The notes under the pieces were generated by a model. It was not told the origin of the DNA. It made no database searches and saw only the letters and a list, made by a program, of their open reading frames with translations. Position numbers and translations under genes: made by a program. From Clostridiales bacterium (GTDB lineage: Bacteria > Bacillota > Clostridia > Lachnospirales > Lachnospiraceae): DNA of 64,000 bases. Where the stretch lies: the NCBI GenBank assembly GCA_020859985.1, contig JAJBVD010000052.1:24076-88075 (forward strand), read 5' to 3'. This document shows, piece after piece, positions 1 to 64,000 of this stretch. Position 1 is the first letter of the stretch. Each line of letters starts with the position of its first letter.

Positions 1-160
1 CGGAGGCTTCCTTAAACTTCTTCTCCGCCTCGGCATCCCCGGGGTTCATATCCGGATGATATTTTTTCGCCAGCACTCGGTATGCTTTCTTTAATGTAGC
101 GTCATCCGCATTTTTGTCCACGCCAAGAACTTCGTAGTAATCTCTTTTACTTTCTGCCAT
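1..160 (-). CDS. dnaJ: Chaperone DnaJ, 5' part only (runs off window start)
   Basis: Manual translation [42 protein letters not shown]: J-domain with HPD motif; GGAG-type SD upstream; follows dnaK. Confidence 0.97.
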
Positions 161-179
161 AATAAACTCCTCACACGGC

Positions 180-216
180 AATACCCCTGAAGGGATTTCC
201 CGCTTTCAAGGGTATT
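180..216. terminator. Stem-loop between dnaK and dnaJ (terminator or mRNA stabiliser)
   Basis: aatacccctgaa ... ttcaagggtatt inverted repeat, one mismatch. Confidence 0.55.
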
Positions 217-261
217 ATTGGTCATAAAATGACCTGCCTGTAAAATTAGTCAAAGCTTATA

Positions 262-2211
<1,950 letters not shown>

Positions 2212-2256
2212 TTACTCTATATAATCTGGCTGCCGTTCTGCTTAAAGCTCCGACCG

Positions 2257-2997
2257 TCAGTTTGCTACCTTCACCATACTGTGGCGGATCACACTGTCGC
2301 GGTAGAGGTAGCCTTTCTGAAACTCTTCAACCACCACATTCTCACCGGCTTCCTCATCCTCCACATGCATCACCGCATTGTGGAAATTCGGATCAAACGG
2401 CTGTCCGACTGCCTCAATCGGCTTGACACCGATGCCTTCCAGAGATGTAAGCAGCTGCCGATAGACCTTTTCCATGCCCTGCGCAAATGCATCCTGCTTC
2501 TGCTCTTCGGTCAGATTTGCAAAACCTCTCTCGAAATTATCCACAGTAGGAAGAATCTTCTCCAGCACACTCTTCGCGCCGACCTCAAACATCGCCGCTT
2601 TTTCCTTCTCCGAACGCTTACGGAAGTTGTCAAACTCGGCCATCTGCCGCTGTACGCGGTCCGTCAGCTCTTCAATCTGCTGATCTTTCTTATCCTTTTT
2701 CTTTTTGCCAAAGAAGCTTTTCTTGCCAGTCTCCTCGGAAGGATCCGCAGTCTGACCGGAATCTGCGGATTCTTCCGCTTCAGAATCCGTGGAATTCTCT
2801 GCATCCTCAGAATCTTTCGATTGCACTGTCTGCTCCGGCCCGCCTGTCTGTGTTTCCTTCTTTGCAGCATTCGCCGACCCGTTCTGCTCTCCGGCAGCCA
2901 CGTCCTGACTCTCGTCTTCATTCCCGGAAGAACTGTTCGCTGTCTGCTGGTTCATAACAGCTTCATCCTGAACTTCTTCGTCCCTGATTTCTTCCAA
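2257..2997 (-). CDS. grpE: Nucleotide exchange factor GrpE
   Basis: AEFDNFRKR, FDPNFHNAVMH, IRHSMVKVAN; probable TTG start after GGTGGAG (ORF extends to 3027). Confidence 0.97.
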   Translation of the reverse strand: MEEIRDEEVQDEAVMNQQTANSSSGNEDESQDVAAGEQNGSANAAKKETQTGGPEQTVQSKDSEDAENSTDSEAEESADSGQTADPSEETGKKSFFGKKKKDKKDQQIEELTDRVQRQMAEFDNFRKRSEKEKAAMFEVGAKSVLEKILPTVDNFERGFANLTEEQKQDAFAQGMEKVYRQLLTSLEGIGVKPIEAVGQPFDPNFHNAVMHVEDEEAGENVVVEEFQKGYLYRDSVIRHSMVKVAN

Positions 2998-3042
2998 TGG
3001 CTTCTCCACCTTTCTTCTATACTTCATAACAGCCAGGAACCG

Positions 3043-4086
3043 TTATGAGTCCTTTTTATCTTTATCCTTATGATAAATCTGATCCAACTGCGTCATCATT
3101 GTCTTCAGCGTGCCAACTACTTTATCATAATCCATACGCTTTGGTCCGACGACGCCAATCCGTCCATACATACCTTCACCCAGTTCATATGTGGCTGTCA
3201 CCACACTGCAGTCCCGCATCGACTCGATCGGGGACTCCGAACCGATATAAACCTGAATTCCTGTCTCATCCTTCGAATCAGTCGACGCAATCAGTCCGGC
3301 AAGGTTCTTCTTGTCTTCAAAAGCATCAATCAGCTCGCTCGCTTTCTCACTGGTGGAAAGCTCCGGATAACGGAAAATATTCGTCGCGCCGCTGGTATAG
3401 ATCTCCACATCCGTATCAGCCTGTATGGCTTCCGCGACCGCATCCAAGACCCGGTTTACAACATCACTATGAATACCGGCCTGCTGCTTCAGCTTCGCGA
3501 TCGTAGCAAGATTGATTTCCTCCAATGTCAGGCCATTCAGAGCGCTGTTCAGAAGGATATTCAGATCCAGTATAGTCTGATGATCCAGGCCGTGATCCAT
3601 ATCCAGCATTTTGTTACGGACGACATTGCCTTCTGTCACCACGGTCGCAAGAATCTGTGTGTCCGAGACAATGGAGAGCTGAATAAACTTCAGCTTCGTC
3701 TGATGGATCTGAGGCCCTGAGATCATGGCGGCGTAATTTGTATTATTCGCCAGAATCTGTGCCATCTGCCGCAGGATCAGCTCCATCTTATCCTGTCTCT
3801 GGAGAACAACCTCCTTCATTTCCGTGACTTCCCGGTCCTTCTCTTCCATCATACGGTCCACATAAAGACGATAGCCCGCATCGGATGGAATACGTCCGGC
3901 GGATGTATGTGGCTGAAGAATCAGTCCCATATCCTCCAGATCAGACATCTCATTGCGAATCGTAGCGGAGCTCAGATTCAGATCGGCATATTTGGAAATG
4001 GTACGGGACCCTACTGGCTCGCCTGTTTCCAGGTAGGTCTTAATGATTGCTTTCAGGATCGTCCATTTTCTGTCATCGAGCTGCAT
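3043..4086 (-). CDS. hrcA: Heat-inducible transcription repressor HrcA
   Basis: GEPVGSRTIS, SSATIRNEMSDLE, QPHTSAGRIPS, VGPKRMDY; AAGGAGGT SD. Confidence 0.98.
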   Translation of the reverse strand: MQLDDRKWTILKAIIKTYLETGEPVGSRTISKYADLNLSSATIRNEMSDLEDMGLILQPHTSAGRIPSDAGYRLYVDRMMEEKDREVTEMKEVVLQRQDKMELILRQMAQILANNTNYAAMISGPQIHQTKLKFIQLSIVSDTQILATVVTEGNVVRNKMLDMDHGLDHQTILDLNILLNSALNGLTLEEINLATIAKLKQQAGIHSDVVNRVLDAVAEAIQADTDVEIYTSGATNIFRYPELSTSEKASELIDAFEDKKNLAGLIASTDSKDETGIQVYIGSESPIESMRDCSVVTATYELGEGMYGRIGVVGPKRMDYDKVVGTLKTMMTQLDQIYHKDKDKKDS

Positions 4087-4112
4087 CTGATACCTCCTTT
4101 TCATTTTTGTTG

Positions 4113-4139
4113 TTAGCACTCTTTTATCTTGAGTGCTAA
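4113..4139. promoter_or_regulatory. CIRCE operator (HrcA binding site)
   Basis: Exact TTAGCACTC-N9-GAGTGCTAA upstream of hrcA. Confidence 0.98.
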
Positions 4140-4154
4140 CACCTTACGTTGCCT

Positions 4155-4183
4155 ACTATAATACGCGTTTTCGTGTTTGTCAA
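4155..4183 (-). promoter_or_regulatory. SigA-type promoter of hrcA operon
   Basis: TTGACA-17 nt-TATAGT directly upstream of CIRCE. Confidence 0.9.
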
Positions 4184-4300
4184 CCACTTTTTCGAAAAAT
4201 ACGCATCATTTTTTTATCCTTCTTCAAAAGAAAAGAGACCTTTGCACTCCGCAAAAATCCCTCTTTCTTCTTTTCCTGATTCAATCGCAAATAGTCCCTG

Positions 4301-5899
4301 TCATCCATTCAGATAATTATATACCGTTTTTGATATGGCTGCAATCTTCGTGGAAGCCGAACTGCTTCCTGATGAAAAAACGCAGATTACATAATCGGTC
4401 TTTTTGCCGTAAACGATCGCAATATCATGATCGGTTGTGGTCGTCTCGCCGGTCTTGTTCGCTACCTTGATTCCTGAAGGGATTCCTGCCGGTATTTTCC
4501 ATCGTCGCTCCTGAGCAAGAAGAAGATTCAACATCTTCTGAGAATACTCTTTCGACACACAGGTGCCTTTATAAATTTTCTCCAGCAATACACCGCAGTC
4601 CTTGGCGGAGGACGTGTTGCTGCTTCCATCGGTGACTCTTGCGGAAGACGCCGGATGAAGCGTGTGATGTACGCGGGTGCTGGTATACCCGTTATTTTTC
4701 AGGTATTTGTTGATCACTGTAGCTCCGGAGAGAAAATTACCGGAAGAACTCTGCGCCTTTACCAGTGCATTGTAGGACTCATTGCTGCTGACCGTGATCA
4801 TGGAATTCAAAAGGCTCTGAATCTGTGAAGTCTCCTTTACACGTCCCGCCTTGATCTCATTGTAAAGGGAAGCCATGACAAACACCTTGATTGTACTCGC
4901 CGGATACATCGCCTTATCATTCAAGCTGAGGAAATCGCCGGTTTTCAGATTTTTCACATAAATGGACCAGCTGCCTCCGTATTTGCTGGTTATCGTCTTC
5001 AGAGTATTTTTCAACCCGCTTAATGCCACTTCCTCTTTCGCACACTTTTTCCCGTTAGAGTCTACCCAGGAGCCATCCGGGACCTGCTGGCTTTTGGCAA
5101 TTTTGCCGTTAGATAAAAGGTAATATCCGTTCTTCCAGCAGTTTGTCAGCATTTTACCGGCTGCGTTGATATAATATTTATTTCCCTTATATGTCACCCA
5201 TCCTTTTTTGCGGACCAGAGCGCCCCTTTTGCCGCCAAAATAATAAGTCCCGTTAAATGCAGCGCTGCCCACTTTCTGCTCTACCTTGCGAAACGCTTTT
5301 CCGGTGCAAAGCTTTCCGACGCTGTTAAAATAATAATAGCCTTTGAAGGAAACACCGCTCACTTTCGCAGAAATTTTACGTACCTGCGCGTCCGCAGAGA
5401 GTTTTCCATATGCCTGCACGTAATAGTAACCGCTGAAGGTTTTGGATTTTGCCTTACATTTCAGCTTTGACAATTTAACCAGGCCGCTTACCTTTGTCGG
5501 AAAACAGCCTTTGCCGTTCGTATAATAATATCCCTGGAATGTCACTTCGTTTACTGTCGTATCCAGATAGTATACCGCCTTTTTCTTCAAAAGCATCCCT
5601 TTGCTGTCAAACATATAATAGCCAGCATTAAAAGAAGAGGATTTCTCAACAGCCAGATACTGAATCCCGGTCAGCGCATTGCCGTCCGAATCCTTCAGAT
5701 ACCAGTTTTTCGACTTATAAATAAGATAGCTTCCACTTTCATCCGTAAAAGACACCTTTTTCGCAGAAGCCGCCTGCACAAGGCCGGCATCAGACATCCG
5801 GCTGCCGCCAGACAGAAGCAGCAGCAAAAGAATCAGTAATACTGTTAAGTGCCGTATCACACTCCCATTTCTGTATTTTACAAAACAATCCTCCTTCAT
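4301..5899 (-). CDS. Secreted serine hydrolase: N-terminal hydrophobic segment, aromatic-rich cell-wall-binding-like repeats, C-terminal class A beta-lactamase/PBP-like domain
   Basis: Repeats of F.GYYY...G; SxxK (PASTIK), SxN (VSSNE), KTG (NKTGET); start chosen at ATG 5899. Confidence 0.85.
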   Translation of the reverse strand: MKEDCFVKYRNGSVIRHLTVLLILLLLLLSGGSRMSDAGLVQAASAKKVSFTDESGSYLIYKSKNWYLKDSDGNALTGIQYLAVEKSSSFNAGYYMFDSKGMLLKKKAVYYLDTTVNEVTFQGYYYTNGKGCFPTKVSGLVKLSKLKCKAKSKTFSGYYYVQAYGKLSADAQVRKISAKVSGVSFKGYYYFNSVGKLCTGKAFRKVEQKVGSAAFNGTYYFGGKRGALVRKKGWVTYKGNKYYINAAGKMLTNCWKNGYYLLSNGKIAKSQQVPDGSWVDSNGKKCAKEEVALSGLKNTLKTITSKYGGSWSIYVKNLKTGDFLSLNDKAMYPASTIKVFVMASLYNEIKAGRVKETSQIQSLLNSMITVSSNESYNALVKAQSSSGNFLSGATVINKYLKNNGYTSTRVHHTLHPASSARVTDGSSNTSSAKDCGVLLEKIYKGTCVSKEYSQKMLNLLLAQERRWKIPAGIPSGIKVANKTGETTTTDHDIAIVYGKKTDYVICVFSSGSSSASTKIAAISKTVYNYLNG

Positions 5900-6014
5900 A
5901 CTCACATTCCTCTCATAAAATATCTGATACACAGTTGTTTAACAAAATTTCGAATTCTTTCATATTCCTTTCACACAATGTCCACATCCGGCTGATAGAT
6001 TATTTTCATCAAAT

Positions 6015-6180
6015 GAAGCCACCCGGGTGTTTTAATCGGATAGGGGAACGCCTTTTCCCCTATCCGCCGCGCGAGGCGCGGGCAGCAAAGCTGCCAAAAT
6101 ACCTCTCGCGCCCCTGCGCATTACAAAAACACCAAAGCGTCTCTTATCGCGCAGCGGAGCAAAGCATTCGGACTGGCTTC
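6015..6180. repeat. Hairpin-dense intergenic cassette (MITE/REP-like or structured RNA)
   Basis: Nested inverted repeats gaagcca/tggcttc, ggtgtttt/aaaacacc; cggataggggaa/ttcccctatccg (6037-6066); ggcagc-aaa-gctgcc. Confidence 0.55.
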
Positions 6181-6232
6181 GACAAAAATCTATCCCCGAC
6201 GCGGGGTTTGCATATATTATCTTCCTCTTTCC

Positions 6233-6259
6233 CGGACATCCTGCTGGATGTCCGTTTTT
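6233..6259 (+). terminator. Intrinsic terminator-like hairpin with T tract on the plus strand
   Basis: cggacatcc-tgct-ggatgtccg followed by TTTTT. Confidence 0.6.
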
Positions 6260-7220
6260 ATTTTTTCCCCCTGTGCATGACATCGCCATTTTCGCAGCGG
6301 TTCCCCCAGCCGTCTATCAGGACGCCATCCCGATAGACACAGATGATCTCACAATTGTTAGAGCAGCGGCCACAGCTTGCTTCGCGGGTTTTAAAGTCTA
6401 ACTGTTCGACTGAAAAATCAAATTCCCGCCGAACGCTTCCGCTCTTTGCAAGCAATGCCGCACCGATGGCTCCCATCAGATGTCCGTTTTTATCTACACG
6501 CACCTCGCAGCCCAACGCTTTTTCAAACGCTGCAACAACGCCGATATTTTTGCTGACCCCGCCTTGAAAAACCACAGGAGAGACAATCCGTTTTCCTTTG
6601 CCGACATTATTCAGATAATTCGCCACAACTGCCTGACAGAGACCGGCAACGATATCTTCCTTCGTATGTCCCATCTGAATCTTGTGTACCAGATCAGACT
6701 CTGCAAACACGGTACAGCGGGCTGCAATCTGTGTCGGGTGATTTGACTTCAGCGCGATCTCACCCATGTCCTCGACCTCGATACCAAGTCGTCTGGACTG
6801 GCTGGAAAGAAAAGCTCCCGTACCGGCCGCACAGAGGGTGTTCATCGCATAATCAACTGCAACTCCGTTTTCCACAAGTATGATCTTAGAATCCTGACCT
6901 CCAATCTCCAGAATCGTACGTGTCTCCGGATAGAAAGAAGTCGTGCCGACAGCGTGAGCAGTGATCTCATTTTTCACAATGGTAGCACCCGTGATTGTCC
7001 CAGCGAGGCGTCGGGCGCTTCCCGTCGTGCCTGTCGCTACGATCTGATATGTGTCTTTATCAAACTGTTTTTCCAGAAGACCGACCAGTTTTTTTACTGC
7101 TCCGATCGGATCTCCCTCTGTCCAGATGTAAGCGCTGGACAAAATCTCCTTTTCGCCATTTAAAATAACCCCTTTCGTGGAAATCGAACCAACGTCAATC
7201 CCCAGATACGCTTCTCTCAT
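6258..7220 (-). CDS. ATP-dependent acyl-CoA dehydratase activase (HgdC/BadG-like, ASKHA fold) with Cys-rich C-terminal tail
   Basis: GIDVGSISTK, EIGGQDSK, MNTLCAAGTG, RCTVFAES, GGVSKN; tail CGRCSNNC...NRC. Confidence 0.9.
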   Translation of the reverse strand: MREAYLGIDVGSISTKGVILNGEKEILSSAYIWTEGDPIGAVKKLVGLLEKQFDKDTYQIVATGTTGSARRLAGTITGATIVKNEITAHAVGTTSFYPETRTILEIGGQDSKIILVENGVAVDYAMNTLCAAGTGAFLSSQSRRLGIEVEDMGEIALKSNHPTQIAARCTVFAESDLVHKIQMGHTKEDIVAGLCQAVVANYLNNVGKGKRIVSPVVFQGGVSKNIGVVAAFEKALGCEVRVDKNGHLMGAIGAALLAKSGSVRREFDFSVEQLDFKTREASCGRCSNNCEIICVYRDGVLIDGWGNRCENGDVMHRGKK

Positions 7221-8305
7221 CGAAATACCCTCTTTCTCATACTCAGCATATCATAAAATGCTTCCAGTCTTGTCATAAGTCCGGTATCACTGGTCTGCGA
7301 GTCAAAAGTCAGATACAGAATCGGAATTTTATAATCTGTTCCTATTCTCTGCAGAACCGGCATGATATCAATCTCCGGTGTACATCCGGCGGATTTTACA
7401 TGAATGATGCCGTCAAAGCCTCTCTCAGCATAATCCCTGGCACACCAAATATTTGCTGTGGAGGTAGGTCCCATCTCATAGCGGCAGAGATCCCGGATAC
7501 GTACATTCAGGTTCTTCTCCCCGCCGTAATGCAGATTCCGGTGCGAAATGTTCATCCAGCGATGTACCTCCACGCCCATATCCGCCAGCTTCTGCTCCAG
7601 TTCCAGATTGGAAAAATCATCCTGTACCGTAAAATATTCCCCGATTACTCCGACCCGGATTGGTTCTTCCTTTTTCAGCGGGATGTCATGAAATGCACTC
7701 TTTACCCGCTGATATCCCGCCTCAATATCTTCTTTGGCTGCCGCCTTATTCATATCCGTCCAAAACTGATTCAGTGCCTTTTTATACGCTCCCTTTGAAA
7801 TCTCAAACCCGCACTCTCTGTAATAAATCTCTTCAACCTCATCAATATACTCTACCATCTTGAGCATCTCAAACCCTGCAGCGGTTGTTCTTGCTACATG
7901 CAGCTTCGGATTCATCCTTTTTAAAACTTTCAGATAATCTTTCGCTTTTCCTGTTGTGTACTCCGCCATATTGATAAAGTCAAACTGATAGCCGAGATCA
8001 CGCAGAATCTGCTCCTGTAACTCGCCGTAATACCCAAGACGACACAGTCCAAAAAGCATCAGGAGAGTATCCGCCCCGCACTCCAGGGCTTCAATCATGC
8101 TGCCAAGCGTCGTTTTAAAAGGCGTACAGACCGTGTCAGGACTATACAGGCTGCCGAGATCCAGTGTCTTCTTTGTCATTCTGGGCTGCATGATATACTG
8201 CTGTTCCAGACCAGATTCCACAAAATATTTTAATGCATAATTATATCTCGCCGCGATTGGAAACGCGATTTTCTTTTTATTTGAAACAATCGGTTCTTTT
8301 GACAT
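7217..8305 (-). CDS. 2-hydroxyacyl-CoA dehydratase-like subunit (HgdA/B or DUF2229-related)
   Basis: CTPFK, CRLGYY, SAGCTPE, DSQTSDTGLMTRLEAF; 4-nt overlap with activase. Confidence 0.8.
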   Translation of the reverse strand: MSKEPIVSNKKKIAFPIAARYNYALKYFVESGLEQQYIMQPRMTKKTLDLGSLYSPDTVCTPFKTTLGSMIEALECGADTLLMLFGLCRLGYYGELQEQILRDLGYQFDFINMAEYTTGKAKDYLKVLKRMNPKLHVARTTAAGFEMLKMVEYIDEVEEIYYRECGFEISKGAYKKALNQFWTDMNKAAAKEDIEAGYQRVKSAFHDIPLKKEEPIRVGVIGEYFTVQDDFSNLELEQKLADMGVEVHRWMNISHRNLHYGGEKNLNVRIRDLCRYEMGPTSTANIWCARDYAERGFDGIIHVKSAGCTPEIDIMPVLQRIGTDYKIPILYLTFDSQTSDTGLMTRLEAFYDMLSMRKRVFR

Positions 8306-8400
8306 TGCCGCAATTCCCCCAGTCAGCCTCTGCGGATACTTATACTCATGTACCCATAATTGTTCCGTGTATTTTCAGTAAGTGCTACAGTGTATCTTAA

Positions 8401-8427
8401 ATAACTGTTCAGTACCTTCATAGTTAC
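8401..8427. repeat. 27-bp quasi-palindromic dispersed element, copy 1
   Basis: ataactgttcagtaccttcatagttac, 25/27 identical to 54488-54514; overlaps the TAA of the upstream gene. Confidence 0.8.
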
Positions 8428-9392
8428 CATAGACCTTTATTAAGTGTAAGAATGTCAATAAAGCTCTCCAGACGTGTCTCTACACCTGCCATGCCGCTCT
8501 GTGCGTCAAGCATAAGATTGAGGATTGGTGTGCCTTTCGTTCTGCGAATAATCATATCATTCGTCATCGCATCCGGGCCACAGGGAAATACTGAAAGCAG
8601 AATAATACCGTCTACACGCCTTTGGTTCTCGCAGATACCGCCTGCAATTTCCCTGCTGAACTCCCAGCGCATGGTTGGAGACATTCTGGAGCCCTGCTTT
8701 AGAGCATCCTTCCGGTCCATAACGTCAGCGTACAAAACGGTTACTCCGGCATTTTCCAAAAAGTCTGTGATTGGCTTTCCGATATATGCATCCTTTTCAA
8801 CATAACTGTGAGAGGCAATCATTACCTTCAATCCGTCATTGTTAAAAAGTGCCTCCTGTTCTTTTACCTGTCTTTTCCAGTACTCGCTTTCTGTCTTTTT
8901 GGCTTCCTTATATGCTTTCGACGCAGATTTTTTTGCAATACCAATCTCCTCTGACATCGAAAGAAAAGCCGACTGTTCATCCAATCCATGCGTCTCGTCA
9001 ATATTATAGGAAAGAAATTTCTGATTATTTTGGCGAAACAAATTGCGGCAGATATCGTACATTCCCTCAAATGTCGTGCACATATACCTGCGAATTCCAA
9101 AATTACTGATTCGAGGCACAAGGATATAATCACATTTTCCGATCAGGCTATGCACATGGCCAAGATATATTTTCACAGAAAGGCACATTTCATCAATCGC
9201 CTTTTCTGTGCCCACATTCAGGGTCTTTAATGTTGTAGGCGGGCTCACTATGATGTCGATTCCCAGTCTTTCAAAAAAAGTCTCCCACAGTACATGATAC
9301 CTCTCATAAAGCAACGCCCTCGGCAGCCCGATGGTCAGTCTCCGATTATGAATGTCTCCGCTCAAACGGTTCTCTTCTTTCTTTTTTGCCAA
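8424..9392 (-). CDS. Dehydratase-like/DUF2229-related protein
   Basis: IGLPRALLY, EMCLSVKIYLGH, YMCTTF, FPCGPD, GVETRLESF; TTG start after GAGGTG. Confidence 0.8.
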   Translation of the reverse strand: MAKKKEENRLSGDIHNRRLTIGLPRALLYERYHVLWETFFERLGIDIIVSPPTTLKTLNVGTEKAIDEMCLSVKIYLGHVHSLIGKCDYILVPRISNFGIRRYMCTTFEGMYDICRNLFRQNNQKFLSYNIDETHGLDEQSAFLSMSEEIGIAKKSASKAYKEAKKTESEYWKRQVKEQEALFNNDGLKVMIASHSYVEKDAYIGKPITDFLENAGVTVLYADVMDRKDALKQGSRMSPTMRWEFSREIAGGICENQRRVDGIILLSVFPCGPDAMTNDMIIRRTKGTPILNLMLDAQSGMAGVETRLESFIDILTLNKGLW

Positions 9393-9573
9393 TTTCTTCA
9401 CCTCAATCATTACAGGAAAAAAATTCCTCGTCTTGTCTGCACATGAAGCTATAGACATTATATTATTTCAAAACTGCTTTTTCAATCACCAGATTCCGGC
9501 AAATGTCCAATTTTCAGAAGGTTTCCATGCATTTCTTTCGAGTCAGGCTGTCTTTTTTTCTATATTATTTTGA

Positions 9574-9602
9574 TTGCTCAATAAAAAAGAACATGTTATC
9601 AT
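9574..9602 (+). promoter_or_regulatory. SigA-type promoter of HAD gene
   Basis: TTGCTC-17 nt-TATCAT with TG extension. Confidence 0.6.
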
Positions 9603-9662
9603 AACAACTGTTCACTACTCTACAGCTTCTGATCATATAAAGACATAGGAGGAAAGGCACAT

Positions 9663-10445
9663 ATGCCCAAGGCACTATTTTTTGACATCGATGGAACACT
9701 CTGGGACTTTAAAAACTACATACCGGACAGCACCCGGGAGGCCATCCGGGCACTCAAGGCCAATGGACACCTCGTTTTTCTCTGCAGCGGCCGCTGCAGG
9801 GCTTACATACAGAATCCGGATCTTTTAAGCCTTGGCTTTGACGGCATTGTTTCCGGATGCGGAACCAGAGTGGAATATCAGGGACAGCAGCTTTTTTACA
9901 AAACGATTCCTTCTGATCTGGCTGTTCGAACGGTTGAAACTGTGCGAAAATTTGGTTTTCGCCCGATTCTGGAAGGAGCTTTTCATCTCTATCTGGATCG
10001 AAGTGAGTTTGGGCAGGATGCCTATGGAGAGAAAGTAATACGTGAAATGGGCGACCGGCTCCTGCCAATCAAAGAGCTTTGGGGACAGTGGGAAATCTCG
10101 AAGTTATCCTGTGCAACAAATAATGCAGACCGCCAGAGTTGCTTTGCGGCATTGAATACGGATTATGATTATATTGTCCATAATGAAAATGTCGTTGAGA
10201 TGGTGCCAAAAGGTTTCCATAAGGGAATCGGGATTCAAAAGGTCTGTGAGTTGCTGAATATTGAGCCGGCAGACACCTTCGCTTTTGGCGACAGTGTAAA
10301 CGATCTTGGTATGTTTACCACAGCCGGAACAGCCGTTGCTATGGGAAATGGCTCGGACGCAGCCAAAGCGGCGGCTGATTTCGTGACAGATTCCCTGTAC
10401 GATAACGGAATTTATAATGCCTGTCAGCATTTCGGATTGATCTGA
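9663..10445 (+). CDS. Cof-type HAD-IIB hydrolase
   Basis: FFDIDGTL, SGR, HKGIG, AFGDSVND, VAMGN; AGGAGG SD. Confidence 0.95.
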   Translation: MPKALFFDIDGTLWDFKNYIPDSTREAIRALKANGHLVFLCSGRCRAYIQNPDLLSLGFDGIVSGCGTRVEYQGQQLFYKTIPSDLAVRTVETVRKFGFRPILEGAFHLYLDRSEFGQDAYGEKVIREMGDRLLPIKELWGQWEISKLSCATNNADRQSCFAALNTDYDYIVHNENVVEMVPKGFHKGIGIQKVCELLNIEPADTFAFGDSVNDLGMFTTAGTAVAMGNGSDAAKAAADFVTDSLYDNGIYNACQHFGLI

Positions 10446-10463
10446 GAAGCCTGTCAGGTCACC

Positions 10464-11612
10464 TCATCCGCAGAGGTGTTTTCGAAGAAATGCTGTGAAT
10501 CGGATTTCTATCAGATACCAGGCAGGATAAGAAATTGCCAGAACCAGAGCAACAGTAAGAAGCGCTCCAGCCGCAGATCTGAACGTGAGTGAAGAAAAAT
10601 CAAACACTTTTCGGTCCATGAACATTACCGGATAATAGTGAATCAAGTATATAGAAAAACTAATATCCCCCAATCTCACACTAAAACGAGGCATTTTGAG
10701 AAAAAGCCCTGCAATAAAAAATGAAAGGACTGTGAGCATGGCAGGCACACCCCATACCAATGGCCTGCGCCAGCCAAGAAGACTGACCCGCGGCGCGGTA
10801 ATGATAAGAAGCAGCAGCAACACGATACCAGTCAGCAGGGCAAAGAAACCGCTTGCTTTATTATAATAAGCAGCACATTTTACTTTAACGTACAAAAATC
10901 TGGCAATATAATAACACAAAATCCCTAATGCAAATTCTAAGACAATCGGGCAGCCACAAAAGAAAAAGGGAGCCAGCCAGGGAGAAACCGATTGGGACGC
11001 CTGTATTGCGTTATGCGCAAAGAATGGCTGCAGTCCGAGCAGACTTTTCCCGGTAATTGTCCTGCCTCCTGAAATTACCGCACCGATCAAAACACTCACA
11101 GATAACAGAGCCGTACAAATCCATCCGCGATAACGCCAGCTGATACGAAGGGACAGAAAAAACAGCAGATAAAAAAAGACTTCGTAGTTAATGGTCCAGC
11201 CCACACGCAGAATCGGCTGCAAAACACCCTCTCCAATATCAAAGGGGACAAATAAGAGGCTTTTAACCAGATACACAAATGAAGGCTGTGTCTCCTGAAA
11301 CATATCCGGAAAGAATTTCAAAAGTATAAATGTAAAAACCGTCATCAAATAGTAAAAAGGAATTACTCTGATCAGACGCTTACGAAGGAAATATTTGTTT
11401 CTGATGCGGGCCGGCAGATTCTTTTTCCCTTGTGTTGTAAGCATGATCATGAAGCCACTGATACAAAAGAAAATGTCTACCCCAAAAGATCCTCTTGCAA
11501 AAAAGCGCATATGATGCATCACTACTAGCAGAGCACAGATTCCTCTGAGAGTCTGAATACTGTCATATCGCATAGAATGAAAATCATCCGGAACTGTTTT
11601 CTTCTGATCCAT
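10464..11612 (-). CDS. Acyltransferase family 3 (OafA-like) membrane protein
   Basis: IQTLRGICALLVVMHH, GVDIFFCISGFIM, WTINYEVFFY, GDISFSIYLIH. Confidence 0.9.
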   Translation of the reverse strand: MDQKKTVPDDFHSMRYDSIQTLRGICALLVVMHHMRFFARGSFGVDIFFCISGFMIMLTTQGKKNLPARIRNKYFLRKRLIRVIPFYYLMTVFTFILLKFFPDMFQETQPSFVYLVKSLLFVPFDIGEGVLQPILRVGWTINYEVFFYLLFFLSLRISWRYRGWICTALLSVSVLIGAVISGGRTITGKSLLGLQPFFAHNAIQASQSVSPWLAPFFFCGCPIVLEFALGILCYYIARFLYVKVKCAAYYNKASGFFALLTGIVLLLLLIITAPRVSLLGWRRPLVWGVPAMLTVLSFFIAGLFLKMPRFSVRLGDISFSIYLIHYYPVMFMDRKVFDFSSLTFRSAAGALLTVALVLAISYPAWYLIEIRFTAFLRKHLCG

Positions 11613-11796
11613 ACAGAATACCTCGTCGATTTATTTGCATCCGGTTCATCATGAATATTTCATCATATGTTTTCATACATACTGCGCAGTATATGTAAAG
11701 TACTGTCCTGAATAATTATGAATATTCATAATCCATTTTGTAACAAAGAGTGAGTATGAGACAAAAACGCCCCATACTCACTGCTGATATTTTAAA

Positions 11797-13728
11797 TTAT
11801 TTCATCGTCACTGTTGGGAACAATCCTGCATCTGTATGCGGCAGAAAACAGCTTGCCACAAATTCGTCCATATAGGTAGGTTCATTGCTAAGTTCGAGAT
11901 AGGTCATATTGTGCGCTACCTCAGATACCTTCGCCTCCGCCTCATTCGACAGCAGGATCGCGTAAGCACCGGACAAAGAAGAATTCCCAATGTAGGTGAA
12001 TTTCTCCATGTCAATATCCGGGAACATGCCGATGGACACGGCATTACGCATATTAATGCCGCTGCCGATTCCGCCTGCCACATAAACATGATCGATCATG
12101 GAAACATCAAAATCCAATGACTGCAGCATCACGCGGATGGCGGAGAAAATAGCCCCCTTCGCACGGATGAAGCTGTCGATGTCAACCTCCGTAATCTCGA
12201 TATCTTTTACAGAAGCGGCATTTTCCTTGTATTCCAGCACAAAGCTGCCCATACCGTACTGGTCATGACGGACACGCTCGCCCTCGCGGATGAACTTACC
12301 CTTCGGGCTGATAATGCCGCAGCGGAACAACTCACTGATCACATCAATGATGCCGGAACCACACAGGCCGACCGGCTTCTGTCCCTCGTCACCGACAATG
12401 GTAAAGGTCGGTTCCATTGTATCCTTATCGATCACACAGGCCTCAATCGCACCGTCCGTCGCACGCATACCGCAGCTGATGTCGCCGCCCTCAAATGCCG
12501 GACCTGCGGAGCAGGCACAACTCATCATAAATTCTGAGTTACCAAAAACCAGCTCGCCGTTCGTACCCAAATCGATAAATAAGGACATCTCCTCTTTGTT
12601 CCAGATCGTGCTGGAAAGCGTACCCGCGGTGATGTCGCCGCCCACGTAGCTGCCGATGTTCGGGGAAATGATCACACGGGCATGTTCGTAAAGATGAAGC
12701 CCCAGGTCCCGCGCAAATACGGAATCCGTCTCAAAAAAGGTCGGGATAAACGGCTCCATACGAACCGGATCCGCATCCACGCCGAGCAGCAGATGGTTCA
12801 TTGTCGTATTTCCGGCAATGCTCGCGCGATAGACCTGACGCGGCGAAATGCCGATTGAACCACACATCTGATGGATCATCGGGTTGAGCGTCTCTTTGAT
12901 GATGGCGTCCTGCAGTTTTTTACGGCCGCCATTCTTCTGCTGTTCGATAATCCTATTGATCACATCCGCTCCGTAACGGATCTGACCGTTTCCGGAAGAA
13001 CCTTTCGCAAGAATTTCTCCGGTGATCATATCAATAATCAATGCCGATACGGTTGTCGTTCCGATGTCAACTGCAAGACCGCATACCTTCACGTCGTCAG
13101 CGGCCGGATAGATATCCAGTACTTCGACCTTGTCTGCCTGCGCCTTTCGAATGACGCATTTTACCGCAAAAGAAGCGTTTCTAAGTGTTTCCGCCAGCTT
13201 TTTGAGCACAACAAAAGTCAGCTTCACCTTTGAAACACCACTGGCAGCTTCGACGGCCCAGATCAGGCGTTCGTTATCCGGCATAGTATCATCCAGAGAC
13301 GGCTCGTCCATCTGTACAGTAACAACCTCGAAATCGTTGTGGAAGGCAATTCCGGCTTCGACCATATCCGCCTTGGTTTTTTCAAAAATCTGTATTTCTT
13401 CTGCCGAACTTAAGTCCGCCACCTTCATCCGGCTGCGATATGCGGAAGCGATATCCGGTACAAGCACCTCCACATCCGCATTGATCTTGCTCACACAGGC
13501 TAACCTCCACCCCTGCGCGAACTCCTCATCGGAGATATGGCTGGTCTTCTTCGTGTCCAGATCACCTCCGACAAGCTTTACTTTACATTTTCCGCAAGCT
13601 GCATTTCCATTACACGGCGCATCGATCGCGACATTCATCTTTTTTGCCACATCCAGAAGGCTTTCTCCTTCCAATGCGTAACCTACTGTCTCGCTGCCGT
13701 TCTCAAATTGAAAAGTCACCTTAAACAT
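11797..13728 (-). CDS. acsV: Corrinoid activation/regeneration protein AcsV (RACo, 2Fe-2S + ASKHA)
   Basis: N-terminal CNGNAACGKC...RLAC; VDIGTTT, DLGTNGE, CSAGPAFEG. Confidence 0.93.
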   Translation of the reverse strand: MFKVTFQFENGSETVGYALEGESLLDVAKKMNVAIDAPCNGNAACGKCKVKLVGGDLDTKKTSHISDEEFAQGWRLACVSKINADVEVLVPDIASAYRSRMKVADLSSAEEIQIFEKTKADMVEAGIAFHNDFEVVTVQMDEPSLDDTMPDNERLIWAVEAASGVSKVKLTFVVLKKLAETLRNASFAVKCVIRKAQADKVEVLDIYPAADDVKVCGLAVDIGTTTVSALIIDMITGEILAKGSSGNGQIRYGADVINRIIEQQKNGGRKKLQDAIIKETLNPMIHQMCGSIGISPRQVYRASIAGNTTMNHLLLGVDADPVRMEPFIPTFFETDSVFARDLGLHLYEHARVIISPNIGSYVGGDITAGTLSSTIWNKEEMSLFIDLGTNGELVFGNSEFMMSCACSAGPAFEGGDISCGMRATDGAIEACVIDKDTMEPTFTIVGDEGQKPVGLCGSGIIDVISELFRCGIISPKGKFIREGERVRHDQYGMGSFVLEYKENAASVKDIEITEVDIDSFIRAKGAIFSAIRVMLQSLDFDVSMIDHVYVAGGIGSGINMRNAVSIGMFPDIDMEKFTYIGNSSLSGAYAILLSNEAEAKVSEVAHNMTYLELSNEPTYMDEFVASCFLPHTDAGLFPTVTMK

Positions 13729-13958
13729 AGTTTTTCTCTCCATAAATGTTCTTTTTTTACCTAATGGCAGGTACATAATTGAAAATGCAAGCTATAGAAA
13801 GCGTCAAAAAATTTTGTCGTTTCCTATACATATATACCCGGAGCAGCATACAAACAGTGTAAAAAACTGTCGTATACTCCCCGGGTATATGAAAGAAATT
13901 CATTATCTTATCCGCAAAAGCGAATTACCGAGAATTACCGATGTAAACCAGAGAATCA

Positions 13959-14744
13959 TCAAATCTCCAGATAGGAATCCGCATACAGCGTATTGCTCTT
14001 GAACACGTCGCAGGACTTGATGGTCTCCATCAGGCGCAGGTCGTTCGGGTTTACGATTGCAGAGGTAAGGCCCTGCATCATAGCCATTGCTACCAGAGCA
14101 GAGTCCATGATCGGACGGATGTGCTTCGGCATACCGTTGGAGTTATTGGAAAGTCCGCCTGTGGAGTTCAGACCCATATCGGAGAGCATCTTGATGAATT
14201 CAAGGATCTCCATCTGCTTGTCCTGCATACCCTTTACAACAAGGAACAGCGGGTCAAACCACATGTCGGTCGGCTCCATGCCTTGCTCCATGCCTCTCTC
14301 CAGAAGCATCTGGCAGTAGCCCATACGCTCGTCATTGTCTTTTGCGATACCTTCGCCGTTGCAAAGCGCAATAACGATAGCGTCATTGGCTGCAGCAAGG
14401 TCGATGTTCTCAATTCTTCCGGAAGCATCCGCAGAGTTTACAATCGGCTTTCCCTTGGAGCGGTTGTAAACAGAGATACCTGCCTCGATTGCCTTCTTGT
14501 TGGAGGTATCCAGTGCAAGCGGAACATTGTCGAAATTGCTCTGAAGAAGCTGAACCGCCCACTTCATCAGATCCTCTCCGTCTGCCTCTGCAGGTCCGAT
14601 GTTTACATCAAGGTAAACGGCACCGGCATCCAGCTGCTGTTTTGCTCTTTTCAGGATCGGCTCCGGGTCTCTCTCGGTAAACGCTTTGTTAACTGCCGGA
14701 GCAGTGGTGGAAAGTCTCTCACCAATCGTTACAAATTTTGCCAT
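13959..14744 (-). CDS. acsE: Methyltetrahydrofolate:corrinoid/FeS protein methyltransferase
   Basis: IGERLS, LDVNIGP, IVNSAD, WFDPL, GGLSNNSNG; acs cluster context. Confidence 0.95.
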   Translation of the reverse strand: MAKFVTIGERLSTTAPAVNKAFTERDPEPILKRAKQQLDAGAVYLDVNIGPAEADGEDLMKWAVQLLQSNFDNVPLALDTSNKKAIEAGISVYNRSKGKPIVNSADASGRIENIDLAAANDAIVIALCNGEGIAKDNDERMGYCQMLLERGMEQGMEPTDMWFDPLFLVVKGMQDKQMEILEFIKMLSDMGLNSTGGLSNNSNGMPKHIRPIMDSALVAMAMMQGLTSAIVNPNDLRLMETIKSCDVFKSNTLYADSYLEI

Positions 14745-14899
14745 GATGGTTCTCCTTATTTGATTATGTATGCCGCCTGACCACAGGATATATGTTTGTA
14801 CTACGTTCACAGCATATGTGAAGATCTGTACCAAATCGTCATGATAAAATTACATATATTTCCTGTGATCGGCCAGCAGAATAAAAGGTTACAAATAGA

Positions 14900-16243
14900 T
14901 TACAGTTCTTTCATAAACTTCACAAGCTGTACAGCCTCTCTCGGCGCAATAATAATTTCCCATCCCGGAAGCTTCGCCTCCAGCTCGCCCTTCAGCACGG
15001 CCACCTTGCCCGGAATGATCAGCTTTCTGGATTTTACCTTGCCCTCGATGTCCTGCTCAGCAAAGAACTTCGCGATCGTTCCCGCTGAGAACTTGCCTGC
15101 TGCCCAGCTGGTCAGTACGGAAAGTCCGCCTGCATCGTTGATGATGAGGTTGCACGGCACACCGGAGCGCTCCAGCTCGCCGGATACCAGGAAGTAGGTC
15201 AGAGCGAAGTCTACCGTCGTCAGGCAGACGGAATTCTCGTCCGCGCCGTTCAGCGGATAGATGCCCGGCTCTACCTTCATAGGCTTCTGCGGGTCGGTAA
15301 ACAGGTTCTGTCTCAGACCGTATACCGGGTTTGCTTCCGCATAGGTCATCTGATCCAGTACGATGATGGAACCGTACTTCATCGTGAACAGAGAAAGCAG
15401 AGCTGCCTGCAGATGCTTGTCTCCGCCGCTCAGACGGTCAAGACGTACGATGGACGGATAACCACAGGTACGGTCGCTGTCCTTGATGGCCGCTTTACGG
15501 AACTGTACCGCGATCTGATAAGCTTCCTTCACGGAATTTACGCCGCAGTCAAAGATCAGATTCTTATTGCCAAGCTTCTCAAGGGCTGCCAGTGTGTCAT
15601 ACAGCTCATTGATGTCCGCGCCCTGCACGCCAAGCGTTACGCCGGCATCAGTCGCGACTTTGTTCATTGCTTCATAGTTGGAAGCATTCGCGCCGTTCAG
15701 CACCGGTTTTTTGTCCTTTACAAGGGCAACAGCCTCTGCCGCTACTTCCGGATCGTCGCAGCCAAGGATCAGCACACGGTCAAGCTCAGCAGCTTTCTTA
15801 ACAACTTCCAGATATTTGTCTTTTCCTGCATTCGGAGCATAGTTTACATATACCATCTCCGTGAACATACGCTCGCCGATACGCTCATAATCAACGGACT
15901 TGATCTCCTCAAGCTTTGCGTCGATTGCAGCGTCATCCATGCAGCTGCATACGGTAACTGCATAGCGTGTTCTGCTGACAAAGGTTTTCTCATGACGGAA
16001 CAGAACCGTTTCGCCGCCGAGGGTATACTCGTTATCGCCGGCACCAACCTTGATGGTCTTCATTGGCGGCGCAGTCGCCTCATTCAGGGAAGCCTTTGCT
16101 TCCTCAGAGAAATACGGACAAGCGTCAATGGATGCGGAACCCTGAGCAACCTTCATGGAGAATGCCATACAGGTCGGGCTGCCGCACTCCTTGCAGTTTT
16201 TCTTCGGTGATAATTTAAAAATATCCAAGCCTTTTAATGCCAT
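14900..16243 (-). CDS. acsC: Corrinoid iron-sulfur protein large subunit
   Basis: NCKECGSPTCMAF...CPY cluster motif, TDPQKP, TVDFALTYF, SVLTSWAAGKF. Confidence 0.97.
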   Translation of the reverse strand: MALKGLDIFKLSPKKNCKECGSPTCMAFSMKVAQGSASIDACPYFSEEAKASLNEATAPPMKTIKVGAGDNEYTLGGETVLFRHEKTFVSRTRYAVTVCSCMDDAAIDAKLEEIKSVDYERIGERMFTEMVYVNYAPNAGKDKYLEVVKKAAELDRVLILGCDDPEVAAEAVALVKDKKPVLNGANASNYEAMNKVATDAGVTLGVQGADINELYDTLAALEKLGNKNLIFDCGVNSVKEAYQIAVQFRKAAIKDSDRTCGYPSIVRLDRLSGGDKHLQAALLSLFTMKYGSIIVLDQMTYAEANPVYGLRQNLFTDPQKPMKVEPGIYPLNGADENSVCLTTVDFALTYFLVSGELERSGVPCNLIINDAGGLSVLTSWAAGKFSAGTIAKFFAEQDIEGKVKSRKLIIPGKVAVLKGELEAKLPGWEIIIAPREAVQLVKFMKEL

Positions 16244-16274
16244 TTTATTTTCCTCCTTACGCTTCTGGCAGAAA

Positions 16275-17216
16275 TTACATCAGTTCTGAAATCATGGTTT
16301 TGATGGCTCTGACAGATTCCGGATGTTTCAGAATCACAGCGTCCGAACCGGCAGCGAGAACTGCAGCAGCAGTCTCCACTTCCATATCAATACCACGCTC
16401 CTCGAGGTTGCCCCATTCAGGCATATCTGCCTCGGAAGCAGTAGACTCTTTTACAGTCCATGTTTCAGATGCGACAGGAGTAATGATCGGCATCTGCAGT
16501 GTCGCATCACCCTGCGACAGAGCAGCCGCTTTTACACGGTCAAGGGTCGATATCACATAGTCGAAACCATATCCGACTGCTGCGGTACCGGCATTCATTA
16601 CGATTGTCTTGCTGTCAACGCCAAGCTGTGTAAGAAGTACGTTCAGCTGCTTAGCAAGGTTGATATCTACAGCGGACTCCGCGCCTACGACCTGTTTGTA
16701 AGCCAGGCCTGCAGAAGCACCGATCGTCTTGTAGTTCTCTTCCTTCGCTGCAAGGATCATGGCATTTTTGCCATCCAGTGCAGCAGCAGCCTTGTCGAGA
16801 AGCTCAGCGTCCTTTTCTACATTCTTGCAGCCGCAAACAACAAGCGGAACATCAACAGCGTCAGCAACATCCTTAACGATCTGAATCAGTTCCTCTGTAG
16901 ATTTGTTTTTTCCGTTCGGATCTCCGCCTTCAAGACGGAGGCTTAAAAAGTCAACGCCCTCAAATGTAACGGCTTTCTTTGCCATGTCAACAACCGACGC
17001 GCAGCCCTCATAGAGCTTCTGTACGCACTCCGGCTCGCTCTCCATACCGCCGTCCGTGATCTCGATACCTACCTTCGGCGCATTCTCTACCGCGTCGTCA
17101 AACGTGTAGAACGGGAAAACATTCTCCCCGCCAAGCTTGATCGCCTTATCGCCGGTACCGACTTCAACGGTATTGATCTTCGCGTTAAACTTTCCTGATT
17201 TTGCAGTAAACGGCAT
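16275..17216 (-). CDS. acsD: Corrinoid iron-sulfur protein small subunit
   Basis: KLGGENVFPFY, ESAVDINLAKQLN, GYGFDY, ILKHP. Confidence 0.97.
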   Translation of the reverse strand: MPFTAKSGKFNAKINTVEVGTGDKAIKLGGENVFPFYTFDDAVENAPKVGIEITDGGMESEPECVQKLYEGCASVVDMAKKAVTFEGVDFLSLRLEGGDPNGKNKSTEELIQIVKDVADAVDVPLVVCGCKNVEKDAELLDKAAAALDGKNAMILAAKEENYKTIGASAGLAYKQVVGAESAVDINLAKQLNVLLTQLGVDSKTIVMNAGTAAVGYGFDYVISTLDRVKAAALSQGDATLQMPIITPVASETWTVKESTASEADMPEWGNLEERGIDMEVETAAAVLAAGSDAVILKHPESVRAIKTMISELM

Positions 17217-17261
17217 TTCCTTTTTCCTCCTTGTGGTGGTGCTGAAATTGAAAAATAAGAC

Positions 17262-17417
17262 TCGAAAAAATGCTGCGCATTTTTCCTCGTTAAAGAATCA
17301 ATGCTGCCCTTGTGCCCAGCCACATAAATGTGCCTGTGCACTACGGACATTATACGGGAATTTCGCCGTAAGGCGAAATTCCCTGAAATGCGGCTGCGCC
17401 GCATTTCTGATTCTTTA
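17262..17417. repeat. Structured intergenic cassette between acsB and acsD
   Basis: 10-bp inverted repeat taaagaatca (17291-17300)/tgattcttta (17408-17417) enclosing gggaatttcgcc-gtaa-ggcgaaattccc and gaaatgcggc-tgc-gccgcatttc; an adjacent aaaaatgc-tgc-gcattttt hairpin lies just outside. Confidence 0.75.
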
Positions 17418-19541
17418 CATCATTGGCTCCATGCCGAGTGCCGGATGGCCTTTCTCGGTCAGGAACTCAAGCAATGCTTCCGGATCATCGCTAACTACGG
17501 TCTCGTCCGCAATCATATCCGTAAAGTTATCGATCCCATAAAGCTCTTTTGCCGTCTCATTCAGGCGTTCCGCAACCTGATCTTTGAGATCCTTCGGCAT
17601 CCAGACGATACGTGCGATTCCGCCCTCTGCCTTCATGAACTTCTTCGAGGAGATGAAGTGCTTGCCATGTCCCATAAAGCCCGGGGTCTGAACACCACCG
17701 CCGGTCATGGATGCCAGCTCGGAGAATGTCATGCCGATCGGAGTCATACCCGCGTACTCACGGTTCGCGATGCAGACACCGTTGGAAAGAGGCTCGATGC
17801 CGCAGATGCACTCGAAGCAGCCGCAGCTCGTCATCGGCTTCTCGATGATGGAGTACAGAGACACATCTTCCAGTGCGCCCTGAGAGAACTTACGAACCGC
17901 CTCATTGACGTCTTCGTACTCACCGATACGCTCATCGATGACTTTCTCTTTAGTGATCACCTGGCACGGTCCCTGCGGATCCAGCTCGTTGGTCGCCTTT
18001 GCATCCAGCCATGACACAGCACCGCAAAGACCAAGACGCTCCGGAGTAACCACGCAGACATGGCTCGGAGAGAATGCCTGGCACATAATGCAGCTATAGT
18101 AAACATCCACGCCCTCATCAGTCAGAGTCGTCAGACGCTCGTCACGTTTATCAAACATCGGAATCGCCAGCTCATGGCGCAGCTTTGTACACATCTCTGG
18201 ATCGGTGATCACCTTCACCTGGCACTTGTCTACAACTGCCGCGAACTCGCTCTTTACCTTTGCGTAAAGAACCTCGCCGATGTGTTTCGCACGGAAGCCT
18301 GCGTTAAAGGTATCCTTGCTGATACGAATACGGATCATATCACGCTGTCCGGTGTGCATCACACCCTCGATGCAGTTCAGATAGGAATGGAACTTACGCT
18401 CAAACACCGGTTCGAAGTCTGCCTGCATACTCTTGCCGGCAACCTCTACTATGTAACCGATGGAGTGCTTGCTGCCTACCTCAAACTCGTCGATATCCGG
18501 TCCGATCACTTCAATCTTGTGATCCTCAACCTCGGAAGCCTCTTTGTTGTGAACCAGCTCGAAGCAGTCTACACGGGAACCATCAAACTCAACCTGCATA
18601 TCGCCGCGGCGGATGATCTCACCTTCGAATGCAGAAGCAAATGCTACCGGAATGTCGATGTTGGTAATCTTAAGCTTGATATCACGGGCTTCCAGAGAAG
18701 TCGCGTTGAACTTGGAAACATCCTTCTGTACGATCAGACTCTTCGGTACGCGGAAGGTCTCTTCATTCGTGATAACCGGGAAACCAAGAGCAATCGCGCC
18801 GGCACCGGCTGCTACGATTACTTCATTCAGCGGAGCGAATGCGTTCACAAATGCCGGAACACGCTCCATCGTATACTTCATAAGTCCTGCAGCATCACCC
18901 GGTGTGATATTGCCGAAGATCAAAGCCGCTCTTACAGCAACGGACACGACATGGATCACAGCCGTGATGTCCTTGCCAAGCGGGATCACACGTACATTCG
19001 CGCCGGTCTTGTAACCCAGTTCTGTACACTGATCAATAATATCGCCGACCAGAGTCACCAGAATACCCTGCGCCTGATAGCTCTTTACCAGAGCAACGCC
19101 TTCCTCAGCAGTCGGAGCAGCACCGATGATAACCGCAACGCCCGGGATATCGCCGGTAACAAGCGGTACACCCAGCTCACGGATCACTGCATCCGCAAGA
19201 TGACCATAACACGGCTCCTCATAAGGAGTCGGATTGTCAATATACTTCAGCACTTCAATAAATTCCGCGCAAAGTGCAGTCGCGATACCGGACATGAACG
19301 CATCGTTCATTCTCGGATTTCTGGTCATCAGAGTCTTTACAACGCCAAGAGCCTCTTTGAGTTCTCCCAGATTGCCGACCTTAGTACCGGTTACACCGTA
19401 ATAACACGGAATGCTGTAAGCGGTATCCGGAAATGCTACCGGCTTATCTGCGCCATACTTCGCGATCGCGTCGTTAATCGCATTTTCCGTAAGACCATAT
19501 ACTGCGTCATTTCCTTTAAAAATAACATCAAATAAAGTCAC
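17415..19541 (-). CDS. acsB: Acetyl-CoA synthase (ACS), A-cluster subunit
   Basis: FPDTAY, CIMCQAFSPSHVCVVTPERLGLCG, TSCGCFEC: A-cluster ligands intact; GTG start after AGGAGG. Confidence 0.98.
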   Translation of the reverse strand: MTLFDVIFKGNDAVYGLTENAINDAIAKYGADKPVAFPDTAYSIPCYYGVTGTKVGNLGELKEALGVVKTLMTRNPRMNDAFMSGIATALCAEFIEVLKYIDNPTPYEEPCYGHLADAVIRELGVPLVTGDIPGVAVIIGAAPTAEEGVALVKSYQAQGILVTLVGDIIDQCTELGYKTGANVRVIPLGKDITAVIHVVSVAVRAALIFGNITPGDAAGLMKYTMERVPAFVNAFAPLNEVIVAAGAGAIALGFPVITNEETFRVPKSLIVQKDVSKFNATSLEARDIKLKITNIDIPVAFASAFEGEIIRRGDMQVEFDGSRVDCFELVHNKEASEVEDHKIEVIGPDIDEFEVGSKHSIGYIVEVAGKSMQADFEPVFERKFHSYLNCIEGVMHTGQRDMIRIRISKDTFNAGFRAKHIGEVLYAKVKSEFAAVVDKCQVKVITDPEMCTKLRHELAIPMFDKRDERLTTLTDEGVDVYYSCIMCQAFSPSHVCVVTPERLGLCGAVSWLDAKATNELDPQGPCQVITKEKVIDERIGEYEDVNEAVRKFSQGALEDVSLYSIIEKPMTSCGCFECICGIEPLSNGVCIANREYAGMTPIGMTFSELASMTGGGVQTPGFMGHGKHFISSKKFMKAEGGIARIVWMPKDLKDQVAERLNETAKELYGIDNFTDMIADETVVSDDPEALLEFLTEKGHPALGMEPMM

Positions 19542-19576
19542 TTTACTACCTCCTAAAATAATATGCCATAGATTCG

Positions 19577-20269
19577 TCAGATTTCAATCGCCTGACGCTT
19601 TTTCTCGATGTCTGCGATCAGCGCGTCCGCAAGCTCATCAAGATCAGCAGATACAGTATGCTTTGCCTCTGCCCCATCCTTCAGACCGCTGGCCGCGATC
19701 ACATCCTCGAGTGCGCCCTCATAAGGCATGATACCGATAAATGTATCTACCCCAAGACCGACAAACGTATTGCCAAGCTCGACGGCCTGTGCTGTCACGC
19801 CAGCAGCATCACAGCCCACGACCGGAAGCTGCGGTACGGTAAGTCCCGAATCCGCCGAAAGTGCCTGAGCAATCGTTACGACATTGCCAGTGTTTTCCAG
19901 TCCGCCAAGCGGCAGCACCGGAGGAATCTCCGCCAATTCACAGACACGCTTCAGTCCCGCTCCGCACAGATCCTTCGCTTCCGGATTCAGAAGCCCCGCA
20001 TCAGCAGCTACCGTAACCGGGTAACCAATCGCGAGTACAACGATATCATTCGCGATCAGCTTTTTAATCAGAGCCGTATACTCTTCTTTATCCCGTACAT
20101 CTGAACCATCTGTGCCAAGCAAAACTGCCGCGCCGCGAAGAACGCCGGACACAACACAGTCCAGCAGCGGCTTTGTGGATCCGGTCGAATCCACCTTCGA
20201 ATTACATACGCCATCCAGCGCCTGGATGATGTCCGCTACTTCAAGCTTCGGTAATGCAGAATCACTCAT
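19577..20269 (-). CDS. Stand-alone paralogue of the CODH C-terminal domain lacking C-cluster ligands (function unknown)
   Basis: Gapless manual alignment to CooS C-terminus, 86/174 identical, e.g. AKDLCGAGLKRVCELA(D/E)IPPVL; intact ORF with SD. Confidence 0.9.
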   Translation of the reverse strand: MSDSALPKLEVADIIQALDGVCNSKVDSTGSTKPLLDCVVSGVLRGAAVLLGTDGSDVRDKEEYTALIKKLIANDIVVLAIGYPVTVAADAGLLNPEAKDLCGAGLKRVCELAEIPPVLPLGGLENTGNVVTIAQALSADSGLTVPQLPVVGCDAAGVTAQAVELGNTFVGLGVDTFIGIMPYEGALEDVIAASGLKDGAEAKHTVSADLDELADALIADIEKKRQAIEI

Positions 20270-20375
20270 TTCATTCGCCTCTTTTCTTTTTTGTTGAGTA
20301 TCATTAACAGGGAACGATCACAGTTCGCAGGAAAAAACATATGCACGTCCGGTTCCCTGCAGGTCGTTACTTATA

Positions 20376-20404
20376 TTTATACCAACAGATTGCATTTTTT
20401 GCAA
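20376..20404 (-). promoter_or_regulatory. SigA-type promoter upstream of the CODH-domain gene and acsB
   Basis: TTGCAA-17 nt-TATAAA with TG extension. Confidence 0.65.
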
Positions 20405-20476
20405 CTGAAATTAATACATTCTGCACATTTTTTGGTTAAACAGTTCTGAACAGCATCGAAATGAAAAGACAGACTA

Positions 20477-20596
20477 GGCAGGTTTACCTGCCAAAGGCTG
20501 TATTTTCATTTCGGGGTGGGCGGAACGCCCATCCAGCCTCAGACATATGACGCGCAAGCGGCATATAGCCTGCATTGCAGGCGGTCTGTGGCCTGC
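20477..20596. other. Hairpin array downstream of cooC
   Basis: ggcaggt-tt-acctgcc; gggtgggcg-gaa-cgcccatcc inside aggctg/cagcct; atatgacgc-gcaa-gcggcatat; gcctgca-t-tgcaggc. Confidence 0.6.
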
Positions 20597-20604
20597 TGTT
20601 CAAT

Positions 20605-21378
20605 TTAGAAAGAACTTGACTTATCCAGAATCTCCTTGATTGCGCGAATCTCGCTGACAGCGGTCGTGCTGTAATCATACGGCGAAGAACCGTTGCGATC
20701 CGCGTCAATAATCTCCGGGTTGTAATGGATCACACCGAGCAGATCCTCTGAAGGGATCTTTGCACGGATAAATTCTTCATCCTTATCATCCCGCACTTTA
20801 TTGGCCACCACAAAGACCTGCTTCACGCCGAGATCGTCGGCAAGGCGTTTTACATTGCGGTAAGTCTGGACACTTCTCGCGCCCGGCTCAATGACGACGA
20901 TAAACGCATCCATACCGCTCGTCGTCCCGCGTCCCAGATGTTCGAGACCTGCTTCCATGTCAAGGATGACTACATCATCCGAGCGAAGCATCAAGTGATT
21001 GATGATCCGTTTCAGCATGACATGCTCCGGGCAGACACATCCGCTGCCGCCAGTTTCTACTGTACCAAGAACGAGGAGCTTCACGCCATTGCATTTCTTC
21101 GCGTATTTATCCGGGATATCATCCACCTTCGGATTAAGCTTGAAAATCTTGTTGAATTCATCCGCACCGGTGCGTTCCTGCACCAGCTTCCGCATTTTTG
21201 TGATCGGCACGATCTCATCCAGATCTTTTTCGTCAAATCCGAGCGCCAGACCGAGGTTAGCATCAGGATCAGCGTCCGCCGCCAGCACGGAGCGGCCCTC
21301 ATCCGCGTAAAGCCGTGCCAGCGTCGCCGCAAATGTTGTCTTACCTACCCCGCCTTTTCCGGTAATCGCAATCTTCAT
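20605..21378 (-). CDS. cooC: CODH nickel-insertion ATPase CooC
   Basis: GKGGVGKT, DADPDANL, GCVCP Ni motif, DMEAGLEHLGRG. Confidence 0.95.
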   Translation of the reverse strand: MKIAITGKGGVGKTTFAATLARLYADEGRSVLAADADPDANLGLALGFDEKDLDEIVPITKMRKLVQERTGADEFNKIFKLNPKVDDIPDKYAKKCNGVKLLVLGTVETGGSGCVCPEHVMLKRIINHLMLRSDDVVILDMEAGLEHLGRGTTSGMDAFIVVIEPGARSVQTYRNVKRLADDLGVKQVFVVANKVRDDKDEEFIRAKIPSEDLLGVIHYNPEIIDADRNGSSPYDYSTTAVSEIRAIKEILDKSSSF

Positions 21379-21480
21379 GAATTCCGCCTCATAATCCTGT
21401 TATATTTGCTAATGCCATAATCCTGAAGTCAGGAACCGGAATGCAGGCATTCCATTTCTGACCTTTTGGACCTTGTATTA

Positions 21481-23373
21481 TCAGATACCTAATGCCGTTC
21501 TCTTCTCCTCGATCCGCTCGATCATTTTATCAACGAGCTTATCGATATCGGTCTCTACCGTGTAAGCAGCCTCTACCCAGTCGCGAATGCCGTTCTGCAG
21601 CAGATCTTCTACCTCAGAAGAGCCTGCTGCGTAGGGATCTACGCCAAGGAAGGTGTCAAGACCAGTCGCTACAACATAGTTACCAATGGATACGGCCTTC
21701 TCGGACATCCACTCTGGTGCGCAGCCGACTACCGGAAGCTGGGAAATATTCCAGCCGGAATCCTTCGCCAAATCTGCTACCAGAACCATCATACGGCTGA
21801 TATCTACACAGGAGCCCATGTGAAGTACCGGCGGGATGTCAGCCAGTTCACAGACTCTCTTAAGTCCCGCGCCGCAGAGATCCTTTGCTCTCTTATCCAT
21901 CAGGCCCGCTCTTGCCGCTGCCTGTGCGGAGCAACCGGAAGCTACGATCACGATATCATTCTCGATCAGCTTCTTCATCAGGGCGATGTGTGCGGTATCC
22001 GGACGAACCTTCGGGTTGTTGCAGCCTACCATCGCAACAGCGCCGCGGATAACGCCGGAATTGATGCACTCAACCAGCGGCTTCAGTGTGCCGGTCTCAT
22101 CAACCTGAGAGTTGGTAACGGTATCCAGGGTCTTCTTAATCGCTTCTACAGAATAACCAACGGTTGCTTTCTGCTTCAGCTGCGGGATATGTACAAGCTC
22201 CGGCTTGCGGTTCTTAAAGTTCTCGATCGCCATCTTTACGATCGCTTTTGCGTTTTCCCCTGCGTTCTCCGGTGAGAAACGGATGTAATCGCTCTCCGGC
22301 ATCTGCGCGATCGGAGAAGTCGTGATGAACTTGGTATGGAAGCATTTTGCCAGCGGTCCGATTGCCGGGAAAATACACTGTACATCCACCACGATTGCCT
22401 CACAGGCGCCGGTCAGGATGACATTCTCCTGCTGAAGGAAGTTGCCCGCCATCGGGATACCACGGCGCATCGCTACCTCATTCGATGTACAGCAGACACC
22501 GGATACAGTGATGCCTTTCGCGCCCATTTCTTTCGCATATGCGATCATTTCCGGATCGTCCGCGTACTCGCAGATCATCTCAGAAAGCGACGGATCATGG
22601 CCGTGTACAACAATGTTTACATTTTCTTCTACCATAACGCCAAGGTTCGCCTCGGTGTCGATCGGCTTCGGTGTACCAAACAGGACATCGGAGAATTCGG
22701 TACCAGCCATGGAGCCGCCCCAGCCATCAGCCAGACCAGCACGAAGAGACTGACGGATCAGCGCTTCCGGCTTGGAAGAACATCCCATATGGGTCATATG
22801 CATCGCGCAGGATACCTCACGGTCGATCGCACGCGGCTGAATTTCTGCTTTCTCCCACAGCTCCTGTGTGTGCTGCGGTGCACGCTTTAGGAAATTCTGG
22901 AACCCAAATACCTTACCATACTCTCCAAGAGCAAGGACTGCCATCTCATGAGCCAGATCATAGATGTCCTTGCCCTCGGTCTCCACACCCCACTCATGAG
23001 CGATGCGGATCAGCTTCTCCGGATCCTTTACCTTATAGTTGCCATTCGGATCTGCGCAGTACAGTGTGTGGCAGATCTCACGGCCGTGATCGGAATGTGT
23101 TGCGGCTCCGCCGGCAGTAAATCTCAGGAAATTACGTCCAACGATACCATGTGCATCACAGCCGCAGATTCCGCGCGGCGCCTTCGGCGTAATGCGGCAC
23201 GGTCCCATCGAACAGATACGGCAGCAGACACCCTGCTCACCAAATTTGCAGTGCGGCGTCTGATTCTTCACACGGAACTGATATGCGTCCGCTCCTACCT
23301 TTGCACCTGTCTCGAGGAGCCGGTTCGTAGCTGCTTCGAACTCCTCAATTGTTGTCAGCTTAAAGTCTCCCAT
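21481..23373 (-). CDS. cooS: Anaerobic Ni-Fe carbon monoxide dehydrogenase catalytic subunit
   Basis: HCKFGEQGVCCRICSMGPC...GICG (D/B clusters); HGHDP, GVCCT, VQCIFP, GCNN, SGCS, GSCVD, SEKA all present; GGAGG SD before ATG 23373. Confidence 0.98.
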   Translation of the reverse strand: MGDFKLTTIEEFEAATNRLLETGAKVGADAYQFRVKNQTPHCKFGEQGVCCRICSMGPCRITPKAPRGICGCDAHGIVGRNFLRFTAGGAATHSDHGREICHTLYCADPNGNYKVKDPEKLIRIAHEWGVETEGKDIYDLAHEMAVLALGEYGKVFGFQNFLKRAPQHTQELWEKAEIQPRAIDREVSCAMHMTHMGCSSKPEALIRQSLRAGLADGWGGSMAGTEFSDVLFGTPKPIDTEANLGVMVEENVNIVVHGHDPSLSEMICEYADDPEMIAYAKEMGAKGITVSGVCCTSNEVAMRRGIPMAGNFLQQENVILTGACEAIVVDVQCIFPAIGPLAKCFHTKFITTSPIAQMPESDYIRFSPENAGENAKAIVKMAIENFKNRKPELVHIPQLKQKATVGYSVEAIKKTLDTVTNSQVDETGTLKPLVECINSGVIRGAVAMVGCNNPKVRPDTAHIALMKKLIENDIVIVASGCSAQAAARAGLMDKRAKDLCGAGLKRVCELADIPPVLHMGSCVDISRMMVLVADLAKDSGWNISQLPVVGCAPEWMSEKAVSIGNYVVATGLDTFLGVDPYAAGSSEVEDLLQNGIRDWVEAAYTVETDIDKLVDKMIERIEEKRTALGI

Positions 23374-23401
23374 AGTAACCTCCATGTTATATTATTATAG
23401 T

Positions 23402-23419
23402 AAACGACGTAAGTCGTTT
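23402..23419. promoter_or_regulatory. Candidate operator in the cooS promoter
   Basis: aaacgac-gtaa-gtcgttt directly upstream of minus-strand TATAAT (23394-23399). Confidence 0.65.
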
Positions 23420-23501
23420 TACAGGAAATGACATCTGTCATTCCCTTTTGCGCCCGCCGCAGGGCTGTAAAGCAGTCATTCCATATGCGGTGGTATGCAT
23501 T

Positions 23502-24272
23502 TTATAAACCAATCTTACTCATAATCTCCTCCAGTGCTTTGCGCACAGGAGAATCCTCCGGCAAAGAGGAAGTGGGCCGTCCATCGCAGTCATACTCATA
23601 GACCTGCTCGTCCTGCGGTACGATTCCAAGGAGCTTTAATCCGCTTTTCTCAATCTCCTCTTTGGTACCGGCATTTAACACACCGCCCGGCGCCCGGTTC
23701 ACGATCAAACCCATCGTCTTCGGATTCAGATGACATTCTTCCACCAGCTCCGCAATCCGCTCTGTCGCCTGAACGCCTCGTCTGGAACAGTCGCTCACCA
23801 GAATCATCGTATCGACTTTTGGCAGAATGCCGCGGCTGATGTGTTCCATCCCCGCTTCATTATCCACGACCACATATTTATAGTTCGGGATCAGCTTCGC
23901 CAGCTGTGCCTGCAAAAGACCGTTCACATAGCAATAACATCCCTGTCCCTGCGAGCGTCCCATCACCAGAAGGTCAAAATCGTCATCCTCAGCAAGGCAG
24001 CGCTGAAGCATCATCTCGGTATAATCCGCTTTTGTCATACCGGATGGAATGCTCTGATTCAGCTTGTCCACATCATGCAGAACTGTCTCGCGGACATCGC
24101 CGAGCGTCATCTCCACATCCACGCCAAGCACTTCGTTCAGATTTGAATTCGCGTCAGCGTCCACAGCGAGGATCGGACGTTCTCCTTTCCTGCACATCGT
24201 CTGGATCAGCAGACCTCCCAGCGTGGTCTTTCCCACACCGCCTTTACCTGCAATTGCAATCACATGTGCCAT
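23502..24272 (-). CDS. cooC: CooC/AcsF-family nickel-insertion ATPase (second paralogue)
   Basis: GKGGVGKT, VDADANSNL, GCYC motif, DNEAGMEHISR. Confidence 0.92.
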   Translation of the reverse strand: MAHVIAIAGKGGVGKTTLGGLLIQTMCRKGERPILAVDADANSNLNEVLGVDVEMTLGDVRETVLHDVDKLNQSIPSGMTKADYTEMMLQRCLAEDDDFDLLVMGRSQGQGCYCYVNGLLQAQLAKLIPNYKYVVVDNEAGMEHISRGILPKVDTMILVSDCSRRGVQATERIAELVEECHLNPKTMGLIVNRAPGGVLNAGTKEEIEKSGLKLLGIVPQDEQVYEYDCDGRPTSSLPEDSPVRKALEEIMSKIGL

Positions 24273-24418
24273 ACATCATAGGCCTCCTTACCCGTAGTGC
24301 ACTGCAGGCCGAGTCATTCGGCACATACAGGCGAATAACAGGTCCTTCCCTGTTATTCGGCGATCGTTTATCGCCTGAATGTTTGTCTAGCATTGCCGCA
24401 TACCTCCATGTTTTATAA

Positions 24419-24438
24419 AAAACGACGCAGGTCGTTTT
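24419..24438. promoter_or_regulatory. Candidate operator upstream of second cooC
   Basis: aaaacgac-gcag-gtcgtttt just downstream of extended -10 TG-TACAAT (24444-24449, minus strand). Confidence 0.65.
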
Positions 24439-24481
24439 ATTACATTGTACAATGATTCAAGAAACTGCAAAATACAAAAAC

Positions 24482-24676
24482 TCAGGCGACATCCTCGCAG
24501 TTGATCTCAACTTTTCCGCCAGTCAGATCAGCCATCGCAATCGTACCCTCAACGACCTTCGTATCGCCCATAACATCCGTCAGTGTAATAAGTCTGCCGT
24601 CCACCTCAATCTTGCTGACATATTCCAGAATCACACTGTCCGGCTCATTCTTTGCATAAACTGTTGCAAGACACAC
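24482..24676 (-). CDS. cooT: CooT-family nickel-binding protein
   Basis: 64 aa, GTG start after GAGGTG gives MCLATVY (Cys2 typical of CooT); CODH context. Confidence 0.85.
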   Translation of the reverse strand: MCLATVYAKNEPDSVILEYVSKIEVDGRLITLTDVMGDTKVVEGTIAMADLTGGKVEINCEDVA

Positions 24677-24776
24677 AGCTGTCACCTCTTTTCGAATGTT
24701 TTATCTGTAACTGTCCCTCTTCCTCAAAGTTACCATTGTCCAAATATCAGGCAAATACTTGTCCTGCTGTCTGTAT

Positions 24777-25214
24777 CTACGCCTGACTGGCAGGGCTGTC
24801 TGAAACCATGGAAAGCGCCAGCCGCAGGTAAAGATTGCCTTTCTGAAACTCATCGACTGCTTTCTTGATCTGTTCGGCAGCATCCGCTTTACCATTAGCA
24901 CGAAACTGCTCCGCCACCTGATCAAGCTCCGCCGCATGATGCTCGTTGTGTTTGAGCATATAGTCAAGCAGCGCAGTCATCTTATCTCCCGACGGCATCT
25001 CGTGCGAATGTGCTTCGCAGGAACCGCAATGCGTGTGATCTCCGTCCGCTCCGTGACAATGTACATCACCATGCTCATGGGTGTGATGGTGATCGTCCTC
25101 CTGACCATGCTCATGGGTATGTGGATGAGAATGCTCATACGTGTGGGTATGGGTGTGCTCATGCTCATGCCCGTGCTGGATTAAATTTCCATTTTCATCC
25201 TGAATCAGATGCAT
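24777..25214 (-). CDS. His-rich putative nickel chaperone/storage protein
   Basis: About 23 His in the first ~72 aa plus CGSC; helical C-domain LLDYMLKHNEHHAAEL; SD AAGGGG. Confidence 0.8.
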   Translation of the reverse strand: MHLIQDENGNLIQHGHEHEHTHTHTYEHSHPHTHEHGQEDDHHHTHEHGDVHCHGADGDHTHCGSCEAHSHEMPSGDKMTALLDYMLKHNEHHAAELDQVAEQFRANGKADAAEQIKKAVDEFQKGNLYLRLALSMVSDSPASQA

Positions 25215-25353
25215 AACTGATCCCCTTTCTTTTAATTGCACATAACTGATCGATATAATTCTCACAGCTATAACAATGCTTTCTTTCGGAGGGTATCATA
25301 AGCGGCATCAGGCAATGCAAAATGACGCATTTGGACTGCTATAAATGTTATGA

Positions 25354-25371
25354 TTGTTAAAATTTTCACGT
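25354..25371. promoter_or_regulatory. Rex-box-like site upstream of the His-rich gene
   Basis: TTGTTAA-aatt-TTCACGT versus consensus TTGT(G/T)AA-N4-TT(C/A)ACAA, 12/14 arm positions. Confidence 0.5.
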
Positions 25372-25567
25372 TCAAGCGCACAAAAATAGCATCCCCCCGG
25401 TAAGGATACCTCATCCTAACATAAATGTCCGGAAAATACAACGATTCCCCGGACATTTTCTTAAAAAGTATTGAAAAAAATACAATGATTTTTTATATCT
25501 TCTATACGCGTATCTGATAAAACAGAATGCGCCGTGGCACAGGATAAGCAAGCAAAACACACTCTCT

Positions 25568-26578
25568 TCAGTTCCACGGTACCAGCGAATTCTCCACACC
25601 CATATCGCGAAGCATGAGATCCGATACTGCCTCTTTGGGATCTTTTCCTTCAAACAGGACCTTATTTACCTGCTCGATGATCGGCAGCTCTACATCGTAT
25701 TTCTGTGCAAGGGCAACCGCGGACTTCGTGGAATACACACCCTCTACGACCATATTTACTTCCTTCATGGCTTCTTCCATGGTATAGCCCTGTCCAAGCA
25801 GGATGCCCGCGCGCCGGTTGCGGCTGTGCATGCTCGCGCAGGTCACAATCAGATCTCCGATACCGGTCAGTCCGCAGAAGGTCTCAAAATGACCGCCCAT
25901 CTTTGTGCCAAGTCTGGCTATCTCCACAATTCCCCGCGTGATCAAAGCCGCTTTCGCATTGTCACCGTACCCCATGCCGTCGGCAATACCGGCAGCCAGC
26001 GCGATGACATTTTTCAGAGAACCGCCGAGTTCAATGCCGATCATGTCAGAACTGATGTATACCCGGAATACAGGGCTCATAAACAGCTTCTGCAGCATCC
26101 GTGCCGTCGCCTCATCCTTTGCACCGATGACAATTGTCGTTGGCATGGAGCGAGCCACTTCCTCCGCATGGCTTGGACCGGAGATCACTGCCGCGTTGGC
26201 CTGCGGAATCTCCTCTTCGATGATATCCGTCATCGTCATAAGGGAACATTCTTCGATGCCCTTTGCCGCGTTCACGATCACCATTCCTTCCGGTACAAGA
26301 GGGCGCATTTTTTTCGCCGTTTCACGCACAACTGAGGACGGGCTGACAAGCACCAGCATATCCTGTCCCGGTATCGCTTCCGACAGATCAGACGTCACAC
26401 GGATCTGTTCCGGCAGCTTCACGCCGGGAAGCTTGGATGGCAATTCATGCGTCGTACGGATCAGCTCCGCGTCCGACTCCAGAAAAGACCAGATCGTCAC
26501 TTCATTTCCATTCTCAAATAACAGTTTTGAAAGCGCGAGGCCCCAGCTTCCCGCACCGATTACACCGACCTTAGCCAT
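25568..26578 (-). CDS. gpsA: NAD(P)H-dependent glycerol-3-phosphate dehydrogenase
   Basis: VIGAGSWG, SGPSHAEEV, LKNVIALAAG, GIGDLIVTC, SRNRRAG. Confidence 0.98.
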   Translation of the reverse strand: MAKVGVIGAGSWGLALSKLLFENGNEVTIWSFLESDAELIRTTHELPSKLPGVKLPEQIRVTSDLSEAIPGQDMLVLVSPSSVVRETAKKMRPLVPEGMVIVNAAKGIEECSLMTMTDIIEEEIPQANAAVISGPSHAEEVARSMPTTIVIGAKDEATARMLQKLFMSPVFRVYISSDMIGIELGGSLKNVIALAAGIADGMGYGDNAKAALITRGIVEIARLGTKMGGHFETFCGLTGIGDLIVTCASMHSRNRRAGILLGQGYTMEEAMKEVNMVVEGVYSTKSAVALAQKYDVELPIIEQVNKVLFEGKDPKEAVSDLMLRDMGVENSLVPWN

Positions 26579-26629
26579 ATTGTGGTCCTCCTTTTGAATT
26601 GTTTCCTGCATCATAACTGTTCCGTACTT

Positions 26630-27283
26630 TTACTTCGATTTTTTCGATTTGTCCAGAAAGCCCGCTTTTCTCTCTTCTCCTTTTCGCAGCCGGTCAATAT
26701 TTCCGCGGTGCCTGTAAAAATCCAGTGCCGCGATCACGGCAACGACAATATACAGTTCAATCAGATATCTCTGCGTCATCCCCAGAAAACCCAGCTGGCC
26801 AAAGATGATCGATTCCACAAAAAAGCCTCCGGCCACGATGAGAGAACCGACCGATACATAGCCGGTCGAAAAGAAACCCGCGCAAAACCCGATGATCGCC
26901 AGCAGGCAGAGCGCAGGGTGCAAAGCCAGCGTCGTCCCGCCGGTCGTCGCAATCCCCTTGCCGCCGCGAAATCCCAGATAAAACGGAAAGCTGTGTCCCA
27001 GTACCGCACCGAGTCCTGTGTATACACAGAGCAACGGCCAGATATCTGCACATGATTTTCCAAAGATCAGCCAGGAAACCAGCGCTGCAAAAACCGGCTT
27101 CAGTCCATCCCCGATAAAGGTAAGCGCGCCCCAGCCCTTTCCCAGTGTACGCATCATATTCGTCGTACCGGCGTTTCCGCTGCCGTAATCACGGATATCG
27201 ATCCCGTGCAGCTTCCCAATAAAATAGCTGGTCTCAAAAAGTCCAAACACATAACCGATCACAAGACATGCAAGACGTTCCAT
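26630..27283 (-). CDS. plsY: Glycerol-3-phosphate acyltransferase PlsY
   Basis: GSGNAGTTN, GHSFP, GGKGIATTGG, HRGNIDRL. Confidence 0.97.
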   Translation of the reverse strand: MERLACLVIGYVFGLFETSYFIGKLHGIDIRDYGSGNAGTTNMMRTLGKGWGALTFIGDGLKPVFAALVSWLIFGKSCADIWPLLCVYTGLGAVLGHSFPFYLGFRGGKGIATTGGTTLALHPALCLLAIIGFCAGFFSTGYVSVGSLIVAGGFFVESIIFGQLGFLGMTQRYLIELYIVVAVIAALDFYRHRGNIDRLRKGEERKAGFLDKSKKSK

Positions 27284-28612
27284 TTAACTCTCTTTATCCT
27301 TTCGTTCCCGTATAATAAATTTCAACGGCGTACCCCGGAACCCAAAGGCATCCCGGATGCGGTTCTCCAGATATCTGGTATAGGAAAAATGCATCAGATC
27401 CTTATCGTTGACAAAAACGACAAAGGTCGGCGGCTTGACACGTGCCTGCGTGATATAATACAGCTTCAGCCGTCTGCCTTTATCCGACGGCGGCTGTTTC
27501 AGCGCGACCGCCTCTGCCATGATCTCGTTGAGCACACCTGTCTTGACACGCATCGAATGATTCTGGATCACCATGTCGATCGTATCAAAAAGCTTCGGCA
27601 GACGCTGCCCGGTCTGAGCCGATATAAAAATAATCTCTGCATAAGGCATATAGGAAAGCACCTGACGGATCTTCTCTGTGTGGCGGTAAATCGTTTTATC
27701 GTCTTTCTCGATAGCGTCCCATTTGTTGACCGCGATGACGATTCCCTTGCCGCGCTCATGTGCGATCCCGGCAATATGGGCGTCCTGTTCGGTCACTCCC
27801 TCGGTCGCATCGATCATGATCACGACAACGTCTGCGCGTTCCACAGCAGTCACTGTGCGGATGATGCTGTAGCGCTCAATCTGTTCCTTGATCTTACTTT
27901 TTCTGCGCAGGCCTGCTGTGTCAATAAACACATACTCCCGTCCCTGCCATTTCACCACTGTATCGACAGCATCCCGTGTGGTGCCGGCGATGTCGGTAAC
28001 GATCAGCCGGTCTTCTCCCAACAGCTTATTGATCAGCGAAGATTTGCCGACGTTCGGCTTGCCTACAATCGCGATTCGGGGGCGTTCGTCCTCCTCCGTA
28101 TAGACTTTTTCCGGATTAAAATAAGAAGTCACGACATCCAGCATATCGCCAAGACCCTGCCGGTTCGCGGCAGAGATGGGCACCGGATCGCCAATACCGA
28201 GATTATAAAATTCATAGACGTCCGACTGATACTTCTTAAAGCTGTCCACCTTGTTCACAACCAGTACCACCGGCTTATGGGAGCGGCGAAGCATGTCCGC
28301 CACCTTCGCATCCGAATCCACAAGTCCCTGCTGGCAGTCTACCAGAAAAATAATAACATCCGCTGTATCAATCGCGATCTGCGCCTGTTCGCGCATCCGG
28401 GAAAGCATGAGATCCTTACTCTCCGGCTCAATTCCGCCTGTGTCAATCAGGGTAAAATTCAGATTCAGCCATTCTACATCCGTGTAAATCCGGTCCCGCG
28501 TCACGCCCGGTGTATCCTTCACAATCGCAATGTTGGATCCGGCCAGTGCATTAAAAAGAGTGGATTTCCCCACGTTCGGCCTGCCGACGATTGCTACGAT
28601 CGGTTTACTCAT
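27284..28612 (-). CDS. der: Ribosome biogenesis GTPase Der (EngA)
   Basis: Two G domains GRPNVGKS and [16 protein letters not shown]. Confidence 0.99.
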
Positions 28613-28621
28613 AACATATCC

Positions 28622-30058
28622 TCACTCTCCAATAATTGCATTTAATAAATCATGCCCGTCTGATTCTACAATACGCACCGGAATTTGTAAAGCATTTTCC
28701 AGGTCACTGACACTTACATCATCCAGAAAAACCTGCTCCCCGCTGCGCAGCATGCTGCATGGAAGCAACAGTACCTCTCCAAGCTCCCGTCCCTTTAGCT
28801 GCACGATCAGATCCTTCCCGGTGATCAGACCGGATACTGTAATCATCTCTCCAAAGAAGTCATTTTGAATCTCATAAACATGAACGCGGACATTTGGGTA
28901 TCTCTCACAAATATGCCCGCATAATTCCCGAAGAAACGGTGCGGCAAGCTTTCCGGTCGCGACAGAGACTATCCTTGATCCCTCATCTTCTATGTCGATG
29001 CAGTCCTGGTTGTTCTCATATGCCGCATACGAACCGCCAGATCCATCGTCCGGAGAAACCGCTATTTTATTGCCCAGGTATCGTTCATTCACATCATCGC
29101 ATTGTGAAACAGAATTTTGCAGCGCTTCTTCCACTTCCTCATACAACAGGCGCATCATACCGACGCCATTCTCCAGCTGCAGATAGCCATCGTAGCGCTC
29201 CGCTTCCGGGAACGGCCGTCCGGCCAAAATATACCATTCGTCTGACGCATGAATAAAATGAAGGCCATATTCTTCGAAAATCTTTTTTTGCCATGCTTCA
29301 ATGCAGTCAATGACCTGCAAGGCATCCTCCGGTGTGAATGCTTCAAGCGGATAAAGGCCGTCGCGATGCTTCGTCAGGCCGACCGGCACCACGGAAACAC
29401 TGCGCAGATGCGGCAGATATGCGGTCAGCTTTCGAATTGAATCATCCAGTTCTTTACCGTCATTGATACCCCGGCAGAGTACAATCTGCCCATTCATCTC
29501 GACTCCGGCATCTGCCAGCCTCTGCACCTTTGGAAAGATATCCCCCGCAAAACGATTGCGCAGCATCTCACACCGCAGCCTTGGGTTCATAGTGTGGAAT
29601 GAAATGTTAATCGGCTCCAGATGATAGCGGATAATACGGTCTATATCATGATCGTTCATGTTTGTAAGCGTTACGTAGTTCCCCTGCAAAAAAGAAAGAC
29701 GCGAATCATCATCCTTAAAATACAGCGTATCCCGCATCCCCTTCGGCATCTGATCGATAAAGCAGAAAATACAGTGATTCCGGCAGGAACGATATTCATC
29801 CATCAGAGAGGAGTCAAAAATAATCCCCAGATCCTCCTCAAATTCCTTCTCAATCTCCAGTTCCCACTCTTCCCCGTCTGCTTTACGCACCTGCAGGGTC
29901 AGATACTCATCATTAATCAGATAGTGATAGTCAAAGACATCCTCTATCTGCTGCTCATTCACGGAAAGCACCACATCCCCCGGCGCAAGCTCCAGCTCCT
30001 CGGCAATACTTCCCGGTTCTATTTCTTTAATAATATGTTCCGTGATCTTCTTTTCCAT
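28622..30058 (-). CDS. DUF512 radical SAM-like protein with N-terminal PDZ-like domain
   Basis: CRNHCIFCFIDQ, YFKDDDSRLSF, QLENGVG; usual position upstream of der. Confidence 0.9.
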   Translation of the reverse strand: MEKKITEHIIKEIEPGSIAEELELAPGDVVLSVNEQQIEDVFDYHYLINDEYLTLQVRKADGEEWELEIEKEFEEDLGIIFDSSLMDEYRSCRNHCIFCFIDQMPKGMRDTLYFKDDDSRLSFLQGNYVTLTNMNDHDIDRIIRYHLEPINISFHTMNPRLRCEMLRNRFAGDIFPKVQRLADAGVEMNGQIVLCRGINDGKELDDSIRKLTAYLPHLRSVSVVPVGLTKHRDGLYPLEAFTPEDALQVIDCIEAWQKKIFEEYGLHFIHASDEWYILAGRPFPEAERYDGYLQLENGVGMMRLLYEEVEEALQNSVSQCDDVNERYLGNKIAVSPDDGSGGSYAAYENNQDCIDIEDEGSRIVSVATGKLAAPFLRELCGHICERYPNVRVHVYEIQNDFFGEMITVSGLITGKDLIVQLKGRELGEVLLLPCSMLRSGEQVFLDDVSVSDLENALQIPVRIVESDGHDLLNAIIGE

Positions 30059-30127
30059 AAGTTCTCTGAAAACCGGAATCGCGCCCGGACAGTCCGCTTC
30101 ATGCGGGCAGCAGGGGCGCAGATCCTG

Positions 30128-31306
30128 TTATTCACCCTGAATTTTTGACAGCAGTTCATGAATCTTCGCGGTAGGCGTCTCAATATTGCTGAGCGTCGAA
30201 TCGTGATTCAATGTTTCTATGATCGTAGCCAGGAATCGCGTCATATCCGCTTCCGCATACCATTCCTTCGTCAGAAGCTCCGGATTCCGGTAATGAAGAT
30301 TCGTCGTAACAACTTTGGAAATATAGCCTTTTTCATAATAATCGTCAAACCTCGCAAGCCCGTCTGTGAACAGGCCAAAAGTGGTACACACAAACACGCG
30401 CTTCGCCCCGCGTTCCTTCACCTGCTTGGCTACATCCAGCATACTCTCGCCTGAGGAAATCATATCATCCACAACGATGCAGTCCTTGCCATCGACAGAA
30501 TCTCCGAGGAATTCATGTGCAACGATCGGGTTCTTTCCGTTCACAATGACGGAATAATCGCGCCGCTTGTAAAACATTCCCATGTCCACGCCGAGGATAC
30601 CGGAAAAATACACAGCACGGCTCATCGCGCCCTCATCCGGGCTGATGATCATCAGATGATCATTGTCAATCCGGAAATCTGTCACATTATCCACCAGAGC
30701 TTTCAGAAACTGATAGGTCGGCATAAATGAATCAAATCCACTTAAGGGAATCGCGTTCTGCACACGCGGATCGTGCGCATCAAAAGTGATGATATTCGAA
30801 ACACCCATCTCTTCCAGCTCCTGCAGAGCAAGCGAGCAATCCAGCGACTCACGCTTGGACCTCTTGTGCTGACGGCCCTCATACAAGAACGGCATTACAA
30901 CATTGATACGCTTTGCCTTTCCGTTCGCAGCGGAAATAATGCGCTTCAGATCCTGAAAATGGTTGTCCGGAGACATATGATTGACATGCCCGCAAACCTT
31001 ATATGTAAGGCTGTAATTGCAGACGTCCACCAGAATATATAAATCAGTGCCGCGGACAGAATCGTTAATCTGTCCTTTGCCCTCCCCTGTACCAAAACGC
31101 GGGCAGCTGCAGTCCAGCAGATAGGTATCCGCGATATATCCCGGCTGTGAGATGACGCTGCTGTTCGCGTTGTTTAAGCGGCTGTTCTGCCTCGACTCCA
31201 CCAGATGAGCATTCACCGCCGCTCCAAACTCACGGCAGCCCTCCAGGGCAGCTATTTTCAAAGGACCGACCGGCAGGATCGAATCAAGCGTTTGTATTTC
31301 AGACAT
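30128..31306 (-). CDS. prs: Ribose-phosphate pyrophosphokinase
   Basis: RFGTGEGK, TFDAHD, SPDEGA, VDDMISSGES. Confidence 0.95.
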   Translation of the reverse strand: MSEIQTLDSILPVGPLKIAALEGCREFGAAVNAHLVESRQNSRLNNANSSVISQPGYIADTYLLDCSCPRFGTGEGKGQINDSVRGTDLYILVDVCNYSLTYKVCGHVNHMSPDNHFQDLKRIISAANGKAKRINVVMPFLYEGRQHKRSKRESLDCSLALQELEEMGVSNIITFDAHDPRVQNAIPLSGFDSFMPTYQFLKALVDNVTDFRIDNDHLMIISPDEGAMSRAVYFSGILGVDMGMFYKRRDYSVIVNGKNPIVAHEFLGDSVDGKDCIVVDDMISSGESMLDVAKQVKERGAKRVFVCTTFGLFTDGLARFDDYYEKGYISKVVTTNLHYRNPELLTKEWYAEADMTRFLATIIETLNHDSTLSNIETPTAKIHELLSKIQGE

Positions 31307-31339
31307 AGGTTCCTCTCTTTCCTGAAAAAAAGTAATATC

Positions 31340-31366
31340 GTAACCGTGAGGGTACTATACAGTTAC
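31340..31366. repeat. 27-bp dispersed element, copy 2 (opposite orientation)
   Basis: gtaaccgtgagggtactatacagttac, 23/27 to the reverse complement of 54488-54514. Confidence 0.7.
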
Positions 31367-31436
31367 GTAATATCATTCTGTGCTCGAACCGAAAAAAGTA
31401 TAGCATCATGTTTCCAATGCGTCAATCAATCATTTC

Positions 31437-32294
31437 TCAAAACTGCCTGCGAATTGACAGAAATGCGGCCAGATTTCCCCGCTTTCCATGCGACGCGCGG
31501 TGAGAAAAAAAGACTGTGGGATTGCAGCAGGTACAAAGATCTGTGACCGATATATGTTCCGGACATAATCCGGCGCGAAGCAGGTTCTGCCTGCAGGCTT
31601 CCCATAAATTCAGCTGGTATTTTCCATCGCCTTTCTCTTCAAAAAGCAACGGCCACAATTCCCGGGAATAATTTGCGCGGAACTGTTCGATCACATCCTC
31701 ACTGACCTCATAGCAGTCTTGGCAGATGGATGGACCGATCGCCGCAAGCAATTCAGCCGGCTCCGTGCCGAAAACCTCCCGCATTTTTCTCACTGTAACA
31801 CACGCGATATCATTGACCGTGCCGCGCCAGCCGGAATGTGACAGACCGATCGCCCGATGAACCGGATCCACAAAATAAAGCGGCACGCAGTCTGCATAAA
31901 ATGTAGTCAGTACCACATCCGGTTCATCCGTGATCAGACCGTCCACATCCTGATAATCGCGTGCGCTAAGATATCCCTTCCCGCAGTCCGCGCCCGTCAC
32001 CTGCCGCACATTCGTTGTATGCGTCTGATCCGAAAACACCATGCGCTCATATGGAAATCCGATTGCCTCCGAAACACGATGAAAATTTTCAGTCACCCGC
32101 TCCGGAATATCGCCGCGGCTGTAGCTTAAATTCATACTTGCAAGTTCACGCTCACTGACGCCGCCGAAACGGCTGCTGAAGCCGTGAACGCAAAATGAAA
32201 TCTCATCCAGCGAGGGAAATGTGAAATAAAGCACACCGTTTTTCTGGTGTGCCCGCATCGGTTGCTTGTCTTTTTTTCTCACGAATGTTTCCAT
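31437..32294 (-). CDS. pgeF: Peptidoglycan editing factor PgeF (YfiH/laccase-like domain)
   Basis: HGFSSR, DQTH, YADCVP, HSGWRG, GPSICQDCYEV, FFSHR. Confidence 0.95.
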   Translation of the reverse strand: METFVRKKDKQPMRAHQKNGVLYFTFPSLDEISFCVHGFSSRFGGVSERELASMNLSYSRGDIPERVTENFHRVSEAIGFPYERMVFSDQTHTTNVRQVTGADCGKGYLSARDYQDVDGLITDEPDVVLTTFYADCVPLYFVDPVHRAIGLSHSGWRGTVNDIACVTVRKMREVFGTEPAELLAAIGPSICQDCYEVSEDVIEQFRANYSRELWPLLFEEKGDGKYQLNLWEACRQNLLRAGLCPEHISVTDLCTCCNPTVFFSHRASHGKRGNLAAFLSIRRQF

Positions 32295-32429
32295 ATTCAT
32301 CCTCATATCAGCAGAAAATCCTTCCCTGTCCGAACGAACCAGACAAACCTTGATCAGATCACAAGGCAGCCGTAAAATGAACTTTCTTCCTGCCTTTAAG
32401 CTGCAAGCAGTTTTTCTTCAGGCAGAACT

Positions 32430-32777
32430 TCAGGTCCAGAATGCATCCTTCACAATTCGAACCTCATCCCCGTCAAAAGCGACAACATCAAATCGCACGC
32501 TCTGGCTTTCCGGGATATGTTTTTCCATAAGATACCATCTGGCCACACGGATGATCCGCTGCTGCTTTCTCGTATCTACTGCCTCCAGGGCGCTCCCATC
32601 CCGTCCATTCGCACGGTATTTAACCTCGACAAACACCAGATATCCCTCATGTCTCGCGATCAGATCAATTTCTCCCATCCTGCAGCGATAATTCCGGCAG
32701 AGAATCTGATAGCCGTGATCTTCCAGATATCTGACAGCCAGCTTCTCATATTCCGCGCCGACCGCGCGTTTGTTCAT
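32430..32777 (-). CDS. yraN: YraN (UPF0102) family protein
   Basis: GAEYE, NYRCRMGEIDLIA, FVEVKYR, RFDVV. Confidence 0.95.
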   Translation of the reverse strand: MNKRAVGAEYEKLAVRYLEDHGYQILCRNYRCRMGEIDLIARHEGYLVFVEVKYRANGRDGSALEAVDTRKQQRIIRVARWYLMEKHIPESQSVRFDVVAFDGDEVRIVKDAFWT

Positions 32778-32881
32778 GCAGTTCCTCCATTATATACAAC
32801 CCTAACATTGTGAAAAACGAAACGTCCGTCACGCAGCTGTCCAATAAAAAGCTTAACCGAACCTGTTCTGAATCAATACGC

Positions 32882-33640
32882 TTAATCCACAAAGTGCCCA
32901 ATAAACGTCGTCCGATGGATCGGCGTCGGACCGAATCTTTTTAAAGCATCAATATGCGCCGCAGAACCATAGCCCTTGTGGGAGGCAAAACCATATTCAG
33001 GAAAAATGCGGTCATACTCGATCATCATACGGTCTCTGGTCACTTTCGCCAGCACACTTGCAGCAGCAATGGAAAGGCTCTTCCCATCCCCTCCAATGAT
33101 CGGCACCTGTCGAAGTGAAATCTCCGGAATTGTGACCGCATCATTCAAAAAGACCGAAGGCTGCGGACTTAACTGAGCAATGGCGTCTCTCATAGCCTCA
33201 TATGTAGCCTGCAGAATATTAATCTCATCAATCCGCGCGGGAGAAGCCATTCCTATGCCGTAGGCAATTGCTTTTTCCTCGATTTCATCAAACAGCTCTT
33301 CTCTGCGTGCAGCAGATAGCTTTTTTGAGTCATTCAAATACAAAATCTCGCAGTTACGCGGCAAAATGACAGCTCCTGCTACTACAGGGCCGGCAAGCGG
33401 TCCGCGGCCTGCTTCATCAATCCCGCAAACAAGACCAAGATCTTCATATTTGTGTTCATAAATCCGCATATGTTCAAGACGTTTGCGTTCCGAAGCCAGA
33501 CGTTCCAGCTTTTTGCGATACTGTGTGATCAGGTTTTGAACACCGCTTCGCTCATCAGCTGCATACATGTTAAACAACTGGAGAAGCTCTGCCTCATCAG
33601 CTGAAGCAAAGAGCTCTTTTATTTCACTGATACGCTGCAT
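32882..33640 (-). CDS. rnhB: Ribonuclease HII
   Basis: GIDEAGRGPLAGPV, LNDSKKL, IAAASVLAKVTRD. Confidence 0.98.
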   Translation of the reverse strand: MQRISEIKELFASADEAELLQLFNMYAADERSGVQNLITQYRKKLERLASERKRLEHMRIYEHKYEDLGLVCGIDEAGRGPLAGPVVAGAVILPRNCEILYLNDSKKLSAARREELFDEIEEKAIAYGIGMASPARIDEINILQATYEAMRDAIAQLSPQPSVFLNDAVTIPEISLRQVPIIGGDGKSLSIAAASVLAKVTRDRMMIEYDRIFPEYGFASHKGYGSAAHIDALKRFGPTPIHRTTFIGHFVD

Positions 33641-33753
33641 AACTCCTCCTGTACGGCGAATTTTTCACATCAGGCACATGACACACTTGACAATTAAGAA
33701 TCAATGGCTTCAGATGTTCCCAACAACTGTCCATATTGGCGCACCGGCCCGAT

Positions 33754-34305
33754 TTAGCAAATCAGCCCGATTTCAGAAAATGGCCAGACACGGAACAGTG
33801 CTTTTCCAATGATCTCATCTCTTGAAATATTGCCGACGCTCGGCTCCCGACTGTCAGTACTGTTATTGCGATTGTCTCCCAGAACAAAATATTCCTGTTC
33901 GCCAAGAGTAATGGCTTCGGAAGCCAGTCCGGCATTTTTTATTTCCTCGTATCCGTAAGATTCCTCAAGCATTTCTCCATTAATATAAATTCTGCCATCA
34001 ATAATCTGAACTGTCTCGCCCGGCAGTCCAATAATCCGTTTAATATAATACGTATCTTCCTGATACTGAAATGGGAAAACAATCACATCAAAGCGCTGCG
34101 GATCGGTAAACCGATAGGAAATCATGTCCACGATCAGCTGATCACCGTCATTCAAAGCCGGATACATCGAATCACCGCGAACTTCTGTACGCTCTCCCAC
34201 ATAATTCACAACCAGATAGACCGCAGCGCAGATAACCGCAATATAGAGAATCCAGCTCAATGCTTCTCGAACAATGCTCTTTTTCTTGTTGCTCCCCTTT
34301 TTCAA
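33754..34305 (-). CDS. lepB: Signal peptidase I (paralogue 3)
   Basis: GDSMYP, IKRIIGLPGE, GDNRNNSTDSR. Confidence 0.95.
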   Translation of the reverse strand: MKKGSNKKKSIVREALSWILYIAVICAAVYLVVNYVGERTEVRGDSMYPALNDGDQLIVDMISYRFTDPQRFDVIVFPFQYQEDTYYIKRIIGLPGETVQIIDGRIYINGEMLEESYGYEEIKNAGLASEAITLGEQEYFVLGDNRNNSTDSREPSVGNISRDEIIGKALFRVWPFSEIGLIC

Positions 34306-34315
34306 TGCTTTTCCC

Positions 34316-34900
34316 CTATTGATGCGTCAAAAGCCCTATGCTGCTAAATGGCCAGATTCTCACCCAGGCCTTGCCGACAATCGAATCACGGCTTACATTC
34401 CCTACTCTTTCCGTACGACTGTCAGTGCTGTTGTTTCGGTTATCCCCAAGAACAAAATACTCGTCCTCACCCAGCGTAATCTCCTCGGAAGCACGCCCGG
34501 GATTCTCTATCGTCTCTTTCCCGTAATCTTCTTCCAGCAGCTCCCCATTGATGTATATATTCCCATCGTCATCAATACGTACGGTTTCACCCGGCAGTCC
34601 GATAATCCGCTTGATATAATATTCTTTCGAATCCTCATAGGGCTGGAATACAATGATGTCAAAGCGCTGCGGATCACCAAACCGATAGGATAGCTTTTCT
34701 ACGATCAGATTATCACCGTCTGTAAGGGTATCATTCATAGAAGAACCATCTACAACTGTGCGCTGACCGACATAGTGTAGGATCAGCCAGGTAGCCACAA
34801 TTACAAAAGCTATATAAAAGATCCAGCTTAAAATTTCCTTTTTAGGATCCACCTTTTTTTCCTCGTCCGCAGAATTGCCCTGCTCTTTTTCTCTGCTCAT
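34316..34900 (-). CDS. lepB: Signal peptidase I (paralogue 2)
   Basis: GSSMND, IKRIIGLPGE, GDNRNNSTDSR. Confidence 0.95.
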   Translation of the reverse strand: MSREKEQGNSADEEKKVDPKKEILSWIFYIAFVIVATWLILHYVGQRTVVDGSSMNDTLTDGDNLIVEKLSYRFGDPQRFDIIVFQPYEDSKEYYIKRIIGLPGETVRIDDDGNIYINGELLEEDYGKETIENPGRASEEITLGEDEYFVLGDNRNNSTDSRTERVGNVSRDSIVGKAWVRIWPFSSIGLLTHQ

Positions 34901-34986
34901 TTTTTCATCTTCTTTCTATAAATGATACAAATATACACAACGTAATGTTCTTATACCGGATGCTCCGCGGCATAAAATAGTTGCAA

Positions 34987-35841
34987 TCATGCTAACTTTT
35001 GCGGTGGATCCTCCAGCGTAATCCGACCAATCCTACCGTTTCTGAAATCATCAAGCAACAGCATCGCCGCCTTTGCATAATCAGGATCTCCGCCTTTTTG
35101 AATACATCCGCGCACATTCGCTATCCTGCCCAGCACATCTTCCGCACGGCCGGCCTCATCAATCGGATAACGTGCAGATAAAAGCCCCGGATAATTTTCA
35201 CGAATATACTCCAGCACCCAAAGAGCAAGCTCTTCTGTCTGTAAAATCTCATCCCGAATGGATCCAAGAGCAGCAAGTCTTTGTCCTACCATCGGATCAT
35301 CAAACTTTGGCCATAGAATCCCTGGTGTGTCCAGAAGTTCTACATTTTTATTCAGCCGAATCCACTGTTTTCCGCGTGTAACGCCCGGCTTATTGCCAGT
35401 CTTTGTGCAGGCTTTTCCTGCAAAAGAATTAATAAAGGTAGATTTCCCGACATTCGGAATACCGGCCACCATCGCCCGAACCGGACGATTCCGAATACCG
35501 CGTCTTAAGTCCCGTTCCATCTTCTCACGGCAGGCTTCCTGAACGATATTCTGAATCTGCTTCATACCTGCACCTGATCTGGAATTGACTGCTGCAGCCA
35601 GATATCCTTTCTCCTGAAAATAAGAAACCCATCTGCGGTTCCTGCCCTCATCAGCCATATCTGCTTTATTCAACAGAATCACGCGGGACTTATTTTTTCC
35701 AATCTCATCAATATCCGGATTGCGCCCGGAAAGCGGTGCGCGGGCATCTGTCAGCTCGATGACAAGATCGACAAGCTTTATGTCCTCCTGCATCATCCGT
35801 TTTGCCTTTGTCATATGCCCGGGGTACCACTGAACGTCCAT
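34987..35841 (-). CDS. rbgA: Ribosome biogenesis GTPase RbgA (YlqF)
   Basis: QWYPGHM, GIPNVGKS, LLDTPGILWPK. Confidence 0.98.
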   Translation of the reverse strand: MDVQWYPGHMTKAKRMMQEDIKLVDLVIELTDARAPLSGRNPDIDEIGKNKSRVILLNKADMADEGRNRRWVSYFQEKGYLAAAVNSRSGAGMKQIQNIVQEACREKMERDLRRGIRNRPVRAMVAGIPNVGKSTFINSFAGKACTKTGNKPGVTRGKQWIRLNKNVELLDTPGILWPKFDDPMVGQRLAALGSIRDEILQTEELALWVLEYIRENYPGLLSARYPIDEAGRAEDVLGRIANVRGCIQKGGDPDYAKAAMLLLDDFRNGRIGRITLEDPPQKLA

Positions 35842-35884
35842 CCTATACCTCCTGTCCTTTGACAACATTCAATCCTCCGGCTGC

Positions 35885-36430
35885 TCAGTCAACAAAACCT
35901 CGATGTCCGGACGGAGACAGGATAAACCAGACCTTCCCCTCAATGTAGTCGCTCTTCACTACGCCCACATCCGCAAACCGGCTGTCTTCGCTGTTATTCC
36001 GATTGTCACCCAGAACAAAATATTCTCTGTCTCCAAGGGTGATTCCTTCTTCAGCCATACCTGCATTCGTAATAACAGGATAACTCTTTTCCTCGAGATA
36101 AACAACCCCATCGATGTAGATAATTCCGTCTTTGATCTGAATTGTCTCGCCGGGAAGGCCGATCACGCGCTTGATACTTGTATATGCGGTATTGCTTCCA
36201 TTCGGTTTAAACGCGATCACGTCGCCTCGCTTCGGAGAACTGAACTGATAAGCAAGAGTGTTCAAAAGAACTGTATCGCCTCCGGAAATCGTGGTATCCA
36301 TAGATTGTCCGATATTTGTCCTTGTCTGGCCAAAAAAATACACAACCACATAAGCAAAGAGTATTACAACCAGAATTTCAAAAGCCCACAAAAGTATTTT
36401 TTTTAGCAGGGATGATTTTTTTGTTTTCAT
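35885..36430 (-). CDS. lepB: Signal peptidase I (paralogue 1)
   Basis: GQSMDT, IKRVIGLPGE, GDNRNNSEDSR. Confidence 0.93.
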   Translation of the reverse strand: MKTKKSSLLKKILLWAFEILVVILFAYVVVYFFGQTRTNIGQSMDTTISGGDTVLLNTLAYQFSSPKRGDVIAFKPNGSNTAYTSIKRVIGLPGETIQIKDGIIYIDGVVYLEEKSYPVITNAGMAEEGITLGDREYFVLGDNRNNSEDSRFADVGVVKSDYIEGKVWFILSPSGHRGFVD

Positions 36431-36504
36431 TAAATGGTCTCCTGCCCGAATGGGTGTTTTTAAAAACAGGGAAATTACATACAGTAATCTCCCTGATCCT
36501 TTCC

Positions 36505-36852
36505 TTATTTCACAAGCTCTTTTACCTTAGCTCTCTTGCCTACACGACCTCTCAGGTAATTCAGCTTCGCGCGTCTTACCTTACCGCGGCGCACCACTTC
36601 GACCTTCTCAACGCTCGGAGAGTGCAGCGGCCATGTTTTTTCTACACCAACGCCATTGGAATTCTTACGAACTGTGAAAGTCTCACGGACGCCGCCGCCC
36701 TGCTTTTTCATCACGATTCCTTCGAATACCTGAACTCTCTCACGGTTACCCTCTTTGATCTTTCCGAATACGCGAACTGTATCGCCTACGGAAAACTGCG
36801 GTGCATCAGCCTTAAGCTGCGCATCTTCAATCTGTTTGATGATATCGCTCAT
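36505..36852 (-). CDS. rplS: 50S ribosomal protein L19
   Basis: [28 protein letters not shown]. Confidence 0.99.
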
Positions 36853-36871
36853 TGTGTTCCTCCTTCATATA

Positions 36872-36912
36872 TTCGACGTTCTTAATACACCTGGTAACAG
36901 AGGACCGTCTTT
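36872..36912 (-). promoter_or_regulatory. Probable L19 leader RNA
   Basis: gacggtcctctg...aagaacgtc upstream of rplS resembles the Firmicute L19 leader pattern (from memory, not a covariance search). Confidence 0.55.
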
Positions 36913-36961
36913 TCTCACAACGCTGTTCAGTCTACCATGATTCGATTTAAAATGCAAGATG

Positions 36962-37732
36962 TTATTGTACCTTTTCGGGATTTTTTTGCTTTATACTCTC
37001 CAGAAAAGCAAGATCACCCTTACTCAGATCTGCATTGTTCAAAAGTTCCGGGCGATTTTGCTGTGTGCGAAGCAGTGACTGTTCCCTGCGCCATCGGTCT
37101 ACGTTGCCATGATGTCCGGATAAAAGCACCGAAGGCACAGACTGCCCTCTCCAGATCTCCGGACGACTATACTGGGGATACTCCAGCAGATGGTCAGAAA
37201 AACTCTCTGACTGTCCGGATTCGGCATTGCTCAAAACCCCCGGCACCATACGGGAGATTGCGTCCATCATCACCATAGCCGGCAGTTCACCTCCGGTCAG
37301 TACATAGTCCCCGATGGAGACTTGATCGGTGACAATCGCCTCTATCACTCGTTCATCCACTCCCTCGTAATGGCCGCAAAGAAAAATCAGGTGTTCTTCC
37401 CGTGCCATCTCCTGCGCCATTTCCTGATGAAACACTCTGCCCTGCGGGGTCAGATAAATGACACGCAAATGTTCTGTATCCTTCGTCGGATCGTCTGTTA
37501 TCCGGGATCTTAAATCTTCATACGCGCGATAAATCGGTTCCGCCTGCATGACCATCCCCGCGCCGCCGCCGTAGGGATAATCGTCAATCCGTCCGTTTCC
37601 TGTAACAGAATAATCGCGAATGTTTATAGTTTCAAGACTGAGCAGCCCTTTCGCGATAGCACGGCCGGTAATGCTGGTATTCATTCCCTGCTCGATCATT
37701 TCAGGAAACAGCGTCATTACATGAAAATTCAT
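36962..37732 (-). CDS. trmD: tRNA (guanine-N1)-methyltransferase TrmD
   Basis: MTLFPEM, DDYPYGGGAGMVM, CGHYEGVDER, GDYVLTGGE; ATGA overlap with rimM. Confidence 0.99.
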   Translation of the reverse strand: MNFHVMTLFPEMIEQGMNTSITGRAIAKGLLSLETINIRDYSVTGNGRIDDYPYGGGAGMVMQAEPIYRAYEDLRSRITDDPTKDTEHLRVIYLTPQGRVFHQEMAQEMAREEHLIFLCGHYEGVDERVIEAIVTDQVSIGDYVLTGGELPAMVMMDAISRMVPGVLSNAESGQSESFSDHLLEYPQYSRPEIWRGQSVPSVLLSGHHGNVDRWRREQSLLRTQQNRPELLNNADLSKGDLAFLESIKQKNPEKVQ

Positions 37733-38286
37733 TCCAGCAATCCCTCCAGCAAGTGTACAAGCATAGTACCTTTCTCCAGGTTCACATCCAGAATACACTG
37801 ACGGATAGCAGGAATCAATACCTGCCTTCCGTCGTCGAGCGTCACCTCGTAGACATCATTCGCACCGGTCTGAAGGACATCAGTCAGTTCTCCCAGTAAA
37901 AAACATGTCGAATTCTGCTCCCTGCGCCAATCCTCGTCAGTATAAACCTGAAGGCCCAACAGATCCGCAATAAAATATTCTCCCTCTTCCAGTCTCACAG
38001 CGTTTTCACGCGTCACATAAAGAGAGCAGCCCCGAAATCCCTCCACGTCCTCGATCCGGTCCAGACCGCGAAATTTCACGATCACAAGATTTTTAAAAAA
38101 ACGAACGCGCTCAACTTCCAGTTCACGCATTGTACTCAAATCGTTTGTCCCGGCAGCACGTGTCTCTATCAACACAGATTTCAGGCGTCGAAACCGGGCC
38201 GGATCATCTGTCGTCGGAAAAACCTTCACCTCACCGGCGAGTCCATGTGTTGTGGTCACCGCGCCAACCCGTAAAATTTTTTGCAT
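37729..38286 (-). CDS. rimM: Ribosome maturation factor RimM
   Basis: HGLAGEVKV, EYFIADL, TGANDVYEV, LIPAI. Confidence 0.97.
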   Translation of the reverse strand: MQKILRVGAVTTTHGLAGEVKVFPTTDDPARFRRLKSVLIETRAAGTNDLSTMRELEVERVRFFKNLVIVKFRGLDRIEDVEGFRGCSLYVTRENAVRLEEGEYFIADLLGLQVYTDEDWRREQNSTCFLLGELTDVLQTGANDVYEVTLDDGRQVLIPAIRQCILDVNLEKGTMLVHLLEGLLE

Positions 38287-38353
38287 CTTTCATCCTCATT
38301 TGTCAGAAAAAGGAGCTGCATGTTACTTATGACAGCTCCTTATCCCGTGCATA

Positions 38354-38584
38354 TTACTCCAAAATGTCTACAACGACTTTTTTGTCCTCCCTGGTCGCCG
38401 CAGCCTTCACTACCGAGCGGATTGCTTTCGCGATTCTGCCCTGCTTCCCGATCACCTTGCCCATATCGGACGGGGCAACCTTCAATTCAAGCACGAGTGT
38501 CTTGCCGCTTTCCCTCTCCGTGACCTCTACCTCATCCGGATTTTCAACCAGAGATTTTGCAATTACTTCCAATAATTCTTTCAT
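38354..38584 (-). CDS. khpA: KH-domain RNA-binding protein KhpA
   Basis: DMGKVIGKQGRIAKAIR. Confidence 0.97.
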   Translation of the reverse strand: MKELLEVIAKSLVENPDEVEVTERESGKTLVLELKVAPSDMGKVIGKQGRIAKAIRSVVKAAATREDKKVVVDILE

Positions 38585-38607
38585 ATCCGCTCACCTTTGA
38601 TCGTTGC

Positions 38608-38853
38608 TTATTTCTCAATGCCAGCCAGCTTAAAAAGCTTACCGACCGTCTCTGTCGGCTGAGCGCCGTTTGCAAGCCACTTTTTAGCAAGCTCCTCATC
38701 AATCTTGAACTCGCTCGGGTTCGCGTTCGGGTTGTAAGAACCAATCTCCTCGATGCATCTTCCGTCTCTCGGAGATCTGGAATCTGCTACGATGATTCTA
38801 TAAAAAGGATTTTTCTTCTTACCCATTCTTCTCAAACGAATCTTTACTGCCAT
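38608..38853 (-). CDS. rpsP: 30S ribosomal protein S16
   Basis: [26 protein letters not shown]. Confidence 0.99.
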
Positions 38854-38972
38854 CTCTTTCACCTCCTGTAGTAAATTATAAATATATCGTGCAGGATGAT
38901 CCTGTCAGCCTGCACACCCGCGCGAGCCATGCCAGCGACAGCTGAAAAATTCCATACGTGGCTCTGCGCATC

Positions 38973-40322
38973 TTAAAAGGGAAGTTTAAACTTACCTCTT
39001 TTAGCACCTTTTCCTCCAAGCATACCGGAGTACTGCTTCATCATCTTGCGGCTCTGGTCAAACTGCTTGACCAGCCGGTTCACCTCAGCAATATCCACTC
39101 CCGCTCCCGCCGCGATCCTGCGCTTGCGCGACATATTCAGAATGTCAGGATTCGCACGTTCTTTGGGTGTCATGGAATAAATAATCGCCTCTGTCTGCGC
39201 CATCTTCTTCTCATCGACCGCATCCTCAATCTGCTTCATCTGAGAACCGCCGATGCCGGGCATCATACTTAGGACACTGGAAATGCCGCCCATATTTTTC
39301 ATCTGGTTCATGCTCTCAAGGTAATCGTCAAATCCGAACGTTGCCTTACGCAGACGCTGCTCCATCGATTTGGCTTTTTCCTCATCGATGTTCTCCTGCG
39401 CTTTCTCGATCAGAGAGAGTACATCCCCCATGCCAAGGATCCGGGAAGCCATACGGTCGGGATAAAACTGTTCCAGATCAGAAAGCTTCTCACCCATGCC
39501 GACATACAGGATCGGCTTGCCGCAGGTTGCTTTAATTGAAAGCGCTGCACCACCTCTCGTGTCACCGTCAAGCTTCGTCAGGATGACGCCATCGATGCCG
39601 ATCTTCTCCTCGAACATAGATGCAACATTCACCGCATCCTGTCCGGTCATCGCATCAACCACAAGAACCGTCTGATCTACAGAAACGGTCTCTTTGATCT
39701 GCTGCAGTTCGTGCATCATATCTTCATCAATGTGAAGCCGACCTGCTGTGTCAAGAAAAACCAGATTCAGATTATGCGCTTTCGCGTAGCGGACAGCCTC
39801 CTCGGCAATGTGAACAGGATTCTCCTTATCGCCCATCGAGAAAACCTCGACGCCCTGCTTCTCACCGTTGATCTCAAGCTGCCGGATTGCAGCCGGCCGA
39901 TATACATCGCAAGCCACAAGCAAAGGCCTGCGCCCCTTCGACTTGAATTTACCCGCCAGCTTTGCCGCAGTCGTCGTCTTGCCCGCACCCTGAAGGCCGG
40001 CCATCATGATAACCGTCACTTCATTAGCCGGACGCATTGCGATCTCCGTTGTCTCCGAACCCATCAGGGATGTGAGCTCATCATTGACAATCTTGATCAC
40101 CATCTGTCCCGGATTCAGACCGTTCATCACATCCTGTCCGATAGCCTTTTCCTCGACCGACTTGACAAACTGCTTGACGACCTTGAAACTGACGTCTGCC
40201 TCCAGAAGAGCCATCTTGACCTCTTTGAGTGCAGCCTTTACATCTGCCTCTGTCAGGCGCCCCTTGCTTCGAAGGTTTTTAAAAACATTCTGCAGTTTTT
40301 CTGATAAGCTTTCAAAAGCCAT
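38973..40322 (-). CDS. ffh: Signal recognition particle protein Ffh
   Basis: GLQGAGKTT, DTAGR, TKLDGDTRGG, SRKRRIAAGAG. Confidence 0.99.
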   Translation of the reverse strand: MAFESLSEKLQNVFKNLRSKGRLTEADVKAALKEVKMALLEADVSFKVVKQFVKSVEEKAIGQDVMNGLNPGQMVIKIVNDELTSLMGSETTEIAMRPANEVTVIMMAGLQGAGKTTTAAKLAGKFKSKGRRPLLVACDVYRPAAIRQLEINGEKQGVEVFSMGDKENPVHIAEEAVRYAKAHNLNLVFLDTAGRLHIDEDMMHELQQIKETVSVDQTVLVVDAMTGQDAVNVASMFEEKIGIDGVILTKLDGDTRGGAALSIKATCGKPILYVGMGEKLSDLEQFYPDRMASRILGMGDVLSLIEKAQENIDEEKAKSMEQRLRKATFGFDDYLESMNQMKNMGGISSVLSMMPGIGGSQMKQIEDAVDEKKMAQTEAIIYSMTPKERANPDILNMSRKRRIAAGAGVDIAEVNRLVKQFDQSRKMMKQYSGMLGGKGAKRGKFKLPF

Positions 40323-40350
40323 TCGAATACTCCTTTGTGGCGGTTCAAGC

Positions 40351-40695
40351 TCAAAGCTCGTCCAGAATTCTTTCGGATAATTCTGAAACCTGATGAGCAA
40401 GTTCTGCTTTATCGATCCTCTGAGCTTGTGCGGAAAGTTCCTGAAGCCTGATCACATTCAAACGGATGTTTTGAAAGCGTTCCACCAGATGCAGCTTCGA
40501 CTCATACTCCTCCATCTGCTTCTCACAGCGCTTCACCAGATCATGTACACCCTGACGGCTGATATCAAACATCTCCGCCGCCTCCGAGTAGGAACGGTCA
40601 TCCTGCACCACAGCCTCATACACGGTCCTCTGATGCTCTGTAAGCAGTTCTCCATAAAAATCATACAGGAGCGACTGCCGCAATACTTCATCCAT
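40351..40695 (-). CDS. ylxM: YlxM (UPF0122) SRP-associated protein
   Basis: LYDFYGELLT, ISRQGVHD; precedes ffh. Confidence 0.93.
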   Translation of the reverse strand: MDEVLRQSLLYDFYGELLTEHQRTVYEAVVQDDRSYSEAAEMFDISRQGVHDLVKRCEKQMEEYESKLHLVERFQNIRLNVIRLQELSAQAQRIDKAELAHQVSELSERILDEL

Positions 40696-40713
40696 TTCTG
40701 ATCACCGTTGCCT

Positions 40714-40762
40714 ATCTTACTCGCAAAAAGAAAACCTGTCAAGTGTTTTTTCTTGACAGGTT
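40714..40762 (-). promoter_or_regulatory. ylxM-ffh promoter embedded in a hairpin
   Basis: aacctgtcaag/cttgacaggtt stem (40733-40762) contains TTGACA; 17 nt to TAAGAT. Confidence 0.7.
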
Positions 40763-40781
40763 AGAATTTAAAATCATACTT

Positions 40782-40808
40782 TCTGCTGTGAAGAGGCTGA
40801 ACAGTTAT
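40782..40808. repeat. 27-bp dispersed element, copy 3
   Basis: ctgtgaag-agg-ctgaacagttat, 19/27 with only the loop and one end changed. Confidence 0.65.
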
Positions 40809-40815
40809 GAGACGT

Positions 40816-42141
40816 TTATTCTTTTCTCTCCATCACGCTCAAGTATGCCGGACGAATGATCTTGTCCGCGCAGATCAGTTCCTCAATACGGTGCGCGCTC
40901 CAGCCGACGATTCGAGCGATGGCAAAGATTGCCGTATACAATTCGATCGGAATATCCAACATACTGTAAACAAAGCCACTGTAAAAGTCAACATTCGGAC
41001 TAACGCCCTTGTAGATATGACGCTTCTGGGCAATCAGCTTCGGAGCCAGCTCCTCAACCGTCGCATACAGATGCATGTCCTCATCGCAGTGCTTCTCCTG
41101 TGCCAGCATCTCCACATACTTCTTAAAAATACGCTCTCTCGGATCAGAAAGCGAGTAGATTGCATGACCCATGCCATAGATCAGACCTTTGTGATCAAAG
41201 GCGTCACCGTCCAGAATTTTAGCGAGATAAGCTTCCAACTCTTCATCGTCGCGCAGATCCTTTACATTCGCGCGGATGTCGTCCATCATCTCCATAACCT
41301 TGATATTTGCGCCGCCATGCTTCGGGCCTTTCAAGGAAGACATGGCCGCCGCGATGGTCGAGTAAGTATCAGATCCAGAGGATGTGACTACACGGGTCGT
41401 AAACGTGGAGTTGTTGCCACCGCCGTGCTCCATGTGAAGGATCAGAGCGGTATCCAGCACTTTGGCCTCGACTTCCGTATACTTTTTATCCGGACGGAGC
41501 ATCATTAATAGATTCTCCGCGGTAGAAAGCTCTGGAGATGGGCGGTGAATATACATACTCTCATCATTTTCATAATGATTGTACGCATGATAACCGTATA
41601 CCGCCAGCACCGGAAACAACGCGATCAGCTCAATGCACTGGCGCAGACTGTTGTGCACGCTCGTGCTCTTGGGGTTTTTATCATAAGACGCCAGCGTCAG
41701 GATACTGCGCGTCATCGTATTCATGATATCCGAGCTTGGCGCTTTCATGATCACGTCACGTGTAAAATTCGTCGGCAAGGTCCGACTGTTACCAAGAATA
41801 CTCTTGAATTCTTCCAGTTCAGAAGCACTCGGCAGCTCACCCATCAAAAGCAGATAGGCCACCTTCTCAAAACCATATTCCTTCGGGCCAAGATTTTTGA
41901 TCAGATTCTTTACATTATAGCCACGATACCAGAGTTCGCCGTCACATGGAACCTTCTGACCATTTTCCTTCTTTGAGGAAACAATCAGGGAAATATTCGT
42001 CAGTCCCGTCAAGACACCGTTTCCATTAATATCTCGTAAGCCTAAATTCACGCCATATTCTTTATACAGCTCGCGTGGGATACTGTCATTTTTCCGACAG
42101 ATCTGCGAACCTTTTCTTGTATAATCGCTCATATCAATCAT
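40816..42141 (-). CDS. gltA: Citrate synthase (Si-type family)
   Basis: WYRGY, LHMEHGGGNNSTF, GPKHGGAN, YGMGHAIY, PNVDFYSG. Confidence 0.95.
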   Translation of the reverse strand: MIDMSDYTRKGSQICRKNDSIPRELYKEYGVNLGLRDINGNGVLTGLTNISLIVSSKKENGQKVPCDGELWYRGYNVKNLIKNLGPKEYGFEKVAYLLLMGELPSASELEEFKSILGNSRTLPTNFTRDVIMKAPSSDIMNTMTRSILTLASYDKNPKSTSVHNSLRQCIELIALFPVLAVYGYHAYNHYENDESMYIHRPSPELSTAENLLMMLRPDKKYTEVEAKVLDTALILHMEHGGGNNSTFTTRVVTSSGSDTYSTIAAAMSSLKGPKHGGANIKVMEMMDDIRANVKDLRDDEELEAYLAKILDGDAFDHKGLIYGMGHAIYSLSDPRERIFKKYVEMLAQEKHCDEDMHLYATVEELAPKLIAQKRHIYKGVSPNVDFYSGFVYSMLDIPIELYTAIFAIARIVGWSAHRIEELICADKIIRPAYLSVMERKE

Positions 42142-42344
42142 ACGCAAATCCTCCCTGTTCAGTTGTAAATAACAATAGGTAATTGGAACAAAAGTGCGAT
42201 TCACACATGCTCACATTCTATAAACGTCGATATGTCTTTCGTCGAAAGTTCCTGATTTGTCAAAATCTTTTTTATCATATCACATTCATTTTTTTCGTCA
42301 ATAGTTTTTAGAATTTTTTAAGAATTGTCAGAATATAGATGTCC

Positions 42345-42824
42345 TTATTTATGATACGGTTCCCCATGGATAATGCGAAAACTCCGGTAAATCTGTTCCA
42401 GCAGGATCACGCGCATCAGCTGATGGGGAAATGTCAGCCGCGAAAAGCTAATCTTCTCGTCCGCACGGTTCATTACATCGTCCGATAGCCCCAATGAGCC
42501 GCCGATCACGAAACAGAAGCTGCTCTGTCCCTGAATGCCAAGACTCTCTATCTTACGTGCCAGCCCGATAGAATCCGGCATCTGTCCATCGATTGCAAGC
42601 GCAATCACATAATCCGTGTCCCTGATACAGGCAAGCAGCCGTTTTCCCTCAATCTCTTTCACGCGAAGCTCCTCCGCCTCGGATGCGCCATCCGGCGTCT
42701 TCTCATCCGGCACTTCCTGAATCTCCAGCTTACAGTAGCGGGTAAGCCGCTTTGAATATTCCGCGATGGCGTCGCGAAGGTATTTTTCCTTAATCTTTCC
42801 GACACATAGTATTTTGATTTTCAT
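42345..42824 (-). CDS. rlmH: 23S rRNA pseudouridine-1915 methyltransferase RlmH
   Basis: VGKIKEKY, FVIGGSLG, LTFPHQLMR, EQIYR, PYHK. Confidence 0.98.
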   Translation of the reverse strand: MKIKILCVGKIKEKYLRDAIAEYSKRLTRYCKLEIQEVPDEKTPDGASEAEELRVKEIEGKRLLACIRDTDYVIALAIDGQMPDSIGLARKIESLGIQGQSSFCFVIGGSLGLSDDVMNRADEKISFSRLTFPHQLMRVILLEQIYRSFRIIHGEPYHK

Positions 42825-43053
42825 ATCTGATCTATATCTTTTCCCTCAGTTCCTTTAATGACTCCCTGGCATCTTTTACCTGCCCGTTTTTTATCTGTTT
42901 TTCAGTAAAAAACAGGCATCCTTCGACCTCAGCAGCACCATTTTCTGCCAGGCCGATACAAATGCCTGTTTTATCATCCGTAACTGTTTAAAATCATAGT
43001 ACTTCGCACTTGCCACAAAGTACTATTACATCGAACCAGCTGTGAAATACGTA

Positions 43054-44445
43054 CTATTTCGCGCTCAGGAACTCATGAATGCCCTTCGCCGCCGCTTTGC
43101 CCGCGCCCATGGCGAGGATAACAGTTGCTGCGCCTGTCACGGCATCACCGCCGGCGAATACTGCGTCTTTGGATGTCTTTCCGGTCTCCTCATCCGCGAT
43201 GATGCACTTCTTGCGGTTCACGTCAAGGCCGATCGTAGTGGAAGAAATCAGCGGGTTCGGTGAGGTACCGAGCGACATGATGACGGTATCCACATCAAGA
43301 TCGAACTCAGAACCAGAAATTGCTACCGGACGTCTTCTTCCAGATGCATCCGGCTCGCCAAGCTCCATGCGGATGCAGCGCATACCGCACACTGCGTCAT
43401 TCTCGTCCACAAGAATCTCAGTCGGATTCGTCAGAAGGTCAAAGATGATACCTTCCTCTTTCGCATGGTGAACTTCCTCCGCACGGGCAGGAAGCTCGGC
43501 CTCGGAACGACGGTATACAACATGTACCTCTGCGCCAAGCCGCAGAGCGGTTCTTGCCGCGTCCATCGCCACGTTGCCGCCGCCGACTACCGCGACCTTT
43601 TTGCCCTTTACGATCGGGGTATCATAGTCCTCACGGAATGCTTTCATCAGGTTGTTTCTGGTCAGATATTCATTCGCTGAGAATACACCCTTCGCGGTCT
43701 CACCCGGAATACCCATGAACATCGGAAGTCCTGCGCCGGAGCCGATGAAGACTGCCTCGAATCCTTCTTCATCAAGTAGCTCGTCGATCGTTACGGATTT
43801 GCCGATGATAACATTGGTCTCAATCTTAACACCAAGAGACTTGACATTCTCTACTTCCTTCGCTACGACATCAAGCTTCGGAAGACGGAATTCCGGAATC
43901 CCATATACAAGCACTCCGCCCGGCTCATGCAGAGCCTCGAAAATGGTCACATCATAGCCAAGCTTTGCGAGGTCGCCCGCACAGGTCAGTCCGGACGGAC
44001 CGGAACCGATCACTGCTACCTTGCGGCCGTTCTTTGTCTCTGGAGCAGGCGGCTTGATGCCGTTCTCTCTCGCCCAGTCAGCGACAAAACGCTCCAGCTT
44101 GCCGATGGAAACGGAATCGCCCTTGATACCGCGGATACACTTGCCCTCGCACTGGCTCTCCTGCGGACATACACGGCCGCAAATTGCCGGAAGCGCGCTG
44201 GATTTAGAAATCACTTTGTAGGCTTCCTCGATATTGCCCTCTTTCACCTCAGCGATGAAATCCGGAATATTGATATTGACCGGACAGCCCTCGATGCACT
44301 TTGCGTTCTTGCAGTGCAGGCAGCGGGTCGCTTCCTCCATCGCTTCTTCTTTATTGTAGCCAAGACATACTTCCTTGAAGTTTGTCGCTCTTACCTTCGG
44401 ATCCTGCTCTCTTACCGGAACCTTGTTAAGTCCTGCTGCTGCCAT
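43054..44445 (-). CDS. nfnB: NfnB/SudA-like large subunit of electron-bifurcating transhydrogenase (GltD-like)
   Basis: RCLHCKNAKCIEGCP, CGRVCPQESQCE, GSGPSG, GGGNVAMD; paired with nfnA. Confidence 0.9.
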   Translation of the reverse strand: MAAAGLNKVPVREQDPKVRATNFKEVCLGYNKEEAMEEATRCLHCKNAKCIEGCPVNINIPDFIAEVKEGNIEEAYKVISKSSALPAICGRVCPQESQCEGKCIRGIKGDSVSIGKLERFVADWARENGIKPPAPETKNGRKVAVIGSGPSGLTCAGDLAKLGYDVTIFEALHEPGGVLVYGIPEFRLPKLDVVAKEVENVKSLGVKIETNVIIGKSVTIDELLDEEGFEAVFIGSGAGLPMFMGIPGETAKGVFSANEYLTRNNLMKAFREDYDTPIVKGKKVAVVGGGNVAMDAARTALRLGAEVHVVYRRSEAELPARAEEVHHAKEEGIIFDLLTNPTEILVDENDAVCGMRCIRMELGEPDASGRRRPVAISGSEFDLDVDTVIMSLGTSPNPLISSTTIGLDVNRKKCIIADEETGKTSKDAVFAGGDAVTGAATVILAMGAGKAAAKGIHEFLSAK

Positions 44446-45338
44446 TATTTGTCACCTCCGCAATTCCCGCATCCGCCGTGATGCGTATCTCCCTCACGCA
44501 GTTTCAAAAGCGCCCGGCCTTCCTCAGTCTTGTAGAGGGTCTGGCGTTTCATGGCCGCGTCAAAGTCTACCAGATGTCCGTCAAACTCAGGACCATCTAC
44601 GCAGGCGAACTTCACTTCATCGCCTACAAGGATACGACAGGCTCCGCACATACCGGTACCGTCTACCATGATCGGGTTCATACTGACAACCGTCTTCAGA
44701 TTGTACTTCTTTGTTGTCAGGCAGCAGAACTTCATCATGATCATCGGTCCGATGGATACGCAGTGATCATACGTCTTGCCTTCATGCTCGATCAGGTCCT
44801 CGATCACCTTGGTCACCATACCGCTTCTTCCGTAGGAACCGTCGTCAGTCGTTATGTAAAGGTTGTCACAGACAGACTTGAACTTGTCTTCCATGATCAC
44901 AAGATTCTTCGTCTTCGCGCCGATGATCACGTCGCAGCCTACGCCATGCTCATGCAGCCATTTTGCCTGCGGATACACCGGAGCCGTACCGACACCGCCG
45001 GCCACAAACAGAATTTTTTTCTTCTTCGTCTCTTCCAGCTCGCTCTCCAGACACAGATCGGAAGGCTGTCCCAGAGGGCCCACGAAATCATGGAAAGAAT
45101 CACCTGCTTTCAGGGAAGCAAACTTCTCCGTAGAAACACCGATCGGCATAAACACGATCGTGATCGTGCCCGCTTCTCTGTCATAATCGCAGATCGTAAG
45201 CGGAATACGCTCACCTACTTCATCCGCTTTCGCGATGATGAACTGTCCCGGCAGACAACGTCTTGCCACACGCGGCGCGTCCACAACCATCTCGTAGATG
45301 TTGTCCGCAAGCTTTCCAGCTTTTAAAATTTTGTACAT
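44445..45338 (-). CDS. nfnA: NfnA/SudB-like small subunit (FAD, 2Fe-2S)
   Basis: GERIPLTI, AGGVGTAP, MVDGTGMCGACR, ACVDGPEF. Confidence 0.9.
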   Translation of the reverse strand: MYKILKAGKLADNIYEMVVDAPRVARRCLPGQFIIAKADEVGERIPLTICDYDREAGTITIVFMPIGVSTEKFASLKAGDSFHDFVGPLGQPSDLCLESELEETKKKKILFVAGGVGTAPVYPQAKWLHEHGVGCDVIIGAKTKNLVIMEDKFKSVCDNLYITTDDGSYGRSGMVTKVIEDLIEHEGKTYDHCVSIGPMIMMKFCCLTTKKYNLKTVVSMNPIMVDGTGMCGACRILVGDEVKFACVDGPEFDGHLVDFDAAMKRQTLYKTEEGRALLKLREGDTHHGGCGNCGGDK

Positions 45339-45455
45339 ATCCTACCTCCTGAGGTTTCTTTTCCGACCGAAAGGCATCCTGATGCACCCCGATCAGTAAA
45401 AAGTGGTACATCTGGTATGATAAAACAAATGCATCCACAAAATCACATTGCATTA

Positions 45456-45484
45456 AGTATAAATCAAAGATGTAGAGAATTCAA
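45456..45484 (-). promoter_or_regulatory. SigA-type promoter of nfnAB
   Basis: TTGAAT-17 nt-TATACT. Confidence 0.65.
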
Positions 45485-45579
45485 TCCTTTTTTGCGGCAA
45501 ATTTCTGGCAGAAAGACTCCCATATCCGGAAAAAGCGTTTATTTTCTGGATATCAGGAAATACAGTTCAGCCGATTGAG

Positions 45580-48500
45580 CTAGTTTTCTTCCAGATAATT
45601 CTCAAACTGCTCCTGCGACATCAGAATCTTACGGGGCTTGGTGCCTTCCTCCGGCCCAACCACTCCGGCATCAGAGAGCTGATCCATAATGCGCGCTGCA
45701 CGGTTAAAGCCGATCTTAAATACTCTCTGAAGCATGCCAATCGACGCTTTATCCTTTTCTATAATAAACTTACCTGCATCAGCAAACAGCTCATCCGTAT
45801 CCGTCGCACCCTTTGCTGCCGCCGACGCCTGCTGCGCCTTCGCTATCTTCTGCTCCATATCCGGATCGTAGGTAAAGCCGCTGTTGCTGTTTTTCAGGAA
45901 ATCAACGACATCAGAGACCTCCTCATCTGTAACAAAAGCCCCCTGCACACGCGCCGGCTTCTGATAGCCCTGCGGGTAAAAGAGCATATCGCCCTTGCCA
46001 AGCAGCTTTTCCGCGCCGTACATATCGATGATCGTACGGGAATCCACGCCGGAAGAAACTGAAAACGCGATTCTCGATGGCATATTCGCCTTGATCAGAC
46101 CTGTGATAACATTGACCGAAGGCCGCTGCGTCGCGATGATCAGGTGAATGCCGGCCGCACGAGCGAGCTGAGCCAGACGGCAGATAGAATCCTCAACCTC
46201 ACCCGGAGCAACCATCATCAGGTCAGCCAGCTCATCAACAATGATAACGATCTGCGGCAGCTTCTCCGGCTTGTTCGGATCATCAACATCCTTCAGTGCA
46301 TCTATTTTCTGATTGTAACCTTTCAGGTCGCGGACACCCACTTCAGCAAATTTCGCGTACCGGTCGGTCATCTCTGCAACGCCCCAGTTCAACGCTCCCG
46401 CCGCCTTCTTCGGATCCGTCACGACCGGAATAAACAAGTGTGGAATCCCGTTATAGACACTCAATTCCACAACCTTTGGGTCGATCATGATCAGCTTTAC
46501 TTCATCCGGCTTCGCCTTGTAAAGGATGCTCATGATGATCGTATTGATGCAGACTGACTTACCTGACCCGGTTGCGCCTGCAATCAATAAATGCGGCATT
46601 TTCGCGATATCAGATACAACCACCTTACCGCCGAGATCCTTGCCGGTTGCAAAGGCAAGTTTTGATTTATGGTTGCGGAATTCATCAGACTCCAGCAAAT
46701 CACGAAGCGGCACCGCACTGTTCTCCGAATTCGGCACCTCGATACCTACCGCAGATTTTCCGGGAATCGGCGCTTCGATACGGATATCCGCAGCCGCCAG
46801 ATTCAGCTTGATATCATCTGCCAGCGAAACAATTCGGCTAACCTTGACTCCCTGCTCCGGCAGAAGTTCGTAGCGGGTCACGCTCGGTCCGCAGCTCACA
46901 TTCGTCACCGTCACATGTACGCCAAAGCTGTTCAGCGTCTGCTGAAGCTTCGCGGCAGTCTGTCGGATCTCCTGTTCCTGCCCTTTTTTCGTCTTATTCT
47001 CGCCCTTATGCAAAAGATCTAACGGTGGGAATACATATTCCGGGCGGGGAGGTTTTGCGGCCTCGATCGCCGCTGCCTCCGCTTCCACAGAAGCAATACC
47101 GTCCGCAATCTCCTGCTCGGAAGAGCGCGGGTTGCGTTTAAACTTGCCGCTGGCAGGTTCCTGACTGGAGCCAGGCCCGGCTGATTGCTCTGATTCGGCT
47201 GTTTCCTGCGTATCCGGGCTTGCCTCAGAATCCTGTTGATGATTCGAATACTCATCCGAATACCCGCTTGCATACGAAAGATCATCTGACCGTACATCTT
47301 TCATCTTCGCACTGGCGGAGTCCCGACTGTTATCTTCTGATGATATATCCGACCGAATTTGCTTTACATCACTCTGAAACGCTCCGGCATCATTTTTTGC
47401 TTTCACTGCCTCAGAATTCTCTGGCTCTTCCAGACCTACACCTTCAATATGCAAAGCATCCATATCCGGATACTGTTCAAACACAGGCGCATTTCCAGAG
47501 TCATTGCCGTGAATGACATTGGAAACAGCATCCCGCTTTGATTCAGCTGAAATATGCAGCTGTTCAGGGCGCGCTTCTTCCAGATTAATATATCCTGATT
47601 CGTCCGCCAGTTCCGCAGGAGCATTTGCGGGATCATATGCTTTTGGCAAAATCTCATGCACATCCGCCCCAACATGAGCCGATTCTCCGGTAATCTTTGT
47701 ATTCATAGTTACGCCGCTGGCATGACGATGTTTTCTCCTTGTCTCAGGCTGCGCAGAAAACATAACTGAGACATCCAGCTGACGATTTTTCGTTTTTTTC
47801 ATTGCCCGGTCAGACGCTGCAGCCGTTGTGTATTCCACACCGGCATGCTGCGGCATTTGCTGAAATGTTGTATTCGAATCCACATACCCCAGATCATCCG
47901 AAAAGCTCTCAGAATCCGGGTGTTCGCTCATTTTCTCAAAGCGTTGCCACTCTTCTCTTTGCCGACGTTCTTCCCTGCGTCGCTCGGAAGATTCCTTCGC
48001 AGAATGATATACCCGGTCTCCCTGCTTTTTTACACCGCGAAGAAGTGACTTCTGCGTAATAAGGACCATCGCAATCAGGGCGAGCACAACGAGCAGCACA
48101 CCTGTGCCAATCGGTCCAAGCGCCGGCCCAAGTAAATGACAGAGCATCCCACCGATCACACCGCCGCCCTGCTTCATGGAAGCGCAGCGTGCATAAAGTC
48201 TGCCAATATCTAAAGCATCCGTATATTGTCCCTCTATCAGAGCAGCAAAACAGCAAATACAGAAATACAGCAGCAGGCAGGCGCCAAATTTTTCTCCGGC
48301 GAGACGACTCCCACGGTTAGAAATCAGGAAAGCAGCAGCCAGAAACATAAGGAATGGAAAAATATAGGCAGATATGCCAAAAATTCCAAAGCAGATGTCC
48401 GAAATGACCGTACCAATATAGCCGCCGATTCCGAAAAAACTGATGAAAATAAACAGACAGATAGCAAGAGCCAGCCACAGCAGCGCTTCTTTGGCAAGCG

Positions 48501-48741
48501 TCGGGTTCATCCCCTCCGGCTCCCTTATCGGCTCCGCCTGTACGTTTCGTGTAACAGAACTGCTTGAATTCGAAGACGCTTTTCTGCGACCGGTTGAAGA
48601 TGATGCACTTGTCTTTTTATTGCCTGAAGCCGAGGATGAACCAGTCTTCCGGCTGCCTGATGCAGTCGCCTTTTTTGCGGAAGCCGCAGGCTTTTTCGAG
48701 CCTGCGGACGTTTTTTTCTTTGTTGTGTTGGATGTTGCCAA
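45580..48741 (-). CDS. ftsK: DNA translocase FtsK/SpoIIIE
   Basis: N-terminal TM segments, long linker, [26 protein letters not shown]-terminal gamma domain. Confidence 0.97.
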
Positions 48742-48862
48742 ACGAATACTCCCCTTTCTAAAATGCGCACGGCATTTCCGCCCCTTCCGCGGATTTACCA
48801 GCGTTTTACAATAGCCAGAGAGTCCTTATTTTCCCGAATCTCGGCCTCAATCAGCTTAAAAA

Positions 48863-49738
48863 TCACAGGAAAAAGTGCCCCGCTATTGCCAGCAGTCCGA
48901 CAAGCGTACAATACACGGAAAAATAGGCAAACTTCTTTTTGCGGACCACTACCAGCATGGTCTTAATACAGATATAACCGACCACGGCTGAAAATACCAT
49001 ACCAATTGCATAGATACCCACCTGTCCCATCTCAATCGGTTCTGCGATCACATCCTTAATTTCAAGCACAGCCGCCCCTAAAATCGCCGGAATCGAGAGA
49101 ATAAAGGAATATTTCACGGCAAAACGACGATCCATCCCGCACAGCAGGCACGCTGCGATTGTGGTGCCGGAACGCGACAAGCCTGGCAGAGTCGCACACC
49201 CCTGTGCGCATCCGATTACCAAAGCATTCTTATAGCTGGTCTCACGCGGAAGCTTCTTCCCCTCCTGCACCGTATCCGCCATCAGAAGCAGCACAGCCGT
49301 GATCAGCAGACAGATTCCCGGAATCAAAAGCGTATCGCTCGCATCGGAGATCAGCTTTTCTCCAAGGTAACCAATGACAGCGGTCGGAAACGTTGATACC
49401 AGAATCAGCACTACGAATTTTCGATAACTATTGTGCACCACTCTCTTATACTTCAATGAGGTCTTATGTATTTTATTTAAGACGAGAATTCTTAAGTTGC
49501 AGCAGATATCGCCAAACATAAAGACCGCCTCGCAGATCATTTTCCAGATATCCTTACGGTAAACGATAAACACCGCGACAAGCGTTCCAATATGCAGCAT
49601 GATATCAAATAACATGCCGCCGTCTGTCTCAATATGAAAAAGATTCTCCAGAATTGCTAGATGACCGGAGCTGCTGACCGGAAGGAACTCCGTCAACCCC
49701 TGTACAATACCAAGAAAAATTGACTGTATAACTGTCAT
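48863..49738 (-). CDS. uppP: Undecaprenyl-diphosphate phosphatase UppP (BacA)
   Basis: GIVQGLTEFLPVSSSGH, PGLSRSGTT; GGAGG SD. Confidence 0.97.
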   Translation of the reverse strand: MTVIQSIFLGIVQGLTEFLPVSSSGHLAILENLFHIETDGGMLFDIMLHIGTLVAVFIVYRKDIWKMICEAVFMFGDICCNLRILVLNKIHKTSLKYKRVVHNSYRKFVVLILVSTFPTAVIGYLGEKLISDASDTLLIPGICLLITAVLLLMADTVQEGKKLPRETSYKNALVIGCAQGCATLPGLSRSGTTIAACLLCGMDRRFAVKYSFILSIPAILGAAVLEIKDVIAEPIEMGQVGIYAIGMVFSAVVGYICIKTMLVVVRKKKFAYFSVYCTLVGLLAIAGHFFL

Positions 49739-49819
49739 AACTGCCTCCAAATGATCAATAGGAATCGGATAGGGGGAGTATCCTCACTCCCCTATCCAGC
49801 CAAACACACATTTGGATTT

Positions 49820-49897
49820 ATTATATCAGAGAATTTACAGTGATACAAGATTTTTTTGAAACGTAAATTCCAAACGTAAATTCCAAGTGTAAAATTT
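49820..49897 (-). promoter_or_regulatory. uppP promoter with upstream 13-bp tandem repeats
   Basis: TTGTAT-17 nt-TATAAT; aaacgtaaattcc x2 plus degenerate third copy at 49859-49897. Confidence 0.6.
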
Positions 49898-49955
49898 TAA
49901 ATAAAAATTCTGAATCAGATTTTTTTCTGTCTGTAAACTCATTCTGGGATTCTTT

Positions 49956-50732
49956 TCAGTTCCTTATCAGTTCATATAGCTTTTGAAATGCTTCCCCGAT
50001 CCCGCCGACCTCATTGATCAGGCCTTCCCGGACAGCCTCCTCTCCCACAAGGATTGTCCCGAGATCCTTTGTGAGAATCCCGGTATCCAGCATCAGTTCC
50101 TCCAGCCGCTCTCTGTTGGCATGAGAATGTTCACTGATAAATCCAAGAATACGGTCCTGCATCTGCTTAAAATAATCGTAGGTTTGCGGCGCGCCGATCA
50201 CAGTGCCGCTCATGCGCACCGGATGAATGACCATCGTACCAGTTTTGACGATAAAGGAATAATCCGTGGAAACAGCGATCGGCACACCGATGGAATGACT
50301 GCCGCCCAGCACCAGTGACACGGTCGGCTTGCTAAGAGACGCGATCATCTCGGCAATCGCCAGCCCTGCTTCCACATCACCGCCTACTGTATTCAACAGG
50401 ATCAGCAGTCCGTCGATATCCGGACTGTCCTCGATCGCTGCCAGCTTTGGCAATACGTGTTCATATTTTGTGGTTTTTGAATTATTAGGGAGGCAATCAT
50501 GCCCCTCGATTTCGCCGATCACAGTCAGCAAATGAATTCGCCCGTGCAGCGTCAGTTCTCCGGTGTCGTGTATGGCTTCCCGTTGTTCTTTTTCCCGATC
50601 AACGTTCTCCTCAGATTTCTTCTCTTCGGCAGAATTCTTTTCCTGCCTTTCCTTTTCTATTTCCTGCTCCAATTGCATTGTAAAACAACTTGCTGCCTCG
50701 CCGGCACAATTTTTCTGCAACATTGTATTCAT
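49956..50732 (-). CDS. tepA: ClpP-like translocation-enhancing protein TepA
   Basis: [40 protein letters not shown]. Confidence 0.9.
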
Positions 50733-50986
50733 AACATCCTCCTGAATTTGCTGGCTTCGATTTATTTCTGAAGCTTACCACTTTTCATATCGGAATATCT
50801 TTTCTCCATATTTCATAGAATCCCCTCATGTTAAGAAAAAAATACGCAGAACTGCACACAAAAAACCGAAGCAATTACGCCCCGGTTTTCTCTCTTTACA
50901 CTATGTAATTCTCTACAATCAGACATGATCAACCGTACAAATAAATCATCCATCCGCCAAAGTTTCCTGAAATCCTGTCCCTGGCT

Positions 50987-51757
50987 TTACTGCCGGAAAT
51001 ATCTGGCCTGCAGCGTATGTACCATGTCAATATAATGTTCCCGGCATTCTTCTTTCTGATCCGATTCGATCATGGAAATGCAGGGAGAAAGCCACTCATC
51101 CCAGATATCACGATAAATCTTTGCAGAATCCGGCTGCTGATCAATGTGCTTTACAATACTCGGAGCTACATCATAATAGGTCGATATAAGTTCTTCCCCT
51201 CCCGGACTTTCTGCAAGATAGGTATCACGGTAATCGCGCAAAAGCGTCAGCTCGTAACAATCGTCCGGCTTGCCGAATGTCCGGCAGACAGCGGTCGTGA
51301 TGTAGCACCAGGTCTTGTGAAACCCTTCTTCTATGGAAGTATAGGGAGCCGCATTTAAATTGGACTTGGGGAAACGTCGTTTCCAGGATGCGATAATTTC
51401 TTCCGAAAAAGGCTTTGAGCACTCTCCGTGAAACTCCAGAACCATCGGAAGCACGAACACTGCCATCGTCAGGTTCAGATCCATCTGAAGCTGCTCCTTC
51501 TTGTTTTTGCGCTTGCATTCTTCAAGCTGTTCCGCAGCATACGCACTTAAGGCATCCGCCATATCAGTGAGAAACTGCTCCTTATCTTTTGCTTCCTCAT
51601 AGCCCTTTTCCACCGCGTCAAAGGTGGCAAGATGTTCCTGATACATCCGTTGAAAGGAATCCGTGTAATTTTTCTTCTGAAAATAGTCCATCACGCGGCC
51701 ATCGCAGCAGTCGAGCAGCTTTGGAATTCCTTCCAGCGCGGTCTGATAAAAATTCAT
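50987..51757 (-). CDS. CFI-box-CTERM-like domain protein
   Basis: C-terminal WCYITTAVC...LRDYRD.YL...G..LI..YY..AP.IV pattern. Confidence 0.75.
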   Translation of the reverse strand: MNFYQTALEGIPKLLDCCDGRVMDYFQKKNYTDSFQRMYQEHLATFDAVEKGYEEAKDKEQFLTDMADALSAYAAEQLEECKRKNKKEQLQMDLNLTMAVFVLPMVLEFHGECSKPFSEEIIASWKRRFPKSNLNAAPYTSIEEGFHKTWCYITTAVCRTFGKPDDCYELTLLRDYRDTYLAESPGGEELISTYYDVAPSIVKHIDQQPDSAKIYRDIWDEWLSPCISMIESDQKEECREHYIDMVHTLQARYFRQ

Positions 51758-51834
51758 CTTTTATCCTTCTTCCAGAACGTATTCTATCATTGATCTTCAG
51801 GCACAAAAAGAAAGCTTTATGCCCACACAAGTAT

Positions 51835-52563
51835 CTACTCTTCCAGATTCGTGTAGACAGCCTGTACATCGTCATCGTCATCAAGCAGATCCAGCGTACG
51901 GTTCAGCTGCCGGATATCCGTCTCATCCGTCAGAGCAACATAGGTCTGCGGGATCATCGTAACCTCCGCGGACGCCATGGGAATACCCTGATCCTCCAAC
52001 GCCTGACGTACTGTACTGAAATCATCCGGATCGGTGAGAATCTCAAAGCTGTCTTCTTCCTCGGCAAAATCCTCTGCTCCGGCGTCCAGCGCCGTCATCA
52101 TCAGATCGTCCGCATCCATCTCACACTCTTCACGGTCAATAATGATCTGACCTTTTTTATCAAACATATAGGAAACGCAGCCCTGTGTGCCAATCGTGCC
52201 GCTTCCCTTGGTAAACGCGTTGCGAACATTCGAAAATGTGCGGTTCTTGTTGTCCGTCAGCGCCTCCACGATAATCGCAATCCCGCTCGGGCCATAGCCT
52301 TCATAAGTCACATATTCGTAGTTTACATTCCCCATCTCTCCGGCTGCCTTCTTGATGCCGCGGTCAATCGTGTCATTCGGCATATTGTTCGCCTTGGCTT
52401 TTGCAATCACATCGCGCAGACGACTGTTGTTTGCCGGATCTGATCCGCCTTCTTTTACAGCTACGGCGATCTCACGTCCGATAATGGTGAAAATCTTCCC
52501 CTTCGCTGCGTCATTTTTCTCTTTTTTGTGTTTAATATTCGCAAATTTTGAATGTCCTGACAT
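51835..52563 (-). CDS. yebC: YebC/PmpR family protein
   Basis: MSGHSKFANIKHKK, YEGYGPSG, TDNKNRT. Confidence 0.97.
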   Translation of the reverse strand: MSGHSKFANIKHKKEKNDAAKGKIFTIIGREIAVAVKEGGSDPANNSRLRDVIAKAKANNMPNDTIDRGIKKAAGEMGNVNYEYVTYEGYGPSGIAIIVEALTDNKNRTFSNVRNAFTKGSGTIGTQGCVSYMFDKKGQIIIDREECEMDADDLMMTALDAGAEDFAEEEDSFEILTDPDDFSTVRQALEDQGIPMASAEVTMIPQTYVALTDETDIRQLNRTLDLLDDDDDVQAVYTNLEE

Positions 52564-52721
52564 ATCCAATCGTACTCCTTTAGATAATTTCTCTGGATAG
52601 AATACCATTTTCCAGATGGTTCGTCAAGACAGGATATTGCTCATCAGCGCGCAAAGCTTCAAGATATTGCGTTTTATCACCCATAATGTCAGCATATTGT
52701 GCCGCTGTCGGCAGGTTCCTC

Positions 52722-53069
52722 TTATGTATACAGCTCCAGACTTACCTGCAGCGCTTTGTCGACCCTTTCCAGAAGCTCATAGTCCACATGGCAGACTCTG
52801 TCACGCAGGCGTTTCTTGTCTATCGTCCGCAGCTGTTCCAGAAGAATTACAGAATCCTTTACAATATCGTATCTCCCGGCTTCGATTTCAACATGGGTCG
52901 GAAGCTTTGCCTTGTTCATCTTTGAAGTAATTGCCGCGCAGATCACGGTCGGACTGTGGCGATTTCCCACATCATTCTGTATGATCAGCACAGGACGAAC
53001 CCCGCCCTGCTCAGAGCCGACCACAGGCCTTAAATCTGCGTAATAGATATCCCCTCTGCGAATATTCAC
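52722..53069 (-). CDS. mazF: PemK/MazF (NdoA-type) endoribonuclease
   Basis: [43 protein letters not shown]; GTG start after GGGAG. Confidence 0.95.
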
Positions 53070-53287
53070 AAAATCACACTCCCATTTTTGCCCTGCTATG
53101 GAAGCAGAGCAGAATATACAAAACAGTACTTGTATGTAAAGCAAACGCGGCTTCTGTGCGACAGCCGGATATCCTTTACAGTCACAAGTATTTCCCATTT
53201 TCTTTTGTATATTCAGATCTGTATTCATTTTTGAAAATACAGATCCAAAACAGTGTGAAATAAAATCAGTAACAAATACGGAAATAA

Positions 53288-54442
53288 TTACGCATCCCGC
53301 CCGTCCGCATTGCAATACACCCGCGGAACCCGTTTCCCGATATCACAGACAAACTCATATGGGAAACGCCCGGAAAGTGCGCCCAGCTCATCCACCGTGA
53401 TCTCATCCTCTCCATCTTTCCCCATCAGCGTCACCTCATCAAGAACCTGAACATCCATCCCGGTCACGTCCACCATAAACTGATCCATGCAGACCCGCCC
53501 GATGACAGGAGCCCTTCTCCCGTGAATCAGTACGCTTCCTTTGCTGCTTAAACTTCGCGGATAACCGTCTCCATAGCCAACCGGAATTGTCGCCACCTCT
53601 GTCTCCTTTTCTGTCACGTAGGTTCCTCCGTAACTGACCGGCGTCCCCGAAGGTATTGTTTTGCGATAAACGACATGAGATTTCAATTCCATCACAGGCT
53701 CCAGGCGATTAGTTTCGCGATCCATCTCGTCCGACGGATAAATTCCGTAAACGGTAATGCCTGCGCGTACCATATCCATATTGGCTTCTGGCAGTTCCAG
53801 AATTCCTGCACTGTTAGAGCAATGGCGCAAAAATCCTTTCACACCCGCAGCCTCTAACCGGTCACAAAACGAAGTAAATTTCTCAAGCTGTTCTCTTGCA
53901 GCGCTCTTATCTTTTTCATCCGCACGCGCAAAATGTGTAAAAACGCCTTCCACATAGATGCAATCCGTAGCAGCAATCGCATGCGCTGTATGCAGGCCAT
54001 CATCATTTACTGCTACGCCGATACGCGACATGCCGGTGTCCACAGCGAGATGCACCGGATAGGATGTGGTACCACGGTCGGCAGACGCTGACTCACGGGC
54101 AAATTCACGAGCCATCTCCACGGTAAAAATCGTAGGCCGAACACCATTCTGCGCCATCCAGGCATAGTCTTCTGTAAATGTATAGCCAAGAACAAGGATT
54201 GGCTTTGTAATCCCCGCTTCCCGCAGCGCTCGGGCTTCCGGCACCGCAGCTACGGCAAATCCCCAGATATATTCATACGGTTCCAGCATCTGCGCAATCG
54301 GAACTGCTCCATGTCCATATCCATCCGTCTTAATGACAGCCACCATACGCACATCATCCCGGATATTATTTCTCATCACCTCAAAATTGTGTCTGATCGC
54401 GTCCATATGAATGTACGCAGTAATTCGATTGTGTTTACTCAT
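53288..54442 (-). CDS. alr: Alanine racemase
   Basis: [35 protein letters not shown]. Confidence 0.98.
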
Positions 54443-54487
54443 TTGTCTCTCCCTTGTTAATATATCTTTGATTTTTTATCAAATATC

Positions 54488-54514
54488 GTAACTGTTCAGT
54501 ACCTTCACAGTTAC
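54488..54514. repeat. 27-bp dispersed element, reference copy
   Basis: gtaactgt-tcagtaccttc-acagttac, perfect 8-bp inverted ends. Confidence 0.8.
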
Positions 54515-54521
54515 GGATCAT

Positions 54522-56096
54522 TCATCCGGCACATCCACGCAGAACCGCGCCGACCCGGTCAGCAATATCGCCTGCCATCATTCCATGCGCGCCGAGCTCC
54601 TTTTTTGCCAGATCGCCTGCCAGACCATGCAGATAAACGCCAAGAGTCGCCGCTGTCCAACACGGAAGGTGCTGTGCAAGAAGGCCGCAGATCACACCGG
54701 TAAGTACATCGCCGCTCCCGGCAACGGCCATACCATCATTACCGGAAGTATTAAGATATACCTGATTCCCGTCAGAAACAGCCGTCCGGGCATCCTTCAG
54801 CACACAGACGACACCTTGTGCGGCGGCAAATTCCTGTACAGATGGGAGCAGCTCAGATGCAATTTTCATCCGGTCTTTACCTGTCAGACGCGCCATTTCT
54901 CCAATATGCGGAGTCAGAATGACGTTCCTGCAGTTCACAGGATTATGACGCTTCGCAAGCAGGTTCAGGCCGTCAGCATCAATCACAAGCGGCTTACCGC
55001 AGTGCTCCAGCACGAAATCCAGCAAAACACCTGCCATTGGCGACATCCCAAGTCCCGGACCGATTCCGATCACATCTGCCCAGCGTAAAGCATCCGCCAG
55101 CCGTTTTTTCGTATTTTCTTCCGATCCATCCGGACTCCAGAAGCTGACCATCGCTTCCGGCAGTGCTGTCTGAAGGATAGCGCGATTGCATTCCGGTGTA
55201 AAAATGCGCACCATACCACAGCCACTGCGGAATGCACCTTTTGCCGCAAGAATAGCTGCGCCGCTCATACCTTCACTTCCAGCGATCAAAAGCACCTTTC
55301 CAAATGTACTTTTATTGGAATAGGCTTCCCTGTGCTGCAGCAGGGCTAAATCCCGTTTCGTATATGTATATACAACGGCTGTATTTCCTCGTTTATCAAG
55401 CCACTCATCTGCTGGAATCCCGATATCCCGACAGATGATCCGGCCACAATAAGACGCACCCGGATAAAGTATCTGTCCGACCTTACGACATGCAAAAGTC
55501 ACCGTCAGATCCGCTTTCACACAGACGCCATATATCCGGCCGTCATCCGCACTTATACCAGAGGGAATGTCGACTGCCACTTTCATTGCGCTCTGTGCAT
55601 TCATCCAGCGGATCACCTCAGCATAATGTCCCTCGACCGGGCGGGAAAGGCCAATGCCAAAGATGGCGTCTACTATAACAGTATATTCATCATCCATAAA
55701 ATACCTGCTGACTTTCAAGCCCAAATTTTCGCAGATTTTCCTCTGCAAAGCGGTCTCTTCCGTCACAGATGACTCTTTTCCGACAAAAGCGATCGTTACC
55801 CGTGGCCTGCTTATGTCATGCCCCTGCGCTCCATCTCCCTGTACGGAGACATGATTCTGAGTAAAAGAACTTCCGGCGAGAATACGCGCAATGGCAAAGC
55901 CATCTCCTCCATTGTTGCCGGAACCACAGACCACCAGCACACGCGAAAGATCAAGATTTGCATTTTCCATCTCTTCCGTCACGGAAAGAGCCGCGCGCTC
56001 CATCAGCACAGCAGACGGAATCCCGATCCCGCGTATCGTACGCTCATCAAATGCTTTCATCTGACCCGCATTGAGCAGCCATTCCATACTTATCAT
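54522..56096 (-). CDS. nnr: Bifunctional NAD(P)H-hydrate epimerase/dehydratase
   Basis: LMERAA, GSGNNGGDG, VDIPSG; GPGLG, VIDADG, LTPHIGE, GSGDVLTG. Confidence 0.96.
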   Translation of the reverse strand: MISMEWLLNAGQMKAFDERTIRGIGIPSAVLMERAALSVTEEMENANLDLSRVLVVCGSGNNGGDGFAIARILAGSSFTQNHVSVQGDGAQGHDISRPRVTIAFVGKESSVTEETALQRKICENLGLKVSRYFMDDEYTVIVDAIFGIGLSRPVEGHYAEVIRWMNAQSAMKVAVDIPSGISADDGRIYGVCVKADLTVTFACRKVGQILYPGASYCGRIICRDIGIPADEWLDKRGNTAVVYTYTKRDLALLQHREAYSNKSTFGKVLLIAGSEGMSGAAILAAKGAFRSGCGMVRIFTPECNRAILQTALPEAMVSFWSPDGSEENTKKRLADALRWADVIGIGPGLGMSPMAGVLLDFVLEHCGKPLVIDADGLNLLAKRHNPVNCRNVILTPHIGEMARLTGKDRMKIASELLPSVQEFAAAQGVVCVLKDARTAVSDGNQVYLNTSGNDGMAVAGSGDVLTGVICGLLAQHLPCWTAATLGVYLHGLAGDLAKKELGAHGMMAGDIADRVGAVLRGCAG

Positions 56097-56173
56097 CTCC
56101 CTGTTTTAAAACCCACTTTTTCAAATCACATATGCAGAAAAGAGACTGCATTCCGACAGTCCCTTTCATTTTA

Positions 56174-56809
56174 TCATTTTGTCTTACGATGATTTAAATC
56201 ATAGGAAAGCTGCATCAGACTTTCAGAAAGATGCACATTCTCGACAACGACATCCTCCGGCACATGCAGATCTGTATGTGCAAAATTCCAGATAGCTTTC
56301 ACACCATTCTCCACAAGCACCGGAGCCACTACCTCCGCACCACTTTTAGGAAGAGTCAGCGCTGCTATCTGTATGTTATTTTCTTTCAGAAAACCGGGCA
56401 TTTCCTCCGTCATACGGATCGGAATCCCACGAACCAGCTTACCTTCCAGATCAGGATTGATATCAAAAATGCCTTTGATAGAAAACCCGCGTTTTTCAAA
56501 TTTGACATAATTTGCAAGCGCCTGCCCTAAATGGCCGCCTCCAACGATTACCATATTGTAGATTTTATCCAAACCGAGAATTTTCCCGATCTCATTATAA
56601 AGAAATTTCACGTTGTAACCATAGCCCTGCTGACCGAAGCCGCCAAAGTTATTCAGATCCTGTCGGATCTGGGAGGCAGTCACATTCATCAGATCACTGA
56701 GTTCATTCGATGAAATCCGTTCCACCTTTGCGTTTAAAAGGTCTCCCAGATACCGGTAATACCGCGGCAGCCTTTTTACCACCGCCTTGGATATTTCATG
56801 TTCCGTCAC
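56174..56809 (-). CDS. rex: Redox-sensing repressor Rex
   Basis: RLPRYYR, SQIRQDLNNFG, GQQGYGY, GGGHLGQAL; GTG start after GAGG. Confidence 0.98.
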   Translation of the reverse strand: MTEHEISKAVVKRLPRYYRYLGDLLNAKVERISSNELSDLMNVTASQIRQDLNNFGGFGQQGYGYNVKFLYNEIGKILGLDKIYNMVIVGGGHLGQALANYVKFEKRGFSIKGIFDINPDLEGKLVRGIPIRMTEEMPGFLKENNIQIAALTLPKSGAEVVAPVLVENGVKAIWNFAHTDLHVPEDVVVENVHLSESLMQLSYDLNHRKTK

Positions 56810-58787
56810 TTTGATTCCTCGCTTCCTGTTCCGATAATTCTTCCCATTTCTCATAGAGCTGCTCAAGTTCTTCCACAAGGACTGCTTTTTCCTGCGTCAA
56901 TCGGGTGCATTGCTCCACATCCGTAAACACATTCTCCTGTGAAAGAAGTACATCCAGCTCGCGATCCCTTTCCTCAAGAGCAGCAATCCGCTCCTCTGTC
57001 CGCTTCAACTCATTCAAAAGACGTCTTTTCTGCGCCTGTTCTTCCTTGCGCCGGGCTCGGTCTTCCTTGGCTGTAGACTGCGGCTGTTCCATTCCTGATA
57101 TCGAAGCAGCTCTTCCAGATTGCAAAAGCTCCTCCGTCTTTTCAAGGTAATAATCATAATTCCCTATATACTGTGTCAATGTCCGGTTTTTCAACTCCAA
57201 AATTCTCGTGGCCGTCTGATTGATAAAGTAACGGTCATGAGAGACATAAAACACAGTTCCGGTATAGTTAGAAAGAGCTTCCTCAAGAATTTCCTTTGAG
57301 GTAATATCCAAATGGTTGGTCGGCTCATCCAGAATCAGAAAATTTGCTTTGGAGAGCATCAGCCTTGCAAGAGCCAGCCTTCCACGCTCTCCACCGCTCA
57401 GCTCGCCAACCCGCTTATAAACATCATCGCCGGTAAACAAAAAAGAAGCAAGCACACTGCGTATCCCAGTCTCTGTCATATCCGGATAGACATCAGAGAT
57501 CTCATCAAAAAGCGTTTTATCCATATGCAGCTGCTGGTGTTCCTGATCGTAATACCCAATCTGTACACGGCTTCCGATCGTAAGCCTGCCGGCATCCGCC
57601 TGTTCCAGACCATTGACAATCTTCAATATTGTAGTCTTTCCCGTACCATTGTCCCCGATCAAAGCTACACGCTCACCGCGTCGTATCAGAAAATCCAAAT
57701 CCGAAAAAAGTGGATTCGAAGGATAGGCTTTCGAAAGATGTTCCACCTTCAATACTTCATTGCCGCTCATAGTCTGAGGCGAAAAATGAAGATGCATGTC
57801 CGCCCGGACCTCTGAAGGCTTCTCCAGCACATCCATCTTATCAAGCATCTTTATCCGACTTTCCGCCCGCTTGATCGACTTTTCCCGGTTGAATGATTTC
57901 AGCTTACGGATAACCTCTTCCTGATGCCGTATCTCCTGCTGCTGATTCAGATAAGCTTTCCATTCTGTCTCTCGAAGCTGCGCTTTTTTCTGTGCATATG
58001 CTGTATAATCGCCGTCAAACGTCCTTACCCGTCCATTATCCAGCTCAATGATCTTCGTGACCACCCGATTCAGGAAATAACGGTCATGCGCAACGATCAA
58101 GACCGCACTGTCATAGTTTATCAGATAATTTTCCAGCCAGGCAATGGAATTCAGATCCAGATGGTTCGTCGGCTCATCCAGAAGAAGGATGTCCGGCTTC
58201 ATCAAAAGCAGCTTTCCAAGCGCTACCCTTGTCTTCTGCCCACCGGAAAGTGTACAGATCTGTTTGTCAAATTCCTCCTCGGAAAAACCAAGCCCCTTCA
58301 ATACACCGATGATCTCGCTTTTCGCCGCATAACCGTTCCGATTCTCAAACTCCGTCGAAACGCGGTTGTATCTCTCCATAAGAAGAGTATACTCCGACTG
58401 CGAAAGCTCTCTGTCTGAAGCAGTCAGCGCATCATCCGGGGATGGCTCCTGCCAGGCCAGCTGCTTCATCTGCACTTCCATCCTGCGAAGCTCCTGTTCC
58501 ATATCCAGAAGATCACGCTTCACTGACAAAAGTTCTTCATAAATCGACGCCGTACTGTTGACATCCTGATGCTGTGTAAGATATCCCAGCGTTTTCCCTT
58601 TGGATATCGAGATCACCCCCTCATCGGGATGTAGTTCTCCGGCGATCATACGTAAAATCGTCGTCTTGCCAGCCCCGTTAATGCCAACGATTGCGGCTTT
58701 CTCATGCTCCTGTATGTGAAAGGAGGCAGCAGAGACGATCACATCTGTGCCAAATGCCTTTGTAATATTTTGAACGGAAAGTATCAT
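56796..58787 (-). CDS. ABC-F family ribosome-associated ATPase (YdiF/Uup-like)
   Basis: Two ABC cassettes GINGAGKT and GDNGTGKT, LDEPTNHLD x2, no TM domain, C-terminal coiled coil. Confidence 0.95.
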   Translation of the reverse strand: MILSVQNITKAFGTDVIVSAASFHIQEHEKAAIVGINGAGKTTILRMIAGELHPDEGVISISKGKTLGYLTQHQDVNSTASIYEELLSVKRDLLDMEQELRRMEVQMKQLAWQEPSPDDALTASDRELSQSEYTLLMERYNRVSTEFENRNGYAAKSEIIGVLKGLGFSEEEFDKQICTLSGGQKTRVALGKLLLMKPDILLLDEPTNHLDLNSIAWLENYLINYDSAVLIVAHDRYFLNRVVTKIIELDNGRVRTFDGDYTAYAQKKAQLRETEWKAYLNQQQEIRHQEEVIRKLKSFNREKSIKRAESRIKMLDKMDVLEKPSEVRADMHLHFSPQTMSGNEVLKVEHLSKAYPSNPLFSDLDFLIRRGERVALIGDNGTGKTTILKIVNGLEQADAGRLTIGSRVQIGYYDQEHQQLHMDKTLFDEISDVYPDMTETGIRSVLASFLFTGDDVYKRVGELSGGERGRLALARLMLSKANFLILDEPTNHLDITSKEILEEALSNYTGTVFYVSHDRYFINQTATRILELKNRTLTQYIGNYDYYLEKTEELLQSGRAASISGMEQPQSTAKEDRARRKEEQAQKRRLLNELKRTEERIAALEERDRELDVLLSQENVFTDVEQCTRLTQEKAVLVEELEQLYEKWEELSEQEARNQSDGT

Positions 58788-58880
58788 ATCGGTACTTATC
58801 CCCACCACTTTCTATAGAATATAAGAATAAATCCGGCAGGTACCAGCATACCGTGCCTGTAAATAGGCGAAACAGTACCT

Positions 58881-59528
58881 TTACTCGGTATCTGCCTCAC
58901 CGACAAACTGAGCCCCGACATAGCCGACCACACCATCGATCTTTACCTTTGTCCAGCCGCCGGCAGCCTCCAGTACTTCCACCTGCGTACCCGCCTGATA
59001 AATACCGATCGTCGTATCATTTCCATCGTCGTCCTCGTACCCCGCTTCGCTGCGGAAATTGCAGGCCGCATTTAAAGTGGAATAAACACCAGTGGATTCA
59101 GAGGACGAATCTTCAGCGGCCGTTGTCTCTTCCTCTATCACTACAATATCACCTTCCACGGACTGCACTGCGGACGTATCAGCCACGGTTTCCTCCGACG
59201 TTAAGTCGGGTGTTGCTTCCGTCTGTATTTCAACATCCGCATATGAAGCCGCGTCCGTCTGCGATTCTATAGCAGAAACGGTCACAGCTTCTGTCACGGC
59301 TTCTGTCATGGCATCTGTTTCGGCTTCTGTCACGGTCTGTTCTTCCGTCTCCTCCTGCGTAACCGCTTCCGTATCATCCACAATAACGAGCTCTGCATCG
59401 GTAATCAGTCTGGTCGAGCTGCGGTAAATACTAAAAACCAGCACACCCAATAGAATCAAAAGCGCAATCGCCAGCCCCAGAAAAAAGAATCGTATAAAAT
59501 TAATTGCTCTGTCGTTTTTATCGTTCAT
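58881..59528 (-). CDS. Membrane-anchored protein with acidic linker and C-terminal SH3b-like domain
   Basis: N-terminal TM helix; CNFRSEAG...GWTKVKIDGVVGYVGAQFV. Confidence 0.8.
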   Translation of the reverse strand: MNDKNDRAINFIRFFFLGLAIALLILLGVLVFSIYRSSTRLITDAELVIVDDTEAVTQEETEEQTVTEAETDAMTEAVTEAVTVSAIESQTDAASYADVEIQTEATPDLTSEETVADTSAVQSVEGDIVVIEEETTAAEDSSSESTGVYSTLNAACNFRSEAGYEDDDGNDTTIGIYQAGTQVEVLEAAGGWTKVKIDGVVGYVGAQFVGEADTE

Positions 59529-59600
59529 CTGAATCTCCCCTCATAATTGTCACATTCCCCGCAGGGAATCTCCCCTCATAGTTCCCCTTTAAGAAATGGC

Positions 59601-59966
59601 TTAGTTGTTTCCCTGCCAGAATCGCTCAATCGCCTTTTTGGAGGCACGTCCATACCAGATACACAGGATCAGAAAGATCACCATCGCCGTCATGGAGATG
59701 TAAAGATTGTAATCCCCAAGCATATCCTGTACCAGACTGATCGCGCCGCAGATTGTAGCAGCAAGACCGAATATAAGCTGTTTGGTGCCCATTGCCTTAA
59801 TGTACCCCTCAACATCCTTGCAATGCTTAACGGAAATTTCTTTGGGAATCAGCATATTCTGTCTGAGCTCTCTTGTCCTTATCATAAACAGATACTGCGC
59901 AATAATATAAATCCCGCATGCTGTCACAAAAAAATCTATCATAATATAAAATGAATTATCATTCAT
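59601..59966 (-). CDS. Hypothetical membrane protein
   Basis: 121 aa, three hydrophobic segments, AAAGGGG SD. Confidence 0.75.
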   Translation of the reverse strand: MNDNSFYIMIDFFVTACGIYIIAQYLFMIRTRELRQNMLIPKEISVKHCKDVEGYIKAMGTKQLIFGLAATICGAISLVQDMLGDYNLYISMTAMVIFLILCIWYGRASKKAIERFWQGNN

Positions 59967-60055
59967 TTTCTGCACCCCTTTCAGGCATCTCACAGCCATT
60001 GCCTCTTGAATCAGGCAAAATTCCATCATAAATGAATTCTGTATCTTACCTTAAA

Positions 60056-61549
60056 TTATTTATCATTCATCAGGAACCGCTTCACGGCAGCTTTCATATC
60101 ATCCTTCTCAATCACGATGTCATGAAGCACCGGAGCGTTCCGGATCTCCTCAATCGCACGGGGAATCGGAACCCCGGACAACGTATGAAGCTCATCTATC
60201 AGGGCAAAGTCTTCCATATCCTTATATTTTGGATCAATCGCCGACATAACACTTCTGGCAAATTTATATGGGCTGGCAGTAGAGGCGATCACTGCCGGCA
60301 CGTCACCACAGTCTTTTGAAAAAACTCTATAGTATACACTCGAAGCCACCGCCGTATGTGTATCCAGCACATAGCTGCTCTCCTCATTGACACGCCGAAT
60401 CTCTGCAAAGGTCTGTTCTTCTGTAGAGAAGCCACCGGAGAAATCACTCATGGCCATACGCATCTCTTCTGTTACCGTGTAACGACCGGTCTTTGAAAGC
60501 TCACGCATCAGGGATGCATTCTTATCTGCATCATTTCCAGCAGCATGATAAATCAGGCGTTCAAGATTGCTCGAAATCAAAATATCCATCGATGGCGAAG
60601 AAGTCAGTATGAAATCACGATTCCGGTCATACGCGCCCGTCTGGAAGAAATCATAGAGCACCTTATTCTCATTCGAAGCACAGATCAGTTTCCCTATCGG
60701 GAGACCCATATTTTTCGCATAAAAAGCAGCAAGGATGTTGCCAAAATTGCCGGTCGGTACGACCACATTCATCTGTTCGCCTGCCTGAATCCTGCCATTC
60801 TTCACAAGACGCCCGTACGCATACACATAATAAACAATCTGCGGAACAAGACGCCCGATATTGATGGAATTGGCTGAAGAAAAACAAAAACCTGCCCTTC
60901 GCAGCTCTTCTCCGAGCTCTTTATCAGAAAACAACTGCTTTACACCAGTCTGCGCATCATCAAAATTTCCATGGATCCCGATCACGCAGGTATTACTGCC
61001 CTTCTGGGTCACCATCTGTTTTTCCTGCACGGGGCTGACCCCATTCTTCGGATAAAACACCACAATCCGCGTACCCGGCACATCCGCAAAGCCAGCAAGG
61101 GCGGCTTTTCCAGTGTCCCCTGAAGTAGCCGTCAGGATTACGATCTCATGATCCTCATGATTTTTCTTAGCAGCAGTCGTCATCAAATACGGAAGGATAG
61201 AGAGCGCCATATCCTTAAAAGCGATAGTTGCGCCGTGAAAAAGCTCCAGATAATACATTCCCCCCGCCTCCCGAAGCGGAACGATCTCTTTCGTGTCAAA
61301 CTTATCATCATACGCTTTCTGAATGCACGTCTTCAGTTCTTCCTCTGTATAATCGGTCAGAAAAAGCTTCATCACAGCATATGCGGTCTCCTGATAGGAC
61401 ATATCAGCAAGAGATGCCGGCGATATGTCCAGCGCCGGGATCCGCTCCGGCACAAACAGGCCGCCGTCTTCAGCGAGTCCCTTTAAAATTGCCTGTGATG
61501 CCGTCACCTGACCGCTTTTATTCCTTGTACTGTTATACATTAAGTTCAT
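60056..61549 (-). CDS. thrC: Threonine synthase
   Basis: GLAEDGGLFVP, FHGATIAFKD, ATSGDTG, VPTGNFGN. Confidence 0.98.
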   Translation of the reverse strand: MNLMYNSTRNKSGQVTASQAILKGLAEDGGLFVPERIPALDISPASLADMSYQETAYAVMKLFLTDYTEEELKTCIQKAYDDKFDTKEIVPLREAGGMYYLELFHGATIAFKDMALSILPYLMTTAAKKNHEDHEIVILTATSGDTGKAALAGFADVPGTRIVVFYPKNGVSPVQEKQMVTQKGSNTCVIGIHGNFDDAQTGVKQLFSDKELGEELRRAGFCFSSANSINIGRLVPQIVYYVYAYGRLVKNGRIQAGEQMNVVVPTGNFGNILAAFYAKNMGLPIGKLICASNENKVLYDFFQTGAYDRNRDFILTSSPSMDILISSNLERLIYHAAGNDADKNASLMRELSKTGRYTVTEEMRMAMSDFSGGFSTEEQTFAEIRRVNEESSYVLDTHTAVASSVYYRVFSKDCGDVPAVIASTASPYKFARSVMSAIDPKYKDMEDFALIDELHTLSGVPIPRAIEEIRNAPVLHDIVIEKDDMKAAVKRFLMNDK

Positions 61550-61641
61550 TCGTTTGTCTTCCTTTTATTTTATAAGATAATATTGCGGAATCTTGCGGGA
61601 GGCCAAAGCTGTAATGGCACCCGTAGTTCGCGAACGTATCT

Positions 61642-61692
61642 ATCATAGCACATGAAAAAAGCTGTTGCAATGAAAAATACAACAGCTTTTTC
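61642..61692 (-). promoter_or_regulatory. thrC promoter overlapping the upstream gene's terminator
   Basis: TTGCAA-17 nt-TATGAT with TG extension; gctgttg/caacagc stem with A and T tracts. Confidence 0.75.
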
Positions 61693-61701
61693 CGTTTCTT
61701 T

Positions 61702-62496
61702 TCAGTTTTGATACGTGTAGAAGTCATGTCCGCCATATTCGAACAACCAGACGAGGCTAGAATCAAACCAGTCAAGCTTTGAAGTGTCCGCGGCGTCTCT
61801 CGCCACAAAAAACAGTGCTCCCTGTGTATAATCCTCACCTGCAAGTACACGTTCGACTGCTTCTACCGTCTCATCCGTCACCGTACAGGAATTGATCCTG
61901 CCATCCACGGTCGGCTGAAACTGCGAATCCTGATATACAACCTCATAGATTGTGTCAGGGAATCGGGAATCCTGTGTCCGATTCAATACAACACCCGCCA
62001 CCATCATCTTGCTCATAATATCTTCGCCGGTGGCTTCCGCTTCAACAATCCGCAGCAGCGTATAATAATCAAGAGATGACATCTGATTATTCAGAACTGT
62101 CTGTTGTGCCAGATATCCCAGCTGCCGCGCCTTTGAAGTCGCCTGCTGAAATGTGGATCTTCGTACGGCTCTTCTGTCTACTCCACTGGCTCCCGCCAGC
62201 ACTTCGTCCTCTGAATCAGCCACGCTGATCACCCTCGTCACATCTGAGTAGCGTTCCATATTTGCCACAGCATTCACGACGCCCATCAGTCCGGCCTGAA
62301 TCTCCTGACCGGTACCTTCCTCTGAAGAAGCATTCACCGCATATACACGGTTCTGCCCCCCGACATTCATCTCCGAAATCATCCATGTAATACAGCCAGT
62401 CAGGAAGGCGCCCAGCAGCAAAAGTGTGATCGCTCTTAAGATACGCCAGAGTTTCGCAAGGCGATCCAAAGATCTTTCTCCGTTTACTAACAGCAT
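61702..62496 (-). CDS. SleB/Hydrolase_2 family cell wall hydrolase
   Basis: LLRIVEAEA, VAGVVLNR, FPDTIYEVVYQ..QFQP, GALFF, GGHDFY; N-terminal TM helix. Confidence 0.9.
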   Translation of the reverse strand: MLLVNGERSLDRLAKLWRILRAITLLLLGAFLTGCITWMISEMNVGGQNRVYAVNASSEEGTGQEIQAGLMGVVNAVANMERYSDVTRVISVADSEDEVLAGASGVDRRAVRRSTFQQATSKARQLGYLAQQTVLNNQMSSLDYYTLLRIVEAEATGEDIMSKMMVAGVVLNRTQDSRFPDTIYEVVYQDSQFQPTVDGRINSCTVTDETVEAVERVLAGEDYTQGALFFVARDAADTSKLDWFDSSLVWLFEYGGHDFYTYQN

Positions 62497-62590
62497 ATAA
62501 ACAACTCTCCTGTGGTTTATTTCAATCCTTCTCCCCTGATTGGATTGTTTGTCCCCTTATTGTTTATACTCGCCGCTTTCACGTAGAATC

Positions 62591-62619
62591 ATTATATATT
62601 CATACATTCTATATGTCAA
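62591..62619 (-). promoter_or_regulatory. Perfect consensus SigA promoter
   Basis: TTGACA-17 nt-TATAAT. Confidence 0.9.
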
Positions 62620-62649
62620 CACTTTTTTCACAAATTTGTAATATTTTCG

Positions 62650-62782
62650 TTCGACAGGCTTCTTGATTTGATTGATAATTTCGACTTTTTATCGTATTTT
62701 TTTGTCGAAATGTTGGTTTTACGTGAATTTTTCATAGATTTTTCTCGAAAGAAAAACATTCATAAAATTATAGGATGTCGAT
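62650..62782. promoter_or_regulatory. Cluster of Spo0A-box-like heptamers
   Basis: Exact TGTCGAA at 62703-62709 (+) and 62650-62656 (-); one-mismatch copies at 62680-62686 and 62776-62782. Confidence 0.5.
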
Positions 62783-62938
62783 TCTTGCCTTATTTTCGCG
62801 ATTTTTAGATTATTCCTACAGCTTAAACAAAATAATTCTAGGATTTAATATTTCTGTAATATTTCGTAACAAAAACAACATGTTTTCAAAGATACTGTGT
62901 CCGGAAAATGAACCTTCCACAAGATACTGTGATTCCTG

Positions 62939-63436
62939 TTATTCAGACAGTATCCTCTCGTATTTCAAAAAGCGGTATTCCAAATCAAAATAGGTCTGTT
63001 CCTCACTGTCCGCAGAAATCTTCCAGTCACATTTTTCATCCAGATTCGGAAAAAATGCGTCTGCTTCAAATTTTTCATCAATCTTCGTAATATGTGCAAC
63101 AGAACAAAATGGCAGAAACTGTCGGTAAATGCTTTCCCCGCCGATCACAAAAATATCCTCATCCCGGTAGTGTTCAAGTTCTTTTCGAGCCTCTTCTACT
63201 GAATGGACCACTGTTGCATTCCGTATACGAAAATCCGTGCGGGATGTCAGTACAAAATTTGTTCTGCCGGCCAGAGGGATTCCTCCGGGAAGACCTTCGA
63301 GCGTCTTCCGCCCCATCACAACCACTTTTCCCATCGTCATCTCCTGAAAAAGCTTCATATCCTTCGGAATACTGACGAGAAGCTTTCCTTTGTAGCCAAT
63401 TCCCCAATTTGCGTCTACCGCCGCGATCAGATTCAT
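62939..63436 (-). CDS. dfrA: Dihydrofolate reductase
   Basis: IAAVDANWGIG, VMGRKT, VIGGESIY, DAFFPNL. Confidence 0.96.
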   Translation of the reverse strand: MNLIAAVDANWGIGYKGKLLVSIPKDMKLFQEMTMGKVVVMGRKTLEGLPGGIPLAGRTNFVLTSRTDFRIRNATVVHSVEEARKELEHYRDEDIFVIGGESIYRQFLPFCSVAHITKIDEKFEADAFFPNLDEKCDWKISADSEEQTYFDLEYRFLKYERILSE

Positions 63437-63452
63437 TTTCGCATTTCCTCCT

Positions 63453-64000
63453 TTAATACAGCAGCTTTGCCAGAGAAGTATCCTCCGCAAAACCGGAAGC
63501 GTTATACAAAAACAGCAGATCCGTATACCCTTCTTCTTCGATCAGCGCACTCAGCTCCTGATTGTAATAGCGGATGTCCAGCACATCAATCTGGTCAAAT
63601 TCTGAGAGCATAAACGGCACAAAGCAGTGTGCGTAGGAATCCTTGATCAAAAGGAGCTTCCGCCCGGTTCCGGCATCGGTCGTAATTCTGGTCAAAGCAT
63701 TGTTCCCACCCAGAAAGATATCATATTTACTCTTTGTTTCGAGCGCCCCATAATCATAAAGACTGTCTGAACTCTCACCGGTGCCGACGTTTTCTACGGT
63801 GTAAGACGGCATATCCGGATTCTGAAACAGTTTGATGGAATCCATCACCGTATGAATGCCAAGCTTCGACTGAATGGTTCCCTCGAATTCCTCTGTCACA
63901 GTCTCAATCTCGTATGTATCCAGATCCGGAATCACGTATCCGCAGGCTTCGGCCCAGGCCTGATAGACGTAAAACGCACCGAGCGTCGTCCAGTGATGAT
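63453..64000 (-). CDS. DHHW-family (SGNH/AlgX-like) protein, 3' part only
   Basis: Window edge reads (D)HHWTTLGAFYVY; LLIKDSYAHCF, DVLDIRY. Confidence 0.85.
   Translation of the reverse strand, partial: HHWTTLGAFYVYQAWAEACGYVIPDLDTYEIETVTEEFEGTIQSKLGIHTVMDSIKLFQNPDMPSYTVENVGTGESSDSLYDYGALETKSKYDIFLGGNNALTRITTDAGTGRKLLLIKDSYAHCFVPFMLSEFDQIDVLDIRYYNQELSALIEEEGYTDLLFLYNASGFAEDTSLAKLLY

Follow-up and report, generated by a model that had tools for sequence, protein, structure and literature searches.

The window analyzed here is a 64,000-nucleotide stretch of DNA from a Clostridiales bacterium, and it contains a gene cluster for CO dehydrogenase/acetyl-CoA synthase (CODH/ACS), one of the oldest and best-studied carbon-fixing enzyme complexes. 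To our knowledge, the parts list of the bacterial complex (AcsA, AcsB, CooC/AcsF, and the corrinoid protein with its partners) has been stable for years. Between cooC2 and acsB, the cluster contains one further gene, whose product resembles only the C-terminal domain of CODH. The question raised by this locus is whether that product, which we call X230 (and its family X), is the remnant of a CODH gene or a maintained protein, and where it might act.

The CODH/ACS gene cluster

All genes of the cluster are on the minus strand in the order cooC1, cooS, cooC2, X230, acsB, acsD, acsC, acsE, and the gene for a corrinoid-protein activator (Table 1). The original prediction of a 230-aa open reading frame, located between a cooC gene and acsB, was borne out, and the frame has an ATG start. 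CooS is encoded 1.2 kb upstream of X230, and acsB starts 35 bp past the X230 stop codon; the A1 domain of AcsB comprises residues 1–310. CooS matched C. autoethanogenum AcsA (6ytt_B) from end to end (728 bits), with equal length and no terminal extensions, and its fold is the parent fold of X230. These two proteins are the products of the only Prismane-family genes in the genome. The order of the carbonyl-branch cluster (11797..17216) was kept in more than 30 related loci.

Table 1 Features of the CODH/ACS cluster in the window, in order of transcription (Shine-Dalgarno, promoter and hairpin entries for the cooC2-X230 spacer were read from the sequence)
Feature	Position	Strand	Description
cooC1	23502..24272	-	CooC-type ATPase heading the cluster; Pfam, synteny
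cooS/acsA	21481..23385	-	634 aa; full-length Ni,Fe-CODH, C. autoethanogenum type; TIGR01702 618 bits, above cut-off
cooC2	20605..21378	-	CooC/AcsF-type P-loop maturation ATPase; Pfam CbiA/ParA-type matches
Terminator-like hairpin	20457..20492	-	GGCAGGTAAACCTGCC plus T-rich tail; downstream of cooC2
Candidate sigma-70-type promoter	20376..20404	-	TTGCAA-17 nt-TATAAA; in the 335-bp cooC2-X230 spacer
Shine-Dalgarno	20278..20283	-	AAGAGG; 8 nt before the X230 ATG
X230	19577..20269	-	ATG-started ORF, 230 aa; stand-alone CooS/AcsA C-terminal Rossmann-2 paralog without C-cluster ligands
acsB	17415..19541	-	Acetyl-CoA synthase, 708 aa; GTG start, GGAGG Shine-Dalgarno; Pfam CODH_A_N, CdhC, ACS_CODH_B_C
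acsD	16275..17216	-	Carbonyl-branch cluster ORF
acsC	14900..16243	-	Carbonyl-branch cluster ORF
acsE	13959..14834	-	Carbonyl-branch cluster ORF
Corrinoid-protein activator	11797..13776	-	Carbonyl-branch cluster ORF

X230 had been proposed to have its own Shine-Dalgarno sequence and SigA-like promoter and to head the acsB transcript. The Shine-Dalgarno sequence is present. The promoter is a candidate only, and a consensus scan of the cooC2-X230 spacer listed neither it nor the hairpin; the spacer contained no riboswitch or other known RNA in Rfam. Because the corresponding spacer in relatives varied from about 46 to 347 bp, and was only about 46–60 bp in many of them, the promoter is not a conserved feature. 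A separate promoter heading the acsB transcript would therefore be specific to this genome rather than common to its relatives.

Sequence and fold of X230

By BLASTP, X230 was identical to residues 413–634 of the neighboring CooS at 104 of 222 positions (47%; 66% positives, E = 4e-65). An earlier manual count of 86 identities in 174 positions without gaps was close but inexact, because the alignment contains a single 2-residue gap near the C-terminus. In a stretch of 22 residues, AKDLCGAGLKRVCELA(E/D)IPPVL, there was only one change between the two proteins, as had been noted. Four loop changes described from the sequence also held in the alignment: GCNN to GTDG, SGCS to IGYP, GSCVD to GGLEN, and PEWMSEK to AAGVTAQ. 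In their wider context, the CooS motifs VGCNNP, ASGCSA, MGSCVD, and APEWMSEKA are replaced in X230 by LGTDGS, AIGYPV, LGGLEN, and DAAGVTAQA, respectively.

The C-cluster of Ni,Fe CODH is bound by His261, Cys295, Cys333, Cys446, Cys476, and Cys526 (ChCODH-II numbering), and Lys563 and His93 serve as catalytic acid/base residues. From motif and spacing, we take C455, C485, C526, and K563 of the window CooS to be the equivalents of Cys446, Cys476, Cys526, and Lys563. The K563 numbering of CODH is echoed in the titles of PDB entries among the Foldseek matches described below. All three C-cluster cysteines of the Rossmann-2 domain and the catalytic lysine are replaced in X230. The C455 position is T53 in X230 and T, C, G, A, S, or V across the X family; the K563 position is Q160 and varies among A, Q, K, T, G, and E. 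The C485 and C526 positions are Y83 and L124, and these were always Tyr and always Leu in an alignment of 32 family members. The remaining ligands, His261, Cys295, and Cys333, fall in the middle domain, which is missing from X230 together with the region of the catalytic His93.

The absence of the middle domain and of the N-terminal B/D-cluster domain, predicted earlier, was confirmed: X230 aligned only to CooS residues 403/413–634. Likewise, Pfam Prismane PF03063 matched X230 (86.5 bits; gathering score 27) only at profile positions 345–511 of 513, and NCBIfam TIGR01702 matched (91.5 bits; cut-off 478) only at profile positions 417–619 of 621. Searches of Pfam, NCBIfam, and the PDB gave no match other than CODH. 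On each of these defining features, X230 is not a CODH catalytic subunit. The loss of the known ligands suggests that it is metal-free, and a protein without B, D, and C clusters presumably cannot oxidize CO.

An AlphaFold2 model of X230 was a single alpha/beta domain (pLDDT 84, pTM 0.84), weak only at residues 1–30. The best PDB matches to this model in Foldseek were the CaCODH chains 6ytt_B (E = 7.8e-16, TMq 0.83) and 6yu9, and the top 50 matches were all CODHs.

Conservation and selection

A search of 5.8 billion proteins yielded about 66 X clusters of 219–232 aa with 61–96% identity; below these, identity fell sharply to 50% or less, and the matches were CooS fragments. The family collapsed to one cluster in a search of 1.84 billion representatives at 50% identity. 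The candidate relatives P0143, P0253, P0275, and P0277, and likewise P0193, P0138, P0140, and P0144, were rejected, because they have retained both the Cys and the Lys motifs; they are fragments, chimeras, or CooS genes with a wrong start. In the 32-member alignment, 64 columns were invariant, including M1, L6, P7, L9, Y83, P120-L121, L124, and D154, and the start and length of the protein were conserved across the family. When X was compared with 25 CooS sequences, 65 positions were conserved and identical in both, and 32 were conserved in both but different. These 32 were concentrated in the loops that once bound the cluster and in the helices behind those loops (X residues 120–134 and 154–172, Y83, and Y64).

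The median pairwise dN/dS of X230 in 25 genomes was 0.064, compared with 0.040 for cooS, 0.033 for cooC2, 0.094 for acsB, and 0.026 for acsE. No frameshifts or stops were found in X in the 26 genomes of the genus that carry it or in 31 loci. The stem branch of the family was long, and X was 47% identical to every CooS tested. Gene conversion between X and cooS was considered as the source of the shared 22-residue stretch and was rejected: only 11 of 22 third codon positions matched, the motif is common to CODHs in general, and the CooS encoded in the same genome was no more similar to X than any other CooS was.

These results bear on the possibility that X230 is an artifact of annotation or a partial copy of cooS in the course of decay. 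It is a truncated copy of a neighboring gene that has lost its catalytic residues, and many congeners are without it. Against this stand the low dN/dS, the intact reading frames, the conserved start and length, the confidently modeled fold, and the long stem branch without gene conversion. Decay or artifact is thus extremely improbable, and the selection and conservation data refute it for practical purposes. The original prediction had named strain-specific occurrence, a dN/dS near 1, and frameshifted orthologs as findings that would count against a maintained pseudoenzyme; these were looked for, and instead the orthologs were intact, dN/dS was low, and replaced ligand positions (Y83, L124, D154) were invariant or nearly so. 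It is strongly supported that X230 is a pseudoenzyme, that is, a catalytically dead paralog under purifying selection.

Distribution and genomic contexts

X was found in 31 species-level genomes at 78–100% identity, all of them gut metagenome-assembled genomes (Lachnospiraceae, Marvinbryantia sp., Clostridiales, and similar). Wherever the contig allowed, these genomes had the order cooC1-cooS-cooC2-X-acsB-acsD-acsC-acsE-activator, and the cooC2-X-acsB arrangement was seen at more than 30 loci; a metagenome scan for X gave 9 loci. Within the genus of the window, 26 of 63 species carried X, and all 26 of these genomes also carried the acs cluster. X was not found outside this genus in one genome each from 400 genera of the family or in 401 relatives from 289 genera. 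In all 14 congeners without X that were checked, the cluster was otherwise kept and cooC2 abutted acsB. Six other genera also had cooC2 followed by acsB, and the gap between these genes, including that in the 14 X-free congeners, was 11–68 bp. In a tree of the concatenated cluster, X-bearing genomes formed separate clades interleaved with X-free clades; therefore, X was gained or lost more than once. The X gene is accessory and dispensable among congeners.

A tree of X rooted with CooS placed the in-cluster copies in a derived clade, with deeper branches elsewhere. Most of the deep branches were stand-alone genes away from the cluster in unrelated contexts (P0064, P0053/P0121, P0061, P0050, P0042, P0040, and L032). 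Other lineages had X next to genes of the pathway. In the basal lineage P0051, X was followed by acsB after a 13-bp gap, and a divergent radical-SAM/RT gene was located upstream in place of cooS/cooC. X also preceded acsB in L068, followed fchA and folD on one strand in P0062, and was convergent with fhs in P0056. Three different arrangements had X directly upstream of acsB.

In genome G462, the source of the stand-alone L032 copy, a contig breaking off within acsB carried the 3′ end of that gene along with acsE-acsC-acsD. G462 had been considered an example of an X-bearing genome without CooS and AcsB, and this was withdrawn because the apparent absence is an assembly gap.

Evolution of AcsB in X-bearing lineages

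Evolutionary rates were compared by dividing, for each region, the distance to six outgroup genera in X-bearing genomes by that in X-free genomes. This ratio was 1.75 for AcsB A1 and 1.90 for AcsB residues 1–100, compared with 0.94 for A2 and 1.14 for A3. It was 0.96 for the N-terminal and Rossmann-1 part of CooS, 0.97 for CooC2, and 0.87–1.05 for AcsD, AcsC, and AcsE; CooS Rossmann 2 was mildly faster in X-bearing genomes (1.23). Branch lengths were also re-estimated for each partition on a fixed topology. The ratio of A1 to A2A3 branch length was 2.68 on branches leading only to X-bearing genomes and 0.97 on those leading only to X-free genomes. By group, it was 2.91, 2.80, and 1.43 in the X-bearing clades, 0.84 and 1.13 in the X-free groups, and 0.99 in the outgroups. 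The CODH-docking A1 domain thus evolved about 2.8 times faster, relative to A2/A3, in X-bearing lineages, an effect seen in none of the other genes of the cluster.

The dN/dS of A1 was 0.139 for pairs of X-bearing genomes and 0.060 for X-free pairs, whereas that of A2A3 was 0.054 and 0.058, respectively. Positions with at least 95% conservation across 19 X-free AcsBs numbered 206 in A1 and 270 in A2A3; of these, 66 and 11, respectively, varied in X-bearing genomes. The selective regime on A1 is changed in association with the presence of X; this is a correlation over about three clades and not proof of contact. It is unlikely that the acceleration stems from a foreign A1 imported along with X: the A1 domains of the two main X-bearing clades were less alike than either was to X-free A1, a further X-bearing lineage (L054) had an A1 that most resembled the X-free consensus, and no acceleration comparable to that of A1 was seen at the 3′ end of cooC2.

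In mirror-tree comparisons, X distances tracked those of CooS best (r = 0.88; partial r = 0.67 with A1, A2A3, and CooC2 removed). A1 was not singled out (partial r = 0.18 with X). The distances of CooC2 tracked those of AcsB A2/A3 (r = 0.956), which fits a putative AcsF-like role of CooC2, and had a partial r of −0.05 with X. A role in interaction with CooC, which had been among the original suggestions, is not supported by these values or by the CooC2 rate ratio.

Comparison with known proteins

The closest counterpart of X230, both in sequence and in structure among PDB entries, is the C-terminal part of C. autoethanogenum AcsA (CAETHG_1620; about residues 402–631 of 6YTT/6YU9 chain B), which is Rossmann fold 2, like X230. 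In this organism, a TGA at codon 401 splits acsA, and the piece past the TGA is said to contain ‘the ACS binding domain’ (bioRxiv 10.64898/2026.02.27.708534). The N-terminal boundaries of the two proteins nearly coincide: X M1 aligned to L403 of the window CooS, and Ca residue 401 aligned to CooS Q405, so that the start of X is within about 2 residues of the internal TGA. CAETHG_1620 belongs to a single readthrough protein and retains the three Cys and the Lys of the C-cluster, whereas X230 is encoded by a separate gene with its own start, alongside an intact CooS, and has all four residues replaced.

With respect to the A1 domain of ACS, X230 is a domain duplicate whose gene lies directly 5′ of the end of acsB that codes for A1. 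An hhalign comparison of X residues 40–82 with A1 residues 128–166 (beta1-alphaA-beta2 elements) gave a match too weak to be of use (39 columns, E = 0.0097, probability 4%). X230 differs from A1 in that it is not fused to ACS and is clearly closer to CooS (47%).

Three other proteins are of interest for comparison. The archaeal CODH epsilon subunit CdhB is a small, cluster-free accessory subunit with a single Rossmann fold in a complex of the CODH/ACS type (PMC11474084). The likeness to X230 is a functional analogy only, that of a non-catalytic Rossmann protein on the complex; CdhB belongs to another family, no homology is claimed, and it was not detected in any search here. Mini-CooS (Thermosinus carboxydivorans and clade G CODHs) is, like X230, a shortened member of the Prismane/CODH family, but at 428–482 aa it has lost none of the 11 Cys or the His that belong to clusters B, C, and D and is thought to be active (PMC3328121), whereas X230 has one domain and no ligands. 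The uncharacterized metagenomic proteins P0286/P0200/P0317 represent another, independent CODH derivative that has Rossmann 2 but not the ligands, and at least once the gene is directly upstream of acsB. Unlike X230, they are about 380 aa long, retain part of the helical domain (CooS 119–241), and have no Rossmann 1; they come from a high-GC organism and have only about 30% identity to CooS or X. We found no description of the X family in the literature. CODH surveys left out sequences shorter than 400 aa or without ligands (PMC8776680), and proteins like X230 were therefore systematically overlooked.

Possible roles of X230

The explanation that we tentatively favor, and rate at slightly short of an even chance, is that X230 has an accessory, non-catalytic role at the interface between CODH and ACS. 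Rossmann 2 is the domain of CODH that bears the ACS-docking element. Most simply, X230 would occupy AcsB A1 in place of CooS, and it might serve as a cap or placeholder for ACS undocked from CooS, or as an assembly aid. The idea of an ACS docking or placeholder subunit, put forward in the original prediction, gained indirect support from the three X-acsB adjacencies, the homologous AcsA piece described as ACS-binding, and the A1 rate shift; physical binding to AcsB, and the effect of such binding, are what we infer from these. The linkage of X to acsB, fchA-folD, and fhs, and the acs cluster still present in the genome with the stand-alone L032 copy, are also in line with action at the interface. 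Observations that point away from it include the dispensability of X in the genus and its deep branches, most of which are stand-alone.

A simple mimic of CooS is harder to reconcile with the data. In a secondary published description, a loop and a helix of CaCODH (the beta1-alphaA loop and helix alphaA) bind ACS A1. By our mapping, this docking element would correspond to X residues 53–73. Few segments of X are less conserved than the mapped docking loop (X 53–60), which is unlike that of CooS (TDGSDVRDKEEY in X, CNNPKVRPDTAH in CooS), and X co-varies with CooS and not with A1. A more specific form of the interface explanation goes further: X230 might dock on AcsB, either at A1 or at the A-cluster domain, as with Rossmann 2 of the methanogen CODH, and assume part of an interface or gas-channel-capping role, thereby relaxing or redirecting selection on A1. 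We consider this more specific reading unlikely.

Some of the same evidence can be read in favor of a partner other than AcsB. As a copy of one domain of CooS, X230 might bind CooS, or an intermediate in CooS assembly, and modulate the folding or dimerization of CODH or access to its ACS-docking site. The mirror-tree correlation with CooS above all other cluster proteins, the mildly faster CooS Rossmann 2 in X-bearing genomes, and the 65 positions conserved and identical in the two proteins agree with such a role. However, X is most changed on the surface that faces the cluster and the other domains in CooS, where the 32 conserved-but-different positions lie; the correlation may mean only that both proteins are clock-like, with no concerted evolution; and the P0051 lineage has X beside acsB without cooS. 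A CooS-directed role is for these reasons rather improbable. The position of X directly after cooC2 in the main clade suggests another partner, the CooC2/AcsF ATPase, with X230 as a handling factor for nickel or another metal that serves as a docking platform or metal buffer in maturation of the A- or C-cluster. Two invariant cysteines, C38 and C110, are left in X, and the acidic residues D54, E125, and D154 are near the former cluster site. The window CooS has both cysteines too, neither of them as a cluster ligand; conservation of C38 does not extend to CaAcsA, and D54 and E125 vary within the X family. CooC2 had neither a rate change (0.97) nor residual co-variation with X (−0.05), and other lineages carry X without an adjacent cooC. 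Metal handling is accordingly the less probable of these two roles by a clear step, and we regard it as very doubtful.

It is also conceivable, but in our estimate unlikely, that X230 has taken on a new function that has nothing to do with CODH/ACS, such as small-molecule binding or catalysis in the former crevice, and that its position in the cluster is incidental. Of the roughly twelve lineages whose context is known, nine have X as a stand-alone gene, with neighbors that include genes for glycerate kinase, ApbA, a glycyl-radical enzyme, a racemase, isochorismatase, an FGGY kinase, and a hydrolase, and the replaced loop positions are strongly conserved (Y83, P120-L121, L124, D154, E164-L165, and T168-F169), as in a new site. 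Yet small or hydrophobic residues (G, L, A, V, Y, and P) make up most of the conserved replacements, which is atypical of a catalytic or metal-binding set, and the only matches in Pfam, NCBIfam, and the PDB are CODHs. Furthermore, X is next to Wood-Ljungdahl genes in five of the roughly twelve lineages (acsB in three, and fchA-folD and fhs in one each), far above the expectation for a random gene, and the A1-specific rate shift points to a link with ACS.

Significance

X230 is a pseudoenzyme-type domain paralog within the Prismane/CODH superfamily and could plausibly be an accessory part, new to the list, of a classic complex. Derived from the domain of CODH that docks on ACS, conserved yet devoid of clusters, it would add an accessory component to CODH/ACS. 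It is also a concrete, testable case of the kind of domain duplication from which, as structural biologists have proposed, ACS A1 arose. If the more specific AcsB-docking reading is true, X230 would represent a new way of regulating or stabilizing CODH-free ACS in gut acetogens. Such a component would belong to uncultured Lachnospiraceae acetogens of the gut, organisms of importance for hydrogen disposal in animal guts.

Rate of AcsB evolution in lineages carrying X230

In lineages that carry X230, the ligand-free paralogue of the CooS C-terminal domain encoded directly upstream of acsB, the A1 domain of AcsB evolved approximately 2.8-fold faster relative to A2/A3. The dN/dS of A1 was 0.139 for pairs of genomes with the X gene versus 0.060 for pairs without it. 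Otherwise conserved AcsB positions that varied in X-bearing genomes numbered 66 of 206 in A1 and 11 of 270 in A2/A3, and one A1 substitution, L139I, arose in parallel in two X-bearing clades.

Features examined (window coordinates unless a locus, L, is named)
Feature	Position	Remarks
acsE	13959-14834	TTG start listed at 14834
acsB	17415-19541	A1 domain, codons 1-310
cooC2	20605-21378	compared with acsB codons 311-708
Perfect palindrome AACGAC-N4-GTCGTT, two copies	23403-23418; 24421-24436	upstream of cooS and cooC1
X-acsB pair and radical-SAM + RVT_1 protein	L054 2-3067; L055 671-4468	P0051 lineage
Second CODH derivative without ligands, with acsB	L053 3-746; 924-3113	proteins P0200, P0286, P0317
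G462 contigs C57 and C117		L087, L032

Other genes and sites of the cluster

Pairwise distances of CooC2 were almost perfectly correlated with those of AcsB A2/A3 (r = 0.956) and more weakly with those of CooS (0.85). This closer tracking of AcsB fits cooC2 being an AcsF-type A-cluster maturase rather than a second CODH maturase. For acsE, the TTG start adds about 30 N-terminal residues; because the alignment of AcsE homologues begins at MAKFVTIGERL (approximately 14744), translation probably begins at the internal ATG instead.

Allowing up to two mismatches, the palindrome matched six times in the whole window versus 1.8 expected. No perfect copy was present upstream of X230; only the half-site-like GTAACGAC was found there, near 20370.

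Related loci in other genomes

The family search gave no AcsB or CooS in the metagenome-assembled genome (MAG) G462; they were reported absent because the contig with the acs cluster stops inside acsB. In a fragmented MAG, the contig ends need to be inspected before a gene is called absent.

Ahead of the X-acsB pair of the P0051 lineage, the opposite strand encodes a 1265-aa protein uniting radical-SAM and reverse-transcriptase domains, an unusual fusion to adjoin a Wood-Ljungdahl operon.

P0200, P0286, and P0317 represent a second ligand-free CODH derivative, independent of X230. This type lacks Rossmann 1 but retains Rossmann 2 and some of the helical domain (aligned to CooS 119-241). Its GC/GC/GSC motifs are replaced by GP/GG/GSF. 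The gene call for P0200 is truncated at its 5' end; the protein itself is P0286-like and has about 380 aa. On a high-GC metagenomic contig, acsB lies directly downstream of a gene of this type.
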